64,000 bases of DNA from a virus: positions 64,001 to 128,000 of the IMG/VR virus record IMGVR_UViG_3300045988_165036; one strand, 5' to 3'. The notes under the pieces are model-generated. The model had not been told where the DNA came from. It was given only the letters and a program-made list of their open reading frames with translations, and ran no database searches. Below are positions 1 to 64,000 of this stretch, piece by piece. A program made the position numbers and the translations under genes. Positions within the stretch are counted from its first letter, which is position 1. Each line of letters begins with the position of its first letter.

Positions 1-110
1 AGAAGAAGGCAAGAGAAATTCTGATTACCGAAGCGGCAGACCCGGAGAAGGTCAAGTTGGCGGATGCGACGGTTGAAACGCTGAACAAGATCCTTGCAAT
101 TCTGGATTGA
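1..110 (+). CDS. 3' end of an upstream gene (partial at window edge)
   Basis: Frame open from base 3 (...LNKILAILD), stop TGA 108-110. Confidence 0.4.
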   Translation, partial: KKAREILITEAADPEKVKLADATVETLNKILAILD

Positions 111-121
111 GGGGAATAACT

Positions 122-472
122 GTGAAATTCATTATTTCGCGCACGAGCGAGTGGGGCGACTCCTCGCCGTGCGCAGAGGCGAAGAACGAGACAATCTGGG
201 TTACGGAAAATAATAAGTGTTCAAGTTTTGAAGAATATGATAGATTGTATTCAAACAGAATACCTTGGCTATCTGTCGGCAAAAATCATAGGATTTCGTT
301 AAATGGACACATTCAGAGAGATGTTGAACAAGCGGAATGGATAGTAGATATTAATTCGATGGAAGATTTGTCGGAACTGTCCAAAAAATATGGAGAGCTA
401 ATAATAGGTACTCAGCTTTTTCCGGGGAAAATCGCTCCTTATATTGAGATTTACGATGATTATCGTGAATAA
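122..472 (+). CDS. hypothetical protein
   Basis: ORF 107..472; GTG 122 lies 7 nt after GAGGGG. Confidence 0.55.
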   Translation: MKFIISRTSEWGDSSPCAEAKNETIWVTENNKCSSFEEYDRLYSNRIPWLSVGKNHRISLNGHIQRDVEQAEWIVDINSMEDLSELSKKYGELIIGTQLFPGKIAPYIEIYDDYRE

Positions 473-571
473 AACCGCATTCAACCAATAAGACAGTAAA
501 TAAGTGAGGGATCTGTTCAAGAACTTTATAGACGGAAGACACTCGACTCCGCTCTTTCTCCGTATAACGCA

Positions 572-961
572 ATGCGTCTGTGTTGTGATAGCGAAGAGCA
601 CCCCGAAACAGTCCCTGTTATTCTTGCACTCGATGTAACGGGGTCTATGGGTAAGGCGGCGGAAAAAATCGCTAAAAAGCTCAATGTTATTATGACGAAG
701 CTTTTCGGGGAAGTAAAAGATATCGAGTTTATGACGATAGGAATTGGAGATCTCGCATATGATTCCTATCCGATTCAGGCAACGCAGTTTGAATCCGATA
801 TTCGAATTGCGGAACAGCTTGGAAAGATTTATTTCGAATTTGGTGGTGGTACGAATCCGTATGAATCATATACCGCCGCGTGGTATTTCGGACTTCATAA
901 CACGGAACTTGATTGTTGGAAGCGTAACAAGAAAGGTATTATCGTAACTATTGGCGACTAA
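572..961 (+). CDS. vWA-domain protein, part upstream of an in-frame TAA
   Basis: MIDAS-like LDVTGSMG; ends ...IIVTIGD-TAA(959-961); no clear RBS at ATG 572. Confidence 0.7.
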   Translation: MRLCCDSEEHPETVPVILALDVTGSMGKAAEKIAKKLNVIMTKLFGEVKDIEFMTIGIGDLAYDSYPIQATQFESDIRIAEQLGKIYFEFGGGTNPYESYTAAWYFGLHNTELDCWKRNKKGIIVTIGD

Positions 962-1270
962 TTTATCAACCCGATTCTGCCGTATAGAAACCTAAATGCC
1001 ATTCTTGGAAGTTCGGAACAGTCTGATGTTGAAACAAAGGCTCTTTACGAAGAGGTAGCGAAGAAGTTTGATGTTTATCATATCGACATTTCGCACCGTA
1101 CCAGATATTCGGAAGACGAACTTCATAAGTCTTGGGCTATTCTTGGAGATCATTATATCAGATCTGATCTCAATAGCACAGTAGATAACATCATTGATGT
1201 GATTAAGCGTTCGGTTGATGGCATTAGCACTGGAAATGTTTCTGTCGGAGCGGACGGAATTAGTTGGTAA
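962..1270 (+). pseudogene. same-frame continuation of the vWA gene after the internal TAA
   Basis: 102 sense codons in the frame of 572 with no ATG/GTG/TTG start near its 5' end (first in-frame one is GTG 1199); protein-like (…VYHIDISHRTRYSEDELHKSWAILGDHY…); stop 1268-1270. Confidence 0.6.
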
Positions 1271-1288
1271 AATATAGGAGATAATAAA

Positions 1289-2452
1289 ATGTTGGAAAGC
1301 GTTAAATTTGTAATCGGGTCCAATTTTGGAGACGAGGGAAAAGGTCTTGTAACAAATTATTTTTGCGAACAGGCTTTTGCTAATGAGAAGAAGTGTGTAA
1401 ACATTTTGACAAATGGCGGTTCTCAAAGAGCTCACACGGTTGAATTCCCCGATGGCAAAAGACACGTTTTCCAACATTTTGGTTCTGGAACATTTTCGGG
1501 AGCGATTACTTTTCTTTCTGGGTTTTTCATTGTTAATCCAATGACTTTCCGAACAGAGCATCAAACGCTTCTAAATATAGGAGAACATCCGGTCGTATTG
1601 TGTGATTATCATTGCCGATTTTCCACACCGTGGGATATGATGATTAATCAAATTGTCGAAGCAAGTCGCGGCGATAAAAAGCACGGTTCTTGTGGAATGG
1701 GAATTTGGGAGACGGTTGATCGGTACGGAACCAAAAATGGAATCACTATTGCCGACATCTACTATTTAAGCCGTGAATCAAGACGGTTGTATTTAAGCGG
1801 TCTTCGAGACAATTATTTCAAAAATAGATTGGAAAAATATGGGATGAAGAAAGTTCCCGATGAATGGTCGGAAATTTGGTATTCTCCAATTTTACTCGAA
1901 AATTTTCTAAACGATTTAGCCTATTTCTTTTTGAATGTTCAATTGGAATATTCGACGGCGATTAAGAAATTCGATACGGCAGTCTTTGAAAACGGACAGG
2001 GACTTTTGTTGAGCAATCCAATGTATGGAGATAACACAACTCCCTCCAACACTGGAGCAACATATGGAGCGTCAATTCTGTGGGAGCTCGGATTAGAAAA
2101 TGTAGACACCGAACTTTGCTATGTTTCTCGAACATATATGACACGCCACGGAGCCGGAGATTTTATTACGGAAAGCAAAAGTTCGACATTTGGTGGGCTT
2201 GTGGATAAAACTAATATTTCAAATCCATTTCAGGGGTCTTTGAGGTATGGAGATTTGAATACGAAGGGTTTGTTTGAGCGAGTGCGAGCAGACAGTGAAG
2301 AGGCTTCAAGAAAGTTGCATAATGTTAAAACGTCTGTTATCTTTACGCACACTAATGAATTGGGAATTGATTTGAATGGAATAAAATGTTCTGGAATTGA
2401 TACCATTTATGGCTCTGATTCTCCCTTTTCGGATTCAATTAAAATGATTTAA
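1289..2452 (+). CDS. adenylosuccinate synthetase family protein (short PurA/PurZ-like)
   Basis: N-terminal GSNFGDEGKGLVT (PurA P-loop GDEGKGK), NGGSQRAHTV in place of GGHNAGHT; RBS AGGAG. Confidence 0.7.
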   Translation: MLESVKFVIGSNFGDEGKGLVTNYFCEQAFANEKKCVNILTNGGSQRAHTVEFPDGKRHVFQHFGSGTFSGAITFLSGFFIVNPMTFRTEHQTLLNIGEHPVVLCDYHCRFSTPWDMMINQIVEASRGDKKHGSCGMGIWETVDRYGTKNGITIADIYYLSRESRRLYLSGLRDNYFKNRLEKYGMKKVPDEWSEIWYSPILLENFLNDLAYFFLNVQLEYSTAIKKFDTAVFENGQGLLLSNPMYGDNTTPSNTGATYGASILWELGLENVDTELCYVSRTYMTRHGAGDFITESKSSTFGGLVDKTNISNPFQGSLRYGDLNTKGLFERVRADSEEASRKLHNVKTSVIFTHTNELGIDLNGIKCSGIDTIYGSDSPFSDSIKMI

Positions 2453-2460
2453 AAACTTTC

Positions 2461-2498
2461 AAAACCCTCTTGACAACGAGAGGGTTTTGTGTTATACT
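2461..2498 (+). promoter_or_regulatory. sigma70/sigmaA-type promoter with the -35 box in a hairpin loop
   Basis: TTGACA 2470-2475, 17 nt spacer, TGT-TATACT 2493-2498; arms AAAACCCTC / GAGGGTTTT. Confidence 0.7.
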
Positions 2499-2528
2499 TA
2501 TGATAGAAACTGGAAGGAGAATTGATTT

Positions 2529-3071
2529 ATGTTGAATATTGGTTATTTGACTTCTGATACAACCGCTTGCGGGGATGAGATGTATACCCCGTTTTATGCA
2601 GTTGCGCCTCTTGTCAAGCACTTGAAGAATAGCGGGTATAAAACCATTTGGTGTCCGTTTGACGAGGAGTGGAGCGCGTATGTCAGAATGTTCAAAGAAG
2701 AGGGGTTTAACGTTATTCGGAGCTTGTTGTCTGATGGAAAAGACTTCTTTCAATATGAGCCCGACGAGCCGTATGATGTTATTATTAGTAATCCGCCGTT
2801 TTCAAAAAAAGACGAGGTTATTCGCCGACTTGATGAACTCGGAAAACCGTTCGCGATTCTCCTTCCGTTAAATAGTTTACAGGGGAAGTCACGATTTGAT
2901 GTTTTCAAAAATGGAATTCAACTTTTGAGTTTTGACCAACGTATCGGATTTCATACTCCAAAAAGTATGAAGACGCCCCTTGAGGGCAGCCCGTTTGCAT
3001 CTGCGTATTTTTGCCGAGATTTCTTGCCGAGATTTCTTGCCGAGAGACTTGATTGTAGAGCGGTTGGATAA
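2529..3071 (+). CDS. DNA methyltransferase (N6-A/N4-C type, NPPF motif)
   Basis: DVIISNPPFS catalytic motif IV; RBS GGAAGGAG. Confidence 0.7.
   Translation: MLNIGYLTSDTTACGDEMYTPFYAVAPLVKHLKNSGYKTIWCPFDEEWSAYVRMFKEEGFNVIRSLLSDGKDFFQYEPDEPYDVIISNPPFSKKDEVIRRLDELGKPFAILLPLNSLQGKSRFDVFKNGIQLLSFDQRIGFHTPKSMKTPLEGSPFASAYFCRDFLPRFLAERLDCRAVG
3011..3045. repeat. 13-nt tandem repeat TTGCCGAGATTTC, 2.7 copies, inside the methyltransferase 3' end
   Basis: Exact copies at 3011-3023 and 3024-3036, partial copy 3037-3045. Confidence 0.9.
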
Positions 3072-3107
3072 ATATGATAGACCTCTAATAGAGGATGGTG
3101 CGAGTGG

Positions 3108-3638
3108 ATGTTAATTGAGTGTTTTTGCGGTTGCCGGAACAAAATCGAGCAATCTTGCGCATATAAGGTTGTTCTCGGTGGAACTCGTAAAGTTTACTTT
3201 TTGAACGAACAACATTATCGCCGTTGGCAGGACAAAAATTCGGCAAAATCCAATAAGATTGATGAAAAAGAATTCGCTCCGATTTACGATGCTGTGCTCG
3301 ATATTTGCGGAGGAAAATTTACCGGACGAACCATCGTTTGGAAGGAATACTTGACTTGGAAAGAAGCCGTCGATGGGAATGGCAACAAAGTCAAGTGGTA
3401 TTTGACAGAGAATAAACGCTCGCTGTCGGAGACATTGAAGAAAAAGTATTTTGAGAGCGACTTCGGTATGATTAAATATTTGAGTGCAATTGTTAAAAGC
3501 AATGTGGCGCAGTATCGGTCGAATGAGTATATGAGTTTGCCGCTGAAAGAATCTGAATCACAGGTGAAAGAAAATACGGCGGTAATCCCGAATAGTAAAC
3601 GAAGAAAGTCGTTGGCAGAATTGGAGGACGAAGCGTAA
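3108..3638 (+). CDS. hypothetical Cys-rich protein upstream of the helicase
   Basis: ORF with N-terminal CFCGC...C cluster; position suggests a replication accessory role (inference only). Confidence 0.55.
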   Translation: MLIECFCGCRNKIEQSCAYKVVLGGTRKVYFLNEQHYRRWQDKNSAKSNKIDEKEFAPIYDAVLDICGGKFTGRTIVWKEYLTWKEAVDGNGNKVKWYLTENKRSLSETLKKKYFESDFGMIKYLSAIVKSNVAQYRSNEYMSLPLKESESQVKENTAVIPNSKRRKSLAELEDEA

Positions 3639-3640
3639 AC

Positions 3641-5248
3641 ATGTGTCAGATGGAACAGTTTGTAACAGGTGTTGTTGATCAGTATCCGCAGGAGCTTCTT
3701 GAAAATAGATTAACAATTGAAGGAAATTTAATTGCGTGCCTTTACGCAGATATTACGCTGTATGACGATATAAAATCCACGGTTTCTTCGGAAACATTTC
3801 TCTCTCGGCACGGAAGACTTCTTTTTGGAGTTGTTAAATATCTTCGCGAAAAGCACTTTAATGTAATCGATGAGGTGACAGTTCTTTCCAATTGTCCGGA
3901 AGAGGTCCTTGATCGTCTGCAGAGTATCGGTGGTTGGAAGACAATTCAGAAACTTGCTTCCACCGTTGATCTGAAGAACTGGGATGCGATTCTGGACGAG
4001 TTCAACAAAAGCAACATTATTCTGAAACTTCACAAGAATGGATTTAATCTTCTCGAAGAAGTAACGCTTGACAATGGGAAGAAGATTAAACCACTGAAAC
4101 TGTTTGAGAAGTTTAGCGCCAACAACGTTACTGAATGGTATGAAGAGAGGATTGCTAATATTTCAATTAACAATAGCGCTTCTTCGATGAAGATTATTAG
4201 TGACGGAGCTGCTTTGTTTGGGGATGAGTTTCTTGAAAGTTTGAAAGAAGACGGAGATGATGGGGTATCTCTTAGTGAGGCTGGATTGAATTTTGAAGAA
4301 AAAGAAATACCGATGTTTCCATTTTTGTCAAGACAGACATCTGGACTTCATCGTGGGACAACGAGTGCGCTCGCCTCTCACTCCGGATGCGGTAAAACAA
4401 ACCTTATGATGAACATTGTCTTTACTCTTCTTCAAAAGGGGCTTCGTGGCGTTTTTATTAGTAACGAAATGTCAGAAAGAGAACTAAAAATAATTATGAT
4501 GATGATTATTTTGGTTCAATATAGAAATTATTGGAAGATTACGAAGAAAAAGCTTCGTAATAACGATTTGACAGAGGAAGACAAAGACGAAGTTCGAGCT
4601 GCTTCGAAATGGTGGGATAATGGACCAGGAAAAAACTTAAAAATTGTCACAATGAGCGACGCCGATTCCTCTTTGACACATGATATTATTAAAAAAGAGG
4701 CTCTTCGCAATGGAATTGATTTTTATGTCGTGGACACTTTCAAGATGACACTCGAAGAGGGTGGAAACTCTGCGTTCTGGATTGATTTGATTAAAGATTC
4801 TCGAGATATGGATTCTCTCGCGAAAAAATACAATCTTATCGGTCTTTATACCATTCAGCTTGTTGCGAACAGTATTGGAAACCTGTTCCTTAATGCGTCG
4901 GCACTTTCCGGTTCGAAAGCTATAAAAGAGGTTGTCAGTTTGTTGTTTTTCCTTAGAAAATGTGAGGCAGAAGAGCTCGAAGCAGGCGGCCCATATGATT
5001 TCAGACCGTTTAGGTCGAAACAACAATCCGATGGATCGTGGAAAGATGAACCATACGATCTGGATGAAAAAGAGCGCAGAGAGGTTTATCGCGTTTTATC
5101 AGTTGACAAAAATCGATACGGAGCGGATGCTGGAGATAACGGAGTTGCGTTCTTGTATAAATATCGTGGGGATTTTTGTAAATGGGGAGAAACTTGTAAG
5201 GTTAGACCTGTTCATAAACGAATTGGACAGGATACAAACGCAAGATAA
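3641..5248 (+). CDS. dnaB: DnaB-like replicative DNA helicase
   Basis: Walker A SHSGCGKTNLMMN, Walker B-like YVVDTFK, DnaB-type N-terminal domain. Confidence 0.8.
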   Translation: MCQMEQFVTGVVDQYPQELLENRLTIEGNLIACLYADITLYDDIKSTVSSETFLSRHGRLLFGVVKYLREKHFNVIDEVTVLSNCPEEVLDRLQSIGGWKTIQKLASTVDLKNWDAILDEFNKSNIILKLHKNGFNLLEEVTLDNGKKIKPLKLFEKFSANNVTEWYEERIANISINNSASSMKIISDGAALFGDEFLESLKEDGDDGVSLSEAGLNFEEKEIPMFPFLSRQTSGLHRGTTSALASHSGCGKTNLMMNIVFTLLQKGLRGVFISNEMSERELKIIMMMIILVQYRNYWKITKKKLRNNDLTEEDKDEVRAASKWWDNGPGKNLKIVTMSDADSSLTHDIIKKEALRNGIDFYVVDTFKMTLEEGGNSAFWIDLIKDSRDMDSLAKKYNLIGLYTIQLVANSIGNLFLNASALSGSKAIKEVVSLLFFLRKCEAEELEAGGPYDFRPFRSKQQSDGSWKDEPYDLDEKERREVYRVLSVDKNRYGADAGDNGVAFLYKYRGDFCKWGETCKVRPVHKRIGQDTNAR

Positions 5249-5271
5249 AAAATGAGTAAGGAGAAAATAAA

Positions 5272-5757
5272 ATGATTATTATTGGATTTCCCGGGATTGG
5301 TAAAAGTAGCGTAACTCGCGCATATGAGGGCGACGCCAACACAACTGGTTATATCGACCTTGAAAGCAGTAATTTTGTTAAGGACGACAACTGGGTGAAG
5401 GAATACTGCGACCTTGCTCTTGACCTTGATTTACAGGGATATAATGTTTTTGTTTCGTCTCACAAGAATGTGCGAGAATATTTAGTAGAGAAACAAGACA
5501 TTTTTCCGTACATTATGGTGATATTCCCGTCGAAAGAAATACGTACCGAGTGGCTGAACAGGCTCGAATCTCGTTATATGAAGTGCAAAACTGATAAAAA
5601 CGAAAGAGCTCTAAGCTATATGCGCAACAATTTCGATGATGCCGTAGATGAAATGGAGCACGATGCGATTGTTCATAAGGTTCTGATCACCAAAGAAAAT
5701 ATGAATGATTTGAAGAAGGCGATGGTGGATTATTGGAATAAGTGGTATTCTGAATAA
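5272..5757 (+). CDS. P-loop NTPase / nucleotide kinase-like protein
   Basis: IIIGFPGIGKSS Walker A; RBS AAGGAG. Confidence 0.55.
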   Translation: MIIIGFPGIGKSSVTRAYEGDANTTGYIDLESSNFVKDDNWVKEYCDLALDLDLQGYNVFVSSHKNVREYLVEKQDIFPYIMVIFPSKEIRTEWLNRLESRYMKCKTDKNERALSYMRNNFDDAVDEMEHDAIVHKVLITKENMNDLKKAMVDYWNKWYSE

Positions 5758-5759
5758 TT

Positions 5760-6040
5760 AAAAAAATAATTTTATTTGGAGGATATTGTGGTCAACCGCC
5801 CAGTTTCCTAAATGAGATGTGGGCTTGAGTAATCGAGCCCACTGATTGATCAGACTAAGTGTTTCGAGCACTACGTTATCAAAGAATATATAGGCACCGT
5901 TGGATGTACTCTCCAGTCTGACGCACTGCGGTATGTGATTAAACAGTTCTGATGGGTAGGAACAGTGTTGCATACGAAAACCTTTGAATAACATTGTCGT
6001 GGAGTAACTACTCTAACATACAGGAGGTTATAGAAACATT
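5760..6040 (+). ncRNA. candidate IscB omega-RNA (structured leader directly upstream of iscB)
   Basis: 280 nt non-coding; 10-bp stem GTGGGCTTGA-GTAA-TCGAGCCCAC (GNRA loop) plus further hairpins; position matches known IscB loci. Confidence 0.5.
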
Positions 6041-6989
6041 GGTGTATGTGTTAAACAAACAAAGTAATCCCTTGATGCCTTGTAAAGAAGCAAAAGCAAG
6101 AAAATTGCTAAAACAAAATAAAGCTATTATAGTAAAATATGAGCCATTTACAATTCAATTGACTTTTGAGTGTGAAAATCAAACGCAAGAAATTTCTCTC
6201 GGAGTTGATGCTGGAAGTAAACACATTGGCATTTCTGCAACAACAGAGAAACAAGTTTTGTATGAAGCAGACGTTGAATTAAGAAACGATATCGTAGATA
6301 AACTCTCTTCTCGTAGAGAAGCAAGAAGAACGAGAAGAAACAGATTGAGATATCGTCCCACAAGATTCAACAATCGAGTTCATTCAAAACACAAAGGTTG
6401 GCTTGCTCCAAGCATCGAGCAGAAAATCAATTCGCATATTCAGGCAATCAAAAGACTTCATCAAATTCTTCCGATTTCAAAAATTATTGTGGAAACGGCG
6501 CAGTTTGATATTCAAAAAATTCAGAATCCAGATATTGAAGGAGAACAATATCAACAAGGTGATCAAATGGGGTTTTGGAATGTACGTGAATATGTGCTTT
6601 TCAGAGATGATCACAAGTGTCAGTATTGTAAAGGAAAATCTAAAGACAATCGATTAAATGTTCATCATATTGAGGGTCGTAAGACGGGCGGAAACGCTCC
6701 GAATAATTTAATTACGTTGTGCGAAACCTGCCATAATGATTATCATCAAGGGAAAATTCAGCTAAATATTAAGCGCGGAAAGAGCTTTCGAGATGCGACA
6801 TTTATGGGCATTATGAGAAAGACATTGTTGTTGAGATTAAGGGAAATATATCCGAATGTTCAAGAAACTTTTGGTTATATTACGAAGAACACCAGAATTG
6901 AAAATAGTCTTCCGAAAGAACATTATATAGACGCAAGATGTATTAGTGGAAATCCTTTAGCAAAACCGTTAGGATATTATCTTTATTAA
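6039..6989 (+). CDS. iscB: IscB RNA-guided nuclease (PLMP, RuvC-I, Arg-rich bridge helix, RuvC-II, HNH, RuvC-III), up to an in-frame TAA
   Basis: NPLMPC; LGVDAGSKHIG; RREARRTRRNRLRYRPTRFNNR; GWLAPSIE...VETAQFDIQK..YQQG; HKCQYC...HHIEG...NLITLCETCHNDYH; KEHYIDA; RBS AGGAGG 6022-6027, then TTG 6039 / GTG 6042. Confidence 0.85.
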   Translation: MVYVLNKQSNPLMPCKEAKARKLLKQNKAIIVKYEPFTIQLTFECENQTQEISLGVDAGSKHIGISATTEKQVLYEADVELRNDIVDKLSSRREARRTRRNRLRYRPTRFNNRVHSKHKGWLAPSIEQKINSHIQAIKRLHQILPISKIIVETAQFDIQKIQNPDIEGEQYQQGDQMGFWNVREYVLFRDDHKCQYCKGKSKDNRLNVHHIEGRKTGGNAPNNLITLCETCHNDYHQGKIQLNIKRGKSFRDATFMGIMRKTLLLRLREIYPNVQETFGYITKNTRIENSLPKEHYIDARCISGNPLAKPLGYYLY

Positions 6990-7286
6990 AAATGTGTTAG
7001 AAGACAAAATCGTAAAATGACGAAAGATAATTTTATCAGAGGTGGAGTTAAAAAAAGTAATCAGTTAGTTGGCGATGTCTTCGGATTTGGGTTATTTGAT
7101 ACGGTTGAATATCAAAAGAAGAAGTATTTTGTGTTTGGTAAACGAAAATCTGGATTTCTGGACATTAGAACACTTGATGGAGAAAAAGCTAACAACGGCT
7201 CTATAAGCTACAAAAAACTAAAATTAATTCAAAAGAATAATAATATATTAACAGAAAGGAGTTTGTCAATTCCTACGCAACCATAA
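6990..7286 (+). CDS. iscB: IscB C-terminal domain, same frame after TAA 6987-6989
   Basis: KCVRRQNRK..IRGGVKKSNQ..GFGLFDTVEY..FGKRKSGFLDIRTLDG..SYKKLKL, typical of RRXRR/IscB C-termini; 7017 is in frame with 5994. Confidence 0.75.
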   Translation, partial: KCVRRQNRKMTKDNFIRGGVKKSNQLVGDVFGFGLFDTVEYQKKKYFVFGKRKSGFLDIRTLDGEKANNGSISYKKLKLIQKNNNILTERSLSIPTQP

Positions 7287-7316
7287 AGGGATTGCTGTTT
7301 CTTTGGCAATAGTATT

Positions 7317-7481
7317 ATGAACGAGGCGGTCAAAGTTGGGTTTTATCCAAAAGATTTGTTTATACTTTTAGCGAAGAACCGGCTTGTGGCAGATTGGCAA
7401 ATTCAGAATCAAAAGAACGCAAGAAAGTTTCATAGTTATTTTTGGGTCTTCGAAAAGTCTGACAAAAAAATAGAATATTAA
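7317..7481 (+). CDS. possible small ORF (54 aa), or a remnant
   Basis: ATG 7317 to TAA 7479-7481, no RBS. Confidence 0.2.
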   Translation: MNEAVKVGFYPKDLFILLAKNRLVADWQIQNQKNARKFHSYFWVFEKSDKKIEY

Positions 7482-7486
7482 TTTTT

Positions 7487-7525
7487 GCAAAACCTCTTGA
7501 CAAACAGGAGGTTTTGCGCTATAAT
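7487..7525 (+). promoter_or_regulatory. consensus promoter with the -35 box in a 10-bp hairpin loop
   Basis: GCAAAACCTC-TTGACA(7497-7502)...GAGGTTTTGC; TATAAT 7520-7525; 17 nt spacer. Confidence 0.75.
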
Positions 7526-7570
7526 AATAGTAGAAATGAAAGATTGGCTTTATTTACAAAGGATTTTTGA

Positions 7571-7609
7571 AAAGGAGAGAAAAAAATGACTATTGTTGAC
7601 TTTTATAAG
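7571..7609 (+). other. orphaned strong RBS plus ATG (7586), probably the original primase start, cut off by the TnpB element
   Basis: AAAGGAGAGA then ATG 7586; this frame ends after 29 codons and is +1 relative to tnpB. Confidence 0.45.
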
Positions 7610-8801
7610 AAAGGTGAAAGCGATTATAAAAACAATTCGAGTAATGTTGCTTCCAAACAACAAACAGCAAACTAAATTATTTCAATATGCCAATACTGCT
7701 CGTTTTGCTTATAACTGGGCAATAGGAAGAGAACAAGAAAATTATAAGAATGGTGGAAAATTTATATCTGATGGAGACTTACGAAAAGAGTTTACACAAT
7801 TAAAGAAAACTTCTGAATATGCGTGGCTAAACAATGTTTCTAACAATGTAACAAAGCAAGCAATTAAAGATGCTTGTGAGGCGTACAAAAATTTCTTTAA
7901 GGGAATTACAAAGTCCCCACGATTTAAGAGTAAGAAATATTCAATGCCGAAATTCTACCAAGATAATGTAAGAATTCAGTTTACAGACACACATGTAAAG
8001 ATTGAGGGTTTTGCTACGTCTAAGAAAAAGAATAAGCAAAGACTTAACTGGATAAGACTTGCCGAACGCGGAAGAACACCTATTGGAAATACAAAGTATA
8101 TGAATCCACGCATTAAATATGATGGACTTAATTGGTATATCACAGTTGGAATTGAATACGAAAATTCTACCGCTCCTCCAACCAACGAAGGTGTTGGAAT
8201 CGATTTAGGCATTAAAGATTTGGCAATATGTTCTGACAAGAACAAGTATCAGAATATAAACAAAACCCAAAGAGTTAAGAAGTTAGAAAAAAGAAAGCGC
8301 AGGCTACAACGTTCCATATCAAGAAAATATGAGAATAATAAGAAAGGAGAGCGTTACTGCAAAACAAGCAATATTATAAAAAGTGAAAAAGAACTTTTAA
8401 AATTGAATCACAGACTAACGAATATTCGTCAGAACTACCTACATCAAACAACATCTGAAATTGTAAAACGAAAACCAAGTTTTATCTGTATGGAAGATTT
8501 GAATGTGAGTGGAATGATGAAGAATAAACATTTGTCTAAAGCAGTTCAGCAACAAGGGTTTTATGAATTTAGGAGACAGATTGAATATAAGTCTGAGTGG
8601 AATAACATTCCAGTAATTATAGCAGATAGATTCTTCCCGAGTTCTAAGTTATGTAGTTGTTGTGGAAATATCAAAAAGGATTTGAAACTTAGCGACCGCA
8701 TTTACAAGTGTGAATGTGGAAATATCATAGATAGAGATTATCAAGCAAGTCTAAATCTGAAAAGACATGGAGAAATGTTATTAGAACAATCTGCATTATA
8801 A
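7593..8801 (+). CDS. tnpB: TnpB (IS200/IS605 OrfB-type RNA-guided nuclease), copy 1
   Basis: N-terminal ...LLPNNKQQTKLFQYANTARFAYNWA; RuvC GIDLGIKDLA; ...CMEDLNVSGM; Zn finger CSCCG..CECG; DRDYQASLNL; likely start GTG 7614. Confidence 0.85.
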   Translation: MLTFIRKVKAIIKTIRVMLLPNNKQQTKLFQYANTARFAYNWAIGREQENYKNGGKFISDGDLRKEFTQLKKTSEYAWLNNVSNNVTKQAIKDACEAYKNFFKGITKSPRFKSKKYSMPKFYQDNVRIQFTDTHVKIEGFATSKKKNKQRLNWIRLAERGRTPIGNTKYMNPRIKYDGLNWYITVGIEYENSTAPPTNEGVGIDLGIKDLAICSDKNKYQNINKTQRVKKLEKRKRRLQRSISRKYENNKKGERYCKTSNIIKSEKELLKLNHRLTNIRQNYLHQTTSEIVKRKPSFICMEDLNVSGMMKNKHLSKAVQQQGFYEFRRQIEYKSEWNNIPVIIADRFFPSSKLCSCCGNIKKDLKLSDRIYKCECGNIIDRDYQASLNLKRHGEMLLEQSAL

Positions 8802-8956
8802 CACTTTCAAGTTAATGCAGATATGTACTGGCACGTTAGTCAGGAATTTACGCCTATAGAGTGTACAAGAACTTGTGAGTAGTATATCAGAAATGATTAC
8901 AAAAGCATATACGATGAAATAGGAATGAAACATAAAAGTTTATAACTTTTTATAAG
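7599..8956 (+). mobile_element. TnpB-only IS-like element flanked by ACTTTT(T)ATAAG direct repeats
   Basis: ACTTTTATAAG 7599-7609 and ACTTTTTATAAG 8945-8956; no tnpA. Confidence 0.5.
8802..8956 (+). ncRNA. possible 3' part of the TnpB omega/reRNA (right-end region)
   Basis: Non-coding tail directly after tnpB, by analogy with known TnpB loci. Confidence 0.3.
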
Positions 8957-8977
8957 TTTTCAGTAACGGAAGCCACG

Positions 8978-9988
8978 ATGCTCACAGATGTTAAACAAAT
9001 GTTAATAGAAAACCCAGAGCACATCGTGGAATTGCTCGAAAGGTTTGAGTTCTGCCACATCCATCTCAAACGAACAGAAATTCGGTTTGCCCGTAACGAA
9101 GAAGGTGGTCAGAACATCTCAATTCGGCTCGAAGATAATCCTTCAATTTATGTTAAAGATTTCGTAACAAATGAGAACGGCGACATTATCGCGTATATAA
9201 TGAAAAGTCGTTCGGTGAAGTTTGTCGAAGTCTTGTCGGAAATCAAGAGCGTTCTCGGGCTTGGAGACGATTGGGAGCCCCCAAAGCGCGATATGTTGTT
9301 CGGTGGATTTTATGACCGAATTGGAGAGGATAGACATATTGAGATTACGACGTATCCCGAATCGATTATGGACCAATATGTCGATAAGGGAAATCGGCGC
9401 TGGCTCGATGATAACATTTCACTTGCGGTTCAGCACGAGTTCGGGGTCAGATTTGACCCGATAGAAGACCTGATTGTGTTTCCGTGGAGGTCGCCCGTCG
9501 GAGGAGAGATTATCGCAGTAAAAGCTCGCGTTAATCACCCGTTGGAAGATGGTCAACAGAAATATTGGTATGTTTACAAGGGCGCCGTCAGTAATTCTCT
9601 TTATGGTATTATGGAGAATTATAGCGGACTGTTTGGAAACGAAATTTGTGTTGTTGAAAGCGAAAAAGCCGTCCAGCAACTGGCGACAATGGGATATCGA
9701 AACACAGTGGCTCTTGGGTCGAGCAATTTGTCAGAGGAGCAGGCTCGGCTAATTATGACGCTTTCTCCGACTTCCGTTGTGTTCTTGTTGGACGAAGGAC
9801 TGGAAAAGGAACACACGATGAAAAATGTGGAAACATTGCGTCAGTATTGCGTATTAAGAGATTTGCCGATTCGTTGGTGGAATTGGACGAAAAGCTCGGT
9901 TGTTGATGGGAGCGGGAAGAATAGTCCGACCGATTTGGGGAAAGAGAGGTTTGACAAGGTTATGAGAGAGGAGCTAGAAGTGATTTAA
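8978..9988 (+). CDS. dnaG: DNA primase (TOPRIM, DnaG-like)
   Basis: ICVVESEKAVQQL..., VVFLLDEG acidic TOPRIM motifs; no RBS before ATG 8978. Confidence 0.7.
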   Translation: MLTDVKQMLIENPEHIVELLERFEFCHIHLKRTEIRFARNEEGGQNISIRLEDNPSIYVKDFVTNENGDIIAYIMKSRSVKFVEVLSEIKSVLGLGDDWEPPKRDMLFGGFYDRIGEDRHIEITTYPESIMDQYVDKGNRRWLDDNISLAVQHEFGVRFDPIEDLIVFPWRSPVGGEIIAVKARVNHPLEDGQQKYWYVYKGAVSNSLYGIMENYSGLFGNEICVVESEKAVQQLATMGYRNTVALGSSNLSEEQARLIMTLSPTSVVFLLDEGLEKEHTMKNVETLRQYCVLRDLPIRWWNWTKSSVVDGSGKNSPTDLGKERFDKVMREELEVI

Positions 9989-10947
9989 TGGGCGCATTTA
10001 AAGATATAACTGGACAGCAATTCGGAGACTTCATCATCGACTCTTTTGACCCGACAAAAGGTAAGTATAAATATTATTGGAATTGTCATTGTGTAAAATG
10101 TGGTTATAAAAAATCAGTAGAAGGAAGCAGTATTAGAGCCGGAAATAGTACAAGATGTATTTGTGATAAGTCTTTTGGACGAAGAGAAAGTCTCGGATAC
10201 GAAAAAGATATATCTGGAAAAGTTTATGGTGGTTTAACTGTTTTGGGCTATTGCGACACGAAAAGCACACGTTCAAGATGGCTGTGTAAATGCAATTGTG
10301 GGAACGAGGAAGTTTTTAGTATTTCACAATTAAAAAGAAGAAAAAATCTGATGTGTTCCCAATGTGTGGAAAAATATAAAGATATAAGAAATGTGATTTC
10401 AGAAGAAAATTTAGACTCTAATGGGATTCCAATAAATATTGTTCAATCTACTCAAAGAAAACAAAACAAATATGAAATTCAAAACGATGAGACTATTATC
10501 AACGATAAAATTATTGTAGATAGTAAGTTTATGGATTGTTTGAAATCATTCGATAGATACATTAGTATAGACAGCCGTGGATATGCATATTTTTCATATT
10601 GTGGTCAAGATGTATATTTACACAGACTTTTGACAAACACCTCATTATTTTTCGATACGAATGGCAAAGACATAGAAATAATCGATCATATAAACAGAAA
10701 TAGATGCGATAACAGAATTGAAAATTTAAGAACGATTAAAAAATCTGAAAACTCCATCAATTGTTCAGTATATTCAAATAATAAAAGTGGGTATAAAGGT
10801 ATTTCTTGGCTTGAAAGATTACAAAAATGGCAAGTGAACATTCAATACAGAAAGATAAATTATTATGTTGGCGTGTTTGAAAATATTGATGATGCAATTT
10901 TAGCAAGAAAACGAGCAGAAATGGATTTATTTGGAAAGGTGAATTAA
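9988..10947 (+). CDS. HNH homing endonuclease with C-terminal AP2 DNA-binding domain
   Basis: HINRNRCDNRIENLR (HNH_3-like) plus SGYKGISWLERLQKWQVNIQY...VGVFENIDDAILARKRAE (AP2). Confidence 0.8.
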   Translation: MGAFKDITGQQFGDFIIDSFDPTKGKYKYYWNCHCVKCGYKKSVEGSSIRAGNSTRCICDKSFGRRESLGYEKDISGKVYGGLTVLGYCDTKSTRSRWLCKCNCGNEEVFSISQLKRRKNLMCSQCVEKYKDIRNVISEENLDSNGIPINIVQSTQRKQNKYEIQNDETIINDKIIVDSKFMDCLKSFDRYISIDSRGYAYFSYCGQDVYLHRLLTNTSLFFDTNGKDIEIIDHINRNRCDNRIENLRTIKKSENSINCSVYSNNKSGYKGISWLERLQKWQVNIQYRKINYYVGVFENIDDAILARKRAEMDLFGKVN

Positions 10948-10949
10948 AA

Positions 10950-13900
10950 ATGCAAAATCTTCATCGGCATACTTCGTATTCAAATGTTTGTATTGCAGAT
11001 TCTGCGGCAACAAATGAACAATATGCCAAAAGAGCGGTAGAATTGGGTCACAAAGTAATTAGTAGCGTCGAGCACGGGTGGCAGGGATATTATTATCAAT
11101 GTTATGAACTTGCTCAAAAATATAATCTCAAATTTGTTTTTGGAGCAGAGGCATATTGGGTAAAAGACAGGAAAAAAGAATATGAAGAAATTGATCCATT
11201 GACAGGAGAACCGTTAAAAAATAAAGACGGAACAATAAAGGCGCATAAAGATAACTCTAATTGTCATATATTACTTCTTGCAAAAACAGAAATCGGAAGA
11301 CGCGCCATCAACAAAATTCTTTCAGAGGCAAACGAAACGGGGTATTATTTTAGACCCCGTGTCGATCTCGAACTTCTTCTTTCCCTCCCTCCTGACGATG
11401 TGGTCGTAACAACTGCTTGTGTGGCATATTGGAAATATGAAGATATCGAAGATATTACTCTTCGGTTGTGGAAACATTTTGGAAAAAACTTTTATCTGGA
11501 GATCCAAGCGCATAAAACAGAACAACAGAGAGAAATCTCCCGTAGAATTCTTTCCTTGTCGCGAAGATATGGAATTGAAATGATTGTTGGTCTTGACAGT
11601 CATTACATTTATCCGGAACAGGCACAGGAGAGAGAATATATTCTTGAAGCAAAAGACGTCCATTATAAAGACGAAGAGGGGTGGTATATGGACTATCCCG
11701 ACGACGAAGAGGTTATGAGACGTTTTATGGAGCAAGGAGTTTTTACAAGGGAACAGGTTCAAAGAGCGATGGATAACACGGACATCTCTCTAACGTTTGA
11801 TGATTATGCAAAAGACAATCCTGTTTTCAGCAAAGATATTAAACTTCCTACTCTTTATCCGAATCTTTCACAAGAAGAAAGAAACAAAAAATATAGTGTT
11901 CTGATTAGTAAGCTTTTTAGAGAGTATGCAGAGAAACATCACATTACGGGAGAAGAGTATAAGAGATATCTTGAAGGAATCAAAATGGAAGTTCAGACGG
12001 TTAAAGATACCGGAATGGCCGATTACTTCCTTCTCGACTATGAAATCGTCAAAAGAGCGATTGAAAAAGGGGGCGTTTTGACAGACAGTGGAAGAGGATG
12101 TTTTACGTCTGACGCAATGGCTTTAACGATGGGCGGAATCAAACATATTAACGAAGTTAAAGTTGGAGATTTTGTAATAGATCAAAACGGAAATCCGCAA
12201 AAAGTTGTTAACACAATGGAATATGATTGCGATGAGGAAATAGTTCAACTTCTTTATGCATATGGACCAAATACTCATAATCCATTGATTTGCACAAAAG
12301 ATCACAAGATCTTGATTCATAGAAACGGGCAAAATTCTTGGATTGAAGCCGGGAAAATTCAGCAAGGAGACTATGTTTGTTCTCCGAAAATTCATTTCGA
12401 AAATCGAGCACCTGAATATATTGATTTAAATGATTATAATGTTTTTGGGTATGATTTTGACGACGAATACATTTACGAATATCGTCCAGCTGCAAATGGT
12501 GTTGTTGAATTTAACTCCATTGATGTTTCTAAACACATTGGATGTTCCAAGCCGTGGGTTTTGCAAGTCGTTAAAAATCCTAATCGCACGAAGTTTAAGC
12601 ATCCCGAATATGTGGACAGATTATTGAAATATACCGGATTTAGTTCTCTTCAAGAATATAGGGATTATTTAAAAAACTCTCATGTTATCAAGATTAAGAG
12701 ATTTATAAAAAACGACGAGCTGTTCAACACGTGGATTGGTATGATGTATGGCGATGGATGGGTTCGCGGCGCGAAAGAATCTACAGAGGTTGGAATGGCG
12801 TTTTCTACCTATGGACACAAACAGTCTTACAACAGAGAGATTTGTATTAAAATGATCGAACGTTTTGGTGCTCCGTATAATTGTGCCATCCATAAAACAA
12901 AACAATTGGAACAAATTATTATGAAGAGCCGCATCGTTAATGAATTTTGTAAAAATTTTCTATTCACAAGTAAGAAGGGAAAGGCAAAAATCTTTAATCA
13001 AGATTTATTTTATCAATCCGAAAATAACTTAAGCGCGCTATTAAACGGTTTAACGATTACTGATGGGAGCATGGGAAAAGAAAAAAGAAGAGACAGCTTT
13101 GACAACACGTCTCAAAGCATTGTTGGAGCATATAAAATTTTAGTGTCGGCAGTCTCTCCTTGCCCCACAAGTCTGCTTGTCAGAAACGCATACGAAGATA
13201 GTAGAGGATATCATTCTCAGACTGGTTATAAAATAAGAGTTATGAAAGATACGGACACTCATGTGCTTTCGGCGTATAGAACTCTTTCTGACAACAACTA
13301 TGTTTATCTTCCTGTTTCTCAAATTAAGGCAATTGAGAAAAGCAAACGAAAAGTATATGACATTACCGTTGAAAATTCCCACAGTTATGTATTAGATAGC
13401 ATAGTTGTTCATAATTCATCAGTTGGATATTTCACAAACACTCTTCTTGGTTTTTCAAAAGTCGATAGATTTCAAAGTCCGATAACTCTTTATCCTGAAC
13501 GATTTATTAGTAAAACAAGAATTCTAGAAACCCATTCTCTTCCAGATATTGATATGAACTGGGGAACCCCCGAAATTGCAGAAGAAGCACAGAAAGAAAT
13601 TCTTGGAGACGACCACGCAATTCCAATGATCGCCTTCGGAACCTGTAAAAAGAAGTCGGCGTTTAAATTGTTCGCTCGTTCTCAAAATATGGATTTCGAA
13701 CTGGCAAACACCATCTCTTCGCAAATTGCAGATTATGAAGAAGCAGTTAAAAACGCAGAAGATGATGATAAAGATCAGATTGATATTTATGATTTTGTAG
13801 ATAAAAAATATTCCAACTATATTGAACAGAGCAAAAAGTATTGGGGCATTATTATGGATAAGAAGAAAGCTCCTTGTGCCTTTCTTCTTTATCAAGGCAA

Positions 13901-15554
13901 TATCCGAGAAGAAATTGGTCTGATTAAATGTAAGTCGGAATCAACAGGAAAAGAATTTTTAACAGCCGTTGTAGACGGAGCGATTGCAGAAAATTATAAA
14001 TTTCTAAAAAACGATATTCTTTGTGTAAGTATTGTTCTTTTGGTTGATAAGATTTATCGTAGAATTGGAATTCCGCACAAAACGGTTGAAGAACTGAAAG
14101 ATTTCGTTAAAAACGATCCAAAAACTTGGGACATTTATAAAAACGGATATACTCTTGGGGTTAATCAGTGTGAGCAAGTAAGTTCTGCAAAGAAAATGAT
14201 GCGCTTTCAAGCAAAAAACATTTCAGAACTTTCGGCGTGGATTGCCGCAATTCGCCCTGCTTTCAAGTCGATGTACTCCAAGTTTGAATCGAGGGAATCT
14301 TTTAGTTATGGAATTCCTGCCTTTGACAAACTCCTACAGACAGAAGAACTTCCGCAGTCGTGGATTTTGTATCAGGAGCAGTCGATGTCTGTTCTTTCGT
14401 ATGCAGGATTTCCGATGGATGAATGTTATGGAATCATAAAGGCAATTGCTAAAAAACACCCCGAAAAGGTTCGTCCGTTGAAGGATAGATTTATCGAAGG
14501 ATTCAAAAAGAGGATTGTTACAGAGGAAGGAATTGAAGAAACTCAAGCGCAGGAAATGAGCGAACGGGTTTGGCAAATCATCAACGACTCTTGCGGGTAC
14601 GGTTTCAATTCTGCTCACGCATATTGTATGGCAATCGATAGTCTTTCTTGCGCAATGTTGAAAGCGAATTATCCATACGAATTTTATGAGGTGCTTTTAC
14701 AGTTCCATTCAGATAGAGGAGAAAAAGATAAGGTTGGCGCTCTAAAAGCGGAAATGAAAAAGGCTTTTGGAATTCAAGAAGGTCCATATCGATTTGGAGA
14801 AGATAACCGAAAGTTTAATGCAATTCCGGAAAGAGGAATTATTCAACCGTCTCTCTTGTCAATTAAGGGATTGAGTCAGGATTTGGCAAACGACCTTTAT
14901 GAACTTTCTAAAACAAAACGATTCGATAATTTTATAGACCTGTTGAGAGAATTCGATCATATGAAATCAATGAATGTTGCGAAGTTGGATACATTGATTA
15001 AACTCAATTATTTCTCGCAATTCGCACCTATTGGAAAACTTCTGAACATTGTCGAGCTCTATAATAAGTTCGGAACCAGCAAAACACTCAAAGAATCTGA
15101 CGTTTTGTCTCTTCCAACGCCTATTCAAGAAGTTATTGCAAAATATACCGTTAAACCGAAAACACAGTATAAAATCACAGATAGCGACGGAATGCTCCGG
15201 GAACTCGCGGGGTTGGTTGGAGAACGCCCGATTACGATGATGATGCGGCTGGAATGGGAGCAACAGTATTTGGGTTATTGCGCTTCTACCGACCCATCGC
15301 AACAGGGAAGTTGGTTAGTTCTGGACGCCGATACTAAATATTCTCCGAAGTTGACAATTTTTTCTATTTGGAGTGGAGAACAGCGTGTTGTTAAAGTCTC
15401 GAAGCGCGACTTCCAATCCAATCCTCTCACCAAAGGTGATACAATTCGTCTGACTATCGAACAACGTCCGAAGGCGAAGCTCGTAGATGGACAGTGGGTT
15501 AAGGACGAAAACGTTAAAGAAGATTGGCTAAAATATTATTCAATTGTAAAGTAA
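10950..15554 (+). CDS. dnaE: DNA polymerase III alpha subunit (DnaE-like, PHP domain), containing an intein
   Basis: HRHTSYSN PHP motif; extein junction SGRG|SSVGYF corresponds to DnaE GPGRGSAAGS. Confidence 0.85.
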   Translation: MQNLHRHTSYSNVCIADSAATNEQYAKRAVELGHKVISSVEHGWQGYYYQCYELAQKYNLKFVFGAEAYWVKDRKKEYEEIDPLTGEPLKNKDGTIKAHKDNSNCHILLLAKTEIGRRAINKILSEANETGYYFRPRVDLELLLSLPPDDVVVTTACVAYWKYEDIEDITLRLWKHFGKNFYLEIQAHKTEQQREISRRILSLSRRYGIEMIVGLDSHYIYPEQAQEREYILEAKDVHYKDEEGWYMDYPDDEEVMRRFMEQGVFTREQVQRAMDNTDISLTFDDYAKDNPVFSKDIKLPTLYPNLSQEERNKKYSVLISKLFREYAEKHHITGEEYKRYLEGIKMEVQTVKDTGMADYFLLDYEIVKRAIEKGGVLTDSGRGCFTSDAMALTMGGIKHINEVKVGDFVIDQNGNPQKVVNTMEYDCDEEIVQLLYAYGPNTHNPLICTKDHKILIHRNGQNSWIEAGKIQQGDYVCSPKIHFENRAPEYIDLNDYNVFGYDFDDEYIYEYRPAANGVVEFNSIDVSKHIGCSKPWVLQVVKNPNRTKFKHPEYVDRLLKYTGFSSLQEYRDYLKNSHVIKIKRFIKNDELFNTWIGMMYGDGWVRGAKESTEVGMAFSTYGHKQSYNREICIKMIERFGAPYNCAIHKTKQLEQIIMKSRIVNEFCKNFLFTSKKGKAKIFNQDLFYQSENNLSALLNGLTITDGSMGKEKRRDSFDNTSQSIVGAYKILVSAVSPCPTSLLVRNAYEDSRGYHSQTGYKIRVMKDTDTHVLSAYRTLSDNNYVYLPVSQIKAIEKSKRKVYDITVENSHSYVLDSIVVHNSSVGYFTNTLLGFSKVDRFQSPITLYPERFISKTRILETHSLPDIDMNWGTPEIAEEAQKEILGDDHAIPMIAFGTCKKKSAFKLFARSQNMDFELANTISSQIADYEEAVKNAEDDDKDQIDIYDFVDKKYSNYIEQSKKYWGIIMDKKKAPCAFLLYQGNIREEIGLIKCKSESTGKEFLTAVVDGAIAENYKFLKNDILCVSIVLLVDKIYRRIGIPHKTVEELKDFVKNDPKTWDIYKNGYTLGVNQCEQVSSAKKMMRFQAKNISELSAWIAAIRPAFKSMYSKFESRESFSYGIPAFDKLLQTEELPQSWILYQEQSMSVLSYAGFPMDECYGIIKAIAKKHPEKVRPLKDRFIEGFKKRIVTEEGIEETQAQEMSERVWQIINDSCGYGFNSAHAYCMAIDSLSCAMLKANYPYEFYEVLLQFHSDRGEKDKVGALKAEMKKAFGIQEGPYRFGEDNRKFNAIPERGIIQPSLLSIKGLSQDLANDLYELSKTKRFDNFIDLLREFDHMKSMNVAKLDTLIKLNYFSQFAPIGKLLNIVELYNKFGTSKTLKESDVLSLPTPIQEVIAKYTVKPKTQYKITDSDGMLRELAGLVGERPITMMMRLEWEQQYLGYCASTDPSQQGSWLVLDADTKYSPKLTIFSIWSGEQRVVKVSKRDFQSNPLTKGDTIRLTIEQRPKAKLVDGQWVKDENVKEDWLKYYSIVK
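12099..13415 (+). mobile_element. intein (439 aa) with LAGLIDADG homing endonuclease
   Basis: Starts CFTSDAM; TKDHKIL block B; LAGLIDADG motifs WIGMMYGDGW and LLNGLTITDGS; ends VYDITVENSHSYVLDSIVVHN, +1 residue Ser. Confidence 0.85.
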
Positions 15555-15604
15555 AGGAGAAAAGTTTATGAATGATTCACTAAAGTGGAATAGGAGGGCG
15601 AGCA

Positions 15605-15932
15605 ATGGAGCAGGTACATTAACGCGGACACTTTTCAAAAGTTTCTCGAAGACAAAATTGAAGAAGCAAAACTTGACGAGGAGAACAGTTGCGGGGATGT
15701 ATGCTACGATATGGCAGTCGAGGCAATAGAGTGTGCCTTTAGAGAGATATTGTCGGAATTAAAAAACGAGCCAACCGCCGACGTAGAAGAAATTAAACAC
15801 GCTAAATGGGAAATGATCGGCAATTATAAGGTCGAATGTACAAATTGTCATCACATTAGAGACATCAAAACACAATGCGGTTGGAATTTCTGCCCAGCTT
15901 GCGGCGCGAAGATGATGGAGGAAGAAAAATGA
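15605..15932 (+). CDS. Zn-ribbon protein (paralog of 16533), frame disrupted right after its ATG
   Basis: AGGAGG 15592-15597, ATG 15605; the protein-like frame (SRYINADTFQKF...CTNCHH...CPACGAKM) is +1 from that ATG. Confidence 0.55.
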
Positions 15933-16210
15933 CAAACAAAGAAGCGATAAAATGTATTGAGAAACACAATGAACACCACAGCAAAAGCGAGCCATTCGCA
16001 GTCTATATAACGGAGGCATTAGCAATGGGGGTTGAAGCTCTCGAAAAACAGATTCCGAAAAAACCAAAACCAGACAAGGAATACCTTCTTGACAGAGTAT
16101 GCCCCAGATGCGGTTGTTATCTTGGAAATGTGCAATTTGTACCGAATAATTATCTTTATTGTCAACGGTGCGGTCAAGCGTTAGATTTGAGTGAAGAAAA
16201 TGAGAAATAA
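15929..16210 (+). CDS. hypothetical Zn-ribbon protein
   Basis: ATGA overlap with the previous stop; CPRCG...CQRCG. Confidence 0.6.
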   Translation: MTNKEAIKCIEKHNEHHSKSEPFAVYITEALAMGVEALEKQIPKKPKPDKEYLLDRVCPRCGCYLGNVQFVPNNYLYCQRCGQALDLSEENEK

Positions 16211-16520
16211 ATCAAGAAAACGCATAATGCACGAATTACGAATTGAAAACGAAAGACTTAAAGCCTCACTGCGGGGGTGCCGTGAAGAGCTATTCGGATA
16301 TAAGCAAATGTATGATATACGAGAAATTAGCGGTGCCGTCCTTGTGCCGAATTATGTGAGCGACGAAGAAAGGCAACAATATTTCAACCGATTCAAAATG
16401 GAAATGTCTCACAAAATTTGCGACTATGCTGATAGCAAAATACGCATCACACGGATTGGCGAAGAGCCTTTCTTGGATTGCGTTAGATATGAAGCCAATG
16501 TCAAACTGGCGCTATTTTGA
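16200..16520 (+). CDS. hypothetical protein
   Basis: ORF 16191..16520; ATG 16200. Confidence 0.5.
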   Translation: MRNKSRKRIMHELRIENERLKASLRGCREELFGYKQMYDIREISGAVLVPNYVSDEERQQYFNRFKMEMSHKICDYADSKIRITRIGEEPFLDCVRYEANVKLALF

Positions 16521-16532
16521 TGGCGGGATAAA

Positions 16533-16742
16533 ATGTCTAATTATATTGATAGAGACCTTGCAATTGAAATGATAACAAATGATGCGCCCGACCTTGTTTA
16601 TTATAACAAAAAAGATGCAGTAGATTGCCTTAAATGCGTTCCGCTTGCAGATGTGGAAGAAGTGCGACATGCTAAGTGGATTTATAAAGGTCATCACGAG
16701 ATGATGGGTCACGCATTTCAATGTTCTGCGTGTGAGCGATAG
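16533..16742 (+). CDS. Zn-ribbon protein, part upstream of an in-frame TAG
   Basis: MSNYIDRDLA...VEEVRHAKW...QCSACER-TAG(16740). Confidence 0.6.
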   Translation: MSNYIDRDLAIEMITNDAPDLVYYNKKDAVDCLKCVPLADVEEVRHAKWIYKGHHEMMGHAFQCSACER

Positions 16743-16844
16743 ATGTTTACTAATTCTCCAAACCACGTTGTCGAAGAATACCCCTATTGTCATTGTGGTG
16801 CGAAGATGGAAGACATCCAAGGATTTGGAGAAAACTATGATTGA
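16743..16844 (+). CDS. same-frame continuation carrying the second half of the Zn ribbon
   Basis: MFTNSPNHVVEEYPYCHCGAKMED aligns with ...NFCPACGAKMME of the paralog 15605..15932. Confidence 0.5.
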   Translation: MFTNSPNHVVEEYPYCHCGAKMEDIQGFGENYD

Positions 16845-17067
16845 TGAAGTAAGAGCTAAGAAAATTGTTGATGAGCTTGATAAGAGCTATCCAATGTTGG
16901 ACTATCAAAAAGAATTGATGATAAATATACTAGTTAATGAACGCCCCGACTATTCCTCTTATATTTTAAAGATGCAAAAACTTAATTTGTTATATCTACA
17001 ATATGTAAATAATATATTGTGTAAATCATTATTATTTAACAGAAAAGGAGACAAACGAAATGGATAA
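16837..17067 (+). CDS. hypothetical protein
   Basis: GGAG RBS, ATG 16837. Confidence 0.5.
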   Translation: MIDEVRAKKIVDELDKSYPMLDYQKELMINILVNERPDYSSYILKMQKLNLLYLQYVNNILCKSLLFNRKGDKRNG

Positions 17068-17329
17068 TCAGAAATTTGTAGAACTTGCAAAAAAGGCTGT
17101 TGCAGATTATTTTAACAGCCACAAAGAAATTACCGACGAAGGTCGGCTAACGCCAGACGACGTCTATGTCGTATGGTTGTGTAAAACACTTCAAAACAAC
17201 AAGGCTCTTTTGAGCACAAATGTTTGGGATGGCATGTATTACGAAGCAACATATAACGGTGATAAAAACGAAATGTATTTGGATGCCTACAAAAAATGGG
17301 ACAACAAGTGTATTAAAAACGAAGAGTAA
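17060..17329 (+). CDS. hypothetical protein
   Basis: AAGGAG RBS. Confidence 0.6.
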   Translation: MDNQKFVELAKKAVADYFNSHKEITDEGRLTPDDVYVVWLCKTLQNNKALLSTNVWDGMYYEATYNGDKNEMYLDAYKKWDNKCIKNEE

Positions 17330-17371
17330 ATAAAACTATAATTTCATTAGCAAGAAAGGAGAACAATTAAG

Positions 17372-17599
17372 ATGGATGTGCATTTTCCATGCAGTTTCGG
17401 GGATACGGTTTACTATATTTCCGAAGTTGACAATACGACAATAAAAGAAGCCGTCGTTAGAGGGTTCCGCTTTTATCAATATTATACATTATATGATGTG
17501 TATGATAAAGAAGAAAATCGCTATTTTGTACTTGAATCCGATGAAATATATTTTACGAAAGAAGAAGCAGAAGAGGCTCTCGAAGAAGGAGAACAATAA
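17372..17599 (+). CDS. hypothetical protein (its 3' part is duplicated at 21539-21637)
   Basis: AAAGGAG RBS. Confidence 0.6.
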   Translation: MDVHFPCSFGDTVYYISEVDNTTIKEAVVRGFRFYQYYTLYDVYDKEENRYFVLESDEIYFTKEEAEEALEEGEQ

Positions 17600-17601
17600 T
17601 T

Positions 17602-17853
17602 ATGGAATACAAAAAGACAAAACTCCCATTTGTATTGGGAAGAAAATACAATAATCTTCTAAAAGATTATGAAGATGTGGTTTATAAGCTTGAAACTTTG
17701 TTGCTTACAGTAACCGGGAAGCTTTCAAAATCTACCTACCCGATCGATGTGATGCTGTCTGAATCAATTCGACACACAGAAGAGTTGGTCGACGAGGCAG
17801 TTGAAAGAGTTCTGAAAGAAAGTTTGGAGGTCGATGATGGCGACACAAACTAA
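17602..17853 (+). CDS. hypothetical protein
   Basis: GGAG RBS. Confidence 0.55.
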   Translation: MEYKKTKLPFVLGRKYNNLLKDYEDVVYKLETLLLTVTGKLSKSTYPIDVMLSESIRHTEELVDEAVERVLKESLEVDDGDTN

Positions 17854-18877
17854 AAAATCATACCAGCAGCCAAAATTCTCATATTCTCGAACGGAAGTAT
17901 ATGAGAATTGTCCCTACCGATATTATCTTCAATATGTGAAAGGGCATTATATTCCGGTAACAAGTCTTGCAATTTCATACGGACAAATTGTCCACAAAAT
18001 AAATCAGCTCCAAACCGAGATGCTTCTCGCCGGGAAACCCATCGACTATCCGATGCTGAAAGATTATTTCCAAAATGTGAACATTCCAAAGAAAAGTCCG
18101 AAAGACAAGGATGGAGATATTTTCGGAGTAAACATTCTTCGACGGATGTTCCCCGACGATTGGGAGGCTCTCGACAAAACAGGAAGAACATTCGAAGAGA
18201 AGGCACAAGCGTTTTTGGAAAGAGGGATTTATCGGCAAGAAGAGTATCTTGCAGAACATCCGGAACTCAAACTTTTTGCCGCAGAAATGCCGTTTGAATA
18301 TTACTTCGACAAAGTTCTTTTCACGGGTTCAATTGACCGCGTTCTTCGATGCCGCGATGACCCGAAGCACTTTGTAATCCACGACCTAAAGACAAGTGCG
18401 GAAGCATATGACGAGAAGAAGCTGGCAAGTCCCCGACAGATGTGGGTTTATGTCGGGGCGCTAAAGGAGCGGTTTGGGGATGACATTCAAGTTGATTGTG
18501 AATACGAATTCCCGGTAGCGGAAGAAACGCGGAGGGCTGGAACTAAGGGTTGGGAGAAGCGTTGCGGAACGAAGATGCGAAAAATACTGGATAATATTTT
18601 CAACGAAAACTGGACGGCGCACCCGTCTCCGCTGTGCTTCTACTGCGCGTTTTGTAATAACAATCCGAATCAACCGGCAGGAGCGGTGAATCTTTGCCCG
18701 TATTATAGTCTCTGGACTCCACAGGATAGATCGTTTGCTGTTCGGCTCCCGTGGCAAGGAATTGAGATGGATGAAATTCAGCACAAAAAACTTGAACAGC
18801 TCGAAGCGCTGGATAACGAGTTCGCCGACAAAATTGAAGAAGAAGCGGCGGAACTGGATGATGATTGGGACCTCTAA
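17834..18877 (+). CDS. PD-(D/E)XK nuclease, Cas4/RecB-like with Cys cluster
   Basis: N-terminal YENCPYRYYLQY; IDRV...IHDLKT; C-terminal CFYCAFC...CPYY (4-Cys pattern). Confidence 0.6.
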   Translation: MMATQTKKSYQQPKFSYSRTEVYENCPYRYYLQYVKGHYIPVTSLAISYGQIVHKINQLQTEMLLAGKPIDYPMLKDYFQNVNIPKKSPKDKDGDIFGVNILRRMFPDDWEALDKTGRTFEEKAQAFLERGIYRQEEYLAEHPELKLFAAEMPFEYYFDKVLFTGSIDRVLRCRDDPKHFVIHDLKTSAEAYDEKKLASPRQMWVYVGALKERFGDDIQVDCEYEFPVAEETRRAGTKGWEKRCGTKMRKILDNIFNENWTAHPSPLCFYCAFCNNNPNQPAGAVNLCPYYSLWTPQDRSFAVRLPWQGIEMDEIQHKKLEQLEALDNEFADKIEEEAAELDDDWDL

Positions 18878-18910
18878 AAAAAATAATTTAAAGAAATTTT
18901 TGAAAACCTC

Positions 18911-18939
18911 TTGACTTTTCTTATAAAGTGTAGTATAAT
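18911..18939 (+). promoter_or_regulatory. consensus promoter
   Basis: TTGACT-N17-TATAAT. Confidence 0.65.
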
Positions 18940-18972
18940 ATAGTCAAGAAAAAAAGAGAGAGGTAAAGTAAA

Positions 18973-19497
18973 ATGGCTGAGGTAATTTTTTGCAAGTGTG
19001 GACACATCCATGTTGTATCGGATGAGCAGATCGATAAGGCAATTGCAAACAACAAAGACCATTTGCTTATTTGTGCTGCCTGTGGGGCAACCTATGCAAT
19101 TGGAGCTGATTATATGGGTTCTGAGGAAGGATACTACATGCATAGATATAATCTCAATGAAGGAGAAATAATGTCTCCTGATAACATCAAGGAACGTTTC
19201 AGTGAAGTTGTTTATTCCAAGGGCTATGCGGTTCCCATGATGAACGGTTGCTTGGCGAATTATTATTTCGACGGAAGATTTTCTGACACAAGTGCACTCA
19301 CGACAATCGAAATTAAGCATCGGATGTTTCAGGACCAGATTTCGTTTGAGGAAGCATTTAAACGAATTAACAAGGACAGATGTACTGTTAACATGAAACT
19401 GTTTATTTGCTGGACTCCTGATTCTGTGCTTAAGTGGTTGTGTTCGTATCATATCAAGGGATTCAACTGGTGTGGCACTGAATACGACGAGAAGTAA
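18973..19497 (+). CDS. hypothetical Cys-rich protein (tandem paralog A)
   Basis: FCKCGHIHVV...LICAACGATY. Confidence 0.6.
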   Translation: MAEVIFCKCGHIHVVSDEQIDKAIANNKDHLLICAACGATYAIGADYMGSEEGYYMHRYNLNEGEIMSPDNIKERFSEVVYSKGYAVPMMNGCLANYYFDGRFSDTSALTTIEIKHRMFQDQISFEEAFKRINKDRCTVNMKLFICWTPDSVLKWLCSYHIKGFNWCGTEYDEK

Positions 19498-19527
19498 ACT
19501 TTAAAAAAGAGAAAGAGGTAAGATAAA

Positions 19528-20007
19528 ATGTTTCAAGATGATGTTCTTTTCTGCGGCTGCGGCCACATTCATGTTGTATCTGGAAAGGATTATTCCGATG
19601 CTGTCGAAGCAGGCAAAGAGAATCTCCTGATCTGTGGTAACTGCGGGGCGATGTACATTCATGGTGCAGAGGAGGTCGAGGGCGGCTATTCTCTGTATCG
19701 ACACGAACTCCCTCAGAATCTCATGACAAGCGAAAACAACTACTCCACAGACCTCACTGATTACCTGAAGAGATTTTATAAGGTGAACTATTCGGTGTGT
19801 TATGGTGTTCCGATGACCACTGGTTATTTCGCGGATACGCTTTTCTGTGGAAGCTTTCTCGACAATACGCACGATGATAATAACCAGCGGGTCGATATGA
19901 CGAGGTTTCTTCAAATAACTCCCGACCACGTTCTCAAGATGGTAAGTCAATACTACATCAGAGCCTTCAACTGGTCGAATACGAAATACGAACGGAAGAC
20001 AGTATAA
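19528..20007 (+). CDS. hypothetical Cys-rich protein (tandem paralog B)
   Basis: FCGCGHIHVV...LICGNCGAMY; its leader and RBS are similar to those of 18973. Confidence 0.6.
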   Translation: MFQDDVLFCGCGHIHVVSGKDYSDAVEAGKENLLICGNCGAMYIHGAEEVEGGYSLYRHELPQNLMTSENNYSTDLTDYLKRFYKVNYSVCYGVPMTTGYFADTLFCGSFLDNTHDDNNQRVDMTRFLQITPDHVLKMVSQYYIRAFNWSNTKYERKTV

Positions 20008-20065
20008 GAAATACTAAAAATTAGAGTTTGTGGAAAACCTCTTCAAAACCACGGAGAGGAAATAT

Positions 20066-20444
20066 TATGCTTACCACTTACAAAACTGCTGAACAGAAAT
20101 ATCTTTTCGAAGCCTACGCGAACGAAGAAGGATTCATCACTCAAGAAACCGTCGACAAGCTCTCCGATATGCTTTCCGATGATGTCTATGTTCGTCCGGA
20201 AGGAGGATGTGACTACAAGACGAAGGCGACCAATGCAGAAAAGAAGTTCCTTGCGCAGCTTCTCGGAGCTGGACTCTTGGCAATCAGAGACGGAGGCGAA
20301 TTCTATTCGGTTGCGAATGCTCTTGAATATATGTTCGTGCGTTGGAACTCCGACAGCAAGGGAAGACATCTGAACAGTTATTTGACTTTCTACTGTCCTC
20401 TCGCAAGACTGTGCGGAAGAGGGGAGAAAGAAAATGAAAAATAA
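20066..20444 (+). CDS. hypothetical protein
   Basis: GGAGAGG RBS then ATG 20066. Confidence 0.55.
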
Positions 20445-20730
20445 AGGATTGAAGAGGGTAAGCAGGAGGCGTCTTAAGCAGATATATCCTAATAAGAAGC
20501 TTTCCATAGGACTTTCCTATTATGTCGGAATGACGACCGAACTGGAGTATGTATTGATCGCCAAGATGAATTTCTTCGGAGGATTGATTACTATTCTTGG
20601 AGCTCCTGTTTTTATTCTGATTGAAGGAGTAGCGTCTTATAAGGAGACCCTTTTGTCTGACATTCATCGTGAGGAGTCCTGTACTATCCTCCAGGAAAAT
20701 TACGAAAGATTGTTGAATAAAAGACTCTGA
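20434..20730 (+). CDS. hypothetical protein with a hydrophobic segment
   Basis: ORF with RBS GGGGAG. Confidence 0.5.
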   Translation: MKNKGLKRVSRRRLKQIYPNKKLSIGLSYYVGMTTELEYVLIAKMNFFGGLITILGAPVFILIEGVASYKETLLSDIHREESCTILQENYERLLNKRL

Positions 20731-20848
20731 GTTGAGACAGACTGAGTTCTTTTTGATGAGAAGAGGCGGAGGATGCTTCTCCTTCAAACAAAAATATTTT
20801 TTCAAAAGAAAGTTTTATTAAGAAAGAACAAGGAGGAACAACCTCACA

Positions 20849-21145
20849 ATGACGAATATTTACGAGGCGTGCGACGGCAGACAATTTACCGACTATAAAA
20901 CCGCTACAGACTACGAAACTTTATTACAAACTTTTGTGCTTTTCACCGATGATGGAGATATTACCTTCGGTCTTGGTGCTGCGATGTATCTTTTTTGCCC
21001 TACGGTTGATAGTATTAACAACTTTAATCATTGCTATAAAGATAGACTGTCTCGTCTCATCGATGATAGAGTACCGGGGCTATATATTAAACAAGAGGGA
21101 TGTTTTATGGATCCGATTTTTGTAAAGATGTCTTCGAATGAATAA
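20849..21145 (+). CDS. hypothetical protein
   Basis: AAGGAGG RBS. Confidence 0.6.
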   Translation: MTNIYEACDGRQFTDYKTATDYETLLQTFVLFTDDGDITFGLGAAMYLFCPTVDSINNFNHCYKDRLSRLIDDRVPGLYIKQEGCFMDPIFVKMSSNE

Positions 21146-21202
21146 GTTGTTTTAGTTCGGCACAGTCTATTAAACATTAAAAATTAGAAAAGGAGAAGTT
21201 TT

Positions 21203-21346
21203 ATGAAAATTGTTTTGATTTGCTTAGCATCGCTAATTCTTGTTACGGTTTTGCTTTTTTTAATAGCCTGCTGTATGGTATCGGGAAGGTGCTCGAAGCA
21301 GGAAGAACTAAGGAATAGGATGACCGAGTATGAGGAGACTTTTTAA
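21203..21346 (+). CDS. small membrane protein (47 aa, below the ORF-track cutoff)
   Basis: AAAGGAG RBS; MKIVLICLASLILVTVLLFLIACC... Confidence 0.5.
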   Translation: MKIVLICLASLILVTVLLFLIACCMVSGRCSKQEELRNRMTEYEETF

Positions 21347-21461
21347 TTATTTCTTAGAGTGGTATTATAGAGAATGCTATGCTTGCAGATATAGGCATCG
21401 ATGGGATGCGTGTTACGAATGCAAGTGTCGAGGAAAACATTCGCTGTGGCGACGAAAATAG
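21330..21461 (+). CDS. possible small Cys-rich protein (43 aa)
   Basis: ATG 21330; CYAC...CYEC. Confidence 0.25.
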   Translation: MRRLFNYFLEWYYRECYACRYRHRWDACYECKCRGKHSLWRRK

Positions 21462-21538
21462 CTTCCTTTGAAGGATATAGATCATAAAAAAGAAAGGAAG
21501 ATGGTTTTTATTATGAACAGAAATAATAAAATTTTTCA

Positions 21539-21637
21539 GAATATGATGTGTATAATAAAGAAGAAGATGACTACTTTGTATTGGAATCAGACAACATATA
21601 TTTTACGAGGGAAGAAGCGAAAGGAGAATTAAAATGA
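21539..21637 (+). pseudogene. start-less duplicate of the 3' end of gene 17372..17599
   Basis: EYDVYNKEEDDYFVLESDNIYFTREEA vs YDVYDKEENRYFVLESDEIYFTKEEA; preceded by TAA TAA. Confidence 0.6.
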
Positions 21638-21882
21638 ACGAAGCCTATCTTGTCGTGAAAGGGAGGAAAGAAATGAGTAAATGTGATTGCTATCAATTTG
21701 AAACCAAAAGACGCTATTTATCAAACATTGACAAAATAACTTACACATTGGCCACTGAAAGGCTTGCGCCCGAATATATTGATGAAGAAGTTGGTGTTTG
21801 TTATGGCACTAAAGAAAAAGATGTTTGTAATTGCGGTGGAGATTGGAGAGTATTGGGGAACAGATCCGATTTATTATGTTGA
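21634..21882 (+). CDS. hypothetical Cys-rich protein, possibly frameshifted into the 21764..21982 frame
   Basis: Two overlapping protein-like frames; G4 run 21854-21857. Confidence 0.45.
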   Translation: MNEAYLVVKGRKEMSKCDCYQFETKRRYLSNIDKITYTLATERLAPEYIDEEVGVCYGTKEKDVCNCGGDWRVLGNRSDLLC

Positions 21883-21965
21883 CTCTAAAAACAAGGAAGA
21901 AGACGGAGCGGCGAAATTGTGTTGTAAAATTCTGGAAGCAATTCGGGTGTCACGGGGAGGAATCG

Positions 21966-22277
21966 ATGGAGAAAATTCTTGAAAACACGCCAGAAACACA
22001 CGAATATCTCGAATCGCTTCCAAAGATTTATATGATCGCCTGTTGGGCGGGATATGGTGTTCGAGAATTTCCATTCGCTGGAAAGTATACGATAGATGGT
22101 ATTCCGTTTGTGTGGATATATGACGACTGTAACGGGACTTGCGATTGTTATTTCGTGCGCAAATTAACTCACACAACAACCGGCTGGATTTATGCTTGGA
22201 CGACAAGCAAGAGTCGCGCTGAAGAGATTGCGAGGGCATTAAATGAGGTTGCAGGGGAAGGTTGGAGGAATCAATGA
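21966..22277 (+). CDS. hypothetical protein
   Basis: GGGGAGG RBS, ATG 21966. Confidence 0.55.
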   Translation: MEKILENTPETHEYLESLPKIYMIACWAGYGVREFPFAGKYTIDGIPFVWIYDDCNGTCDCYFVRKLTHTTTGWIYAWTTSKSRAEEIARALNEVAGEGWRNQ

Positions 22278-22366
22278 TGTCAATTATCTTGTCTTCAATT
22301 GCTATCGTTTCATCTGTCGTTTCACTTTTCATTGTGCTTTCGATAGATCGAGATAACGAGAATTAA
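22274..22366 (+). CDS. small single-TM protein (30 aa)
   Basis: GGAGG RBS; ATGA overlap; MMSIILSSIAIVSSVVSLFIVL. Confidence 0.4.
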   Translation: MMSIILSSIAIVSSVVSLFIVLSIDRDNEN

Positions 22367-22378
22367 ATTATTTTTTCA

Positions 22379-22415
22379 AAAAGCCCTTGACAACTGAGGG
22401 CTTTTGTGGTATACT
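22379..22415 (+). promoter_or_regulatory. consensus promoter with the -35 box in a hairpin loop
   Basis: AAAAGCCC-TTGACA(22387)...GGGCTTTT; TATACT 22410-22415. Confidence 0.7.
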
Positions 22416-22444
22416 GTTTCCAGAAAGAAAAAGGAGTAAGTACA

Positions 22445-22621
22445 ATGTGTAAAAATATCTCAACAAACAACATTCTTTACAAAAATTTAGATGTTTCTAC
22501 TCCTATCACAACAGAAGTGATTTTACCAAAAGATATGGTGATTTTTATACCAGAAGATTCGTTTGCAAAGGAAAGGGGATTAAAGTGTCAACAAGTAGAA
22601 TTATCGTCGAGGGGTTTGTAA
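22445..22621 (+). CDS. small hypothetical protein (58 aa)
   Basis: AAGGAG 8 nt before ATG 22445; overlaps the helicase start. Confidence 0.45.
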   Translation: MCKNISTNNILYKNLDVSTPITTEVILPKDMVIFIPEDSFAKERGLKCQQVELSSRGL

Positions 22622-24924
22622 ATAAGCAAATCTTTCCTCGGACAAAAGTAAAAAGTGGCGATTTCGCCATATTTACGTTTTCACCGGAAAGTGTAATCGG
22701 CGAAATCGACAAGCGGGCTAAAAATCCAAAATATAGAACCGACGATATAACATTTAAGGGTCGTGTCCCCGAACTCGATGGCGGAACAAGATATAAAATA
22801 ACCGCAGACCTCAAGCAGGACGCAAAATATGGCTGGCAGTATGATATCGTCAGCATTAACTCCGTTGTTAAACTCGACACAGAGGCAGATGTTAGAAAGT
22901 TTCTCGGTTATGTTTTTACGGAAAATCAAATCAACGCACTATACGAAGCATATCCGAACCCCGTTGAGATTCTGGAGCGCGGAGATATCGAGGCGCTGTG
23001 TAAAATCAAGGGAATCAAAGAGGCAAAAGCAGAAAAGCTTTTAAGTAAGTATAATGCCTCCAAAGATAGTAGTAAGGCATATATGACACTGTCGGAGTTT
23101 GGGCTGTCAAAGGCAACCATAAACCGTTTGGTTGAACATTATGGCTCCGCAGATATTCTCGCCGAAAAAGTAAAAAATAACCCATACGCACTGATTGGAG
23201 AGGGCGTTCGAATCGGCTGGTCGAAGGCGGACGGTATGGCGTTGCGAAAAGGAATCCCAACAAATTCTCAGTTTCGAATTAACGCATATGCGCTGTATTA
23301 TTTGAGAAACCTTGCGGAGCTTGACGGTCACACGTGGGTTCCGTTAGAAGCTCTTGGTTCCGGCATTAAAGGATTGTCCACAGATATCTCCACCGAAATG
23401 GTAAAAAGAGAACTTCAAGGAATGGTCGAAAACAAAACGCTGTTTTACGACAGGGAGACAAAGCGAATCGGACTTATGAAATATCGAAAGCTCGAAGAGA
23501 TGATTTGTCGCGAGCTTTTGAGACTTCAGGACGCAGAGTGTCGCAAAATGGAGTTCGTTGAAGAGACAATCGCGGAGTGCGAGGAAACCGTTGGTTTCCA
23601 ATATACCGAAGAACAGAAAGATGCGATACGAAATTTAGTGAATAAAAACGTCATTTTAATGACGGCTCTCGGAGGTAGTGGCAAGACAACGTTGATGTAT
23701 CCAGTCTCTCGGATCTTCAGAAGGAATGGATTAGGTTTCGAAATCTGCGCTCTCTCTGGGAAAGCATCGCTAAACCTTCATGAGATCACGAAAGAAGATG
23801 GTAAAACAATTCATCGCCTTCTTGGATGGAATCCAAAGTTCGGTGGACCGACCTTCACAAAGAAAAATCCTCTAAAAACCGATGTCGTTATTTTGGACGA
23901 AGTTTCAATGGTCGGTGGAGAGTTGTTTTATTCGTTAATTTCTGCGATTCCCGATGGCGGTCGTCTGATTATGCTGGGAGACCCCGGGCAGTTGGAGTCA
24001 ATTGGTTTGTGTAACCTGATTTCAGATATTCAAAACTCTAGGAAGATAACAAACGTAAAACTGACAAAGATATTTCGTCAGGCGCAGCGCTCAGGGATAA
24101 TCACGGACTCTCACAAGGTTTATAATCAAGTTCCAATTATCCCGCAGAAGTTCCACGGAGAAGAAATCCACGGAGAGCTAAAAGATCTAAAAATCATAAC
24201 AAAGTCTTCTTCTGAAGAATGCCTCGAAACAATCAAAAGAGAGTTTAAGCGACTTTACTTCGACGAGAATATTCCGATCGAAGACATTTTGATTCTTTCC
24301 GCAAAGCGTTCAATGGGAGATTTGTCTGGACTGTCAATCAACCACGAAATTCAGAGTATGATTCAATTCGAGGACGAAAACCCGCTAAAAATCACATATT
24401 CTGATGAAATCAAATATGATGTATTGTATCACGTTGGTGATAGAGTGATTGTGATGAAAAACAATTATGAGGCAAAAACACCAGAAGGAAATACAATAGA
24501 AATTTTTAATGGAAACATCGGTACAGTAATTGCTAAAGATAATTTCCGCCGACAACTCGTTGTTCGTCTCACTCAAGGAGATGTCATCATTGAGGGAGAT
24601 ATGTTGCTTGAACTTCAACTCGGATATGCAATTTCTTGCCACCGAGCGCAAGGTTCCGGTTTTCCATACGTCATTGTGGCGTGCGACCCCGTGGCGTATC
24701 AACTTCTCACAAAGCAATGGTTGTATACGGCACTGTCGAGAGCAAAGAAGTATTGTGTTCTTGTTGGGACAGACAAATCAATCAATCAGTGTATTAAAAC
24801 AGACAGGGTGACAAGAAAATCAACGTGGCTTGCAGAGTTGCTGATGTTCCCCGAAAGAATTTGTTGTATTCGGATGACGGATTCAACGCAAGACGAAAGA
24901 ATTCAAATAGATATGGAGGATTAA
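22585..24924 (+). CDS. recD: RecD-like SF1 DNA helicase
   Basis: ALGGSGKTT, VILDEVSMV, GDPGQLESIG, AISCHRAQGSGFPYVIV. Confidence 0.85.
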   Translation: MSTSRIIVEGFVNKQIFPRTKVKSGDFAIFTFSPESVIGEIDKRAKNPKYRTDDITFKGRVPELDGGTRYKITADLKQDAKYGWQYDIVSINSVVKLDTEADVRKFLGYVFTENQINALYEAYPNPVEILERGDIEALCKIKGIKEAKAEKLLSKYNASKDSSKAYMTLSEFGLSKATINRLVEHYGSADILAEKVKNNPYALIGEGVRIGWSKADGMALRKGIPTNSQFRINAYALYYLRNLAELDGHTWVPLEALGSGIKGLSTDISTEMVKRELQGMVENKTLFYDRETKRIGLMKYRKLEEMICRELLRLQDAECRKMEFVEETIAECEETVGFQYTEEQKDAIRNLVNKNVILMTALGGSGKTTLMYPVSRIFRRNGLGFEICALSGKASLNLHEITKEDGKTIHRLLGWNPKFGGPTFTKKNPLKTDVVILDEVSMVGGELFYSLISAIPDGGRLIMLGDPGQLESIGLCNLISDIQNSRKITNVKLTKIFRQAQRSGIITDSHKVYNQVPIIPQKFHGEEIHGELKDLKIITKSSSEECLETIKREFKRLYFDENIPIEDILILSAKRSMGDLSGLSINHEIQSMIQFEDENPLKITYSDEIKYDVLYHVGDRVIVMKNNYEAKTPEGNTIEIFNGNIGTVIAKDNFRRQLVVRLTQGDVIIEGDMLLELQLGYAISCHRAQGSGFPYVIVACDPVAYQLLTKQWLYTALSRAKKYCVLVGTDKSINQCIKTDRVTRKSTWLAELLMFPERICCIRMTDSTQDERIQIDMED

Positions 24925-25043
24925 TCGATGCTAATAATTTATATGGAGCGCAAGAGCACCCGTGGCTTTAGTCGTGGGATGAATTGCGCTTAGAATGTTA
25001 TAAATTAAACAATATATTAAAAATCAAAAAGGAGGTGAAGGGC

Positions 25044-26159
25044 GTGGAAAAGGCTTATAAATACCGCATATACCCAAACGAACGGCAAAAAGAAATAATT
25101 GCAAAAACATTTGGTTGTTGCCGATTTGTATATAACAAATATCTTGCAGAAAAGATTGAATTATATAAAACCGAAAAGAAAAACATAACATATGTTAAAT
25201 GTGCAAAAGCAATGTCTGAATTGAAAAACGAGCTTGAATGGCTTACGGAAGTCGATTCCACGGCTCTTCAATCCTCGTTAAAAGACTTAGATAACGCTTA
25301 TAAAAAATTTTTCAAAGAACATGCGGGTTATCCAAAATTCAAAAGCAAGAAAGATAATCATAAGTCTTACAAATCTAAATACACAAATGGTAATATAGAA
25401 TATCTGAACAACCACATTAAACTACCGAAACTTGGTTTGGTAAAAACGAGAAACAAGTTAATACCGCAAGGAAGGATAGTTAATGCAACAATATCACAAG
25501 AACCAACTGGAAAGTATTTTGTATCGTTGTGTTGTGTGGGCGTGAATATTCAGCCATTACCAACCACAAACAATTTGGTCGGTATAGATTTGGGGATTAA
25601 AGAATTCTGTATAACCAGTGATGGTGAGCTTGTGAACAACCCGAAATATCTTAAACAATCTCTTGACAAGCTTGCGAAAGTGCAGAGAGAACTATCTCGA
25701 AAAACAAAAGGTGGCTCTAACCGCAATAAAGCAAGAATAAAAGTTGCGAGATTGTACGAGAAGGTTTCTAATCAACGAAGAGACTTTTTGCAAAAACTTT
25801 CAACGCAAATAATAAAAGAAAATGACATGATTTGTCTCGAAGATTTGCAAGTTAAGAATATGGTTAAAAACCATAAACTTGCACGAGCAATCAACGATGT
25901 TTCTTGGTCGGAGTTTGTAAGAGAATTAGAATATAAAGCTCGTTGGTATGGAAGGACGGTAATTAAAGTCAGCAAATTCTTTCCGAGTTCACAGACTTGC
26001 AGTATTTGCGGTTGTAAAAATGCAGAAACAAAAAGTCTTAAGGTTAGAGAGTGGGATTGCCCCGTTTGTCACGCACACCATGACAGAGATGTAAATGCGG
26101 CGATAAATATTTTAAACGAAGGATTAAATGTTTGGCGGAATGAGAAAAATATGTTATAA
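25044..26159 (+). CDS. tnpB: TnpB, copy 2
   Basis: GGAGG then GTG 25044; [19 protein letters not shown]; GIDLGIKEF; LEDLQVKNM; CSICG...CPVCH; [10 protein letters not shown]. Confidence 0.9.
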
Positions 26160-26261
26160 TACAAACAACCGTTGGGACAACGGGGATAGCTTGGTAAATA
26201 TTTCGACAGTGGTCGGAAATTCCCAAGAATCTCACGACTAAAGTCGCGAGAGGTTCAACAG
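26160..26261 (+). ncRNA. probable 3' part of the TnpB-2 omega/reRNA
   Basis: Hairpins CCGTTGGGACAACGG and CTCACGACTAAAGTCGCGAG directly after tnpB. Confidence 0.4.
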
Positions 26262-26359
26262 ATTCACGAAATGTCTTACGGATACGAAGACTATCGTGAT
26301 ACCATCGTGAAATCATAGAAAGCTGTGATTGCTTCGAAGCGGAAGAAGACGGCGAATCT

Positions 26360-26710
26360 TTGATTGTGTTTTGTAAAAACGCGGTATATTCATACGACGA
26401 AAGCGTTCATTATGAGATAGAAGAAGTTGATGTTGATGATGAGATGGAGGGCGGAAGAATGAAAGATCAAAAACACATTCCCGGCAAGCCGATGTATTCC
26501 GTTGGAGATCGGGTTTCTTTTCAAATGACCATTGATGAAAATATTGAAATCTTCGACGGAACTATCGAAATTGTCGATAGATTTGGCGCGTGGGATATTG
26601 ACTACCCCAGCGAACCCTCATACGACATTTTGGTTTGTAACTGGCGTGGAAGCGGAGAGATAATGCTCGTCAAACATATTAGAGAATCGGTAATCACGAA
26701 AAAATATTAA
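26360..26710 (+). CDS. hypothetical protein (start uncertain; ATG 26459 has a GGAGGG RBS)
   Basis: The frame is open from about 26298, next to the IS right end. Confidence 0.5.
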   Translation: MIVFCKNAVYSYDESVHYEIEEVDVDDEMEGGRMKDQKHIPGKPMYSVGDRVSFQMTIDENIEIFDGTIEIVDRFGAWDIDYPSEPSYDILVCNWRGSGEIMLVKHIRESVITKKY

Positions 26711-26729
26711 ATTATTTTCCATAAACCTC

Positions 26730-26758
26730 TTGACAACCAAGGTGTCTTGTGATATAAT
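26730..26758 (+). promoter_or_regulatory. consensus promoter (extended -10)
   Basis: TTGACA-N17-TGA-TATAAT; 34-nt core identical to the one at 27845. Confidence 0.7.
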
Positions 26759-26786
26759 AATAGTGGAAACGAAAGGAGGAAATAAA

Positions 26787-27110
26787 ATGGTTTGTGAAAT
26801 TTGTGGGAAAAATTTTGAGCACAAAATGTATTATAGAGAATATTCTAATTGTTGTTCTGGAAGATGTTTTACAAGAAAATTTTGGAACAATATTATGGAG
26901 GAAAAAGACGAACACGTTATTGTAGACGGAACTTGTTATGTGATTGCCAATACTCCGACCAACGGATTTTGTGGATTCGGTGGTTGTCGGTTTAAAATTA
27001 AAATGTTTGATACTGGAGAAGTTATAGAAACCAATAATCTTTGGTGTCAAGGAAAAATTCCAGAAGAATATCGTGACCAGTTCCCCGATACAGCTCAATT
27101 CATCGTATAA
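26787..27110 (+). CDS. hypothetical Cys-rich protein
   Basis: AAAGGAGG RBS; MVCEICGK... Confidence 0.6.
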   Translation: MVCEICGKNFEHKMYYREYSNCCSGRCFTRKFWNNIMEEKDEHVIVDGTCYVIANTPTNGFCGFGGCRFKIKMFDTGEVIETNNLWCQGKIPEEYRDQFPDTAQFIV

Positions 27111-27128
27111 AATTAGAGGAAAATTTTT

Positions 27129-27412
27129 ATGAAAAAAGAATTATTAGAATTGTTGTTTCAGTCCTGCTTGTTATATCACTTTTCGTTTTCTGCGGATGTG
27201 CTTCTTGTGAAAGAAGCTTTAAAAGCTGCAATGCGGATATTTCCGGCGGTTTGCATCGTACGGTAAATGTTTATTCGTTAGATGGTAAACTATTGGCGAC
27301 ATACGATGGCAAAATTGATATCGACGATAATACAAACGGTTCTGTTATGTTCGATCTTGACGGGAAGCGTTATGTTTATTATCATGCAATTGTAGAAGTT
27401 ATAGAGAAATAG
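27129..27412 (+). CDS. secreted or lipoprotein-like protein requiring a -1 shift in an A6 run after the ATG
   Basis: AGAGGA RBS, ATG 27129, AAAAAA 27132-27137; the long frame reads RIIRIVVSVLLVISLFVFCGCASC... Confidence 0.5.
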
Positions 27413-27448
27413 TTTGAAAGTTATCAACAAACAAAAGGTGAAAACAAA

Positions 27449-27817
27449 ATGATTACCAAAGAACAAATTGAAAAGATTATCGAGGAGAGATATTCTGATT
27501 ATCCAAAGCTTCTTGAAACAACAATTCAAAAGATGGATACGAAATTTAAAACAAGAGCGGCTCTTTACGGTGAAAGAAAGATTGAATATACTATCAACAA
27601 TCCAGGCCCGGTCGTAGACCGTCTTTGCGGAGACCTCGCAAATTATTATACTATGCTTGGGTTTTTCGGAGGTATTGATGTGAACGAAGCCGGAAATATC
27701 GTTGTTACACTGTCCATAGATCCTCCTGCAGAATCGGTTTCAACAGGTTCCGCAGATGCACCTCTGGTGCCAGCTGATACAGACGCTCCCGCAGAAATCC
27801 TGGAAGAAAATAAGTAA
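27449..27817 (+). CDS. hypothetical protein
   Basis: ORF with RBS AAAGGTG. Confidence 0.6.
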   Translation: MITKEQIEKIIEERYSDYPKLLETTIQKMDTKFKTRAALYGERKIEYTINNPGPVVDRLCGDLANYYTMLGFFGGIDVNEAGNIVVTLSIDPPAESVSTGSADAPLVPADTDAPAEILEENK

Positions 27818-27844
27818 AGCCATAAAGAAATTTACTAAAACCCC

Positions 27845-27873
27845 TTGACAACCAAGGTGTCTTGTGATATAAT
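27845..27873 (+). promoter_or_regulatory. consensus promoter
   Basis: TTGACA-N17-TATAAT. Confidence 0.7.
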
Positions 27874-27920
27874 AATATCAGAAGGAAGAGTCCTTCAAAA
27901 TATTTTTGAGAGGAAAAATT

Positions 27921-28133
27921 ATGAGAAAGTTCTTTCAGAAGGTTTCCAAATTTACAAAGAGGTTTTGTCTGCCGATTTCGACAATTGCTATCGCAATCGT
28001 TGGTGGAATTTGCGGCTTCTTCTTCGACTCCGCTCTATTCGGGATTAATCCTGTATTTGCGGCATCGACCGAAGCGCTTCTTCTGGCAATGATTTACGTT
28101 GCACTGGAGACAAAAGGACAGAAACTCAATTAA
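27921..28133 (+). CDS. small membrane protein
   Basis: GAGAGG RBS, ATG 27921; two hydrophobic helices. Confidence 0.55.
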   Translation: MRKFFQKVSKFTKRFCLPISTIAIAIVGGICGFFFDSALFGINPVFAASTEALLLAMIYVALETKGQKLN

Positions 28134-28153
28134 TCTTAAAGGAAGGTGACTTA

Positions 28154-28792
28154 TTGTTGGAAAATTTAGGTATTGTTATTCCCAAAAATGTGGAGAATCT
28201 TCAGCTCCCCGACCCCGATCTTCTTCATCAGTATGAAGATGAGGAAGCGAGAAGAATTTATCTTGAGGGGACAATTGGTACTGAAGACGATCCAATGAAC
28301 GACAACTCGATTGGAATTGTTAAAAGAATTCTACGGTATAATCGAGAGGATGGGGGACTTTCTATTGAGGAAAGAAAGCCGATTATGCTTTATATCGACA
28401 GTCCCGGAGGTGATGTAACAGGCGCCCTCGTGTTGTGTCACATCATTATGATGTCGAAAACACCGATTTATACTGTAAATATGTGTGCGTGTTTCAGTGC
28501 TTCGGGAGTCATTCTTGCCTGTGGGCACAAGAGATATGCGCTAAAGGGCTCATCTGTTCTGATTCACAGTGGTTCAACATACCTTGGCGGAACACGTGAA
28601 CAGGCAGACTCGGCAAAGAAGTTCGTTGATAAATCAGATAAGAAGTTCAATGACATTCTCTTCAAAAAGACAAAGATTGACCAGAAGACCTATCGCTCGA
28701 AAGCTCCGAAAGATTGGTTTCTCGATGATGAGGAATGTCTGAAGTACGGCGTTATTGACGAAATCGTCGAAGACATTGATTCAATTCTCTAA
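28154..28792 (+). CDS. clpP: ClpP/S14-like serine protease
   Basis: YIDSPGGDV; FSASGVIL; ALKGSSVLIHSGS. Confidence 0.65.
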   Translation: MLENLGIVIPKNVENLQLPDPDLLHQYEDEEARRIYLEGTIGTEDDPMNDNSIGIVKRILRYNREDGGLSIEERKPIMLYIDSPGGDVTGALVLCHIIMMSKTPIYTVNMCACFSASGVILACGHKRYALKGSSVLIHSGSTYLGGTREQADSAKKFVDKSDKKFNDILFKKTKIDQKTYRSKAPKDWFLDDEECLKYGVIDEIVEDIDSIL

Positions 28793-28839
28793 TCTTTTAT
28801 TCAAAATAACCAAAAAATAACCCTAAACCGCAAGGTTGA

Positions 28840-28880
28840 GGAGGACAGACTTTTCAAACAATCTGCTCGTCCTCCGTTTT
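28840..28880 (+). terminator. hairpin plus T-run
   Basis: GGAGGAC...GTCCTCC followed by GTTTT. Confidence 0.4.
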
Positions 28881-28893
28881 GGAAAGGATCTAT

Positions 28894-30324
28894 ATGAGCA
28901 AAAAGTCTAAAAGTAAAATTAACATAAAATTCTGCGGCGGAAACTCTTGGGATGTAACCGGTTCAATGATATATATCGAAACCCCAAATCGGAAAATTCT
29001 TCTGGAATGTGGCTTATGGCAATCGACCGGAAGCACTCTCGAGAATTGGAAAATTAATTCGAGAAGGTTTGATTTTAAGCCAAATAAACTTGATTATGTG
29101 TTTTCCTGTGATAGACACGTAGATCACACCGGACTAATCCCACAACTGTACGCCTCTGGGGCAACCTGCCCGATTATCGCTCCTCGCGGTTCTAAACCAA
29201 TCGCAGAAATCTTGATGAGAGATAGCGCAAGGATTATCGCAGGAGATGCCGCTTCGCTTTCAGATAAGCTTGGACGAGAGTATGTTCCATTCTATCTTGA
29301 TTCCGATGTTGACACGGCACTCGGATATTGGACGGAGTATCATGATGAAATCGTTACGCTGGACGAATTCGTAAAATTCAGATTTGTTCCATCCGGACAC
29401 ATTCCGTTTGCAAGACAGCTTGAATTGTGGATTACGGAAGGAAATGTGACAAAGAAAATCGTCTATACTTCCGACCTCGGAAATATTCATTTGCCAAAAC
29501 CTTATACGGAACCGTTCAAGTCAGTTTTTGGACAAAGAGCAGACATTGTTATTGCCGAATCGACATATGCGCACGAAGAAAAAATCGCCAATAAAAAGAT
29601 GCGCAAAAAAGACCTTGAAAAACTTCGGATGGTTGTTGAGCAGACCTGTGTAGAACAACAAAGGAGGATTCTGATTCCGAGTTTTGCACTGGCAAGGACC
29701 CAGGAAATCTTAACTGTTTTATACGACCTGTTTTCAAAAAAAGATTTCGACATTCCGGTGTATATCGACTCTCCGATGGGGCAGAACATTAGCCGTGCAT
29801 ACTGTGATGTTCTAGAAGGGGAAGCTGCAGAAGAGTGGCGAGAGGTTCTTGCTTGGAAAAATATTCATTTTGTTGGAGATTATATCGAAAGCAGGGAACT
29901 TCGCGATTCCGGGAAACCATGTATTGTAATTGCTTCTTCCGGGTTTATGGTCGCCGGACGCTCCGTTGCTTGGTGTGCAAGCCTTCTTCCGAATACGGAC
30001 GACAGAATCGTTACGATTGGTTATGCTCCTCCGGGTTCAATGGCATATACGATCAAGCAAGGTGAGCAGAAAACGATTTCAATCTCCGGAAAGAGATACA
30101 CAAACCGTTGTCAAATTACAAATCTTGGAAGTTTTTCCTCACACATTCAAAGAGACAGTATTGTTAAAGAATATGGGAAGATAAACGCCGAAAAGTTGTT
30201 TCTTGTTCACGGAGATATGGAGGGAAGAGTCTCGATAAAACCAGAGATTGAAAAGGAACTCTCAAATAACAACCTGTCAACAAAGGTTGTTATTGTGCAA
30301 AAAAATATGATTGTAAGCATATAG
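28894..30324 (+). CDS. MBL-fold beta-CASP nuclease (RNase J/CPSF-like)
   Basis: CDRHVDHTG (HxHxDH-like), ...FLVHGD C-terminal motif. Confidence 0.6.
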   Translation: MSKKSKSKINIKFCGGNSWDVTGSMIYIETPNRKILLECGLWQSTGSTLENWKINSRRFDFKPNKLDYVFSCDRHVDHTGLIPQLYASGATCPIIAPRGSKPIAEILMRDSARIIAGDAASLSDKLGREYVPFYLDSDVDTALGYWTEYHDEIVTLDEFVKFRFVPSGHIPFARQLELWITEGNVTKKIVYTSDLGNIHLPKPYTEPFKSVFGQRADIVIAESTYAHEEKIANKKMRKKDLEKLRMVVEQTCVEQQRRILIPSFALARTQEILTVLYDLFSKKDFDIPVYIDSPMGQNISRAYCDVLEGEAAEEWREVLAWKNIHFVGDYIESRELRDSGKPCIVIASSGFMVAGRSVAWCASLLPNTDDRIVTIGYAPPGSMAYTIKQGEQKTISISGKRYTNRCQITNLGSFSSHIQRDSIVKEYGKINAEKLFLVHGDMEGRVSIKPEIEKELSNNNLSTKVVIVQKNMIVSI

Positions 30325-30331
30325 GTTATTT

Positions 30332-30739
30332 TTGTATGGAATTGAGGTGATGTTTTTGAATGTTCTCGCAACAAAGGTAAAATTGACCAACCATGCACGG
30401 CAACGCATTTATGAGCGGTTTGGAAACCTCTCCGATCGCGAGATTTCAGACCTTGTAAGAAATGCAAGACTAAAAGGGCACACGATAGCAACGATGGATC
30501 AAGACCATTACGAATATGGGCTATACAAGCGTATCTTTCGGCGCGAGAGTGGGTCTCGTATGGTCCGATTATACAAGGACGCATACTTCGTTTTTGTTAG
30601 CGGTAACAAGACTGCTGGGTGTAAACTGTTGGTGACGGTGATTTTGTATGATCTGGACTGGCGAGATAAAAGAGAAGCCTCTTTCCGGAAAGGAGAAGAA
30701 AGGGTTGAGAAAGATGACGATGACAAATCTAACCAATAA
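30332..30739 (+). CDS. hypothetical protein (start uncertain)
   Basis: ORF. Confidence 0.5.
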   Translation: MYGIEVMFLNVLATKVKLTNHARQRIYERFGNLSDREISDLVRNARLKGHTIATMDQDHYEYGLYKRIFRRESGSRMVRLYKDAYFVFVSGNKTAGCKLLVTVILYDLDWRDKREASFRKGEERVEKDDDDKSNQ

Positions 30740-31109
30740 CCCTCAATCGGTATTGCCGGACAAAGTAATTCTGGACGTACCAACTTTGAAAACCGGAGAG
30801 GAATATTGGTATATTATGACCAATGATTTCGAGAGTTGTGTCATCGGTTACGGAAAGCTGGTCAATCAAATCAATCGTATTAAGAGTCTGATTACGACAA
30901 GAAGCGCCTACGATTCGCAATTTGAAAAAATCTTAGTTTTTGAAAACCAGTTCGAAAAAGTATACGTATATTCTATAAGTAGAGTATTTTCAGAACTCGA
31001 AACTTTAGTAAAAACTGTTCGTGGAACATATCGAACCATTAGTTTTTCTGTTTCTGCGGTCGTTAAAGTACAAGAGATGGGAACGGATATAGTTAGACTT
31101 TTCAATTAA
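30712..31109 (+). CDS. hypothetical protein
   Basis: ATG 30712 within ORF 30648..31109. Confidence 0.5.
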
Positions 31110-31178
31110 AACTACGTCAATGGAGAGGAAATTGCAAATTCATCCGCAATCCTAAAATTAAATATTGATTAAAAAACT

Positions 31179-31210
31179 AAAAAAGATCCGATTTTTCAGA
31201 TCTTTTTTTA
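31179..31210 (+). terminator. rho-independent terminator
   Basis: AAAAAGATC-loop-GATCTTTTTTT. Confidence 0.7.
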
Positions 31211-31217
31211 AAAGGGC

Positions 31218-31246
31218 TTGACAAACGAATGGAAATATAGTATAAT
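31218..31246 (+). promoter_or_regulatory. consensus promoter
   Basis: TTGACA-N17-TATAAT. Confidence 0.7.
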
Positions 31247-31275
31247 AGGATCAGAAAAGGAAGGGGCTGAAAACT

Positions 31276-32562
31276 ATGATTACCAAAACTTATATGATTC
31301 CAGAAGAGAATGTCGAAAATTTGGAGAAGAAGTTCAACGCTGCGGCTCGCAAGATTCGCAAGATCAATCCTGAACTCGAACCAACAATGGCAAAAAGCAA
31401 TCATACAATTATTCTCATACGCAAAATTGAGTTTCATACTTGCGACTGCCGCTCCGAGACGGCTGTTAAAGAAGTTCCTTATGAAGCCCGCAGAATTGAG
31501 CTGAAAATCCCGGACGAGGCTGTCTTTGTAGAAAACAATTGGGCGTTCGGCGGTTCCGTAGAACCCAGTGGAGTGGAGGGGAAAAACTTCGTTAATGTTA
31601 ATTTATCTGGCAAGAATCTAGGATTTGTTGTTCCGTCAAAATATTTCACATCCGATTCTTGCACTTGCGACTACTGCAAGACAAACCGCAAGCGCAATAA
31701 AACCTATCTCGTTGTCAATCAGGAAACAGGTGAGTGGAAACAGCTCGGCAAAGAGTGTTTGAAGCTCTTCGTAACCGGAATCGATGTCGACGCAATCGCG
31801 ACCTTCGAGTCTTTCATCAAAGAAGCGGAAGATATGACGAATCCGTCTGATGGGTTCTTTTATGAAAGAAGGTTCAGATTTGTGAAGGTTACAGATGCTC
31901 TTGCTTTCGCGTGTGCGGTTTACCGCGAAAGAGGCTATCTTGCGACGAGAGATTTCGATGGTAATTCCAACGATCTTTGTAACAAGAATATTGTTCAAAG
32001 AAAACTGTCGAGGCTGTATGGATATGATAGCGACTTTCTGAACATCACCAGTTCTGTTCGTTGTAAAATTGATGAGATTAACCTTAAAATCGATTCTGCA
32101 ATTGCGAGAGAAGATGTAGAAGTTTCTGTCGAGATGGTCAGCCGCCTTCCCGATGATGCTTACTATAACAACCTCAAAGTGATCGTTTCCAACGAATATA
32201 TTCCTCTTAACAAGTTCGGCCTTCTCGTTTCGATTCCGAAGGCAATTGACAGATACGAAGAAGAAAAGAAGAGACGAGAAGAAAAAGAGAGACTTGCCGC
32301 AGAGTCCAATTATCTCGGCAAGGTCGGAGAGAAGATTTCGGTGAATTTCGTCTCCGGTCGCGAGGTCGCCTGTTGCGAAACACAGTTCGGACTTCTTCAC
32401 ATTTATGAGTTCAAGGATGCGAACGGGAACGCAGTCGTTTGGAAGAGCAGTTCGAGTAAAGATATTCCCGGAAGTGGTACAGTAACTGGAACAGTAAAGG
32501 CGCACGAGGAATACAACGGAATTAAACAAACGATTATTTTGAGAGCTAAAATTGCAGCATAA
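31276..32562 (+). CDS. hypothetical protein (428 aa)
   Basis: ORF with RBS; CTCDYC cluster. Confidence 0.65.
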   Translation: MITKTYMIPEENVENLEKKFNAAARKIRKINPELEPTMAKSNHTIILIRKIEFHTCDCRSETAVKEVPYEARRIELKIPDEAVFVENNWAFGGSVEPSGVEGKNFVNVNLSGKNLGFVVPSKYFTSDSCTCDYCKTNRKRNKTYLVVNQETGEWKQLGKECLKLFVTGIDVDAIATFESFIKEAEDMTNPSDGFFYERRFRFVKVTDALAFACAVYRERGYLATRDFDGNSNDLCNKNIVQRKLSRLYGYDSDFLNITSSVRCKIDEINLKIDSAIAREDVEVSVEMVSRLPDDAYYNNLKVIVSNEYIPLNKFGLLVSIPKAIDRYEEEKKRREEKERLAAESNYLGKVGEKISVNFVSGREVACCETQFGLLHIYEFKDANGNAVVWKSSSSKDIPGSGTVTGTVKAHEEYNGIKQTIILRAKIAA

Positions 32563-32577
32563 AAGGAGAAAGGTATT

Positions 32578-32865
32578 ATGAAAAGTAAAAGAATCAGAGT
32601 TGGAGATTTGGTAAGTTATAATAAAATAACCAATTTCGGGCCAGGGAGGGTTGTAAAAATTATACAAATGAGAACAGATATTAATAATTTTAAATATCCG
32701 GTTGCTTCATTCTACGGGGTGGAGCTTCCGGAGCCATTCGCAGATGGGTGCTCTTGCGAATATAGCGGTAAATGTGGAGATTTAGTTTTAGGGATGAGCG
32801 GGCGTGAGGATGGATGTGTTTGGGCGTTATTTGAAGAACTGGAATTATTAAAAAATAAAGAATGA
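32578..32865 (+). CDS. hypothetical protein
   Basis: AAAGGAG RBS. Confidence 0.6.
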   Translation: MKSKRIRVGDLVSYNKITNFGPGRVVKIIQMRTDINNFKYPVASFYGVELPEPFADGCSCEYSGKCGDLVLGMSGREDGCVWALFEELELLKNKE

Positions 32866-32885
32866 TTAGAAAGGAAAATATAAAA

Positions 32886-33794
32886 ATGGGAATTATCATT
32901 GACGGAAAGGCAATTGCCGAGAAAGACAACGAAATTACGGCGGCTAGAATTCAGAACCTTATCAAAAACGGACACGCAAGACCGAAGCTCGTTGTGATTC
33001 AGGTGGGGAACGATCCGGCTTCTTCGACATATGTTCGCAACAAGAAAATCGCCTGCGAGAAAGTGGGAATTTTGTGCGAAGATATTCACATTGATGAAGA
33101 GAGAAATCCTGGTCTTACAGAAATGAGAATCGTTGGAGAAATCCAGAAAGCGAACAGAGATGACAACGTTAACGGAATTTTGGTTCAGCTTCCGCTTCCG
33201 AAGGGGGTTAATGAAGAGACCGTACCCTTTGGGTTCATTCCTTGTACACCGGCAGGAATCATTCATATGCTGGATTCAATCTCTGTTCCTCACGACATCA
33301 ACTTCGCAGGAAAGAACGCGGTTGTCATTGGGCGGTCTAACATTGTTGGAAAGCCGGTTTCAATTCTGCTTCAAAGAATGAATATGAATGTTACAATGCT
33401 TCATTCAAAGACTTCCGATGAAGATAAAAAATTTTATTGCCGTCACGCAGACGTAATTGTTGTGGCAACCGGGCACGAAAATACACTCACAGACAGACAT
33501 TTTTACGGAGACAAGAAGCCGATTATTATTGATGTCGGCATTCATCGCGGAGAAGATGGAAAGCTCCACGGAGACGTTTCAGAAGAAGTAAAAGCGAAGT
33601 ATTCAAGTTATTACAGTCCCGTTCCCGGGGGCGTTGGTCCTCTCACAGTATCAATGCTTCTGAGAAATGTCGCTATCGCGGCAGAAAGAAGCTATCTAAT
33701 TTTCAATGACAACCCTCCCCCGATTGTCAGAATTCCCAATGAGACGATCAGGACGTTGATTCCTGTAAAGCAGATTATTTGTAAAGATATCTGA
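32886..33794 (+). CDS. folD: bifunctional methylene-THF dehydrogenase/cyclohydrolase FolD
   Basis: IIDGKAIA; VIQVGNDPASSTYVRNK; GILVQLPLP; PGGVGPLTVSMLL. Confidence 0.85.
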   Translation: MGIIIDGKAIAEKDNEITAARIQNLIKNGHARPKLVVIQVGNDPASSTYVRNKKIACEKVGILCEDIHIDEERNPGLTEMRIVGEIQKANRDDNVNGILVQLPLPKGVNEETVPFGFIPCTPAGIIHMLDSISVPHDINFAGKNAVVIGRSNIVGKPVSILLQRMNMNVTMLHSKTSDEDKKFYCRHADVIVVATGHENTLTDRHFYGDKKPIIIDVGIHRGEDGKLHGDVSEEVKAKYSSYYSPVPGGVGPLTVSMLLRNVAIAAERSYLIFNDNPPPIVRIPNETIRTLIPVKQIICKDI

Positions 33795-33807
33795 AGGAGA
33801 CAAAACA

Positions 33808-34335
33808 ATGGAAGAAAATGTAAACAGTAATGTTATATCGTCCAAACCTACAGGACTTCTGAAAGAAATCATTAGTGAGATGGACTGTCGTGACAAAGTT
33901 CGCAAATATCTTGATTCGATGGAAATTCCAGATCGGTTCTTCGCCTGTATGTTCGGAGAGCTCGTAAAGATTTTCGGCACAGCGCTTTTCGAACCAAATC
34001 CATATTATTATGATTCAGAAGAACGGGAGAAGTTCGTAGAAGGCGGAGCTGCCAACAACAAACTGCCTTATCCAAAGGATTATTCATATCGCGCTCAAAT
34101 AGATACCGAGCTCACATACGAGGGAGGAACGGGCGGATGGTATAACGCTTTTAAAACAACCTGCTGGATTCTCGATATGGAATGGTTGCTCAGAGCTTAC
34201 GAACAATTGAGTTGGATGAATTCCGATTATTTCGATGAATGGGTCGGAGACAAAATTATTGAATATCTGTTCGAAAAAGACAATTACTGTGAAAGAGATT
34301 ACGAAATCTTTCTCAAAGGGAAAGGAGTTATTTGA
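33808..34335 (+). CDS. hypothetical protein
   Basis: GAAGGAG RBS. Confidence 0.6.
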   Translation: MEENVNSNVISSKPTGLLKEIISEMDCRDKVRKYLDSMEIPDRFFACMFGELVKIFGTALFEPNPYYYDSEEREKFVEGGAANNKLPYPKDYSYRAQIDTELTYEGGTGGWYNAFKTTCWILDMEWLLRAYEQLSWMNSDYFDEWVGDKIIEYLFEKDNYCERDYEIFLKGKGVI

Positions 34336-35099
34336 TGGAAAAGAAAAAGAATAAAGACAAAATCAGTTTCCGAGTAACTTCTGAATTTCTGAAAGCATAC
34401 GACATTACCCTTGAAAAGGCAGCAAACTCTTTATATTACGAAAGCGACTTTCGCTGTCAATCATTTTATCCAATCGAGCATTCATTACCCTGTAACGACT
34501 GTCCTTTTCAACATTTGTCGGATTATTGTACCGATCCGTTTATTGAAGACGGAGCTGGCTATAAGCGTACCTTCGAGCAATGGCAAGATTGGTTTTATAA
34601 ACTTACTGGAATTAAAGATAACCGATTAAAGGAGGCTTTTATGAAAAAGGACGAAGAAGCAAAACAACCCAAGCAAGAAGCTCAAATCAACGCAGACAAC
34701 ACCGAAAAGGTTTCTTATCAAACCGCAAAAGAAATTGCTGGAAATTATACCCTTGGAAATATCGCAGATGTAGCACAAAATAATTTCAATCTATTCACCA
34801 AAGAATTGGAAGAGAAAGCAAACGCCAAATACGAAGTCGAATATACTACTCTCGACTCCGATGGGCCCAAAACACAATATGTCCGAAAGGTCAGTGATCT
34901 CCTTTCTCTTATCAAAGAGTGGAACAAAGAGGCAATTAAATGGAACTTGATCGCCAATGGAAATATCTCCAAAATCCCGACTAATTTCAAAGATATCTAT
35001 ATCAAAGTCTACGACCCCGAAGAAGGCGTTGCCCTCTTCCAAGACGAATACACTCTCAAATCCAAAAGACTCAAGCTTGCTTGGACAAGAGACGACTAA
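34335..35099 (+). CDS. hypothetical protein
   Basis: AAGGAG RBS, ATG 34335. Confidence 0.6.
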   Translation: MEKKKNKDKISFRVTSEFLKAYDITLEKAANSLYYESDFRCQSFYPIEHSLPCNDCPFQHLSDYCTDPFIEDGAGYKRTFEQWQDWFYKLTGIKDNRLKEAFMKKDEEAKQPKQEAQINADNTEKVSYQTAKEIAGNYTLGNIADVAQNNFNLFTKELEEKANAKYEVEYTTLDSDGPKTQYVRKVSDLLSLIKEWNKEAIKWNLIANGNISKIPTNFKDIYIKVYDPEEGVALFQDEYTLKSKRLKLAWTRDD

Positions 35100-35319
35100 C
35101 CCCTTTTCGGCCAATTAAACACCAATAATCACAGGGCATCTTCGGGTGCCCTCTTCTCATATTACCCCATCCAATATTATCCTCCGGTCTTATATTTATC
35201 TGTCTCCATAGCCCTCAAAATCGATTCTATTGCCCATCCAATACCACAATTTTTATATCCACCAATTCGTACCATTATTCCCTTATCCTCCCTCCATTTT
35301 CCACCATTTCTCCCCACTT

Positions 35320-35718
35320 TTATCCATCCACCTCTTCCATTGTGGAAAATGTGGAAAACCCTGTGGAAAACTTACTCAAAATACTCAATCACATTCAAAT
35401 ACTGTTTAATTATTGCTTAAATATCCAAGAAATACCCAGAAAACCCTCTCTAGACATCCTTTGTACACAAATCATCATACGATTGGGTGATCTTATTATG
35501 GGTTTTATTATAGTTTATAGTCAGAAGACCGTTGGATAGATTACTTTCAAGGATCATATATATCTGGGGAACCAAGTTTCCCCAAACCCCTTCCTTTTGC
35601 CCGAAAAGACTCCGTCTTTTCTCCTCGTCCCCTCACTTCGTTCGGGTCGCCGTCAAACCGTTTTTCATTTATCGAACCTTACGGTTCTCAAATGAAGAAA
35701 CCGTAAACGTGTGGATAA
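35320..35718. promoter_or_regulatory. DnaA-box cluster, candidate replication origin
   Basis: TGTGGAAAA x3 (35341, 35350, 35362; 8/9 match to TGTGGATAA), perfect TGTGGATAA 35710-35718, TTATCCAtc 35320. Confidence 0.5.
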
Positions 35719-35792
35719 TTTGTTTTTAAAGGAAAAGGAAAGGGCGATGTATTTGTTATTGTAAATGTTTTGTTAATTATAGATTGAAGGGA

Positions 35793-35821
35793 TTGACAGG
35801 AAGTGGAAAGTATGATATAAT
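35793..35821 (+). promoter_or_regulatory. consensus promoter (extended -10)
   Basis: TTGACA-N17-TGA-TATAAT. Confidence 0.65.
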
Positions 35822-36296
35822 AGAGGTGAGTAGGGAAGAATGAGAGAATAGAAAACTGGTACAACCAGCGTATTAAAGTAAGAAGGTTTATATAATACGC
35901 TAAGTGGACCACTTTTTGAAATTAAGATTTGGTTAAAATTTATTGATTAATAAGATCGGTTTAATGCGTTGGTTAGAAGTGTATGTTTAAAGATTGTGTG
36001 TGTGAGTGTGTTGTAAATTATGTTGAAAACTCAGCATATTGGTTATCAGTATATTGGTTAAGTGAGTGAATTAAGTAAATTTATAAATTAGTCTATGGAG
36101 ATTATATGAGGTTTGTGTAAGTTTGTAAGTTTTGATATGATCTTTTCTTTCAAAATGAAAGTAAAAAAATAAAAAGATCTTGATAACATGTGGTCATGTT
36201 TTATCTAATAATATTTAACATAATATCAACATTTAAATGTTATTTGAATGTTAACTATATAATACTAAATATAAAACTAAACAAGGAGGAACTTTA

Positions 36297-37802
36297 ATGA
36301 AATTATTAAACGATACTAAAAATAATGCCGATACTAGTAATACTGAAGATTTAGAAAGTTTGCTGAATGATTTTGATCGAACTCTAAATCCAAATGCAGA
36401 TCATGCAGATCATAACAACATGCGATCAAACGATGTGCGGTTAGAAGACAAGAAACACAAAAACCCAAATTGGAGAAAAGAGAACGAGAATCTTTCGTGT
36501 TACGCTCTGTCAAGATATTCCAATGAACCGGAAGATGATTTTGATTATTTCGATCTGAATGCTTCATTGAAACAAATTCAAAAAAATATCATTATATCAA
36601 AAAAGGCTGAAAGTTTAGATATTGATTTATCAAAATTGGAAACTAATCACTTGTATAAAAACTGGAAAGAAGTTTGTGCGGATTTAAAAATTTCTTATAA
36701 TGGCAACGGTCGGAATACCATAGAACAAAAGAAAATTGTTTTGGAAAATACAAAATATGAAAAGTGTGGAAATTCATATATATTTTATGAAATCAATCCG
36801 AATTATAAAAACGAGTTTTCTAAAAATAATGAAGTTACAAGGGTCAATTGCGTGGAAGCCATATTATCAAATGTTTTTTCGTCCGCGAATAATCAGCCAA
36901 TTGCCTTGACAGCAAAATGTTGGTTTGAACTTCTTGGGCTAGTTGATGAAAATTATTCTCCGTATAATAAAGAAAATAAAAAACGGTTAATGGCAACCGT
37001 AGAAAAAGATATACAAGAATATGAAATGACGATTGAGGATGGTTCTCCGATTATCAGCTCCGCTGTTAAAACATCAACCGATTTCTTTTATACTAATACA
37101 CAGGCTCGATTCAAAGAAGCATTATTCAATGCCTTTGATTCTCTCCAAAAAAGAGGGGCAATTATAGTTGATACTGTTGTCGGAGGTTTCCCATTAACTA
37201 AAGAACAAGTGGAAACAATAAAGGGAGCGGTTGAAAAAGATCCAGATGTTTCAATATATGATTTGAATATAAGGCTAAAAAGACAGATGATGTCGCTCGG
37301 AAGTTTAAATACGAAATATCTTGAATGCGAAGAAGAGACATTAAAGGATTTAAAAATGAATCGAACGGATTTGAAAATATTACGCAAGAATCCGGGTTTA
37401 GCTAAAAAATATTATGGAAGACTTGGAATTAAAACTGCTCTAAAAATTGGGATGATTTATATATCCAGATTTTTCATAGTTTATCCATATTCTGATAACT
37501 GTAAAAAAGTATTCAAGACCCAATCGCAAGACAAAGATGTTCGAGCTTATGTTAAATATTTAATGCAGAGAGGAATTTTTGAATCGGCTAAAAACAAGAT
37601 GCTGAAAGCAGACGGAAAAGGCGATTTCGGAACAGATAAATTTCTTGTTGCTAATTCGTATTTAATTGAAAAATTAATTAAAGAAAATAGAGAAAATTCA
37701 GAAGAAATGGTGAAATTTGGTATGATAAATGCTCAAAGGTTCGAAAAAAATATTTCGGATGTTTTGTATACAGATGATGTAAACGATGGAGGAGAAGAAT
37801 GA
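36297..37802 (+). CDS. hypothetical protein (501 aa, very AT-rich)
   Basis: AAGGAGG RBS; shares a domain with the N-terminus of 37799..38608. Confidence 0.6.
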   Translation: MKLLNDTKNNADTSNTEDLESLLNDFDRTLNPNADHADHNNMRSNDVRLEDKKHKNPNWRKENENLSCYALSRYSNEPEDDFDYFDLNASLKQIQKNIIISKKAESLDIDLSKLETNHLYKNWKEVCADLKISYNGNGRNTIEQKKIVLENTKYEKCGNSYIFYEINPNYKNEFSKNNEVTRVNCVEAILSNVFSSANNQPIALTAKCWFELLGLVDENYSPYNKENKKRLMATVEKDIQEYEMTIEDGSPIISSAVKTSTDFFYTNTQARFKEALFNAFDSLQKRGAIIVDTVVGGFPLTKEQVETIKGAVEKDPDVSIYDLNIRLKRQMMSLGSLNTKYLECEEETLKDLKMNRTDLKILRKNPGLAKKYYGRLGIKTALKIGMIYISRFFIVYPYSDNCKKVFKTQSQDKDVRAYVKYLMQRGIFESAKNKMLKADGKGDFGTDKFLVANSYLIEKLIKENRENSEEMVKFGMINAQRFEKNISDVLYTDDVNDGGEE

Positions 37803-38608
37803 TAGCAGAAAATTTAAGCAGCAAGCAATATATGCTAAAATACGGAATAAATATAGAGGTTGGTCATGTCTACAAAAATTTTTTAGAAGTTTTGGAAGCA
37901 GTCGGTCTTCCTGTAGAGCTTTCTCAAAGTAAAAGTAGTAAAAGAAGAATTGTAGAGAGTTTAAAAGAACACACTATTTATAGAAGATCGGGACAAAAGT
38001 GGGTGTTCCAAGAAAATAATTATGGAAAAATTAAAGAATTTCCAGAGTTAGAAGAAGGGGAGGCTCTTTTGCCATATGATGATCGAGGGATATATTACAT
38101 TAGCAATTTTGGAAGAATCTGGAATAGAAAAAATCGTGAATGGATTTCGAAATATGAATATAAGGGAAGATATAAAGTGAGTCTTTATAGCCATCCACAT
38201 ATATTATCAAGAGTTGTTGCTATAACATTTATTCCGAATCCAGATAATAAACCAGAGGTAAACCATAAAGATGAAAATCCAAAAAATGATAGAGTAGATA
38301 ATCTTGAGTGGGTAACAAGAAAAGAAAATTTAAATTATGGCACAAGAACTCAAAGAGCTTCTGAAACCAGAGCGAAAAATCATCCCGGGAGCGGTTTCAA
38401 TAAAGGAATGTCTCCTTCAGAAGAGGTTAAACAAAAGATAAGAAACACAATTAAAGAGAAATATCCAGAAGGTTGGGGTTCTTGGAATAAAGGGAAAAAT
38501 AGAAAAAGATCTTCAAATTTTAAACAAAAAGCGATTCAGAAAATCAAAACATTAATTCTTCAATATAATATATCTTTCGAGGATATTTATCCGCCATCAG
38601 ACATTTAA
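37799..38608 (+). CDS. HNH homing endonuclease (NUMOD4 plus HNH_3)
   Basis: YYISNFGRIWN; VNHKDENPKNDRVDNLEWVT. Confidence 0.8.
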   Translation: MIAENLSSKQYMLKYGINIEVGHVYKNFLEVLEAVGLPVELSQSKSSKRRIVESLKEHTIYRRSGQKWVFQENNYGKIKEFPELEEGEALLPYDDRGIYYISNFGRIWNRKNREWISKYEYKGRYKVSLYSHPHILSRVVAITFIPNPDNKPEVNHKDENPKNDRVDNLEWVTRKENLNYGTRTQRASETRAKNHPGSGFNKGMSPSEEVKQKIRNTIKEKYPEGWGSWNKGKNRKRSSNFKQKAIQKIKTLILQYNISFEDIYPPSDI

Positions 38609-38694
38609 CCGCTCCCAGTTCGCCTTCGTTTTCTTCTACTATCTCCCCTCAAAAAATTTTTTCAAAAAATCTCAAACTTTTTTCTCAAACCCCC

Positions 38695-38723
38695 TTGACA
38701 AAACGCATTTTATGTGCTATACT
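38695..38723 (+). promoter_or_regulatory. consensus promoter driving the RNA operon
   Basis: TTGACA-N17-TGC-TATACT. Confidence 0.7.
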
Positions 38724-38729
38724 ATAAGC

Positions 38730-39030
38730 GTGAAAGGGAGAGAGCATCGGTTCTCGAGTAGGGAGCGGTTCAAAGCCTAGTGATGCCCGACACTGACCGC
38801 TCCCGAAGGCTCCATCGGACTCCTTCTCACTACCTCCTTTTTCAAGGGTGAACAAGTGGCCCTTTCCCATGCGTTCCCTTGACGGGTGTGGCTCCGGTTA
38901 AATGCGCTGATAGTTTTCATAGTAAACTCTTTTCAAACGCGACGCCGGTCTTGGTGATGCTTGATCGGTATGACAAAGCGGTCGGACGCTTGACGGTCGG
39001 GACAGACCGGCATCCTTTCTAAAGAGTGTT
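38730..39030 (+). ncRNA. unclassified structured RNA A (about 300 nt)
   Basis: G+C-rich, no RBS-led ORF. Long-range pair GTGAAAGGGAG/CTCCTTCTCAC; hairpins GGGAGCGGT...ACCGCTCCC and GCCGGTC...GACCGGC. Confidence 0.45.
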
Positions 39031-39098
39031 AATTCAGTCGGAAGAATCCCCTACTCATAATAGGACAGTCGCTGGTTCGAAGCCTTGAATTACCACCA
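39031..39098 (+). other. degenerate tRNA-like element (CAU anticodon loop, encoded CCA, reduced D and T arms)
   Basis: Acceptor AATTCAG/TTGAATT; CCTA-CTCATAA-TAGG; GGTTCGAAGCC; ACCA. Confidence 0.3.
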
Positions 39099-39134
39099 TC
39101 ATCAAAATTCAATAATCAAAGGAGAGACCTCCAA

Positions 39135-39308
39135 ATGTTACCAATTATCGTATCCGCAGTTCTGTCTCTTGCCACAATCGGATTCCTGATTTGGTTCTGG
39201 GCACGAACTCCGAGCAATCTCACCAAGTGGTATTGCGTCCCGGTGACGCTCTTCGGAGTAGCGGCAATCCTCGCATTCTGGTTCTTCGTAGTTCTTCCGA
39301 TTCTCTGA
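39135..39308 (+). CDS. small two-TM membrane protein (57 aa, below the ORF-track cutoff)
   Basis: AAAGGAGAG RBS; MLPIIVSAVLSLATIGFLIWFW...VTLFGVAAILAFWFFVVLPIL. Confidence 0.55.
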   Translation: MLPIIVSAVLSLATIGFLIWFWARTPSNLTKWYCVPVTLFGVAAILAFWFFVVLPIL

Positions 39309-39366
39309 TTGAGATGGCTGTCGGGAAAGACCGACACTCGTATCCTCCGCATTTGCGGTCGATTAT

Positions 39367-39448
39367 GGCTCCGTGGCGAAATCGGTAAACGCATCCGATT
39401 TAAGATCGGATACCTGTGGGTTTAAGGGTTCGAATCCCTTCGGAGCTA
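39367..39448 (+). tRNA. trnL: tRNA-Leu (anticodon UAA), long variable arm
   Basis: Acceptor GGCTCCG/CGGAGCT; anticodon arm TCCGA-TTTAAGA-TCGGA; T arm AAGGG-TTCGAAT-CCCTT. Confidence 0.85.
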
Positions 39449-40312
39449 CATCGGATTGTTTTTTGAACAGAGTTTAACTTGTCAGGTCATAACTGACATC
39501 CGATTCCAAGACGCTTGATTGGCAGCCTTCCTTAGTCTCTAAATAGTAATGGAAGCGCCCGACTCCCACGGAAGAGTGGAGCAACCTCACAGAGGAACAG
39601 AAATCCGCCGCTGTGTTGGATAAGTGACCGACGTTGACTGAACCGTCTCGTAAAAATTTCAGTGACAGTCTGGAGAGACAGACATCCATATGGGTGGGTG
39701 GTACTGGGGAGTGCAGAACATCATGTTGTAGAAAGTTAGTTCGACTCTAACCTCATCCGCCAGCAGACCGGTAGCGTTAACACATTCACCGACTCCCGGC
39801 TCAAAAAAATGTGGGGTTCTTTCCAAGGGTTTCTTAGCCTCTAAAAGCAAACCCGATTTTATCCCCTTCAGAAGGGATGCGGTCCCGTTCAAGTCGGGCG
39901 AGGGGTTTAGAGCGTCTGCAGACGTCGGAGTACCGGCTCTACCGTTAAGGAACCGGTGTAGGGCACGCTGGAGAACAGAGTCATTGCCCAGCGTGTAGTG
40001 TAACGAAGATTGAGCAATGATGGCGTCTCGGAAAGACGAGAAGAATCCATACGATGTGGGATGTTCCCCGTCGAAATATGTGAAATTCATAGCTTGAGCC
40101 GTTACAGTCGGAAAGTATTCATAGGCACTCCTCCACCTGTCGCACCCCAGAAATGGACACGCGGAAAAGGGAGAAAAATCGCCGACCCGCTGCGGGCGGG
40201 AGCGGTTCCTGTAGCTGCCTAATTGCGGCTACTGCTAATGGCAGTCTGATCAACTGCTAAGTTCGGTGCCTAAGGGGTTAAATGGGCGCGATGGCCGTCA
40301 CAGCCGAAACAT
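39449..40312 (+). ncRNA. unclassified large structured RNA B (about 860 nt), GOLLD/ROOL-like context
   Basis: G+C-rich, lies between two tRNAs, has many hairpins (CACGCTGG...CCAGCGTG; CGTCT-CGGAA-AGACG; CCCGC-TGCGG-GCGGG; TGTCAG-GTCATAA-CTGACA); its only ORFs lack an RBS. Confidence 0.45.
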
Positions 40313-40389
40313 TGTCGAGTAGCCAAGCGGTAAAGGTGACTGGTTTTGACCCAGTTATTACGTAGATTCGAATCCTGCCTCGACAGCCA
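40313..40389 (+). tRNA. trnQ: tRNA-Gln (anticodon UUG), CCA encoded
   Basis: U1-A72 acceptor TGTCGAG/CTCGACA; D region GCCAAGCGGTAA; ACTGG-TTTTGAC-CCAGT; GCCA end. Confidence 0.85.
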
Positions 40390-40507
40390 GCGGAGAATCT
40401 CCGCTTCTCCAAAGTATCTTCAGGGCACCCGCCTCATCAAGTCCGATCTTGAATTGGAAACTGGTGGGACGGGTTGTTCCGTATAAAAAGAAAGGAAATC
40501 ATTTCCA

Positions 40508-40987
40508 ATGGGCATCACTCTCAACATCAACGTAAATTCCCCTATATATAATAAGACTCCGACCTATAAACCGCTCCCGCAACTCACTCGTCGTCAGAGA
40601 TCGTTTTTCGAGTCGGCTAAAGCAGCATCTATTTTATCAGATCACCCGCATTTCCATCTTGGTTGTGCTATTGCAGAAGGCTCTCGTATCATCTCATCAG
40701 GACACAATTCCGTTACGCGATGTTCTTTAATCCAACGGGAACTCGACAATAACCAATTTGGCGGAGAACACAGGGGAGCTTGCCACGCCGAGACAGCCGC
40801 GTTGCTCCCGCTTATTCGTCAGAGAATCGATTTGGCCTCTTGTACTGCATATCTATATCGCTCCCACAAAGACGGTTCCATTGCTATTTCTCGCCCTTGT
40901 AGCCGGTGTATGAGCCTTATGCGAGCGGTTGGGATTCGACGAGTTTTTTTCACAGTGGAAGGCGGATATGCTGTAGAAGATATTTAG
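40508..40987 (+). CDS. dCMP/cytidine deaminase-fold zinc deaminase
   Basis: CHAETAAL and PCSRCMSLM motifs. Confidence 0.8.
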   Translation: MGITLNINVNSPIYNKTPTYKPLPQLTRRQRSFFESAKAASILSDHPHFHLGCAIAEGSRIISSGHNSVTRCSLIQRELDNNQFGGEHRGACHAETAALLPLIRQRIDLASCTAYLYRSHKDGSIAISRPCSRCMSLMRAVGIRRVFFTVEGGYAVEDI

Positions 40988-41091
40988 AGAACGAGACATA
41001 TTATCTGGGGACTAGATAACCTGATTATGATAATCATAGCAGGTTGTCTTCACATATATTAACAAATTACTATAAAAGAAAGGAAAACATT

Positions 41092-43437
41092 ATGTTTCTA
41101 AAACGTCTTATCCAATTTTTATCTCAAATTGACAGTGCTATATCGTCAAAAGACAGACAGCAGGCCGAAGAATTGCTGACGAAGTTATCCGAAGCATTAC
41201 AAGCCGAGCCAGATCTGTCAGAGCAAACCAAGACGGCATTTCTTGCATGGATGAGAACCATTCAAACCAAGCTTTATGGTTCTTCATCAAAAACAGGGAC
41301 CGATACGGAATCCCCAACGGAGCCAGATGTATCAACTGACATAGGTCCTGATTCTGATGCAGAAACAGAAGTTAAACCAGAGATACCAAAGCCAGATCCG
41401 GCTCCTGATGTTCGCACTCCAATTGCTCCCGAAATAACAAAAGACCCGTTTCATTACGTAGAATTGTCTGCCACTGATGGCGACGCAAATAAGATTTCCC
41501 TACAGACCGCGCTTAATACTGGTACAGACATCAAAATTCGCATACCTGGCACGTATCCTGTAACTCCGCCCGTGCTGATTAAGTCACAAACCCTTGATCT
41601 AAATAATTCTACCATTAAGTTGAATGGCCGAAAATATAAGGGCGCACTGTTCTTTTTGAGTGGAGAGCAGCCGTCTATTCAGAATGGAACAATTCAAGGT
41701 AGTTTTGACGAACCGGCAGTGCCACTTAGCGACCCGAATTTCTTTGAAGGCGAGTCACTTATTGGTCTATATTCCTATGCCTATTCTAACGCAAAAATTT
41801 CCAACTTAAAGCTCCATCATAGTTGGGGCTATGCCGTTTGTGAACGAACAAACGCCGAGGCTGCTACACTTCTCGGTCTACCGGATGGGAATATTGCCGC
41901 AATGGCACGCTGCTATGTTTATCTTGACCGCACAATGACCAAGAAGGAGTCCAAACCCGGATATCTGGGTGGACAAATGTCAACTACGGCTACCGGCGAT
42001 TATGTTTATGAAACCGCTAAAATGGATTTGACACCGGCGTTGTCTTCTATAGCACCTAAACTGCGCGGACCGCAAACAAATTACCAGTATATCTCTGCCT
42101 CCAACGGATTGGGCTACTTCCGCATTATTAGTGATCGGCGCATTGAATATGAGTTCACAGTACCAGGAGAGTCAGAACCGGTTTGTCGCACCGCCCTACA
42201 AGGCGAGGCAGTCCGTATTCCCGATGGCGCAATTGATGTCAGTGTTACCACTTATTGCAAGACATCTAACGCCAGTGATTGGAAGATTGGAGAAGGCGCG
42301 GATGTGCGCGATGTCGGTTATGTGATTTACCTGAGTAACCATGTTGGAGGATTGGATGTCCAAAATTGTGAAATGTCGTTCAACTCCTCTTTAGGGATGT
42401 GCGGCACAAGTCTTGGTGCTACTTACGTAAAGAACTGTACCAGTATCGGCAATGGGCGCTTAAACCGCGATTCAAAGCCATCTCACACAACTGTTGGGTT
42501 TATTGACATCGAAGACAACCCTACTTGTTTTGTCAGTTTGGAAAACATTACCAGTGATTTGGAGACGAACGGCGCAATGTTGGGCGCCGTTACGGCAAGT
42601 GTCAAAAATTGGCGTGGAAGTACAGTTATCATTTATCGCGGATTGAGTGCGTGGGTAGAAAATTCTGATGCATATATTGGACTGTTTAGCAACGATACTC
42701 CTACCGAACTAATTATCAGAAACAGCGTAATTCGAGGAATGACTATAAATAAATTGCCGGATTCTGTTCAAACCGAACACTGTACGTTTTATAACTGTCC
42801 CGTGCGCACTGTTAATGATTCTGATGGAAAGTACATCTATTCAAACACATATACCAGCGCGGGCAGTGCGCTAACGGGCTTGGTGAATATTTCCTTAACA
42901 ACTCCAGGCGGATGGAATAGTGCAGGCTTGTCTACGCCCGAGGGTTCCCATGCGCAACTATTCATCAATGGTTCTGAAGACACGCCACTTGGTAAATGGA
43001 AGCCGATGATAGCTACTGGAGATTGCTTTGGGCTACAAGTAGACGATACAATTTATCCTAATGGATTTACTATTTATGGCGCTAAAATCGCGCCCGGACA
43101 GTACCGTCATCCTACTAAGGTAGACGCCATGTTTGGCGTATTTGAGGACTGTGATTTTGATTTGTCCAAGCGTGAATTTTGTACCGTAGGCAAACATATG
43201 TATGACAAGCCGCTGGAGTTTAATTCTTGTACCATTCACAATGCCAACAATCCGTTGTTTGGTAGAAATGGCACGGCGGCATTTGGTGTCGGAAAGGGTA
43301 CGGTGATAGTGTTTAAAAATTGTACCATTGATAAGAAGGACAACATTTGTGTTACACGCGCAAATACTCCCGGTATTGCCACGTCCGGCGTCCCCACAAT
43401 TGAGTTTATTGACTGTACTTTCGGGGATGGATCATAA
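41092..43437 (+). CDS. right-handed beta-helix (pectate-lyase-fold) protein with a Pro/Asp/Thr-rich linker
   Basis: GAAAGGA RBS, ATG 41092; repetitive ...NNSTIKLNG...IQNGTIQG... pattern; higher G+C than neighbours. Confidence 0.5.
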   Translation: MFLKRLIQFLSQIDSAISSKDRQQAEELLTKLSEALQAEPDLSEQTKTAFLAWMRTIQTKLYGSSSKTGTDTESPTEPDVSTDIGPDSDAETEVKPEIPKPDPAPDVRTPIAPEITKDPFHYVELSATDGDANKISLQTALNTGTDIKIRIPGTYPVTPPVLIKSQTLDLNNSTIKLNGRKYKGALFFLSGEQPSIQNGTIQGSFDEPAVPLSDPNFFEGESLIGLYSYAYSNAKISNLKLHHSWGYAVCERTNAEAATLLGLPDGNIAAMARCYVYLDRTMTKKESKPGYLGGQMSTTATGDYVYETAKMDLTPALSSIAPKLRGPQTNYQYISASNGLGYFRIISDRRIEYEFTVPGESEPVCRTALQGEAVRIPDGAIDVSVTTYCKTSNASDWKIGEGADVRDVGYVIYLSNHVGGLDVQNCEMSFNSSLGMCGTSLGATYVKNCTSIGNGRLNRDSKPSHTTVGFIDIEDNPTCFVSLENITSDLETNGAMLGAVTASVKNWRGSTVIIYRGLSAWVENSDAYIGLFSNDTPTELIIRNSVIRGMTINKLPDSVQTEHCTFYNCPVRTVNDSDGKYIYSNTYTSAGSALTGLVNISLTTPGGWNSAGLSTPEGSHAQLFINGSEDTPLGKWKPMIATGDCFGLQVDDTIYPNGFTIYGAKIAPGQYRHPTKVDAMFGVFEDCDFDLSKREFCTVGKHMYDKPLEFNSCTIHNANNPLFGRNGTAAFGVGKGTVIVFKNCTIDKKDNICVTRANTPGIATSGVPTIEFIDCTFGDGS

Positions 43438-43446
43438 ACAGTGATT

Positions 43447-43500
43447 ATAAATCAATTCTACGGTCTGTACAATAAGTAAAACGCTTAGATTTCTAAATTT
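43447..43500 (+). repeat. intergenic repeat, copy 1
   Basis: AATCAATTCTACGGTCTGTACAATAAGTAAAACGCTTAGATTTCTAAA; about 80% identical to 43993-44045. Confidence 0.6.
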
Positions 43501-43677
43501 TTATCAATGGATGTATAAACTATACCCATAACAAACTATGTCCTAAAATCTAATACTTTATCAATAAAAAAGGAGGTACTTTTCAATTTTTATAAAGAAA
43601 ATATCCAGTCCCTTTCTTTCACCGGAATTTCAACTGACGAGCAAGAAACGGTTATTATATTTGGTCGAAACGGTGAT

Positions 43678-43962
43678 ATGGCTTCTGTAGAAACGACCGA
43701 CTCTACAGTTCTTACGAAACTCAAAAAGTGTACTGATACAAGCCCCGACATATATGAGCAAACCGTCGAATGGGTGCTTACAAACGTAACAACCAGTCCG
43801 AATGAATCTGACCCAACAAAAATCACATCTATTTGTTTTAAATGCCCTAAGAAACTTGTTTCTCTTAGGTTAAAGTCTGCCGTTCCAAGAGAATTGACAG
43901 ATGAAGAGAGAGCAGAAATTGCGGAGCGCATGAGGGGCATTCGGAGAAACAAAGAAGATTAA
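43678..43962 (+). CDS. hypothetical protein (the true start is probably upstream, but no canonical start codon is present)
   Basis: The frame is open and protein-like from about 43579; AAAGGAGG at 43568-43576. Confidence 0.5.
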   Translation: MASVETTDSTVLTKLKKCTDTSPDIYEQTVEWVLTNVTTSPNESDPTKITSICFKCPKKLVSLRLKSAVPRELTDEERAEIAERMRGIRRNKED

Positions 43963-43992
43963 AACAGTACAGGACCACATAGATGTCCCCAC

Positions 43993-44045
43993 AATCGATT
44001 CTAAGGTTCGTACAGTAAGTAAAATACTGTAAATTTCAGAAACAA
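43993..44045 (+). repeat. intergenic repeat, copy 2
   Basis: AATCGATTCTAAGGTTCGTACAGTAAGTAAAATACTGTAAATTTCAGAAA. Confidence 0.6.
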
Positions 44046-44129
44046 GTTGTTTGGGGTATTATCTTGTACCCCAAACAAATAAACTTTCAAAATCATTATT
44101 AAATCAATGAAAAAAGGAGATATTTTGCC

Positions 44130-44456
44130 ATGAAGTATTATTCAGAAGTTCTTAACAAAAATTTCGACACCGTTGAAGACCTTGAGACTGCCGAGAAAAG
44201 AGAAAAGGAAAGAGTTATTGTGAAAACAAAAGAGGATGCGGCTCTAAAAGCAGAAATTGATGCCGCCAAGAAAATTCGTGATGATGCTAAGGCCGATTAT
44301 TGTACCGCTCTTAATGCGTGTCATGAAGCTTTGTCTCGATGGAATGAGGCAGAAAAGAAACTGAGCGATGTGGAAGCAAAAAATAGATCTGTTATGGGTT
44401 CACCTAAAACAAGCGATGAACTTAAAAGACTTATAGAGAAATGGTTTTTTATTTGA
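44130..44456 (+). CDS. hypothetical coiled-coil protein
   Basis: AAAGGAG RBS. Confidence 0.6.
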   Translation: MKYYSEVLNKNFDTVEDLETAEKREKERVIVKTKEDAALKAEIDAAKKIRDDAKADYCTALNACHEALSRWNEAEKKLSDVEAKNRSVMGSPKTSDELKRLIEKWFFI

Positions 44457-44486
44457 AGTTTTAGTACATAAAAATATATTATGTTT

Positions 44487-44521
44487 AAAAAAGGGCAATC
44501 CCATCGGACTGCCCTTTTTTA
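44487..44521. terminator. bidirectional rho-independent terminator at the strand-convergence point
   Basis: AAAAAAGGGCA-loop-TGCCCTTTTTT. Confidence 0.7.
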
Positions 44522-44556
44522 TGTGCCGCCGCGTTGCGGGGTTGGGCAACAAAAAT

Positions 44557-44608
44557 AAAATTTTGGTTCTGGAAAATTTTGGGCGCGGCAAGCAAATTTT
44601 GGGCGCGG
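44557..44608. repeat. three direct repeats AAATTTTGG(G/T)(C/T)(G/C)(C/T)GG
   Basis: AATTTTGGGCGCGG at 44575 and 44595; degenerate copy at 44559. Confidence 0.6.
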
Positions 44609-45192
44609 TTCTATGAAAGGGGGCGGGTGGGAAAAATAGGCGGGCGCCGCGTAAAAGAAAAAATTATGCCCCGCCCTTTAAAAAAAATATCGCCCAGCGA
44701 CATAATGATCCCTCTCGGATTTTTTAATTTGGTGTCGGGATCAAGACACCGGGAAGCTTTAGGGTTTGCTTCCCTCAAAATTATTTTCCCATCTTTCCGA
44801 CGTCACCAAAAGGCGGGGCTGGGATAGCACCTGATAACGCTCAGATGCTTCAGGAAGCGTAGAAATAGAAGAAACACGGTTTTCTTTATTTGCGGATGAC
44901 CGTAAACCCAAACGGCTTTCACTTCATCTTAACTCACTTTATCTCAACGATGAAGTTCGATGAAAGCAAGAACAAAACATAAAAAAAAGACAATGCCAAA
45001 GGCACTCATTGCATCACCTCCTTTCTACTTCTCTACTTCGAAAAATAGAACATCAGAAAGAAATAGATGGCAGATAAAACCCAGAACACAATTGCTTCAA
45101 TCTTTCCACACATTTCTTTCGAGTCTTTCCAACATCGTCGAACCAAAAGCCCCAAAACCAGTAGAAGTATCATTAGCTTTCATCACCTCCTT

Positions 45193-45654
45193 TCATTTTC
45201 CAACAGAAATAATATTTTCCAATTTGACATCAAAAACATCAAGGTTTGATTTGATCCAATATGATGGGATAGTAATTGAGCGAACATCCTCTTCAGACGC
45301 AACTTCCCCATTTATATACCAACAAACCTTGACATTTCCTCCATTTGGAATAGTGGCGAATGTAATATACTTTTGTGAAGAATCGGATATCTTCTCTTTC
45401 ATGATATTCCGATATCCATCGCACCACCTCCACCATTGAGTGTGTGTGGAAGTAATGGACTGAGACATTGTTGCTCTTCGTTCTTTTACCGCAGAAAGGT
45501 TAGAGTACGAGACTCCAACCCTAACAGTCGCTTCTACGATTTTCTCAATCTTACAATCTTTGAATTTCGCAGAAGGTTTGACGTCTGTACGATATTTGAT
45601 TCGTACAAATGCCCCATGCCTTAAAGACCTAACTTTCTCAATGATGCCAGTCAT
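45193..45654 (-). CDS. hypothetical protein
   Basis: GGAGG RBS, ATG 45654. Confidence 0.6.
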   Translation of the reverse strand: MTGIIEKVRSLRHGAFVRIKYRTDVKPSAKFKDCKIEKIVEATVRVGVSYSNLSAVKERRATMSQSITSTHTQWWRWCDGYRNIMKEKISDSSQKYITFATIPNGGNVKVCWYINGEVASEEDVRSITIPSYWIKSNLDVFDVKLENIISVGK

Positions 45655-45656
45655 AA

Positions 45657-46268
45657 TCAATTTTCCTCCTCATCATCATTCTTATCTTCGTCTTCGCTCC
45701 AACTGTCAATCTCTTCCTGAATCTCGTCATTCTCAAAAGCACACTCGCGATCAACAACAACTCTCGCAATGTCATCGGGATAAATCCAGTCAGTCGGGCA
45801 ATCTGTCGACTCGAAGTTGCCATAGCCGTTGTAACAGAAGTAGTCGTGATTCGGATTGAAGTCTCCGTAGACGATGCTGCGGGCAATATCACTCGGGGTC
45901 ATTCCTTCGCAGATTTCGTCGAATCTCTCCATCTCGATGATTTCGTCATCGTAATCATTGGTTTCGTAGCAATACTCGTTGTGGAGCGCCACTGCGTCCG
46001 AATCGTCCATATCCTCGATAATGCTCTTGATTGCCTCAACCTTCTCATCGTAAGTCTTCATAGTTTTGTTCTCCTTTTTATTTTCAATATTTTTGTTTTC
46101 GTTGGTGGTTTCAGTCAGAGTGCCGTTGTTGATTGTGTTGTTGACATAGTTCGTGAAGATTGTTCCAAGTTCGTCTGCGTCGTGGTTGTCTCCGAAAAGT
46201 GCCTTTATTTCTTCCAAAACCTGTCCTTCCGTGATGTTTTGTCCTGCTAAATTGCGAAAAGTTCTCAT
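45657..46268 (-). CDS. highly acidic hypothetical protein
   Basis: GGAGG 8 nt before ATG 46268; a second strong internal RBS+ATG at MKTYDEK; C-terminal D/E tail. Confidence 0.55.
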   Translation of the reverse strand: MRTFRNLAGQNITEGQVLEEIKALFGDNHDADELGTIFTNYVNNTINNGTLTETTNENKNIENKKENKTMKTYDEKVEAIKSIIEDMDDSDAVALHNEYCYETNDYDDEIIEMERFDEICEGMTPSDIARSIVYGDFNPNHDYFCYNGYGNFESTDCPTDWIYPDDIARVVVDRECAFENDEIQEEIDSWSEDEDKNDDEEEN

Positions 46269-46286
46269 TTCTGTTTCCTCCATTTA

Positions 46287-46664
46287 TTATTTGATGTTGT
46301 TTTTATGAATTGCGTAGGTCCAATAGATGACATCGGTATTTGCGTCGATGAATTTGTCTTCCACGAGACGCCCAACTCGATATATGACATAGTCGTCCAT
46401 TTCATCGTAAAGTTCCACGGAGACAACCAATCCAAGCCAGTTGCCGTTTTCTCCAATCTGCGGAAGCTCCGAAAGCGAATCAACAACCCTCGCATTTCCG
46501 AACCACTGACGAACTTCCTCCAGTGTCTCCGAACAGTTCAGAAGATACTGATTGAACGAGTAGTCGTATTCTTCTGGGGTTTCCTTCTTCAACTCTTCGA
46601 ACTCCTTTCTCAATTCTTCCTCTGTGATGATTTCTCCAGTGTTAGTGTCTCTAAACTTTCTCAT
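46287..46664 (-). CDS. hypothetical protein
   Basis: ORF with RBS; N-terminus MRKFRDTNTGEIITE resembles MRTFRNLAGQNITE of the next gene. Confidence 0.6.
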   Translation of the reverse strand: MRKFRDTNTGEIITEEELRKEFEELKKETPEEYDYSFNQYLLNCSETLEEVRQWFGNARVVDSLSELPQIGENGNWLGLVVSVELYDEMDDYVIYRVGRLVEDKFIDANTDVIYWTYAIHKNNIK

Positions 46665-46802
46665 ATTTTTCCTTTCTGCCTGGTTTTGCCGCCGGGCGCA
46701 GCTTTTCTAAAATTCTTATATTCCAAACTCTATTATACCGTTTTTTCCATGTTGATTTGTCTGTTGTAGCAAAGTCTCATTGTTTCGCTTCCTCAATACT
46801 TT

Positions 46803-47087
46803 TCACTGATTGTAATCAGCATATTTTTTCATAAGTCTCAAAAATTCAAAGGCTGCTTTTCCGTTCGGAGCGATGAGCCTTATATATTCAGGCTTTTCGA
46901 TAATCTTAAACTCCAGCTCGTCAGCAAGCGAGAATGCCATCTTGTCGGAAGTCATCAAATGACCTTCCCGCTTCCAGAAAAGCCGCCGCTTGTCAACTTT
47001 CCAGTAAATTCCGTGATATTCGAGCGGAGTACCGTTCTTCGTCATGTCGAACGGTACCAAGAAGAATGCGATTTTTTCGTTTTTCAT
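46803..47087 (-). CDS. hypothetical protein
   Basis: ORF with RBS. Confidence 0.55.
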   Translation of the reverse strand: MKNEKIAFFLVPFDMTKNGTPLEYHGIYWKVDKRRLFWKREGHLMTSDKMAFSLADELEFKIIEKPEYIRLIAPNGKAAFEFLRLMKKYADYNQ

Positions 47088-47285
47088 TTTTCTTTCCTTT
47101 CTCCCCCGTCAAGCCGATAGGACAACTAATTGTTAAATTTTTGTTAATTCAGAACGGTAATGTGTCGCAACTCAAATGCCTGTCAAGCCAGTCGTAGGTC
47201 TTCGGAAAGCGATCCATCATCCAAGCCCAGAAATGTCTTCTTCTGCGTTTTTTCCGAGTCTCAATTGCACTTTGCCTTTGTTTCT

Positions 47286-47639
47286 TCATATCTTTCCCTC
47301 CTTTCTCAATTCGTTAAAATTCTTCATTGTCGTATATTTCCAACCGTCGCAGTCAGTCATATACCAAATGATAACCGGGTTATTGTCTTTGTCAAGTGCC
47401 ACTCCTTTGAACTGTAAAGCCAAGTCGTCGTTGCTTCTTGCGTCTACGTTCGTGTTCCAGATTGCGGCATATTCTCCACTCGAAGTGTAAGGAAGTCCGT
47501 AGGTCAGTTCGACGTTCCTCTCACGCTTTCCGTGAACAATCCGCAGACTTTTGTCGAGCCATTTCACTGCGGCAACGGCAATCTTGTACTGATTTTTGTA
47601 GTCGGTCCATTCTCTTACTTCATTCGGATAAATTTCCAT
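47286..47639 (-). CDS. hypothetical protein
   Basis: ORF with RBS. Confidence 0.55.
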   Translation of the reverse strand: MEIYPNEVREWTDYKNQYKIAVAAVKWLDKSLRIVHGKRERNVELTYGLPYTSSGEYAAIWNTNVDARSNDDLALQFKGVALDKDNNPVIIWYMTDCDGWKYTTMKNFNELRKEGKI

Positions 47640-47711
47640 TTTGGAATTCCTTTCTTCGGTTTTATTGAGGTTATCCGAAAACTCATAATTTTTTAGTTTC
47701 GTAGCTATAAT

Positions 47712-48005
47712 TCAGTCAATGTTGTCGAACACGTCAGTCGCAATTGCCTGCTTCGAGTCCGCTGTCACGCAGACTCCACGGCACCGGTCGTAATTGTTGT
47801 CGAGGAAGAAGATATATTCTTCGCCGTTGCTGTAAACAGCGTATTCTACGCCCTTCCATCCACTGTTTGCATGTTTAACGGTGGGGGAGACATATCTCTC
47901 CACAAATGCGCTCTTCGAGAGTTGGCATTCGCTCATTTCACGGAAATGAAGTTCCTTAAATCCCTTTTCCTCGAGATCGTGCGGGTAAACTTTGTTCTGT
48001 TTCAT
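47712..48005 (-). CDS. hypothetical protein
   Basis: AAAGGAG RBS. Confidence 0.6.
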   Translation of the reverse strand: MKQNKVYPHDLEEKGFKELHFREMSECQLSKSAFVERYVSPTVKHANSGWKGVEYAVYSNGEEYIFFLDNNYDRCRGVCVTADSKQAIATDVFDNID

Positions 48006-48022
48006 TGTTTTATTCTCCTTTT

Positions 48023-48199
48023 TTAATCTTCGGCTTCATAAACTTCTGTTGTAGCATCTACGATTTTTCCGTAAGAGTAGTCGAAGTCTCCACTTTCTTG
48101 CGTTTCCTTAAATTTTTCCTTTGCCTCATTTTCATCATTGGCCTCTACATAAAAAGTATGAGACAAAATTTCTTTGTAAATAACAACGTAGGTCTTCAT
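48023..48199 (-). CDS. small hypothetical protein (58 aa)
   Basis: Internal ATG 48199 with AAAGGA RBS. Confidence 0.5.
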   Translation of the reverse strand: MKTYVVIYKEILSHTFYVEANDENEAKEKFKETQESGDFDYSYGKIVDATTEVYEAED

Positions 48200-48248
48200 A
48201 GTTTTATCCTTTCTGCTCGTTTGATGGTCGAATCGCCCAACCAATTGT

Positions 48249-48716
48249 TTAAATTGATTCGATATGCGCTGGGACGAGACGGAACCGAGCGTATCTCGGA
48301 TATTCCAGATAATTGTCAAATTCCTGTGCTGTCATTCTGTTGATGATACCTTCCATCTGATTCCAATAGAACGGACCTGCGAGGAAGTAGAAACATTTGC
48401 TTTCAATTTCCCTTCCAGTTTCCTCATCGAAATAGATGAAAAGTTTCGCAGAATATTTCAAACCATCTTCATAATAAAATCCGATATCCTCAATTCTGCG
48501 AATTTTGTCGATGTCGCGGATGTTTGCGTTATTGCTTAGTTTCGTTTTTACTTTATCCGTCTCCTTTCTTTTTCTTTCTTCTTTGTTCAATGATTCATAG
48601 TATTTCATCGTCTCTTCACTCGCAGAAGATTCGACGATAAGCTTGTTGTCGTCGGTGATTTCATAATAACCTGTAAGCCTTGGTCTTCCATTGACAATGT
48701 GTTTGATGTGATACAT
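48249..48716 (-). CDS. hypothetical protein
   Basis: GGAGG RBS. Confidence 0.6.
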   Translation of the reverse strand: MYHIKHIVNGRPRLTGYYEITDDNKLIVESSASEETMKYYESLNKEERKRKETDKVKTKLSNNANIRDIDKIRRIEDIGFYYEDGLKYSAKLFIYFDEETGREIESKCFYFLAGPFYWNQMEGIINRMTAQEFDNYLEYPRYARFRLVPAHIESI

Positions 48717-48717
48717 T

Positions 48718-48981
48718 TCATTTCACCTCCTTCTTGTCTAAAGATGGAATATACTGGAAGGCGATGTCATACATCTTCCTTCCGGTGATTTGGTCTTTAA
48801 ATGTTTGGATGGACACTCCATCTCGAAGATTGCTGTCGTAGCCGTTCTCGTCAGCCCATTCTGTGATGACTTTTGTTGCCAGTGGTGTAACATAAACGTA
48901 GAGGTCGTAGTAATAATGATCAATGTCTTCAGGCGGATAACCCGCTTCAAGCAGGCGTTCCATAAGAGATTTGTTATTCAT
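48718..48981 (-). CDS. hypothetical protein
   Basis: GGAGG RBS. Confidence 0.6.
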   Translation of the reverse strand: MNNKSLMERLLEAGYPPEDIDHYYYDLYVYVTPLATKVITEWADENGYDSNLRDGVSIQTFKDQITGRKMYDIAFQYIPSLDKKEVK

Positions 48982-49105
48982 TTATCTCACCTCCTTTTAA
49001 TAATCATGAAAATTGGAATAATTCCAAAAAGGAACAATCCTTTGACCGTTTTAATAGTATCATTATATTGATACCCTTTTGTAAAAACTTTCCAAACAAA
49101 CATAA

Positions 49106-49300
49106 TTAGTTTTCCTCCTTTCTCAGTCTTTCGACGATTTTGTTTTCAAGATCGTAGTAGGTATCACCGAAGATGCGAGCCTCATCTTCTTCATCTGCTC
49201 TCCATTTGTCGGGAAGCGTGATGTCGAGTTCGTCGAGCAGTTCCTCGAAAATGTCGATGATGTCGGCGGCGAGATTAGTGATGTTGTTGTTGGTGTCCAT
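49106..49300 (-). CDS. hypothetical protein
   Basis: ORF with RBS. Confidence 0.5.
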   Translation of the reverse strand: MDTNNNITNLAADIIDIFEELLDELDITLPDKWRADEEDEARIFGDTYYDLENKIVERLRKEEN

Positions 49301-49352
49301 AATTTGTTTCCTTTCTGCCTTTCGGCTTTAAAATTGTGGTTTTATTTAAGCT

Positions 49353-49652
49353 TTAAACCAGCTCGATGTCTTTCTTGGCGACATACCAGCAACCATCGCC
49401 TTTGGTTTTACCTTCTGGCCAACGAATATGATATGGAGCGATATAATCGATACTTTCAATTCCAATAACTACTCCAATTGTTCCCTTTGGCGGGAAATAA
49501 CCAGATTCTTTGTCCTCTTTGGAATCTTCTGTGATATACCGAACTTTGTCACCAATCTCAATTCCCCGGATTTTAGTCTCTCCTCTGAGACATTCATAAC
49601 AATTGTCTGTACAGTTGGTTGTAGCCTTTGCAATTTCGCAATACTGTGCCAT
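49353..49652 (-). CDS. hypothetical Cys-rich protein
   Basis: ATG 49652. Confidence 0.55.
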   Translation of the reverse strand: MAQYCEIAKATTNCTDNCYECLRGETKIRGIEIGDKVRYITEDSKEDKESGYFPPKGTIGVVIGIESIDYIAPYHIRWPEGKTKGDGCWYVAKKDIELV

Positions 49653-49668
49653 TTTCTTTTTCCCCTTT

Positions 49669-49941
49669 TTATATATCAAAATATTTTTTAGCGTATTGAT
49701 CAATGAATATGTCAACGGGCGTTTCCTTAACTGTAAGCATTCGACACAGGGCGTCAATTTGGAGGTCTGTTTCTTGTATCATCAATATTCTTTTAACCCA
49801 AGATTTTCTATCCTCAACAGTCCTTTTATTAAGAAACGGTCTTTTTGAAAAAATCAAAAAGTCATCCAACATTTGGATCTTGTCGTCCACATATTGCTCT
49901 TTGGTTCTTTCTTCATTGTAAATGTTTGCGAATTTTCCCAT
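49669..49941 (-). CDS. hypothetical protein
   Basis: AAAGGAGA RBS, ATG 49941. Confidence 0.55.
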   Translation of the reverse strand: MGKFANIYNEERTKEQYVDDKIQMLDDFLIFSKRPFLNKRTVEDRKSWVKRILMIQETDLQIDALCRMLTVKETPVDIFIDQYAKKYFDI

Positions 49942-49957
49942 TTTCAGTTTTCTCCTT

Positions 49958-50629
49958 TTAATTAAAAATTTTGTAAAATTCAGTAGCAAAAACGACTCTT
50001 GTTGTAATTGCCGATTCACTTTGATTTGCAGGGCGTTCGAATACAAGCATGAATTCTTTTGCTGCGTTCTCTGGACTATTGGTTTCTTTCAAGAACCTAA
50101 ACAATTTTGAAAACTCTGGCGTTTTTAGAATTTCGATTAATGTTTCAACTTGTGTCCTCACATTAGAAACCGATGTCCCATTTGTTCTTGCCATATCAAA
50201 AAGGATTTGCTTGAATGAATAATAGGTAAATTGCCATAAGCCATAACCAGCCGCATCATGGACAAAGTCTATTTCTCCTTTATCTGCAAGGTTTGTATAT
50301 TCGACATCGGAAATGGCGAACTTGCGGTTATAGAAGTTCTCCAAGTTGTTAGGGCACAGATCAGATTCCGCTTTTGCGTTGGCAAGGATTCCACAAGCTC
50401 CGGCGGGGGAAATTCCGAATTCAACAAGAGTATCATAAACCTGCCTCTCAACAGAAACAGGTTTATGAACAACATCATTAGTTGTTTTGATGGTTGAAAC
50501 CGTGTATTCTTCTGAAGTTTTAATGTCCGGATCACCCGATGTGCCAATATAAAAAGCGAAGAAAAATACGAGAGCAATGGAGATCAATAAAATAGTAATG
50601 ACGATGCAACCCCATGTTTTTGTTTTCAT
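49958..50629 (-). CDS. membrane-anchored lysozyme-like peptidoglycan hydrolase
   Basis: N-terminal TM CIVITILLISIALVFFFAFYI; GACGILANAKAESDL...GYGLWQFT, resembling phage tail-lysozyme family motifs. Confidence 0.5.
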   Translation of the reverse strand: MKTKTWGCIVITILLISIALVFFFAFYIGTSGDPDIKTSEEYTVSTIKTTNDVVHKPVSVERQVYDTLVEFGISPAGACGILANAKAESDLCPNNLENFYNRKFAISDVEYTNLADKGEIDFVHDAAGYGLWQFTYYSFKQILFDMARTNGTSVSNVRTQVETLIEILKTPEFSKLFRFLKETNSPENAAKEFMLVFERPANQSESAITTRVVFATEFYKIFN

Positions 50630-50630
50630 T

Positions 50631-50918
50631 TTAGTTATCCTCCTTTGTATTTGCGATAGTGTTGATTAAACGTAAGCAAATCTTTCTTGTTGCACCGCCC
50701 ATTCCTCTGATCGATTTAATGTTCTCGATCATTTCTTCAAATTCTCCACGGTAATAATAGTCAAGCAATTTTAACCAATTATCATATCCTCCAATAGTGT
50801 CTTTGTGTCTCGCGTAAAATAATCTACGCAAAAGTTCGTCTCTTGCTTCGGCTACGATGTCTCGATCATAGAAGTTAACTGTGCTGTTGTTGATGGAGAT
50901 GTTCTTGATTGGCTTCAT
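50631..50918 (-). CDS. hypothetical protein
   Basis: AAAGGAG RBS. Confidence 0.55.
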   Translation of the reverse strand: MKPIKNISINNSTVNFYDRDIVAEARDELLRRLFYARHKDTIGGYDNWLKLLDYYYRGEFEEMIENIKSIRGMGGATRKICLRLINTIANTKEDN

Positions 50919-51030
50919 AGAGAAACTCCTTTCTGCACTTTACCCTGTGCAACGGGAAATATGCCCTTGGTGTTTAGGGCTGGGATGGCGCTCGATAACG
51001 CTCGAACGCCTCAGAGAGCAAGTTTGAGAA

Positions 51031-51216
51031 TTAATAACGATTGTCGCACCAATCGCTTGTTGTGTCCTCGACGAGAGCCTTTTCTCTGCGCTCCCGGTCT
51101 TCGCAGATACAACAGAATATTTCATCTTCTGTGAATCCACTGTCGCGAAGGTGATCGATGAGGGCTTCTTCGGCGTAGGTGAGGTCGAGAGATGCGAGAG
51201 TTGCGGTGGTTTTCAT
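51031..51216 (-). CDS. hypothetical protein (61 aa)
   Basis: ATG 51216 with AAAGGA RBS. Confidence 0.5.
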   Translation of the reverse strand: MKTTATLASLDLTYAEEALIDHLRDSGFTEDEIFCCICEDRERREKALVEDTTSDWCDNRY

Positions 51217-51289
51217 AAAGTAATCCTTTCTGGGTTTTCCTCTGTAATCCACGTTGGGTGTCTTGGAAAGCCCACGAAAAAAAATGGTA

Positions 51290-52140
51290 CAAAACCAAAT
51301 ATACATTCTTGTATCATCTTTTCATTTTAAAAAAACTTATATATGTTCTTGTCTCGCATAAAAATTCCAACCCCTATTTATTTCCCCAATCCGTACACCT
51401 ATCATCCAAACCAAAATCACAATCTGCCTCTCCCAACGGTTTTATCGCACCACAATCCAAATCAATCAACTCCCAGCCACCCTATGCCCCAATCCTAAGT
51501 CGCACGCCTTCGTCTCACGCCTTTCACATTCTTTCGCGATATCTTCTCCCTCCCCTCCACCGCCATATTCCTATTATATCACACCCACATCCAAAAATCA
51601 TCAACAAATTATAAACATTTTGCATTCTTCACATTAATCTATACTCTATAACTCGCCAGCCCCACCATTTGTGCAACAACTGTCTACACAATTCTCCCAA
51701 CCCCATCCCACCAAATTCAAATTAACCAAACCAAAATTATACCATCAACCCAACCTTATTCTCGCACGCCCGCAATCTTTCACATAAATTCTCTCGCAAA
51801 TGTGAAAAATCTTCACAAGAACTTTTACAAAATGTGAAAATTACAACCACTCGAAAATTTCGACAAGTTCTGCCACATCTCCACTACCACCCAAATTCGC
51901 GCCAAAACTATCTAAAAACTAATACTTTTCGAGCAAAATTCCAACAACCCATTATAACCATCTTCATCCGGTTTCAATCAAAAAATTGTCTTGAAACCCT
52001 CTGAAAACACCCAAATTCACCAATTTTAACGAATTAAAAACACATCATCTGTTTTTAATCGATTTTCAACCCGTTACAAATTGTAACGGACTACCGTTAT
52101 ATTTGAATCTAACCGCCTCGAATTCGAAACCTTTGAAAGT
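51290..52140. other. about 850-nt non-coding region, almost G-free on the + strand, with TTTCACAT/ATGTGAAA iterons
   Basis: TTTCACAT or TTCACAT at about 51515, 51624, 51778; ATGTGAAAA at about 51810 and 51833. Confidence 0.6.
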
Positions 52141-52143
52141 CAC

Positions 52144-52175
52144 AAAAAAAAAGAGCCGGTCTTTCAACCGACTCT
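52144..52175 (-). terminator. rho-independent terminator (- strand)
   Basis: - strand reads AGAGTCGG-TTGAAAGA-CCGGCTCT followed by T9. Confidence 0.65.
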
Positions 52176-52190
52176 CAAATATTAAAACCT

Positions 52191-52468
52191 TTACCACAAA
52201 ACAATTAATAACCCATCATCTTCTCGACTATCGTTAACGACTTTAATGAGATATCCCTTATTCCTCAAAAATTCCGCCAAATCAGATATCTTCATCCCTG
52301 AACCTGCAAGGAAAAGCTCGCCGCACTCTAAAACTACCCTGCTGTATCCTGCCATCGCAGAGTTCTTTATTTTATCTTTCACATACTTAACCACACCGGG
52401 ATATTTTTTGTCGAAAGAAAGTTTTCCCCTCCTGTTACAAATTTTCAGTGCTTTTTTGCCGTAAACAT
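52191..52468 (-). CDS. hypothetical protein requiring a -1 shift at A AAA AAG
   Basis: AAGGAG RBS, ATG 52468, then GCA AAA AAG (T6 on + strand, 52452-52457); the long frame is -1. Confidence 0.5.
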
Positions 52469-52470
52469 AT

Positions 52471-52944
52471 TTACTCCTTATTTTCAATTGGTTTTTCGGA
52501 AACAATCTGAACCTCGTATCCAAGTTTCCGTTCGGTTTCTTCAAGAGTCATTACCTTTGCGGACGAGTCGGGACGTTGAACCGCAACATAAACATAATAG
52601 GGCGATTGTACCTTTGCTGATGGCGTGAGAGGAGACTCAGAGTGTCCTTGCTGGAGAGAAATATCTCGGCAAGGTTCATAACATGCCTGTGTTGATATGA
52701 GCGTACAATCTTTTGGTTTATTAATTGTTTTCAAATGGATTATCCCGTCCATCGGAACACACAAATCGGGTATAATCAATTGGTATCTCTCTTCGTCTTT
52801 ACCAGTACAATCAATCTGCACATCAAGATGAACGTCGCCAAGAGAGTCAGTCCAGGCTCTATAAATATGAGTAGACCTTTCAATGAACCTTGCGTTGCAC
52901 AAGTCAATTTCGGTATTAGCTACATAACTGTTATATAAATCCAT
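52471..52944 (-). CDS. hypothetical protein
   Basis: ORF. Confidence 0.55.
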   Translation of the reverse strand: MDLYNSYVANTEIDLCNARFIERSTHIYRAWTDSLGDVHLDVQIDCTGKDEERYQLIIPDLCVPMDGIIHLKTINKPKDCTLISTQACYEPCRDISLQQGHSESPLTPSAKVQSPYYVYVAVQRPDSSAKVMTLEETERKLGYEVQIVSEKPIENKE

Positions 52945-53081
52945 AATTTATTCTTTTTCCAATTCCAAAAAAACTATATATTCCCCCCGTCTTCGCCCAA
53001 AATGTCTTTTACAATTACGGCAGATTATACCGTACCGGGTGTATTTTCAAGGTATCGATTCAAAATTATACCCAGACGGGG

Positions 53082-53312
53082 TTAGTTAGGTTTTATAGCA
53101 TTACTGCCAGATGTTGGCGGCGCAGGTGGTTCCAAACGGCCTTTTGACGGTTGATAACCACAGGCTCGATCTTGTTTAAACATACTCTCCTCCAGCGCCT
53201 CAATAGCGACTTTCAATACCTCTTTGGAAACGCGGTACACATAATCTTCGTCGAGCCAATCTGCTACACGAACGTGATTCTTTAATTTTTCCAACGCTTC
53301 TTGTTTTATCAT
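53082..53312 (-). CDS. hypothetical protein
   Basis: ORF; ATGA overlap with the upstream small ORF. Confidence 0.55.
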   Translation of the reverse strand: MIKQEALEKLKNHVRVADWLDEDYVYRVSKEVLKVAIEALEESMFKQDRACGYQPSKGRLEPPAPPTSGSNAIKPN

Positions 53313-53389
53313 CGCCCGAGCACCGCCTTATAAAACTCAATAATGCCAATAACAAGCACAACAACCATCAACGCTCCAAATCCGCTCAT
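53309..53389 (-). CDS. small single-TM protein (26 aa)
   Basis: MSGFGALMVVVLVIGIIEFYKAVLGR, downstream of the promoter at 53430-53458. Confidence 0.35.
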   Translation of the reverse strand: MSGFGALMVVVLVIGIIEFYKAVLGR

Positions 53390-53429
53390 CGCGCATTTCC
53401 ACCTTTTTATTTTTTCTTTTTCTGATAAC

Positions 53430-53458
53430 AGTATAACACAAAACCTATTGTTTGTCAA
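53430..53458 (-). promoter_or_regulatory. consensus promoter with hairpin (- strand)
   Basis: - strand reads CAAAACCTC-TTGACA-N17-TATACT. Confidence 0.7.
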
Positions 53459-53484
53459 GAGGTTTTGCGTTATTTTTAAAAAAA

Positions 53485-54333
53485 TTATGATTTTTTCTGC
53501 CGTTTTCTATTATAAAACCAATTCACAATTTTATTAATAGTTTCATAAATTCTATTCATCAACTTGTTTCTTGGCCTGCGTTTCAAAAGAGAGAAATCAT
53601 CTTCTTGGTCTGTTGTACCCCACGCTTCGTTAATTTCGAAATCAAACGGCAATGTAAAATATCCATCTCCTGCGTAAAAAATACCCCAAGAATTTTGAAT
53701 AATCCAACCCTTTTCGTTCCACCCAACAATCAGAACACAATGCCTATCGGAGTTCTCCGCGTCTTGCGGATAAGAATATGTATCATTGGCAATGTATGCC
53801 TTCTTTTTGCAGGTCATCGATGCGACGACGGGTCCGTGATTCATCAGCGCGGTTTTAATTCCCTCGGGAGTTCTAACGCGATAATAAGAACCGATCCGAT
53901 GCGGATATGCGAGTTCTCGATATTCCACCACCTTCTTATTGACATTCTTAATTGCGTCTGCCGTGTTATGGTTCCCGGGGCAATCTGTATAATAGCAGTC
54001 TCCGTATTTTTGAATCGTCTTGAGCGCATCACGAATCGCCATACCATCTCCGATATAATAACCGACATCCCGTGTTCCGTAAATAAATTCCGTGCTGAAT
54101 TTGCGATACTTTCCGGTTTCGATTAAGTTATGATATTCAACAAGCGACGAAATAGCGTGGGCAACACAAGTTGGTTTCATCCCCTGATTTTTAATGTTGA
54201 CCTTTTTAGGAAGTTCAAATGTTTTGGGGAAATTTTGACTCGCAATAATCTGATAGTCTCTTGCATCATACGGGCTTTCAATAACCTGTGTCTGTGAAAG
54301 CTCTCGATCAAGCGTCATTTCTTTTTCGAACAT
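53485..54333 (-). CDS. papain-like (C1 family) cysteine peptidase
   Basis: NQGMKPTCVAHA (catalytic Cys context); HCVLIVGWNEKGWIIQNSWG (His/Asn context). Confidence 0.7.
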   Translation of the reverse strand: MFEKEMTLDRELSQTQVIESPYDARDYQIIASQNFPKTFELPKKVNIKNQGMKPTCVAHAISSLVEYHNLIETGKYRKFSTEFIYGTRDVGYYIGDGMAIRDALKTIQKYGDCYYTDCPGNHNTADAIKNVNKKVVEYRELAYPHRIGSYYRVRTPEGIKTALMNHGPVVASMTCKKKAYIANDTYSYPQDAENSDRHCVLIVGWNEKGWIIQNSWGIFYAGDGYFTLPFDFEINEAWGTTDQEDDFSLLKRRPRNKLMNRIYETINKIVNWFYNRKRQKKS

Positions 54334-54625
54334 TATTCCATATCCCTTTCTGTTTTATCTCTTTTGCTTTTTGTTCTCTTTCCATATTTCTGATAATTGT
54401 TTTTTCTTTGTCTGAATCGTCTGGAACTTCTGATACATCTTCCCCAGTCTCACCACCGTATTTCTTTGCATCTATAAACATGGCATCGTCTATCCAATCA
54501 ATATTTGCGTGAGAAACACCCTCGTTATTTGCTGTTTTTAAATAAAGTTTTAATTCTTCATCGGATAAAACGACTGTTTTATTACTCTTCAATTGTGCTC
54601 GATAGTCTTTGAAACGGTTAGCCAT
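54308..54625 (-). CDS. hypothetical protein
   Basis: ORF. Confidence 0.5.
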   Translation of the reverse strand: MANRFKDYRAQLKSNKTVVLSDEELKLYLKTANNEGVSHANIDWIDDAMFIDAKKYGGETGEDVSEVPDDSDKEKTIIRNMEREQKAKEIKQKGIWNNVRKRNDA

Positions 54626-54630
54626 TGGGT

Positions 54631-55182
54631 TTAATTGTTCTCCTCTTTCGTTTGAAATTTTTTATTCAGTCCACACGGATTAAACTCCGTGCATAATCCG
54701 CCACGATATTGGCAAAGCGGAACGAGAAATCCATCAAGTTCTGGATTTGTTTCAATTGCCTTGCGACATATTTCTTTTACAACCTCTCTTGTTTCAGGAG
54801 ATGCTTGTGCACAAAGTCTTTTGTGAGCAATTGTGATTAGTTCTTCTACATTCATATACCAACACATATCTACAGGCGCTCCTTGCGGGGCAAGATTTCT
54901 GTCAAAACTTTCCTGACGATCGTTGCGCTGTGTTTTTATAAACGGAGTTGCGTGAACGTGACGCACAAGATGTGTTGCCACCCACGACGGAATGTTTTTG
55001 ATTCGAAAACAGAAATTAAGGGTTCTAATGGGGCTGTGTTGTGCCCCAATTAGTTTTCGTTTCCATTCCATTGTCGGTTCTTTATTCGAGTCTTTTCCGA
55101 CAGTGACAAGCGTGCATTTTTTACACAACATCCAATCTTCCGCATCTGGATGCTTTAATACTTCTACTTCGAAATTTTCCAA
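54631..55182 (-). CDS. divergent ThyX-like (flavin-dependent thymidylate synthase fold) protein
   Basis: HSPIRTLNFCFRIKNIPSWVATHLVRHVHATPFIKTQRNDRQ parallels the ThyX HSPLEH...RHR..S..QSQRY region, but RHR is changed to RHV. Confidence 0.55.
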   Translation of the reverse strand: MENFEVEVLKHPDAEDWMLCKKCTLVTVGKDSNKEPTMEWKRKLIGAQHSPIRTLNFCFRIKNIPSWVATHLVRHVHATPFIKTQRNDRQESFDRNLAPQGAPVDMCWYMNVEELITIAHKRLCAQASPETREVVKEICRKAIETNPELDGFLVPLCQYRGGLCTEFNPCGLNKKFQTKEENN

Positions 55183-55199
55183 TTTAATAAGCCTCGCTG

Positions 55200-55667
55200 T
55201 TAATTTCTATGAAATTTAGGGTTGTCGCGCTCATACGGCAACCGAGTATACCACAATTCGTCTACAAGATTTGAAAATCTGTCTCTGTACATAATTTGGT
55301 CATACACATCGACCTTTGCCCGATCTCCAAAACATTGATTGCTAATATGTTTGTCTGCGAATCCAACCCAATCAAAATTTTTATCGTCTGTTACATCGAG
55401 AGAAGATGTTTCAGGATTGCGTCCTCCAATCCACGGAGAAAGGATAATTCGTCCTTCCTCCGTTTTGGAAACGATTAATTCCCACTCACACTTCGCCCAA
55501 AATCTATACTGAAACTCGCCTTTAAGCTTCTGAGAGAATTCCTCTTTACTTGCGCATTTCTTTTTTAGTCTTTTGATAAAATCTTCCTGATACTTTAAGA
55601 CGTCATAGTTTTCGATTCTGTCTGCATTAAAATTATGATGTTTAACAAACAGGTTAAATTTATTCAT
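55200..55667 (-). CDS. hypothetical protein
   Basis: GAGGAA RBS, ATG 55667. Confidence 0.55.
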   Translation of the reverse strand: MNKFNLFVKHHNFNADRIENYDVLKYQEDFIKRLKKKCASKEEFSQKLKGEFQYRFWAKCEWELIVSKTEEGRIILSPWIGGRNPETSSLDVTDDKNFDWVGFADKHISNQCFGDRAKVDVYDQIMYRDRFSNLVDELWYTRLPYERDNPKFHRN

Positions 55668-56133
55668 CTTCATTTTCCTCTTCCGGACAATCATCTTCTA
55701 ATTCGCAAGAATTGATTTCATAATAATTCTTTCCGACCACTACAAAATAATCATTAATGTCATTTTCGTTTGATTGGAACACTGCGATAAAAGTATCTCC
55801 AGTTCCGTTATAACAATATCCGCAATTACTTCTAAGATATGTCTGAACCGTCTCATCAATCATATTGCGAATTTCTTCGTCTGGAAGTTTTACAGCTCCT
55901 TCAGATACACCAAACCGAAAATACTTTTTCGGAAATGCTTCTCCGGCAGAAAGCGGCTTATGAAATGCTTTGTCTTTAGTTTTGGGAAGCAACATTAACT
56001 GTTCTTCCCCACAGCAAGGACAACAATAGAGACTTTCGTCAGTTTCAATTTCTATCTCTGCTCCACAATTATTACAAACATAATAAACCATCTTTTTTTC
56101 TTCTTTTGGTTTTCCCTGTTTAATAATTCTCAT
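55660..56133 (-). CDS. hypothetical Zn-ribbon protein
   Basis: CNNCG...CCPCCG; ATG 56133. Confidence 0.55.
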   Translation of the reverse strand: MRIIKQGKPKEEKKMVYYVCNNCGAEIEIETDESLYCCPCCGEEQLMLLPKTKDKAFHKPLSAGEAFPKKYFRFGVSEGAVKLPDEEIRNMIDETVQTYLRSNCGYCYNGTGDTFIAVFQSNENDINDYFVVVGKNYYEINSCELEDDCPEEENEDE

Positions 56134-56190
56134 TTTCTTTTTCTTCTCCTTCCTCCAGAACCTCACCGGTTTCTGGATCAATAATCATTT

Positions 56191-57453
56191 GGTCAACAAC
56201 CCACAAGCTAAGGCTTGATGGGCTTGTAGCTCGATACGACTTCGTTATTACATTTAATGGTGTAATAATTTATTCGTAAGCATAAACTACCTATCAGGAC
56301 ATGAGCTTGCCCCTAAAATTCTTTTTCCCTCTGTTAAAATATTCTTTGCAGCATTAACATCTCTGTCGTGTACTGTACCGCACTCTGGACAGGTCCATTC
56401 TCTAATCCACAGTGGTTTCCTTCCTGTAACACGCCCACAACACGAACAAATTTGCGAACTGGGAAACCATCTATCAATTTTCTGGACTGTTCGACCTTTA
56501 TCTAATGCTTTATATTCTAACATATTTACAAATTCAGACCAGCCAACATCAGAAATGCTTAATGCTAAATGATGATTGTTCATAAGACCTTTTACATTCA
56601 AATCTTCTAAAGCTATCACTTGGTTCTCGTTTGTAAGCCTATAGGAAATTTTATGTAAATAATCTTTTCTTTGGTTGGCGATATGCTGATGTAACTTAGC
56701 AACTTTTAATTTCTGATTATTATAATTATTGCTACCTCGCTCCATTTTACTTAGCTTTCTTTGTTTTCGTTTCAACTTCGGCAATTCTTTTTTCAAAGAT
56801 TGTAATGCCGGAAACTTCTCACCATCAGAACAAATAACCAAGTCTTTTAACCCCAAATCAATACCGACTTCCTTATTTACTGGCTCTAATTTTTCTGTTA
56901 TTTCTTCATCCTTCCATAGAATAGCAATATAAAATTCACCAGTGGGCGTCATAGAAATAGTACATAATTTTGCAGTCCCAGTTTTATGGCGATGATTAAC
57001 AATCTTTACATATCCCAGTTTTGGCAACTTAATGTTATTTTCTGTAACTGGATAACCAAAAGAAGTCATGGTTTTATAACTATTTTTAAGCTTCTTTTTA
57101 CTTTTATACTTTGGAAATCCAATATTTTTTTCTTTGAAAAATTTAAAAAATGCAGATTGCAAATCCATCTGAGTAAAACACAATGCCATAGAGTCAACTT
57201 CTTTTAACCATTCAAATTCTTTTTTATAAAAAGCAGGAGTATTAATTTTGCTCTTTTGATATTTTTTATAATATTTAATATTATCATATAACGCTTGATT
57301 CCAATACCATCTACAACAACCAAAAGTTTTAATTATGATCTGCTTTTGTTCATCAGCGGGGTAACATCTTATTTTGTATGCCTTAATAATTTTTACCTCC
57401 TAATATAACATTCTATTTTTTGCAATTCCTCCCATCGGCTAAAGCCAATGGGA
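56191..57453 (-). mobile_element. TnpB-only IS200/605-like element, copy 3
   Basis: Left-end hairpin CCATTGGC-TTTA-GCCGATGG immediately after the RNAP stop codon; right-end hairpin CCCA(T)CAAGC-CTTA-GCTTGTGGG. Confidence 0.6.
56287..57390 (-). CDS. tnpB: TnpB, copy 3 (full length only if ATT 57390 is the start)
   Basis: The frame is open to 57399; GGAGGT-AAAA-ATT ATT AAG GCA TAC aligns with GTG GAA AAG GCT TAT of copy 2; GIDLGLKDL; LEDLNVKGL; CSCCG...CPECG; [10 protein letters not shown]. Confidence 0.8.
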
Positions 57454-58589
57454 TTACTCGTCAAACTTCTTTTGAACCTGTTTCGGAATCTTTTTCAACT
57501 TAAATCGTCTTCCAAGATATTCTTCTCCGTCCGCGCACTCAACCGGCGCATATGCGTCCTTTTCTTCAATAACATCTAAAATCTGTTCGTCAAGCAAACT
57601 CCAAGCAAAGTCCCAGTTGAATTTTGAATAACTCTGCGAAAGTGCTTTAATGTATGTCAATGCGTCCATCGAAGCCATTTCAAGTTCATCATATTCGGTA
57701 CGAAGTTCATCTCGAATCGAATCAAGAATTTCCATTCGAATTTCGTCTGCTTGTTCTTCGCCAGAATTGTTAAAAATCTGATTGACAATTGTGATTGCTT
57801 TTTTGTCATTGAATTTCCGATACATATCTCGGAATTTGCCAAGAATCTCCGGGTCGAACTTATACTCATCAAGATCATAATACGGAAGTAGGCTGACGCA
57901 ATTTTTGTTGTACTGTATGTCAAAATCCGTATCTTCAACCATATGGCACAAAATGTTCATCGTACAATTCGTGTTTAAAACCGGGGAAAATTGATGATAA
58001 TTTCTGATAAAATTTTTCTCTTCTGGCGTTTTGTTCTCTTTTGTCAGAAGTTTCTTTAATCTCGTCCGATATGTGCATTTTGCGATTTCGTCGTATCTCT
58101 TTTCGTGTGTTTTATACGAAGTATTCAATTCTGGATATAAATATCTAAAGAAATACGGTTTCTTGTTAATAACAAGGGAGTTATGATATCTCTTTGCTTT
58201 AATTACATCCTCCGGGTCATCTTTTTCAACCTTCTGTGTGCGAAGCCATTCGTCTTTCGGAGGGCCTTTTGCTTCAACGCCCTTAATTCGGTCGATTTCC
58301 TGTCCGTTGATTTCGCGAAGAAGCTTTTTACGCAACTCTATTTCATCTCGCTGACGTTTTTGGTCTGGTCTCTGGAACAATGGAAGCATTGCTTCAAGCT
58401 GCGTGGAATAATTGCTATATGTTCCGACCTTCGTTCCAAATCCACGCAAGTCTGTTTTTACGAATTCACGGTGGCAGATTTTGTGAACAGGAGCCGATTT
58501 TTTGTCGTAGCTAATTGGATTTGTCACATCTTTCATCGAACCTTTTAGGAGAATTTCGTTGTCTGATGACATTACTAGGTCCCCATCGA
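57454..58589 (-). CDS. YonO/RdRP-like single-subunit RNA polymerase, exon 2
   Basis: Begins ..(F)DGDLVMSSDNEILL after splicing. Confidence 0.7.
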
Positions 58590-58844
58590 CTGTTATACCC
58601 TCGGTTTCCCGATATTTATTAGGGGAGTAGACTATACGATCATCGTTGATATTATCTCGGATGCCTTTGGTAGTCGTTGAGAGCTATGGCTTTTCATATC
58701 TCTGCGGATTGTCCAATCCAAAACGTTTTTACTTGATCAAATTGGCGTTATCCAATCTTTAAGTAGTTTTGGCTCTAAGGAGTTTCCCGCATATTCAGGA
58801 TTTTTATTACGCATCACTACGTAAGCGACCTCGACGTTTTCTTA
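58590..58844 (-). ncRNA. group I self-splicing intron (no ORF)
   Basis: - strand core elements: P ATATGCGGGAAACT, Q AATCCGCAGAG, R TCAACGACTACC, S CGTATAGTCTAC. P1 pairs AGCGATT with GGTCGCT (U.G at the splice site); P10 TCGA; 3' end ...AACAG. Confidence 0.85.
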
Positions 58845-60498
58845 AATCGCTGTCCGAATGTCTTAATGTGCTCAAATCATAAATCGAATAAATTATTCCG
58901 CTTTCAATCCATTTATACCATTTATCCGCTTCGCTACTTTTATATAACTTACAATGATTGACTTCGTGTTTGTCCAGAAGCGGGGACCGACATAACACAA
59001 TGTCTTTTTCAGGATCATATCTCTTGTTCCAGAAATTTGAATAAATATATTCTCCAGGAACCTCGCCTTTTGGATCAAGTCCCAACGCACTTCGACACTG
59101 TGCAATTGGATCTGAAATCATAAACGAATAATTGCCTCTAACCCAAATCTTTCCAATCTTTGCTTGAATAATACTTCGAATCAAGTTACGATAGATCTTT
59201 CGTTGAACATATGTGTCTTTTAGAAAGTCTGTATTTTTTACGACAGCCTTCATTGCGAGGCTTTGCGCTCTCGTATAAACATCGTTATACTCAATCTGAT
59301 AATTTTCTGAAAATCCCCCAAGCGAATACAGCATCGCATATAACGGATCTCCGGAGCAAACCTTCTTAATCCAATCAATTGTTGGTTGAACAAGGTTTTT
59401 AATGTCATCTTTATCGATATTCAAAACCTGAATTATCTGATAATTCGCAAGAACCCATTCATCATCAAACTTTCGGTTATATCTCGAAACGCCCCAACCA
59501 ATTTGTGCCATTTCGATATATTCAGAATAATCTTCCCAGCTTGAATAATACTTATGCATCTTGAACTGTGATTCTGAAAGAAGAACATCGATTTCGTCAA
59601 CTTTATATGGATGCCCCCATTTGTCATAAATATATTCAATTCCATTTTCTTTCGCATATGCGTGAAAATCGAACGGGACAAGGTTTCCTTTAACGAATAT
59701 TGAACGAACGACATATGAACTTGCAACATATCCAAGATTCATTTCCTGTGACCATTTTTGCGCCATTTCCGGAGAAACGAGTCCTTGCCCATCACAAGAA
59801 TTCATAGTGATATCGAGAATTCTTTCTTCAACCTTCTTCTTTCCATTTTCGTCCGTTGTGATCCAGTCCAACTTTTGGTTTGGAACTATTGTGAAAAAGT
59901 CTTTAATGACACAAACGCGCGGAGTTGAGACCCACAAAATTGATGATGTAGAAAGAGCAAAATATGCTGAAAGTTTAGCAAGATTGAACTCTTTAACGCG
60001 ATTGTTGAAATCACACATTAATCTATTAGTTAATTCTTCTGCGATTTCGGCATTAACCATTAAAACACAATTATGTCTAATTTGTCCAGCAGATGCACTA
60101 AATCGAACATATCGGATTCCATTAACATAAAAGCCGGATTTTGAAATTCTTTTATATTCTTCTTTCTTTTTTACTTCAACAACAACGAAGTCTTTAACAA
60201 ATAGTGTATTTAGGATTGCTTGCCAAAATATTTTAGCTTCTTTACTTCGTCCCTTTTTTTTTGCTCTATGGAGAGAGTTTCGAAGAAATTGAATATTTGA
60301 AAAAATTTCTTTGTAATTTCTGTTGTCGCCACGAATTTTTCGTGCTTGGTCAAACGCAATATTATCTCCGCAAGAAACTAAGCATCCTTCTTGCGCCGCT
60401 CGGCGTGGAGTATAATCTTTAATATCTAAATTATTTTCGCAAATAAATGCGGAAGAGAGCTTGTAAATCTGATACAAATTCTGTTCTCTAATTGGCAT
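58845..60498 (-). CDS. YonO/RdRP-like single-subunit RNA polymerase, exon 1
   Basis: ...VLCRSPLLDKHEV...LSTLRHSDSD(F); the unspliced ORF runs on into the intron to TAA 58807. Confidence 0.7.
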
Positions 60499-61037
60499 TA
60501 TTCCACCTCTAATTGAAATGCTTGTTTTACCTTTTCTCTTAAGTCGTCAAGAGAGCCATTGTTAATAATTATTTCATCATATTCAAAAAATGTATTCATT
60601 TCTGTTTCTGAAATATGTGATTTTTGTTCCGGAGTAAGTCCGTTGTCAAAATTCGGTCTTTCGATACGAATATTTTTATAGTCAAAATCCAGAAATCCAA
60701 GAGCCTCATTCTTATAACGACAATCTGGAATTAACATATATTCTTCTGAACATCCAAAAGCAATCTGTCGAGCAATATTAACCCAGCATTGCGGATTGTT
60801 CTGCCGATAATATGTTCCGACGCTTTGAAGAATCGTTCTTCCAATTGGTTCTTTGTCGCCTTTAATCCAATTATATGAATTTTCACACAACGACTTAAGA
60901 GCATCGGCAAAATGATATACAAGAACCGTCTTTCCTGCTTTTTCCAATTCTTCTTTCAAGAATGTCGCACTTTGATCTTTTCCGTGTCTCGCGAATCCTG
61001 AAAACAAAATAATTTTAGTCGATTTCACAGTTAGCAC
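60498..61037 (-). CDS. deoxynucleoside monophosphate kinase-like protein
   Basis: ILFSGFARHGKDQS P-loop variant typical of phage dNMP kinases. Confidence 0.5.
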   Translation of the reverse strand: MLTVKSTKIILFSGFARHGKDQSATFLKEELEKAGKTVLVYHFADALKSLCENSYNWIKGDKEPIGRTILQSVGTYYRQNNPQCWVNIARQIAFGCSEEYMLIPDCRYKNEALGFLDFDYKNIRIERPNFDNGLTPEQKSHISETEMNTFFEYDEIIINNGSLDDLREKVKQAFQLEVE

Positions 61038-61663
61038 CTCTCCATAAACACATCTGAATTTTTAAGAGCAAACTCTAAAGTTTCGATTATCTCTTTCCAG
61101 CTATTCATTATATAAAGAGGCTCGCTCGTCATGTCTGTTCGATTCCAATAAAAGTCTCGATTATTTTTAAATAAAATTTTTATATTCGCGTTGCTCCCAA
61201 TCAAACAATCTGTTCGATCATCAATCTGAATTCCATAATCCATATCGATATGAGATTTATCGAAGTTCTGTTTTTCCTTTGAATCAAATCTGCAGCCAAC
61301 AACTTTCGCTTTTGGAAGATGTTCTTTAAAATATTTTTGTTTATGTTCAATATTAGATTTATGTCCTTTTGTTACAATATTCCATTCAAAATCATTTTCG
61401 TGTTTAAGATAAAAATTTTCAAAATCTGGATTAACTTTTACGGTATTAAAAAATTCTTCCGAGTCATATATTTCAACTATTCTTTCGTTTGTCATATACG
61501 GGAACAAAGACCGATATTTCCAATCTCGAAGCTCCTCGTGTGTTTTAGGTGGATTGATATTGTCTTGTCGATTAACAATATCAATAAAAGCTTTTGATGA
61601 TTCTAAAATTGTATCATCAGCGTCTATGAAAAGCTTAATTTTCCTCTGTTGAATATTATTCAT
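61031..61663 (-). CDS. HAD-family 5'(3')-deoxyribonucleotidase-like protein
   Basis: LFIDADDTILES (DxDxT motif I). Confidence 0.5.
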   Translation of the reverse strand: MNNIQQRKIKLFIDADDTILESSKAFIDIVNRQDNINPPKTHEELRDWKYRSLFPYMTNERIVEIYDSEEFFNTVKVNPDFENFYLKHENDFEWNIVTKGHKSNIEHKQKYFKEHLPKAKVVGCRFDSKEKQNFDKSHIDMDYGIQIDDRTDCLIGSNANIKILFKNNRDFYWNRTDMTSEPLYIMNSWKEIIETLEFALKNSDVFMERC

Positions 61664-61757
61664 ATAAATTAGCTGAAGTATGTAACTGAAAACATTGCAT
61701 CAATAATCCTCCTGTTTTATTGTTTAGAGAATTCTGACATTCTCTTTTCTTGACTAT

Positions 61758-61786
61758 ATTATATCATAAATTTATGCTTTTGTCAA
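61758..61786 (-). promoter_or_regulatory. consensus promoter (- strand) for the leftward block
   Basis: - strand reads TTGACA-N17-TGA-TATAAT. Confidence 0.65.
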
Positions 61787-61930
61787 GTGTATTTTATAAA
61801 TTTTTTATTTTTTTTAAAATCATAAATTTTTTATAAAAATGAAAATAAATAAGATAAGTAAAAATAAAAATATCAGAATAAGGATTATGATGTTCATAAT
61901 ATGTTTACAAAATTTTTTTTAAGATATGTA

Positions 61931-61959
61931 TTGACAAAATGATTTTTTTGGTGTATAAT
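61931..61959 (+). promoter_or_regulatory. consensus promoter
   Basis: TTGACA-N17-TATAAT. Confidence 0.6.
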
Positions 61960-62129
61960 AGGGGTGGTTGGGCGGGAATAGATAATAAGAATAAGTATAT
62001 AATATAATATATATAATACTTGATATTAGTGATATATAGATACTAGTAATAAATATTAATAATATATAATAACGTGCGCGTATACAATAAGAAGTAGGAA
62101 AAATAAAAACAAAGAAATTTCTAAAACCT

Positions 62130-62157
62130 CTTGACAAAATGGGTTTTTATGGTATAC
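62130..62157 (+). promoter_or_regulatory. consensus promoter with a short hairpin
   Basis: AAAACC-TCTTGACA...GGTTTT; TGG-TATACT. Confidence 0.65.
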
Positions 62158-62192
62158 TGTATATGAGTAAAAAGACGATTGGAGGATTGTTG

Positions 62193-62747
62193 GTGAAAAA
62201 TAAAGAAATCAAGGCAGTTTATGATTCGTTTATAAAAGACGGAACGGAAACAACGGAGGAGCTCGAAGATTCTTTCCTGCCATCTGTGAAAAATAAAGAC
62301 GCAAAAAGAAAACTTCTTGGGAAGATGAAAGAGATTTGGCTTGAGAAAATTCAAAATCAATTGCTTGACGAGCTCATGATATCGTTTTACGATCTTGAAA
62401 TTGAGTTTTTGAAGTCGATGCCGAACGAAAAGATAAAAAGATTATTTTATTCATTACTTTGCTTCGAAAAACTTTACTGGAATGAGTCGGGATGGATTCG
62501 TTTTGAGATTGATGAGCTTGCGGAGTTGAGCGGGTTAAAAACCTTGAAGTGCGAAGATTTTTCCGACTTGGTTCCGTTCGGATTAAAGATGCGAGTAATT
62601 GGGAGCAAGAATGCTGTCTCGACATATTATTCAATTGGCTGGACGACAGAGAAACAAACTGGGAAACATCGAGAAAAGAAGGTTGTGGATGTTTTGGGGA
62701 TTGAGTGTGCGAAGAAGTTTTGGGAGGTTGTGAATGGAACTCGTTGA
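62193..62747 (+). CDS. hypothetical protein
   Basis: GGAGG 62181-62185 then GTG 62193 (ORF track starts at 62139). Confidence 0.55.
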   Translation: MKNKEIKAVYDSFIKDGTETTEELEDSFLPSVKNKDAKRKLLGKMKEIWLEKIQNQLLDELMISFYDLEIEFLKSMPNEKIKRLFYSLLCFEKLYWNESGWIRFEIDELAELSGLKTLKCEDFSDLVPFGLKMRVIGSKNAVSTYYSIGWTTEKQTGKHREKKVVDVLGIECAKKFWEVVNGTR

Positions 62748-63528
62748 TAGAGAAAAAGCCTGTCAGGAAATTCTTGCGACAAGAAGATATATCGAAGGAC
62801 CTCTTGAAAACACGCAAGACAACTGGATCCTCCAATATTTAAAAGGGCGACTTCACAAAAATATGAACGAATCGTATGAGATATGGAAAGAAATTTTTGA
62901 ATCGAAACACGGAGAAGATTCTAACGGCTGGATGGGCGAATTTATGAGTCGTTGGGATCGGTTGGATTGTTTGCCGATTTCATCTGTAAAAAATAAAAAA
63001 ATTTATCAAAGAGAAATAGATCTTATCAACTCTTGTCAACTAAAGACAATTTGGCAAAAGCAGGTCTTGTTGGTTGCGATTTGTTATTTTAAGTTTAGTG
63101 GAGAAAAAGCAATATCCGATTTCCCAATGGGGAGTTTTGGAAAATATGTTAAGGACGCCCCTTCGTATATAACCGAAAATATGGCGTGGGAAATTCTTCA
63201 AGAATCTGTGCGTGTTGGATTATTCAAGTGTTCAGAAAAAAAGCAATGGGATTATATGAACGGCGGATATTACGAATTGAGAGTATATGAATTTCAAGAT
63301 CGGAAATACGCAGACGATATTGTTTCTTTTGAAATTTGGAACGCATACGATGTTTCGAAATATTCCGGATGGTTTGATACCACTTTAATTTGTCAAAAGT
63401 GTGGGAAAAGATTTGTTGGCAACTGTAGAACGAAACGGTTTATTTGTAAAGATTGTTGGAAAGAAGATCTTAAAATAAGAAATAAAACGATAAAAAAAAG
63501 GTCGCGTCACAAGGAAGTCGAAAATTGA
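62734..63528 (+). CDS. hypothetical protein with a C-terminal Cys cluster and basic tail
   Basis: GGGAGG RBS; CQKCG...CKDC. Confidence 0.6.
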   Translation: MELVDREKACQEILATRRYIEGPLENTQDNWILQYLKGRLHKNMNESYEIWKEIFESKHGEDSNGWMGEFMSRWDRLDCLPISSVKNKKIYQREIDLINSCQLKTIWQKQVLLVAICYFKFSGEKAISDFPMGSFGKYVKDAPSYITENMAWEILQESVRVGLFKCSEKKQWDYMNGGYYELRVYEFQDRKYADDIVSFEIWNAYDVSKYSGWFDTTLICQKCGKRFVGNCRTKRFICKDCWKEDLKIRNKTIKKRSRHKEVEN

Positions 63529-63708
63529 CATTCTTGAAAACGGCTAAAAAGTATGATTTTTGGCTGGTTTTAAAGAATGTCACAAGGAATTCGTTGTTTC
63601 CTCTATGAGAAGAAGAATAATAAAAAAAATAAATAAAAGCTGAATTTTAGTTACCAGAACGAGCAATCGTTCGCAGGGGCGGCGTTACGACGTCGCCCCT
63701 TACCCTAT

Positions 63709-63784
63709 GCCTTTTTAGTTCAGTTGGTGGAACGTTTGACTGTTAATCAAAATGTCGTTGGTTCGAGTCCAGCAAAAGGCGCCA
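63709..63784 (+). tRNA. trnN: tRNA-Asn (anticodon GUU), CCA encoded
   Basis: Acceptor GCCTTTT/AAAAGGC; TTTGA-CTGTTAA-TCAAA; GTTGG-TTCGAGT-CCAGC; GCCA. Confidence 0.85.
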
Positions 63785-63865
63785 GATCGTCCCTCGGCTT
63801 CCCACGGGTCCGAGGGCAAATATTGGAAAGTAGCAAATCGGCAATAAATTGGAGGAATAAGTTAT

Positions 63866-64000
63866 TTGTTAGAAAGTAATAAAGAAAAAGGAAGAATGGG
63901 ACTGGCGTTAGCAATAAGCTATTTTACCTTTTGCGGATATACTGTTTCGACACCGCTTAATGATACGCAGTGGTATGATTTGATTATTGAAAAGAATGGT
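63866..64000 (+). CDS. 5' part of a gene (partial), possibly a PD-(D/E)XK-type endonuclease
   Basis: GGAGG RBS; ...MGLALAISYFTFCGYTVSTPLNDTQWYDLIIEKNG; the function is a weak guess. Confidence 0.35.
   Translation, partial: MLESNKEKGRMGLALAISYFTFCGYTVSTPLNDTQWYDLIIEKNG

Follow-up and report, generated by a model that had tools for sequence, protein, structure and literature searches.

Two adjacent open reading frames on the - strand of a viral DNA, of 563 aa (58807-60498) and 372 aa (57454-58572), raise the question of whether they are two genes or a single interrupted one. A preliminary description had proposed that a group I intron splits the DFDGD catalytic motif of a YonO/RdRP-like phage RNA polymerase. 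We examined this proposal in the window, the whole stretch of 64,000 nucleotides that was analysed, where the coordinates of both frames match the ORF list. The insert is very probably a compact, endonuclease-less group I intron within the Phe codon of the DFDGD motif of a YonO/RdRP-type polymerase, and self-splicing is predicted from the sequence.

A polymerase gene split within its catalytic motif

Joining T58845 to T58589, as had been proposed, does give a single in-frame ORF of 929 aa, in which DFDGD occupies residues 551-555 and which contains ...LRHSDSDFDGDLVMSSDNEILL; the ligated-exon sequence across the junction is GAUUUCGAUGGG. Exon 1 (58845-60498) comprises codons 1-551 and T58845, the first base of Phe552. 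Exon 2 (57454-58589) begins with the last two bases of Phe552, goes on with DGDLVMSSD... and ends at a stop codon which, with the last four or so codons, derives from the insertion of a downstream TnpB element. Both exons follow from the ORF list and the spliced translation, exon 1 being also colinear with uninterrupted homologues. The motif (58579-58848) is distributed as GAT (58848-58846), T58845, the intron, TC (58589-58588) and GAT GGG GAC (58587-58579), the intron coming after the first base of the Phe codon, and the spliced translation finds DFDGD encoded only by the spliced RNA (...GAU UUC GAU GGG GAC...). The unspliced exon 1 frame continues into the insert for 12 codons, as described, before it is closed by an in-frame UAA (58807-58809), made up of the end of the 3' strand of helix P2 and the first base after P2. 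It is thus from spliced RNA only, splicing itself being a prediction, that an intact catalytic enzyme would be made.

The 120 best database homologues include 118 without an interruption, in which D[FYWH]DGD aligns with this motif and no indel occurs (homologue P0002, for example, reads IYDLSTLRHSDSDFDGDLVMSSD). Compared with the window, an intron-less allele (L003, 90-93% nucleotide identity) is shorter by precisely 255 nt at the site, around which it reads GATAGCGACTTCGACGGCGAT. This allele and the reading frame both fix the boundary of the intron: it is 255 nt long (58590-58844), starts with UAAG... and ends with ...AACAG, the terminal guanosine (omega G, 58590) at the 3' splice site being the one already pointed out in the preliminary description. 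We discarded a 5' splice site placed one base earlier, with DVDGD as the outcome: the last base of the intron would then have to be A, and the residue found here in homologues is aromatic. The ORF list holds no ORF of 40 aa or more inside 58590-58844, and the intron is on this count endonuclease-less, with no homing endonuclease encoded.

The assignment of the spliced product to the two-barrel polymerases of the RdRP/YonO type is supported by sequence and by a modelled fold. The Pfam RdRP family (PF05183) matches residues 111-601 with 33.1 bits (cut-off 23.8), PHROG 8308 matches at 3.6e-94, and the tblastn match to yonO of SPBc2 (SPbeta) is colinear across the junction (2e-32). DFDGD 551-555 aligns with DNDGD 535-539 of YonO, and 39 homologues show no variation at D551, D553, G554 or D555. 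Neither the protein nor a profile of 39 sequences matched any PDB sequence, so that a fold comparison was needed. It was made on P0001, an intron-less homologue (95% identical) standing in for the spliced protein of the window. Its AlphaFold model (pLDDT 86.9) is matched by Foldseek to RDR2 (E = 3.9e-17), to QDE-1 (8e-15, TM ~0.46) and to the RNA polymerase gp64 of Thermus phage P32 (4e-6); the eukaryotic RdRPs QDE-1 and RDR2 are of the same fold class as the model. Homology between SPbeta YonO and P0001 extends over ~550 residues (E = 9e-38, 26% identity), with the DxDGD triad at the same position, although identity to YonO is only 26-28% and the C-terminal third is unrelated in sequence. SPbeta YonO is a single-chain DNA-dependent RNA polymerase (Forrest et al. 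2017, PMC5467207), the aspartate triad of which is essential for catalysis, the triple Asp-to-Asn mutant being inactive (PMC5467207); DNA-templated RNA synthesis and transcription of phage late genes are known for SPbeta YonO only (PMC5467207).

The phage itself appears to lack a close isolate, as 24 kb of the window, compared by megablast with 50,697 phage genomes, gave no match. In the host look-up, the GTDB genome bins carried mixed taxon labels.

Architecture and covariation of the intron RNA

The core elements P, Q, R and S named in the preliminary description (ATATGCGGGAAACT, AATCCGCAGAG, TCAACGACTACC and CGTATAGTCTAC) all lie on the - strand, on which every helix below is read. P1 is formed by the last seven bases of exon 1 (AGCGAUU, 58845-58851) and the internal guide GGUCGCU (58824-58830, intron 15-21), 14 nt into the insert as had been noted. 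A scripted check of AGCGATT (58851-58845) against GGTCGCT (58830-58824) gives seven pairs, 5 Watson-Crick and 2 U·G; the last two are the U·G pairs, one of them at the 5' splice site after U58845. At P1 position -5, the related L147 intron has a compensatory C-G to U-A change (read from the sequences). The P10 pairing was likewise recovered, with UCGA (58831-58834, intron 11-14) facing the first four exon 2 bases, UCGA (58589-58586). The P2 hairpin follows (58808-58823, intron 22-26 / 33-37; 4 of 5 pairs compensatory). P3 pairs CCU (58797-58799, intron 46-48) with AGG (58664-58666, intron 179-181) in the P3/P7 pseudoknot.

P4 joins UGCGGG of element P (58786-58791, intron 54-59) to UCCGCA of element Q (58703-58708, intron 137-142), and is 100% paired with compensatory changes in 4 of its 6 pairs. 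It encloses P5 and a long P5a-P5b-P5c extension (58712-58781, intron 64-133), all 7 pairs of P5a being compensatory. For P6 (143-145 / 162-164) and P6a (147-150 / 157-160), together at 58681-58702, the register was set by covariation in RNAalifold, which favours it over the P6 register 143-146 / 163-166 that we had also considered. P7, expected to be the guanosine-binding helix, pairs GACUA in element R (58671-58675, intron 170-174) with UAGUC in element S (58630-58634, intron 211-215); a bulged C169 precedes its 5' strand, and an A168-U216 pair is possible. P8 (58641-58663; 182-185 / 201-204 and an inner stem) is 100% paired, with 3 of 4 pairs compensatory. P9/P9a (58598-58624), with a GAAA tetraloop at 58605-58608, belongs to the 3' module CCCCUAAUAAAUAUCGGGAAACCGAGGG.

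In an alignment of 13 related introns (A3), chosen by similarity to the 3' end of this intron and thus not an independent sample, 92.1% of the cells are paired, as compared with 79.6% in shuffles (none of 500 shuffles reaches 92.1%) and at most 45.5% when the partners are slid; in 20 pairs, both partners change. By RNAalifold, 27 of 47 pairs show compensatory changes. Such changes are seen in P2, P4, P5, P5a and P8 by pair count, in P6 in the RNAalifold register and in P3 by direct extraction, which was used for P3 as gap placement by MAFFT understates its pairing (66.7%); extracted from nine sequences, P3 covaries (UA/AU/CG, CG/UA/GC and so on). P7, P9 and P9a are invariant in the 13 sequences and are uninformative for covariation. 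An unconstrained minimum free energy fold recovers 55 of the 68 modelled pairs.

The covariance-model check against Rfam, suggested in the preliminary description, bore out the proposal in its alignment and fell short in its score. Neither the whole-window search at the gathering threshold nor a permissive whole-window scan reported the intron. A local scan aligned Intron_gpI (RF00028) end to end (model positions 1-253) with 21.3 bits (local E = 0.003), below the gathering score of 50, and placed P4 and R/S where the preliminary description had them, along with P6, P8 and P9. The same model gives 26.4 bits, also sub-threshold, on the terminase (terL) intron of a Listeria phage, and 27.6 bits (E = 0.0055 in 66 kb) on a second intron found at the same site in L140; the Rfam group I model has been reported to under-represent phage introns (PMC11878797). 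The full-length alignment, the covariation and the exact absence of the 255 nt from L003 together uphold the group I assignment, and the agreement of the proposed reading with the sequence and its homologues goes far beyond what chance would be predicted to give.

Related introns and alleles at the site

The 3' 55 nt of the intron match 210 phage genomes, and in the listed records their counterparts are intron positions of split genes (87-94% identity); in the two matching records that we inspected, the match lies between the split exons of terL and of yonO. At least 119 IMG/VR loci carry the 3' module. Introns in phages of Gram-positive hosts (Twort, SPO1/Bastille-like and Listeria A511-like Herelleviridae, and SPbeta bnrdE/bnrdF) form a large family with an almost invariant 3' module, UAUAGUCUA-N-UCCCCUAAUAAAUAUCGGGAAACCGAGGGU...G, at 87-100% identity, and have core elements like those of the window intron. 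These introns enter conserved motifs of essential genes, namely those for terminase, DNA polymerase and ribonucleotide reductase (PMC11878797; PMC8270828), as the window intron does. Unlike them, it sits in a YonO-type RNA polymerase gene, is very compact (255 nt) and has no endonuclease ORF. Whereas the Listeria terL intron has ~150 nt between P7 and P3', the window intron has CCAA only, with no P7.1/P7.2-like insertion.

In the Bacillus phages phi3T, Goe11 and Goe14, yonO (annotated as two ORFs) is interrupted by an insert of ~399 nt with the same 3' module, but this lies after YonO codon 625, ~90 codons downstream of DNDGD and outside the catalytic motif. Our literature search for YonO and introns yielded nothing relevant, and we did not find the phi3T-type yonO intron described in it. 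A putative group I intron adjoins the conserved aspartates in the jumbo-phage RNA polymerase beta-subunit gene gp210 of PhiPA3 (Birkholz et al. 2024, PMC11620839) and, like ours, is placed in the catalytic region of an essential phage RNA polymerase gene. The host gene there is multisubunit and beta-like, in a nucleus-forming Pseudomonas phage, whereas here it is single-chain and YonO-type; the gp210 intron codes for an HNH endonuclease directed against a competitor phage, and the window intron encodes none.

L004 has the same intron (99.2% identical). Identity with the window is 100% in the 50 nt on either side of the intron, a signature of mobility, against 84-92% farther out in exon 1 and 90-100% in exon 2. 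The 7-nt stretch encoding D-F-D is an intron hot spot: among near-identical phages, the intron found at one and the same nucleotide differs, and others are inserted 1 nt upstream or 5 nt downstream of the window's site. Introns at or beside the site hold a GIY-YIG-like/NUMOD3 ORF (L132-L135), the one 5 nt downstream a LAGLIDADG_3 ORF (L131) and the one 1 nt upstream an HNH_3 ORF (L072). There are at least four intron lineages: the compact type, a second type in which the GIY-YIG-like ORF may be present or absent, a LAGLIDADG-bearing one and an HNH-bearing one. In L148, an insert lies near residue 640-650 (approximate position).

One might speculate, as a rather unlikely reading of this pattern, that the 7 nt are a contested homing site at which lineages replace each other (between polymerases 97% identical), that the window intron is an immunity allele for the late-gene polymerase, and that splicing could also gate the timing of the polymerase. 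If this were true, the endonuclease-less intron would be kept because its insertion destroys the cleavage site of the endonucleases of co-infecting relatives.

Predicted splicing, alternatives and significance

Group I introns are removed by attack of an external guanosine at the 5' splice site, followed by exon ligation. Here, the pre-mRNA would fold into the P1-P9 core, and an external guanosine held in P7 would attack after U58845, placed in the P1 U·G pair. With exon 2 aligned by P10, the freed 3'-OH of exon 1 would attack after the terminal G58590 and ligate the exons. Unspliced RNA would give a 563-aa fragment, not active as a polymerase. Recombination or homing among related phages is the probable means by which the intron came to its site and is propagated. 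Self-splicing, dependence on guanosine and this route of mobility are what we infer from the anatomy.

It is improbable, although the best of the alternatives, that the insert is a decayed, splicing-incompetent remnant and the polymerase a pseudogene, the phage relying on another polymerase. The P3 of the window is cut to 3 bp, next to which lies a U·C mismatch; in all relatives examined it has 4-5 bp, and such a short P3 could reduce ribozyme activity; the sub-threshold Rfam score, the want of an endonuclease to maintain the intron and the clipping of the 3' end of the gene by the TnpB element point the same way. Yet P3 (3 bp) and the adjoining P8 (4 bp) total 7 pairs, equal to the 7 of L147, split there 4 + 3 (read from the sequences). 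Exon 1 is open over 1654 nt and exon 2 over 1136 nt, and the protein is 95-97% identical to intact homologues. Between the window and L004, the exons have diverged by 8% with both reading frames kept around the same intron, in which the only two differences, a G-to-A substitution in the P6/P6a loop and one in J8/7, avoid all helices.

A polymerase that is naturally in two parts, its products of 563 aa and 372 aa being translated separately from either side of a 255-nt intergenic spacer and assembling like split beta' subunits, seems still less credible. Exon 2 does have an in-frame ATG (58572) after GGGGA, a possible ribosome-binding site, and gene callers annotate such halves separately (P0029; PHROGs 25339 and 35857). 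The two products would, however, be without F-D-G-D-L-V, that is, without two of the three catalytic aspartates, and the triple Asp-to-Asn mutant of YonO is inactive (PMC5467207); moreover, this spacer has the full group I fold with covariation and is precisely missing from intact alleles. Nothing specific speaks for another kind of insertion, beyond the interruption of a conserved motif that inteins also cause, and we set it aside almost entirely: stop codons break the frame and exclude an intein, a group II intron is contradicted by the 255-nt length, the lack of a domain V-like match and of a reverse transcriptase and Intron_gpI being the only Rfam family to match the insert, an IS or MITE by the lack of obvious terminal inverted repeats or target duplication (junctions read by eye), and a programmed frameshift site by the 255 nt, rather than 1-2 nt, to be removed.

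The group I intron interrupting DFDGD is a genuine and fairly classic insertion of a selfish element. Its novelty had been overrated in the preliminary description, as essential phage genes, those for RNA polymerase included, were already known to carry introns in their catalytic motifs, and our understanding of group I introns and of two-barrel polymerases is unchanged. YonO-type single-chain RNA polymerases now join the essential phage genes colonised by group I introns, with no earlier report found in the literature searched. For annotation, two 'hypothetical' ORFs, separate families to gene callers and PHROGs, become one polymerase in this phage group. Three endonuclease families and endonuclease-free introns at one 7-nt site offer a compact system for intron turnover, homing-site competition and phage-phage interference, and the set may be a source of new site-specific nucleases.

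The catalytic motif split by an intervening sequence

Two minus-strand ORFs, at 60498-58807 (563 aa) and 58572-57454 (372 aa), flank a stretch in which we found all the group I core elements listed in the preliminary description. The exon-1 frame ends at a TAA (58809-58807), 12 codons beyond the proposed splice site. The in-frame join of T58845 to T58589 that had been put forward proved correct: removal of 58844-58590 (255 nt) gives one ORF of 929 aa reading ...LSTLRHSDSDFDGDLVMSSDNEILL, with DFDGD at residues 551-555. Searching the spliced product against 5.8 billion proteins (cut-off E <= 1e-10) returned 776 relatives, and 118 of the 120 best are uninterrupted, about 920-1100 aa long, and align without an indel, D[FYWH]DGD falling in the same place. 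The nearest, both full length, are P0001 (95% identical) and P0002 (86% identical).

L003, the intron-less contig that encodes P0001, is 90-93% identical to the window in nucleotide sequence in both flanks, and the window has exactly 255 nt extra at the predicted site. In another contig, L004, the insert recurs with 2 of its 255 nt changed, one in loop L6a and the other in J8/7, whereas the exons are only 92% identical to those of the window. The window and L004 are 100% identical over 50 nt to either side of the insert; farther away, exon 1 is 84-92% and exon 2 90-100% identical, a gradient of the kind expected from co-conversion of flanking markers when an intron is transferred.

Structure and class of the intron

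The assignment to group I was supported: an Rfam scan at the gathering threshold reported no intron, but in a local scan the insert aligned with the entire Intron_gpI model (positions 1-253; 21.3 bits, E = 0.003), in agreement with the earlier placement of P1, P2, P4, P5, P6, the R and S elements, P8 and P9. A Listeria phage terminase intron scores 26.4 bits and the L140 intron, which occupies the same site as that of the window, 27.6 bits. Sub-threshold scores thus seem typical of this phage intron family, and according to a 2025 survey phage introns are under-represented in the Rfam model (PMC11878797).

In intron numbering (window coordinate = 58845 minus position), our structure model comprises P1 (-7 to -1 with 15-21), P10 (11-14 with exon 2 +1 to +4), P2 (22-26 with 33-37), P3 (46-48 with 179-181), P4 (54-59 with 137-142), P5 (64-66 with 131-133, plus a P5a-c extension), P6 (143-145 with 162-164, its register fixed by RNAalifold), P6a (147-150 with 157-160), P7 (170-174 with 211-215), P8 (182-185 with 201-204), P9 (221-223 with 245-247), P9a (233-236 with 241-244, capped by GAAA) and the omega G at 255. 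Of the 68 modelled pairs, 55 also appear in an unconstrained MFE fold. For covariation, relatives were gathered by similarity to the 3' end of the window intron, and 13 compact ones were aligned (A3). On the modelled structure 92.1% of cells in A3 are paired; the figure is 79.6% for shuffles, 0 of 500 reaching that of the real alignment, and 45.5% or less if the partners are slid along. In 20 pairs both partners have changed. Pairing is complete (100%) in P4 and P8, which include compensatory changes, and each of the 7 P5a pairs is compensatory. RNAalifold independently gives P2, P4, P5, P5a, P6, P6a, P7, P8 and P9a, with compensatory changes in 27 of 47 pairs. P3 was misaligned by MAFFT, and direct extraction shows clear covariation; in the window and L004, however, it comprises just 3 bp before a U·C mismatch, against 4-5 bp in the relatives, and this short P3 is a weakness of the case. 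Taken from its sequence, the insert is a genuine member of a widespread family of phage group I introns, lies precisely within the catalytic motif and is predicted to splice.

The polymerase and its neighbourhood

The proposal of a YonO/RdRP-like two-barrel polymerase was borne out. The spliced product matches Pfam RdRP (PF05183; 33.1 bits, cut-off 23.8) and, over its full length, PHROG 8308; two more PHROGs match exon 1 only or exon 2 only, suggesting that clustering has made distinct families of such split ORFs. A single tblastn alignment of residues 122-616 with SPbeta yonO spans the junction, and BLASTP of P0001 against YonO (E = 9e-38) places DFDGD on the YonO DNDGD at 535-539. YonO transcribes the SPbeta late genes, and its triple Asp-to-Asn mutant is catalytically dead (PMC5467207). 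PDB sequence searches with the polymerase gave no matches. The fold was examined on P0001, whose AlphaFold model (pLDDT 86.9, pTM 0.80) matches maize and Arabidopsis RDR2 (E = 3.9e-17), QDE-1 (E = 8e-15, TM ~0.46) and the Thermus phage RNA polymerases P32 gp64 and P74 gp62 (E = 4e-6), followed by weak local matches to multisubunit RNAP large subunits. Because profile, yonO alignments and fold matches agree, the assignment to the two-barrel polymerases is supported, the fold being that of a 95% identical proxy.

A dNMP kinase-like gene (PF21448; 60498-61037, minus strand) abuts the polymerase start, base 60498 being both the last base of its stop codon and the first of the polymerase start codon. 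In L003 and L004, too, the kinase is followed by the polymerase, two small ORFs, a ThyX-like gene and a papain-like protease. Directly downstream of the polymerase gene lies a tnpB-only IS605-family element (56287-57440, minus strand; Pfam OrfB_IS605 and Cas12f1-like TNB), missing at this position in L003 and L004. Its frame is open beyond the listed ATG, upstream of which it encodes an HTH-like N-terminus that appears to start at a non-ATG codon. The window polymerase ends in ...KKFDE and a stop where relatives run on as ...QMIIDPETGEVLEE..., and therefore its last ~18 codons seem to have been replaced by the tnpB insertion.

The window holds four mobile elements, namely the intron, two TnpB elements and an OMEGA/IscB element in the phage genome; the latter (5791-6989, plus strand) has an IscB-type gene (RRXRR and HNH, 331 aa) and a HEARO (omega RNA) match (128.6 bits) that lies ahead of the gene and overlaps it. 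The second TnpB (7593-8925, plus strand; 402 aa; HTH, OrfB_IS605 and TNB) is followed by a RAGATH-18 RNA match (8853-8925, 69.4 bits). Three tRNA genes lie on the plus strand (39367-39448, 40313-40386 and 63709-63781); L131, L132, L140 and L147 also have tRNAs within a few kb of the polymerase gene, with an abiF RNA motif match beside those of L140.

Intron hot spot and shared 3' module

Fifty IMG/VR loci encoding relatives were mapped by tblastn, and 9 of the 27 with a full-length match are interrupted at residues 551-553. To place each junction exactly, we required a U ahead of the intron, a G as its last base and DxDGD in frame. At the same nucleotide as in the window (T/TY of the Phe codon, the slash marking the insertion) we found inserts of 262 nt (L147, 83% identical to the window intron), 317 nt (L140, a different core), ~1040 nt (L132 and L134, with a different core and a GIY-YIG-like ORF) and ~948 nt (L133 and L135, sharing that core and ORF); the GIY-YIG-like motif was recognised by eye, Pfam giving only a weak NUMOD3 match. 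L131 is interrupted 5 nt downstream (DFD/GD) by 1174 nt with a LAGLIDADG_3 ORF, and L072, a divergent YonO-like gene, 1 nt upstream (D/VDGD) by 719 nt with an HNH_3 ORF. The L131-L135 polymerases share 97% identity with that of the window; near-identical phages therefore carry unrelated introns at the same site.

A second position is interrupted ~90 codons downstream, at codon 626 of phi3T yonO, and L148 probably has an insert in this region too. The phi3T gene (L002, KY030782.1 51518-51932) is annotated as two ORFs with a ~399-nt insert after codon 625; the GenBank records of phi3T, Goe11 and Goe14 all have yonO split in two, the insert ending in the same 3' module as the window intron. The phi3T insert, which has no Rfam score at E <= 1, looks like a group I intron, so far unannotated, at this second site. 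The nearest relatives of the window-type intron lie in other genes (L010, L020, L026; L052; L113, L044), namely DnaE-like DNA polymerase (...VLD/VDFDISG), NrdD (...TRIVG/) and tape-measure genes, apparently at or near catalytic motifs in the first two (the catalytic Asp and the glycyl radical, assigned by eye). The L072 site (GAT/GTCGAC) resembles the DNA polymerase site (GAT/GTTGAT), a likeness that could come from ectopic movement between the two polymerase genes.

The 3' module (58598-58644, minus strand, within the last ~45-55 nt) comprises the S element, P9 and its GAAA loop up to the terminal G, and is near-invariant (~87-100% identity) across introns with otherwise unrelated cores in many host genes (L005-L123, L131-L148). 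The last 55 nt match 210 genomes of Staphylococcus, Listeria, Enterococcus, Bacillus and other phages (87-94% identity among the matches listed), lying between split exons in both records inspected (terL of Listeria phage AG20 and yonO of phi3T), and an exact 29-nt pattern occurs in at least 119 IMG/VR loci. All introns at the hot spot share the module at 94.6-100% identity. Its conservation is not a selection artefact, because YonO-family loci retrieved by protein homology also carry it (10 of 10 inserts compared). The peripheral P9 module is conserved in sequence, with no covariation; it may serve for recombination, be contacted by a protein or in the tertiary structure, or be required for selecting the 3' splice site.

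It is textbook knowledge that group I introns occupy conserved motifs of essential phage genes (PMC3984707). Like the window, PhiPA3 gp210, where the intron adjoins two conserved aspartates of the beta subunit (PMC11620839), and 201phi2-1 gp273/274 (PMC2919709) have an intron in a phage RNA polymerase gene. Our literature search found no paper on an intron in a YonO-type gene, which is a new host gene family for group I introns. The main interest of the case is that the catalytic motif of this polymerase is a multi-lineage intron hot spot.
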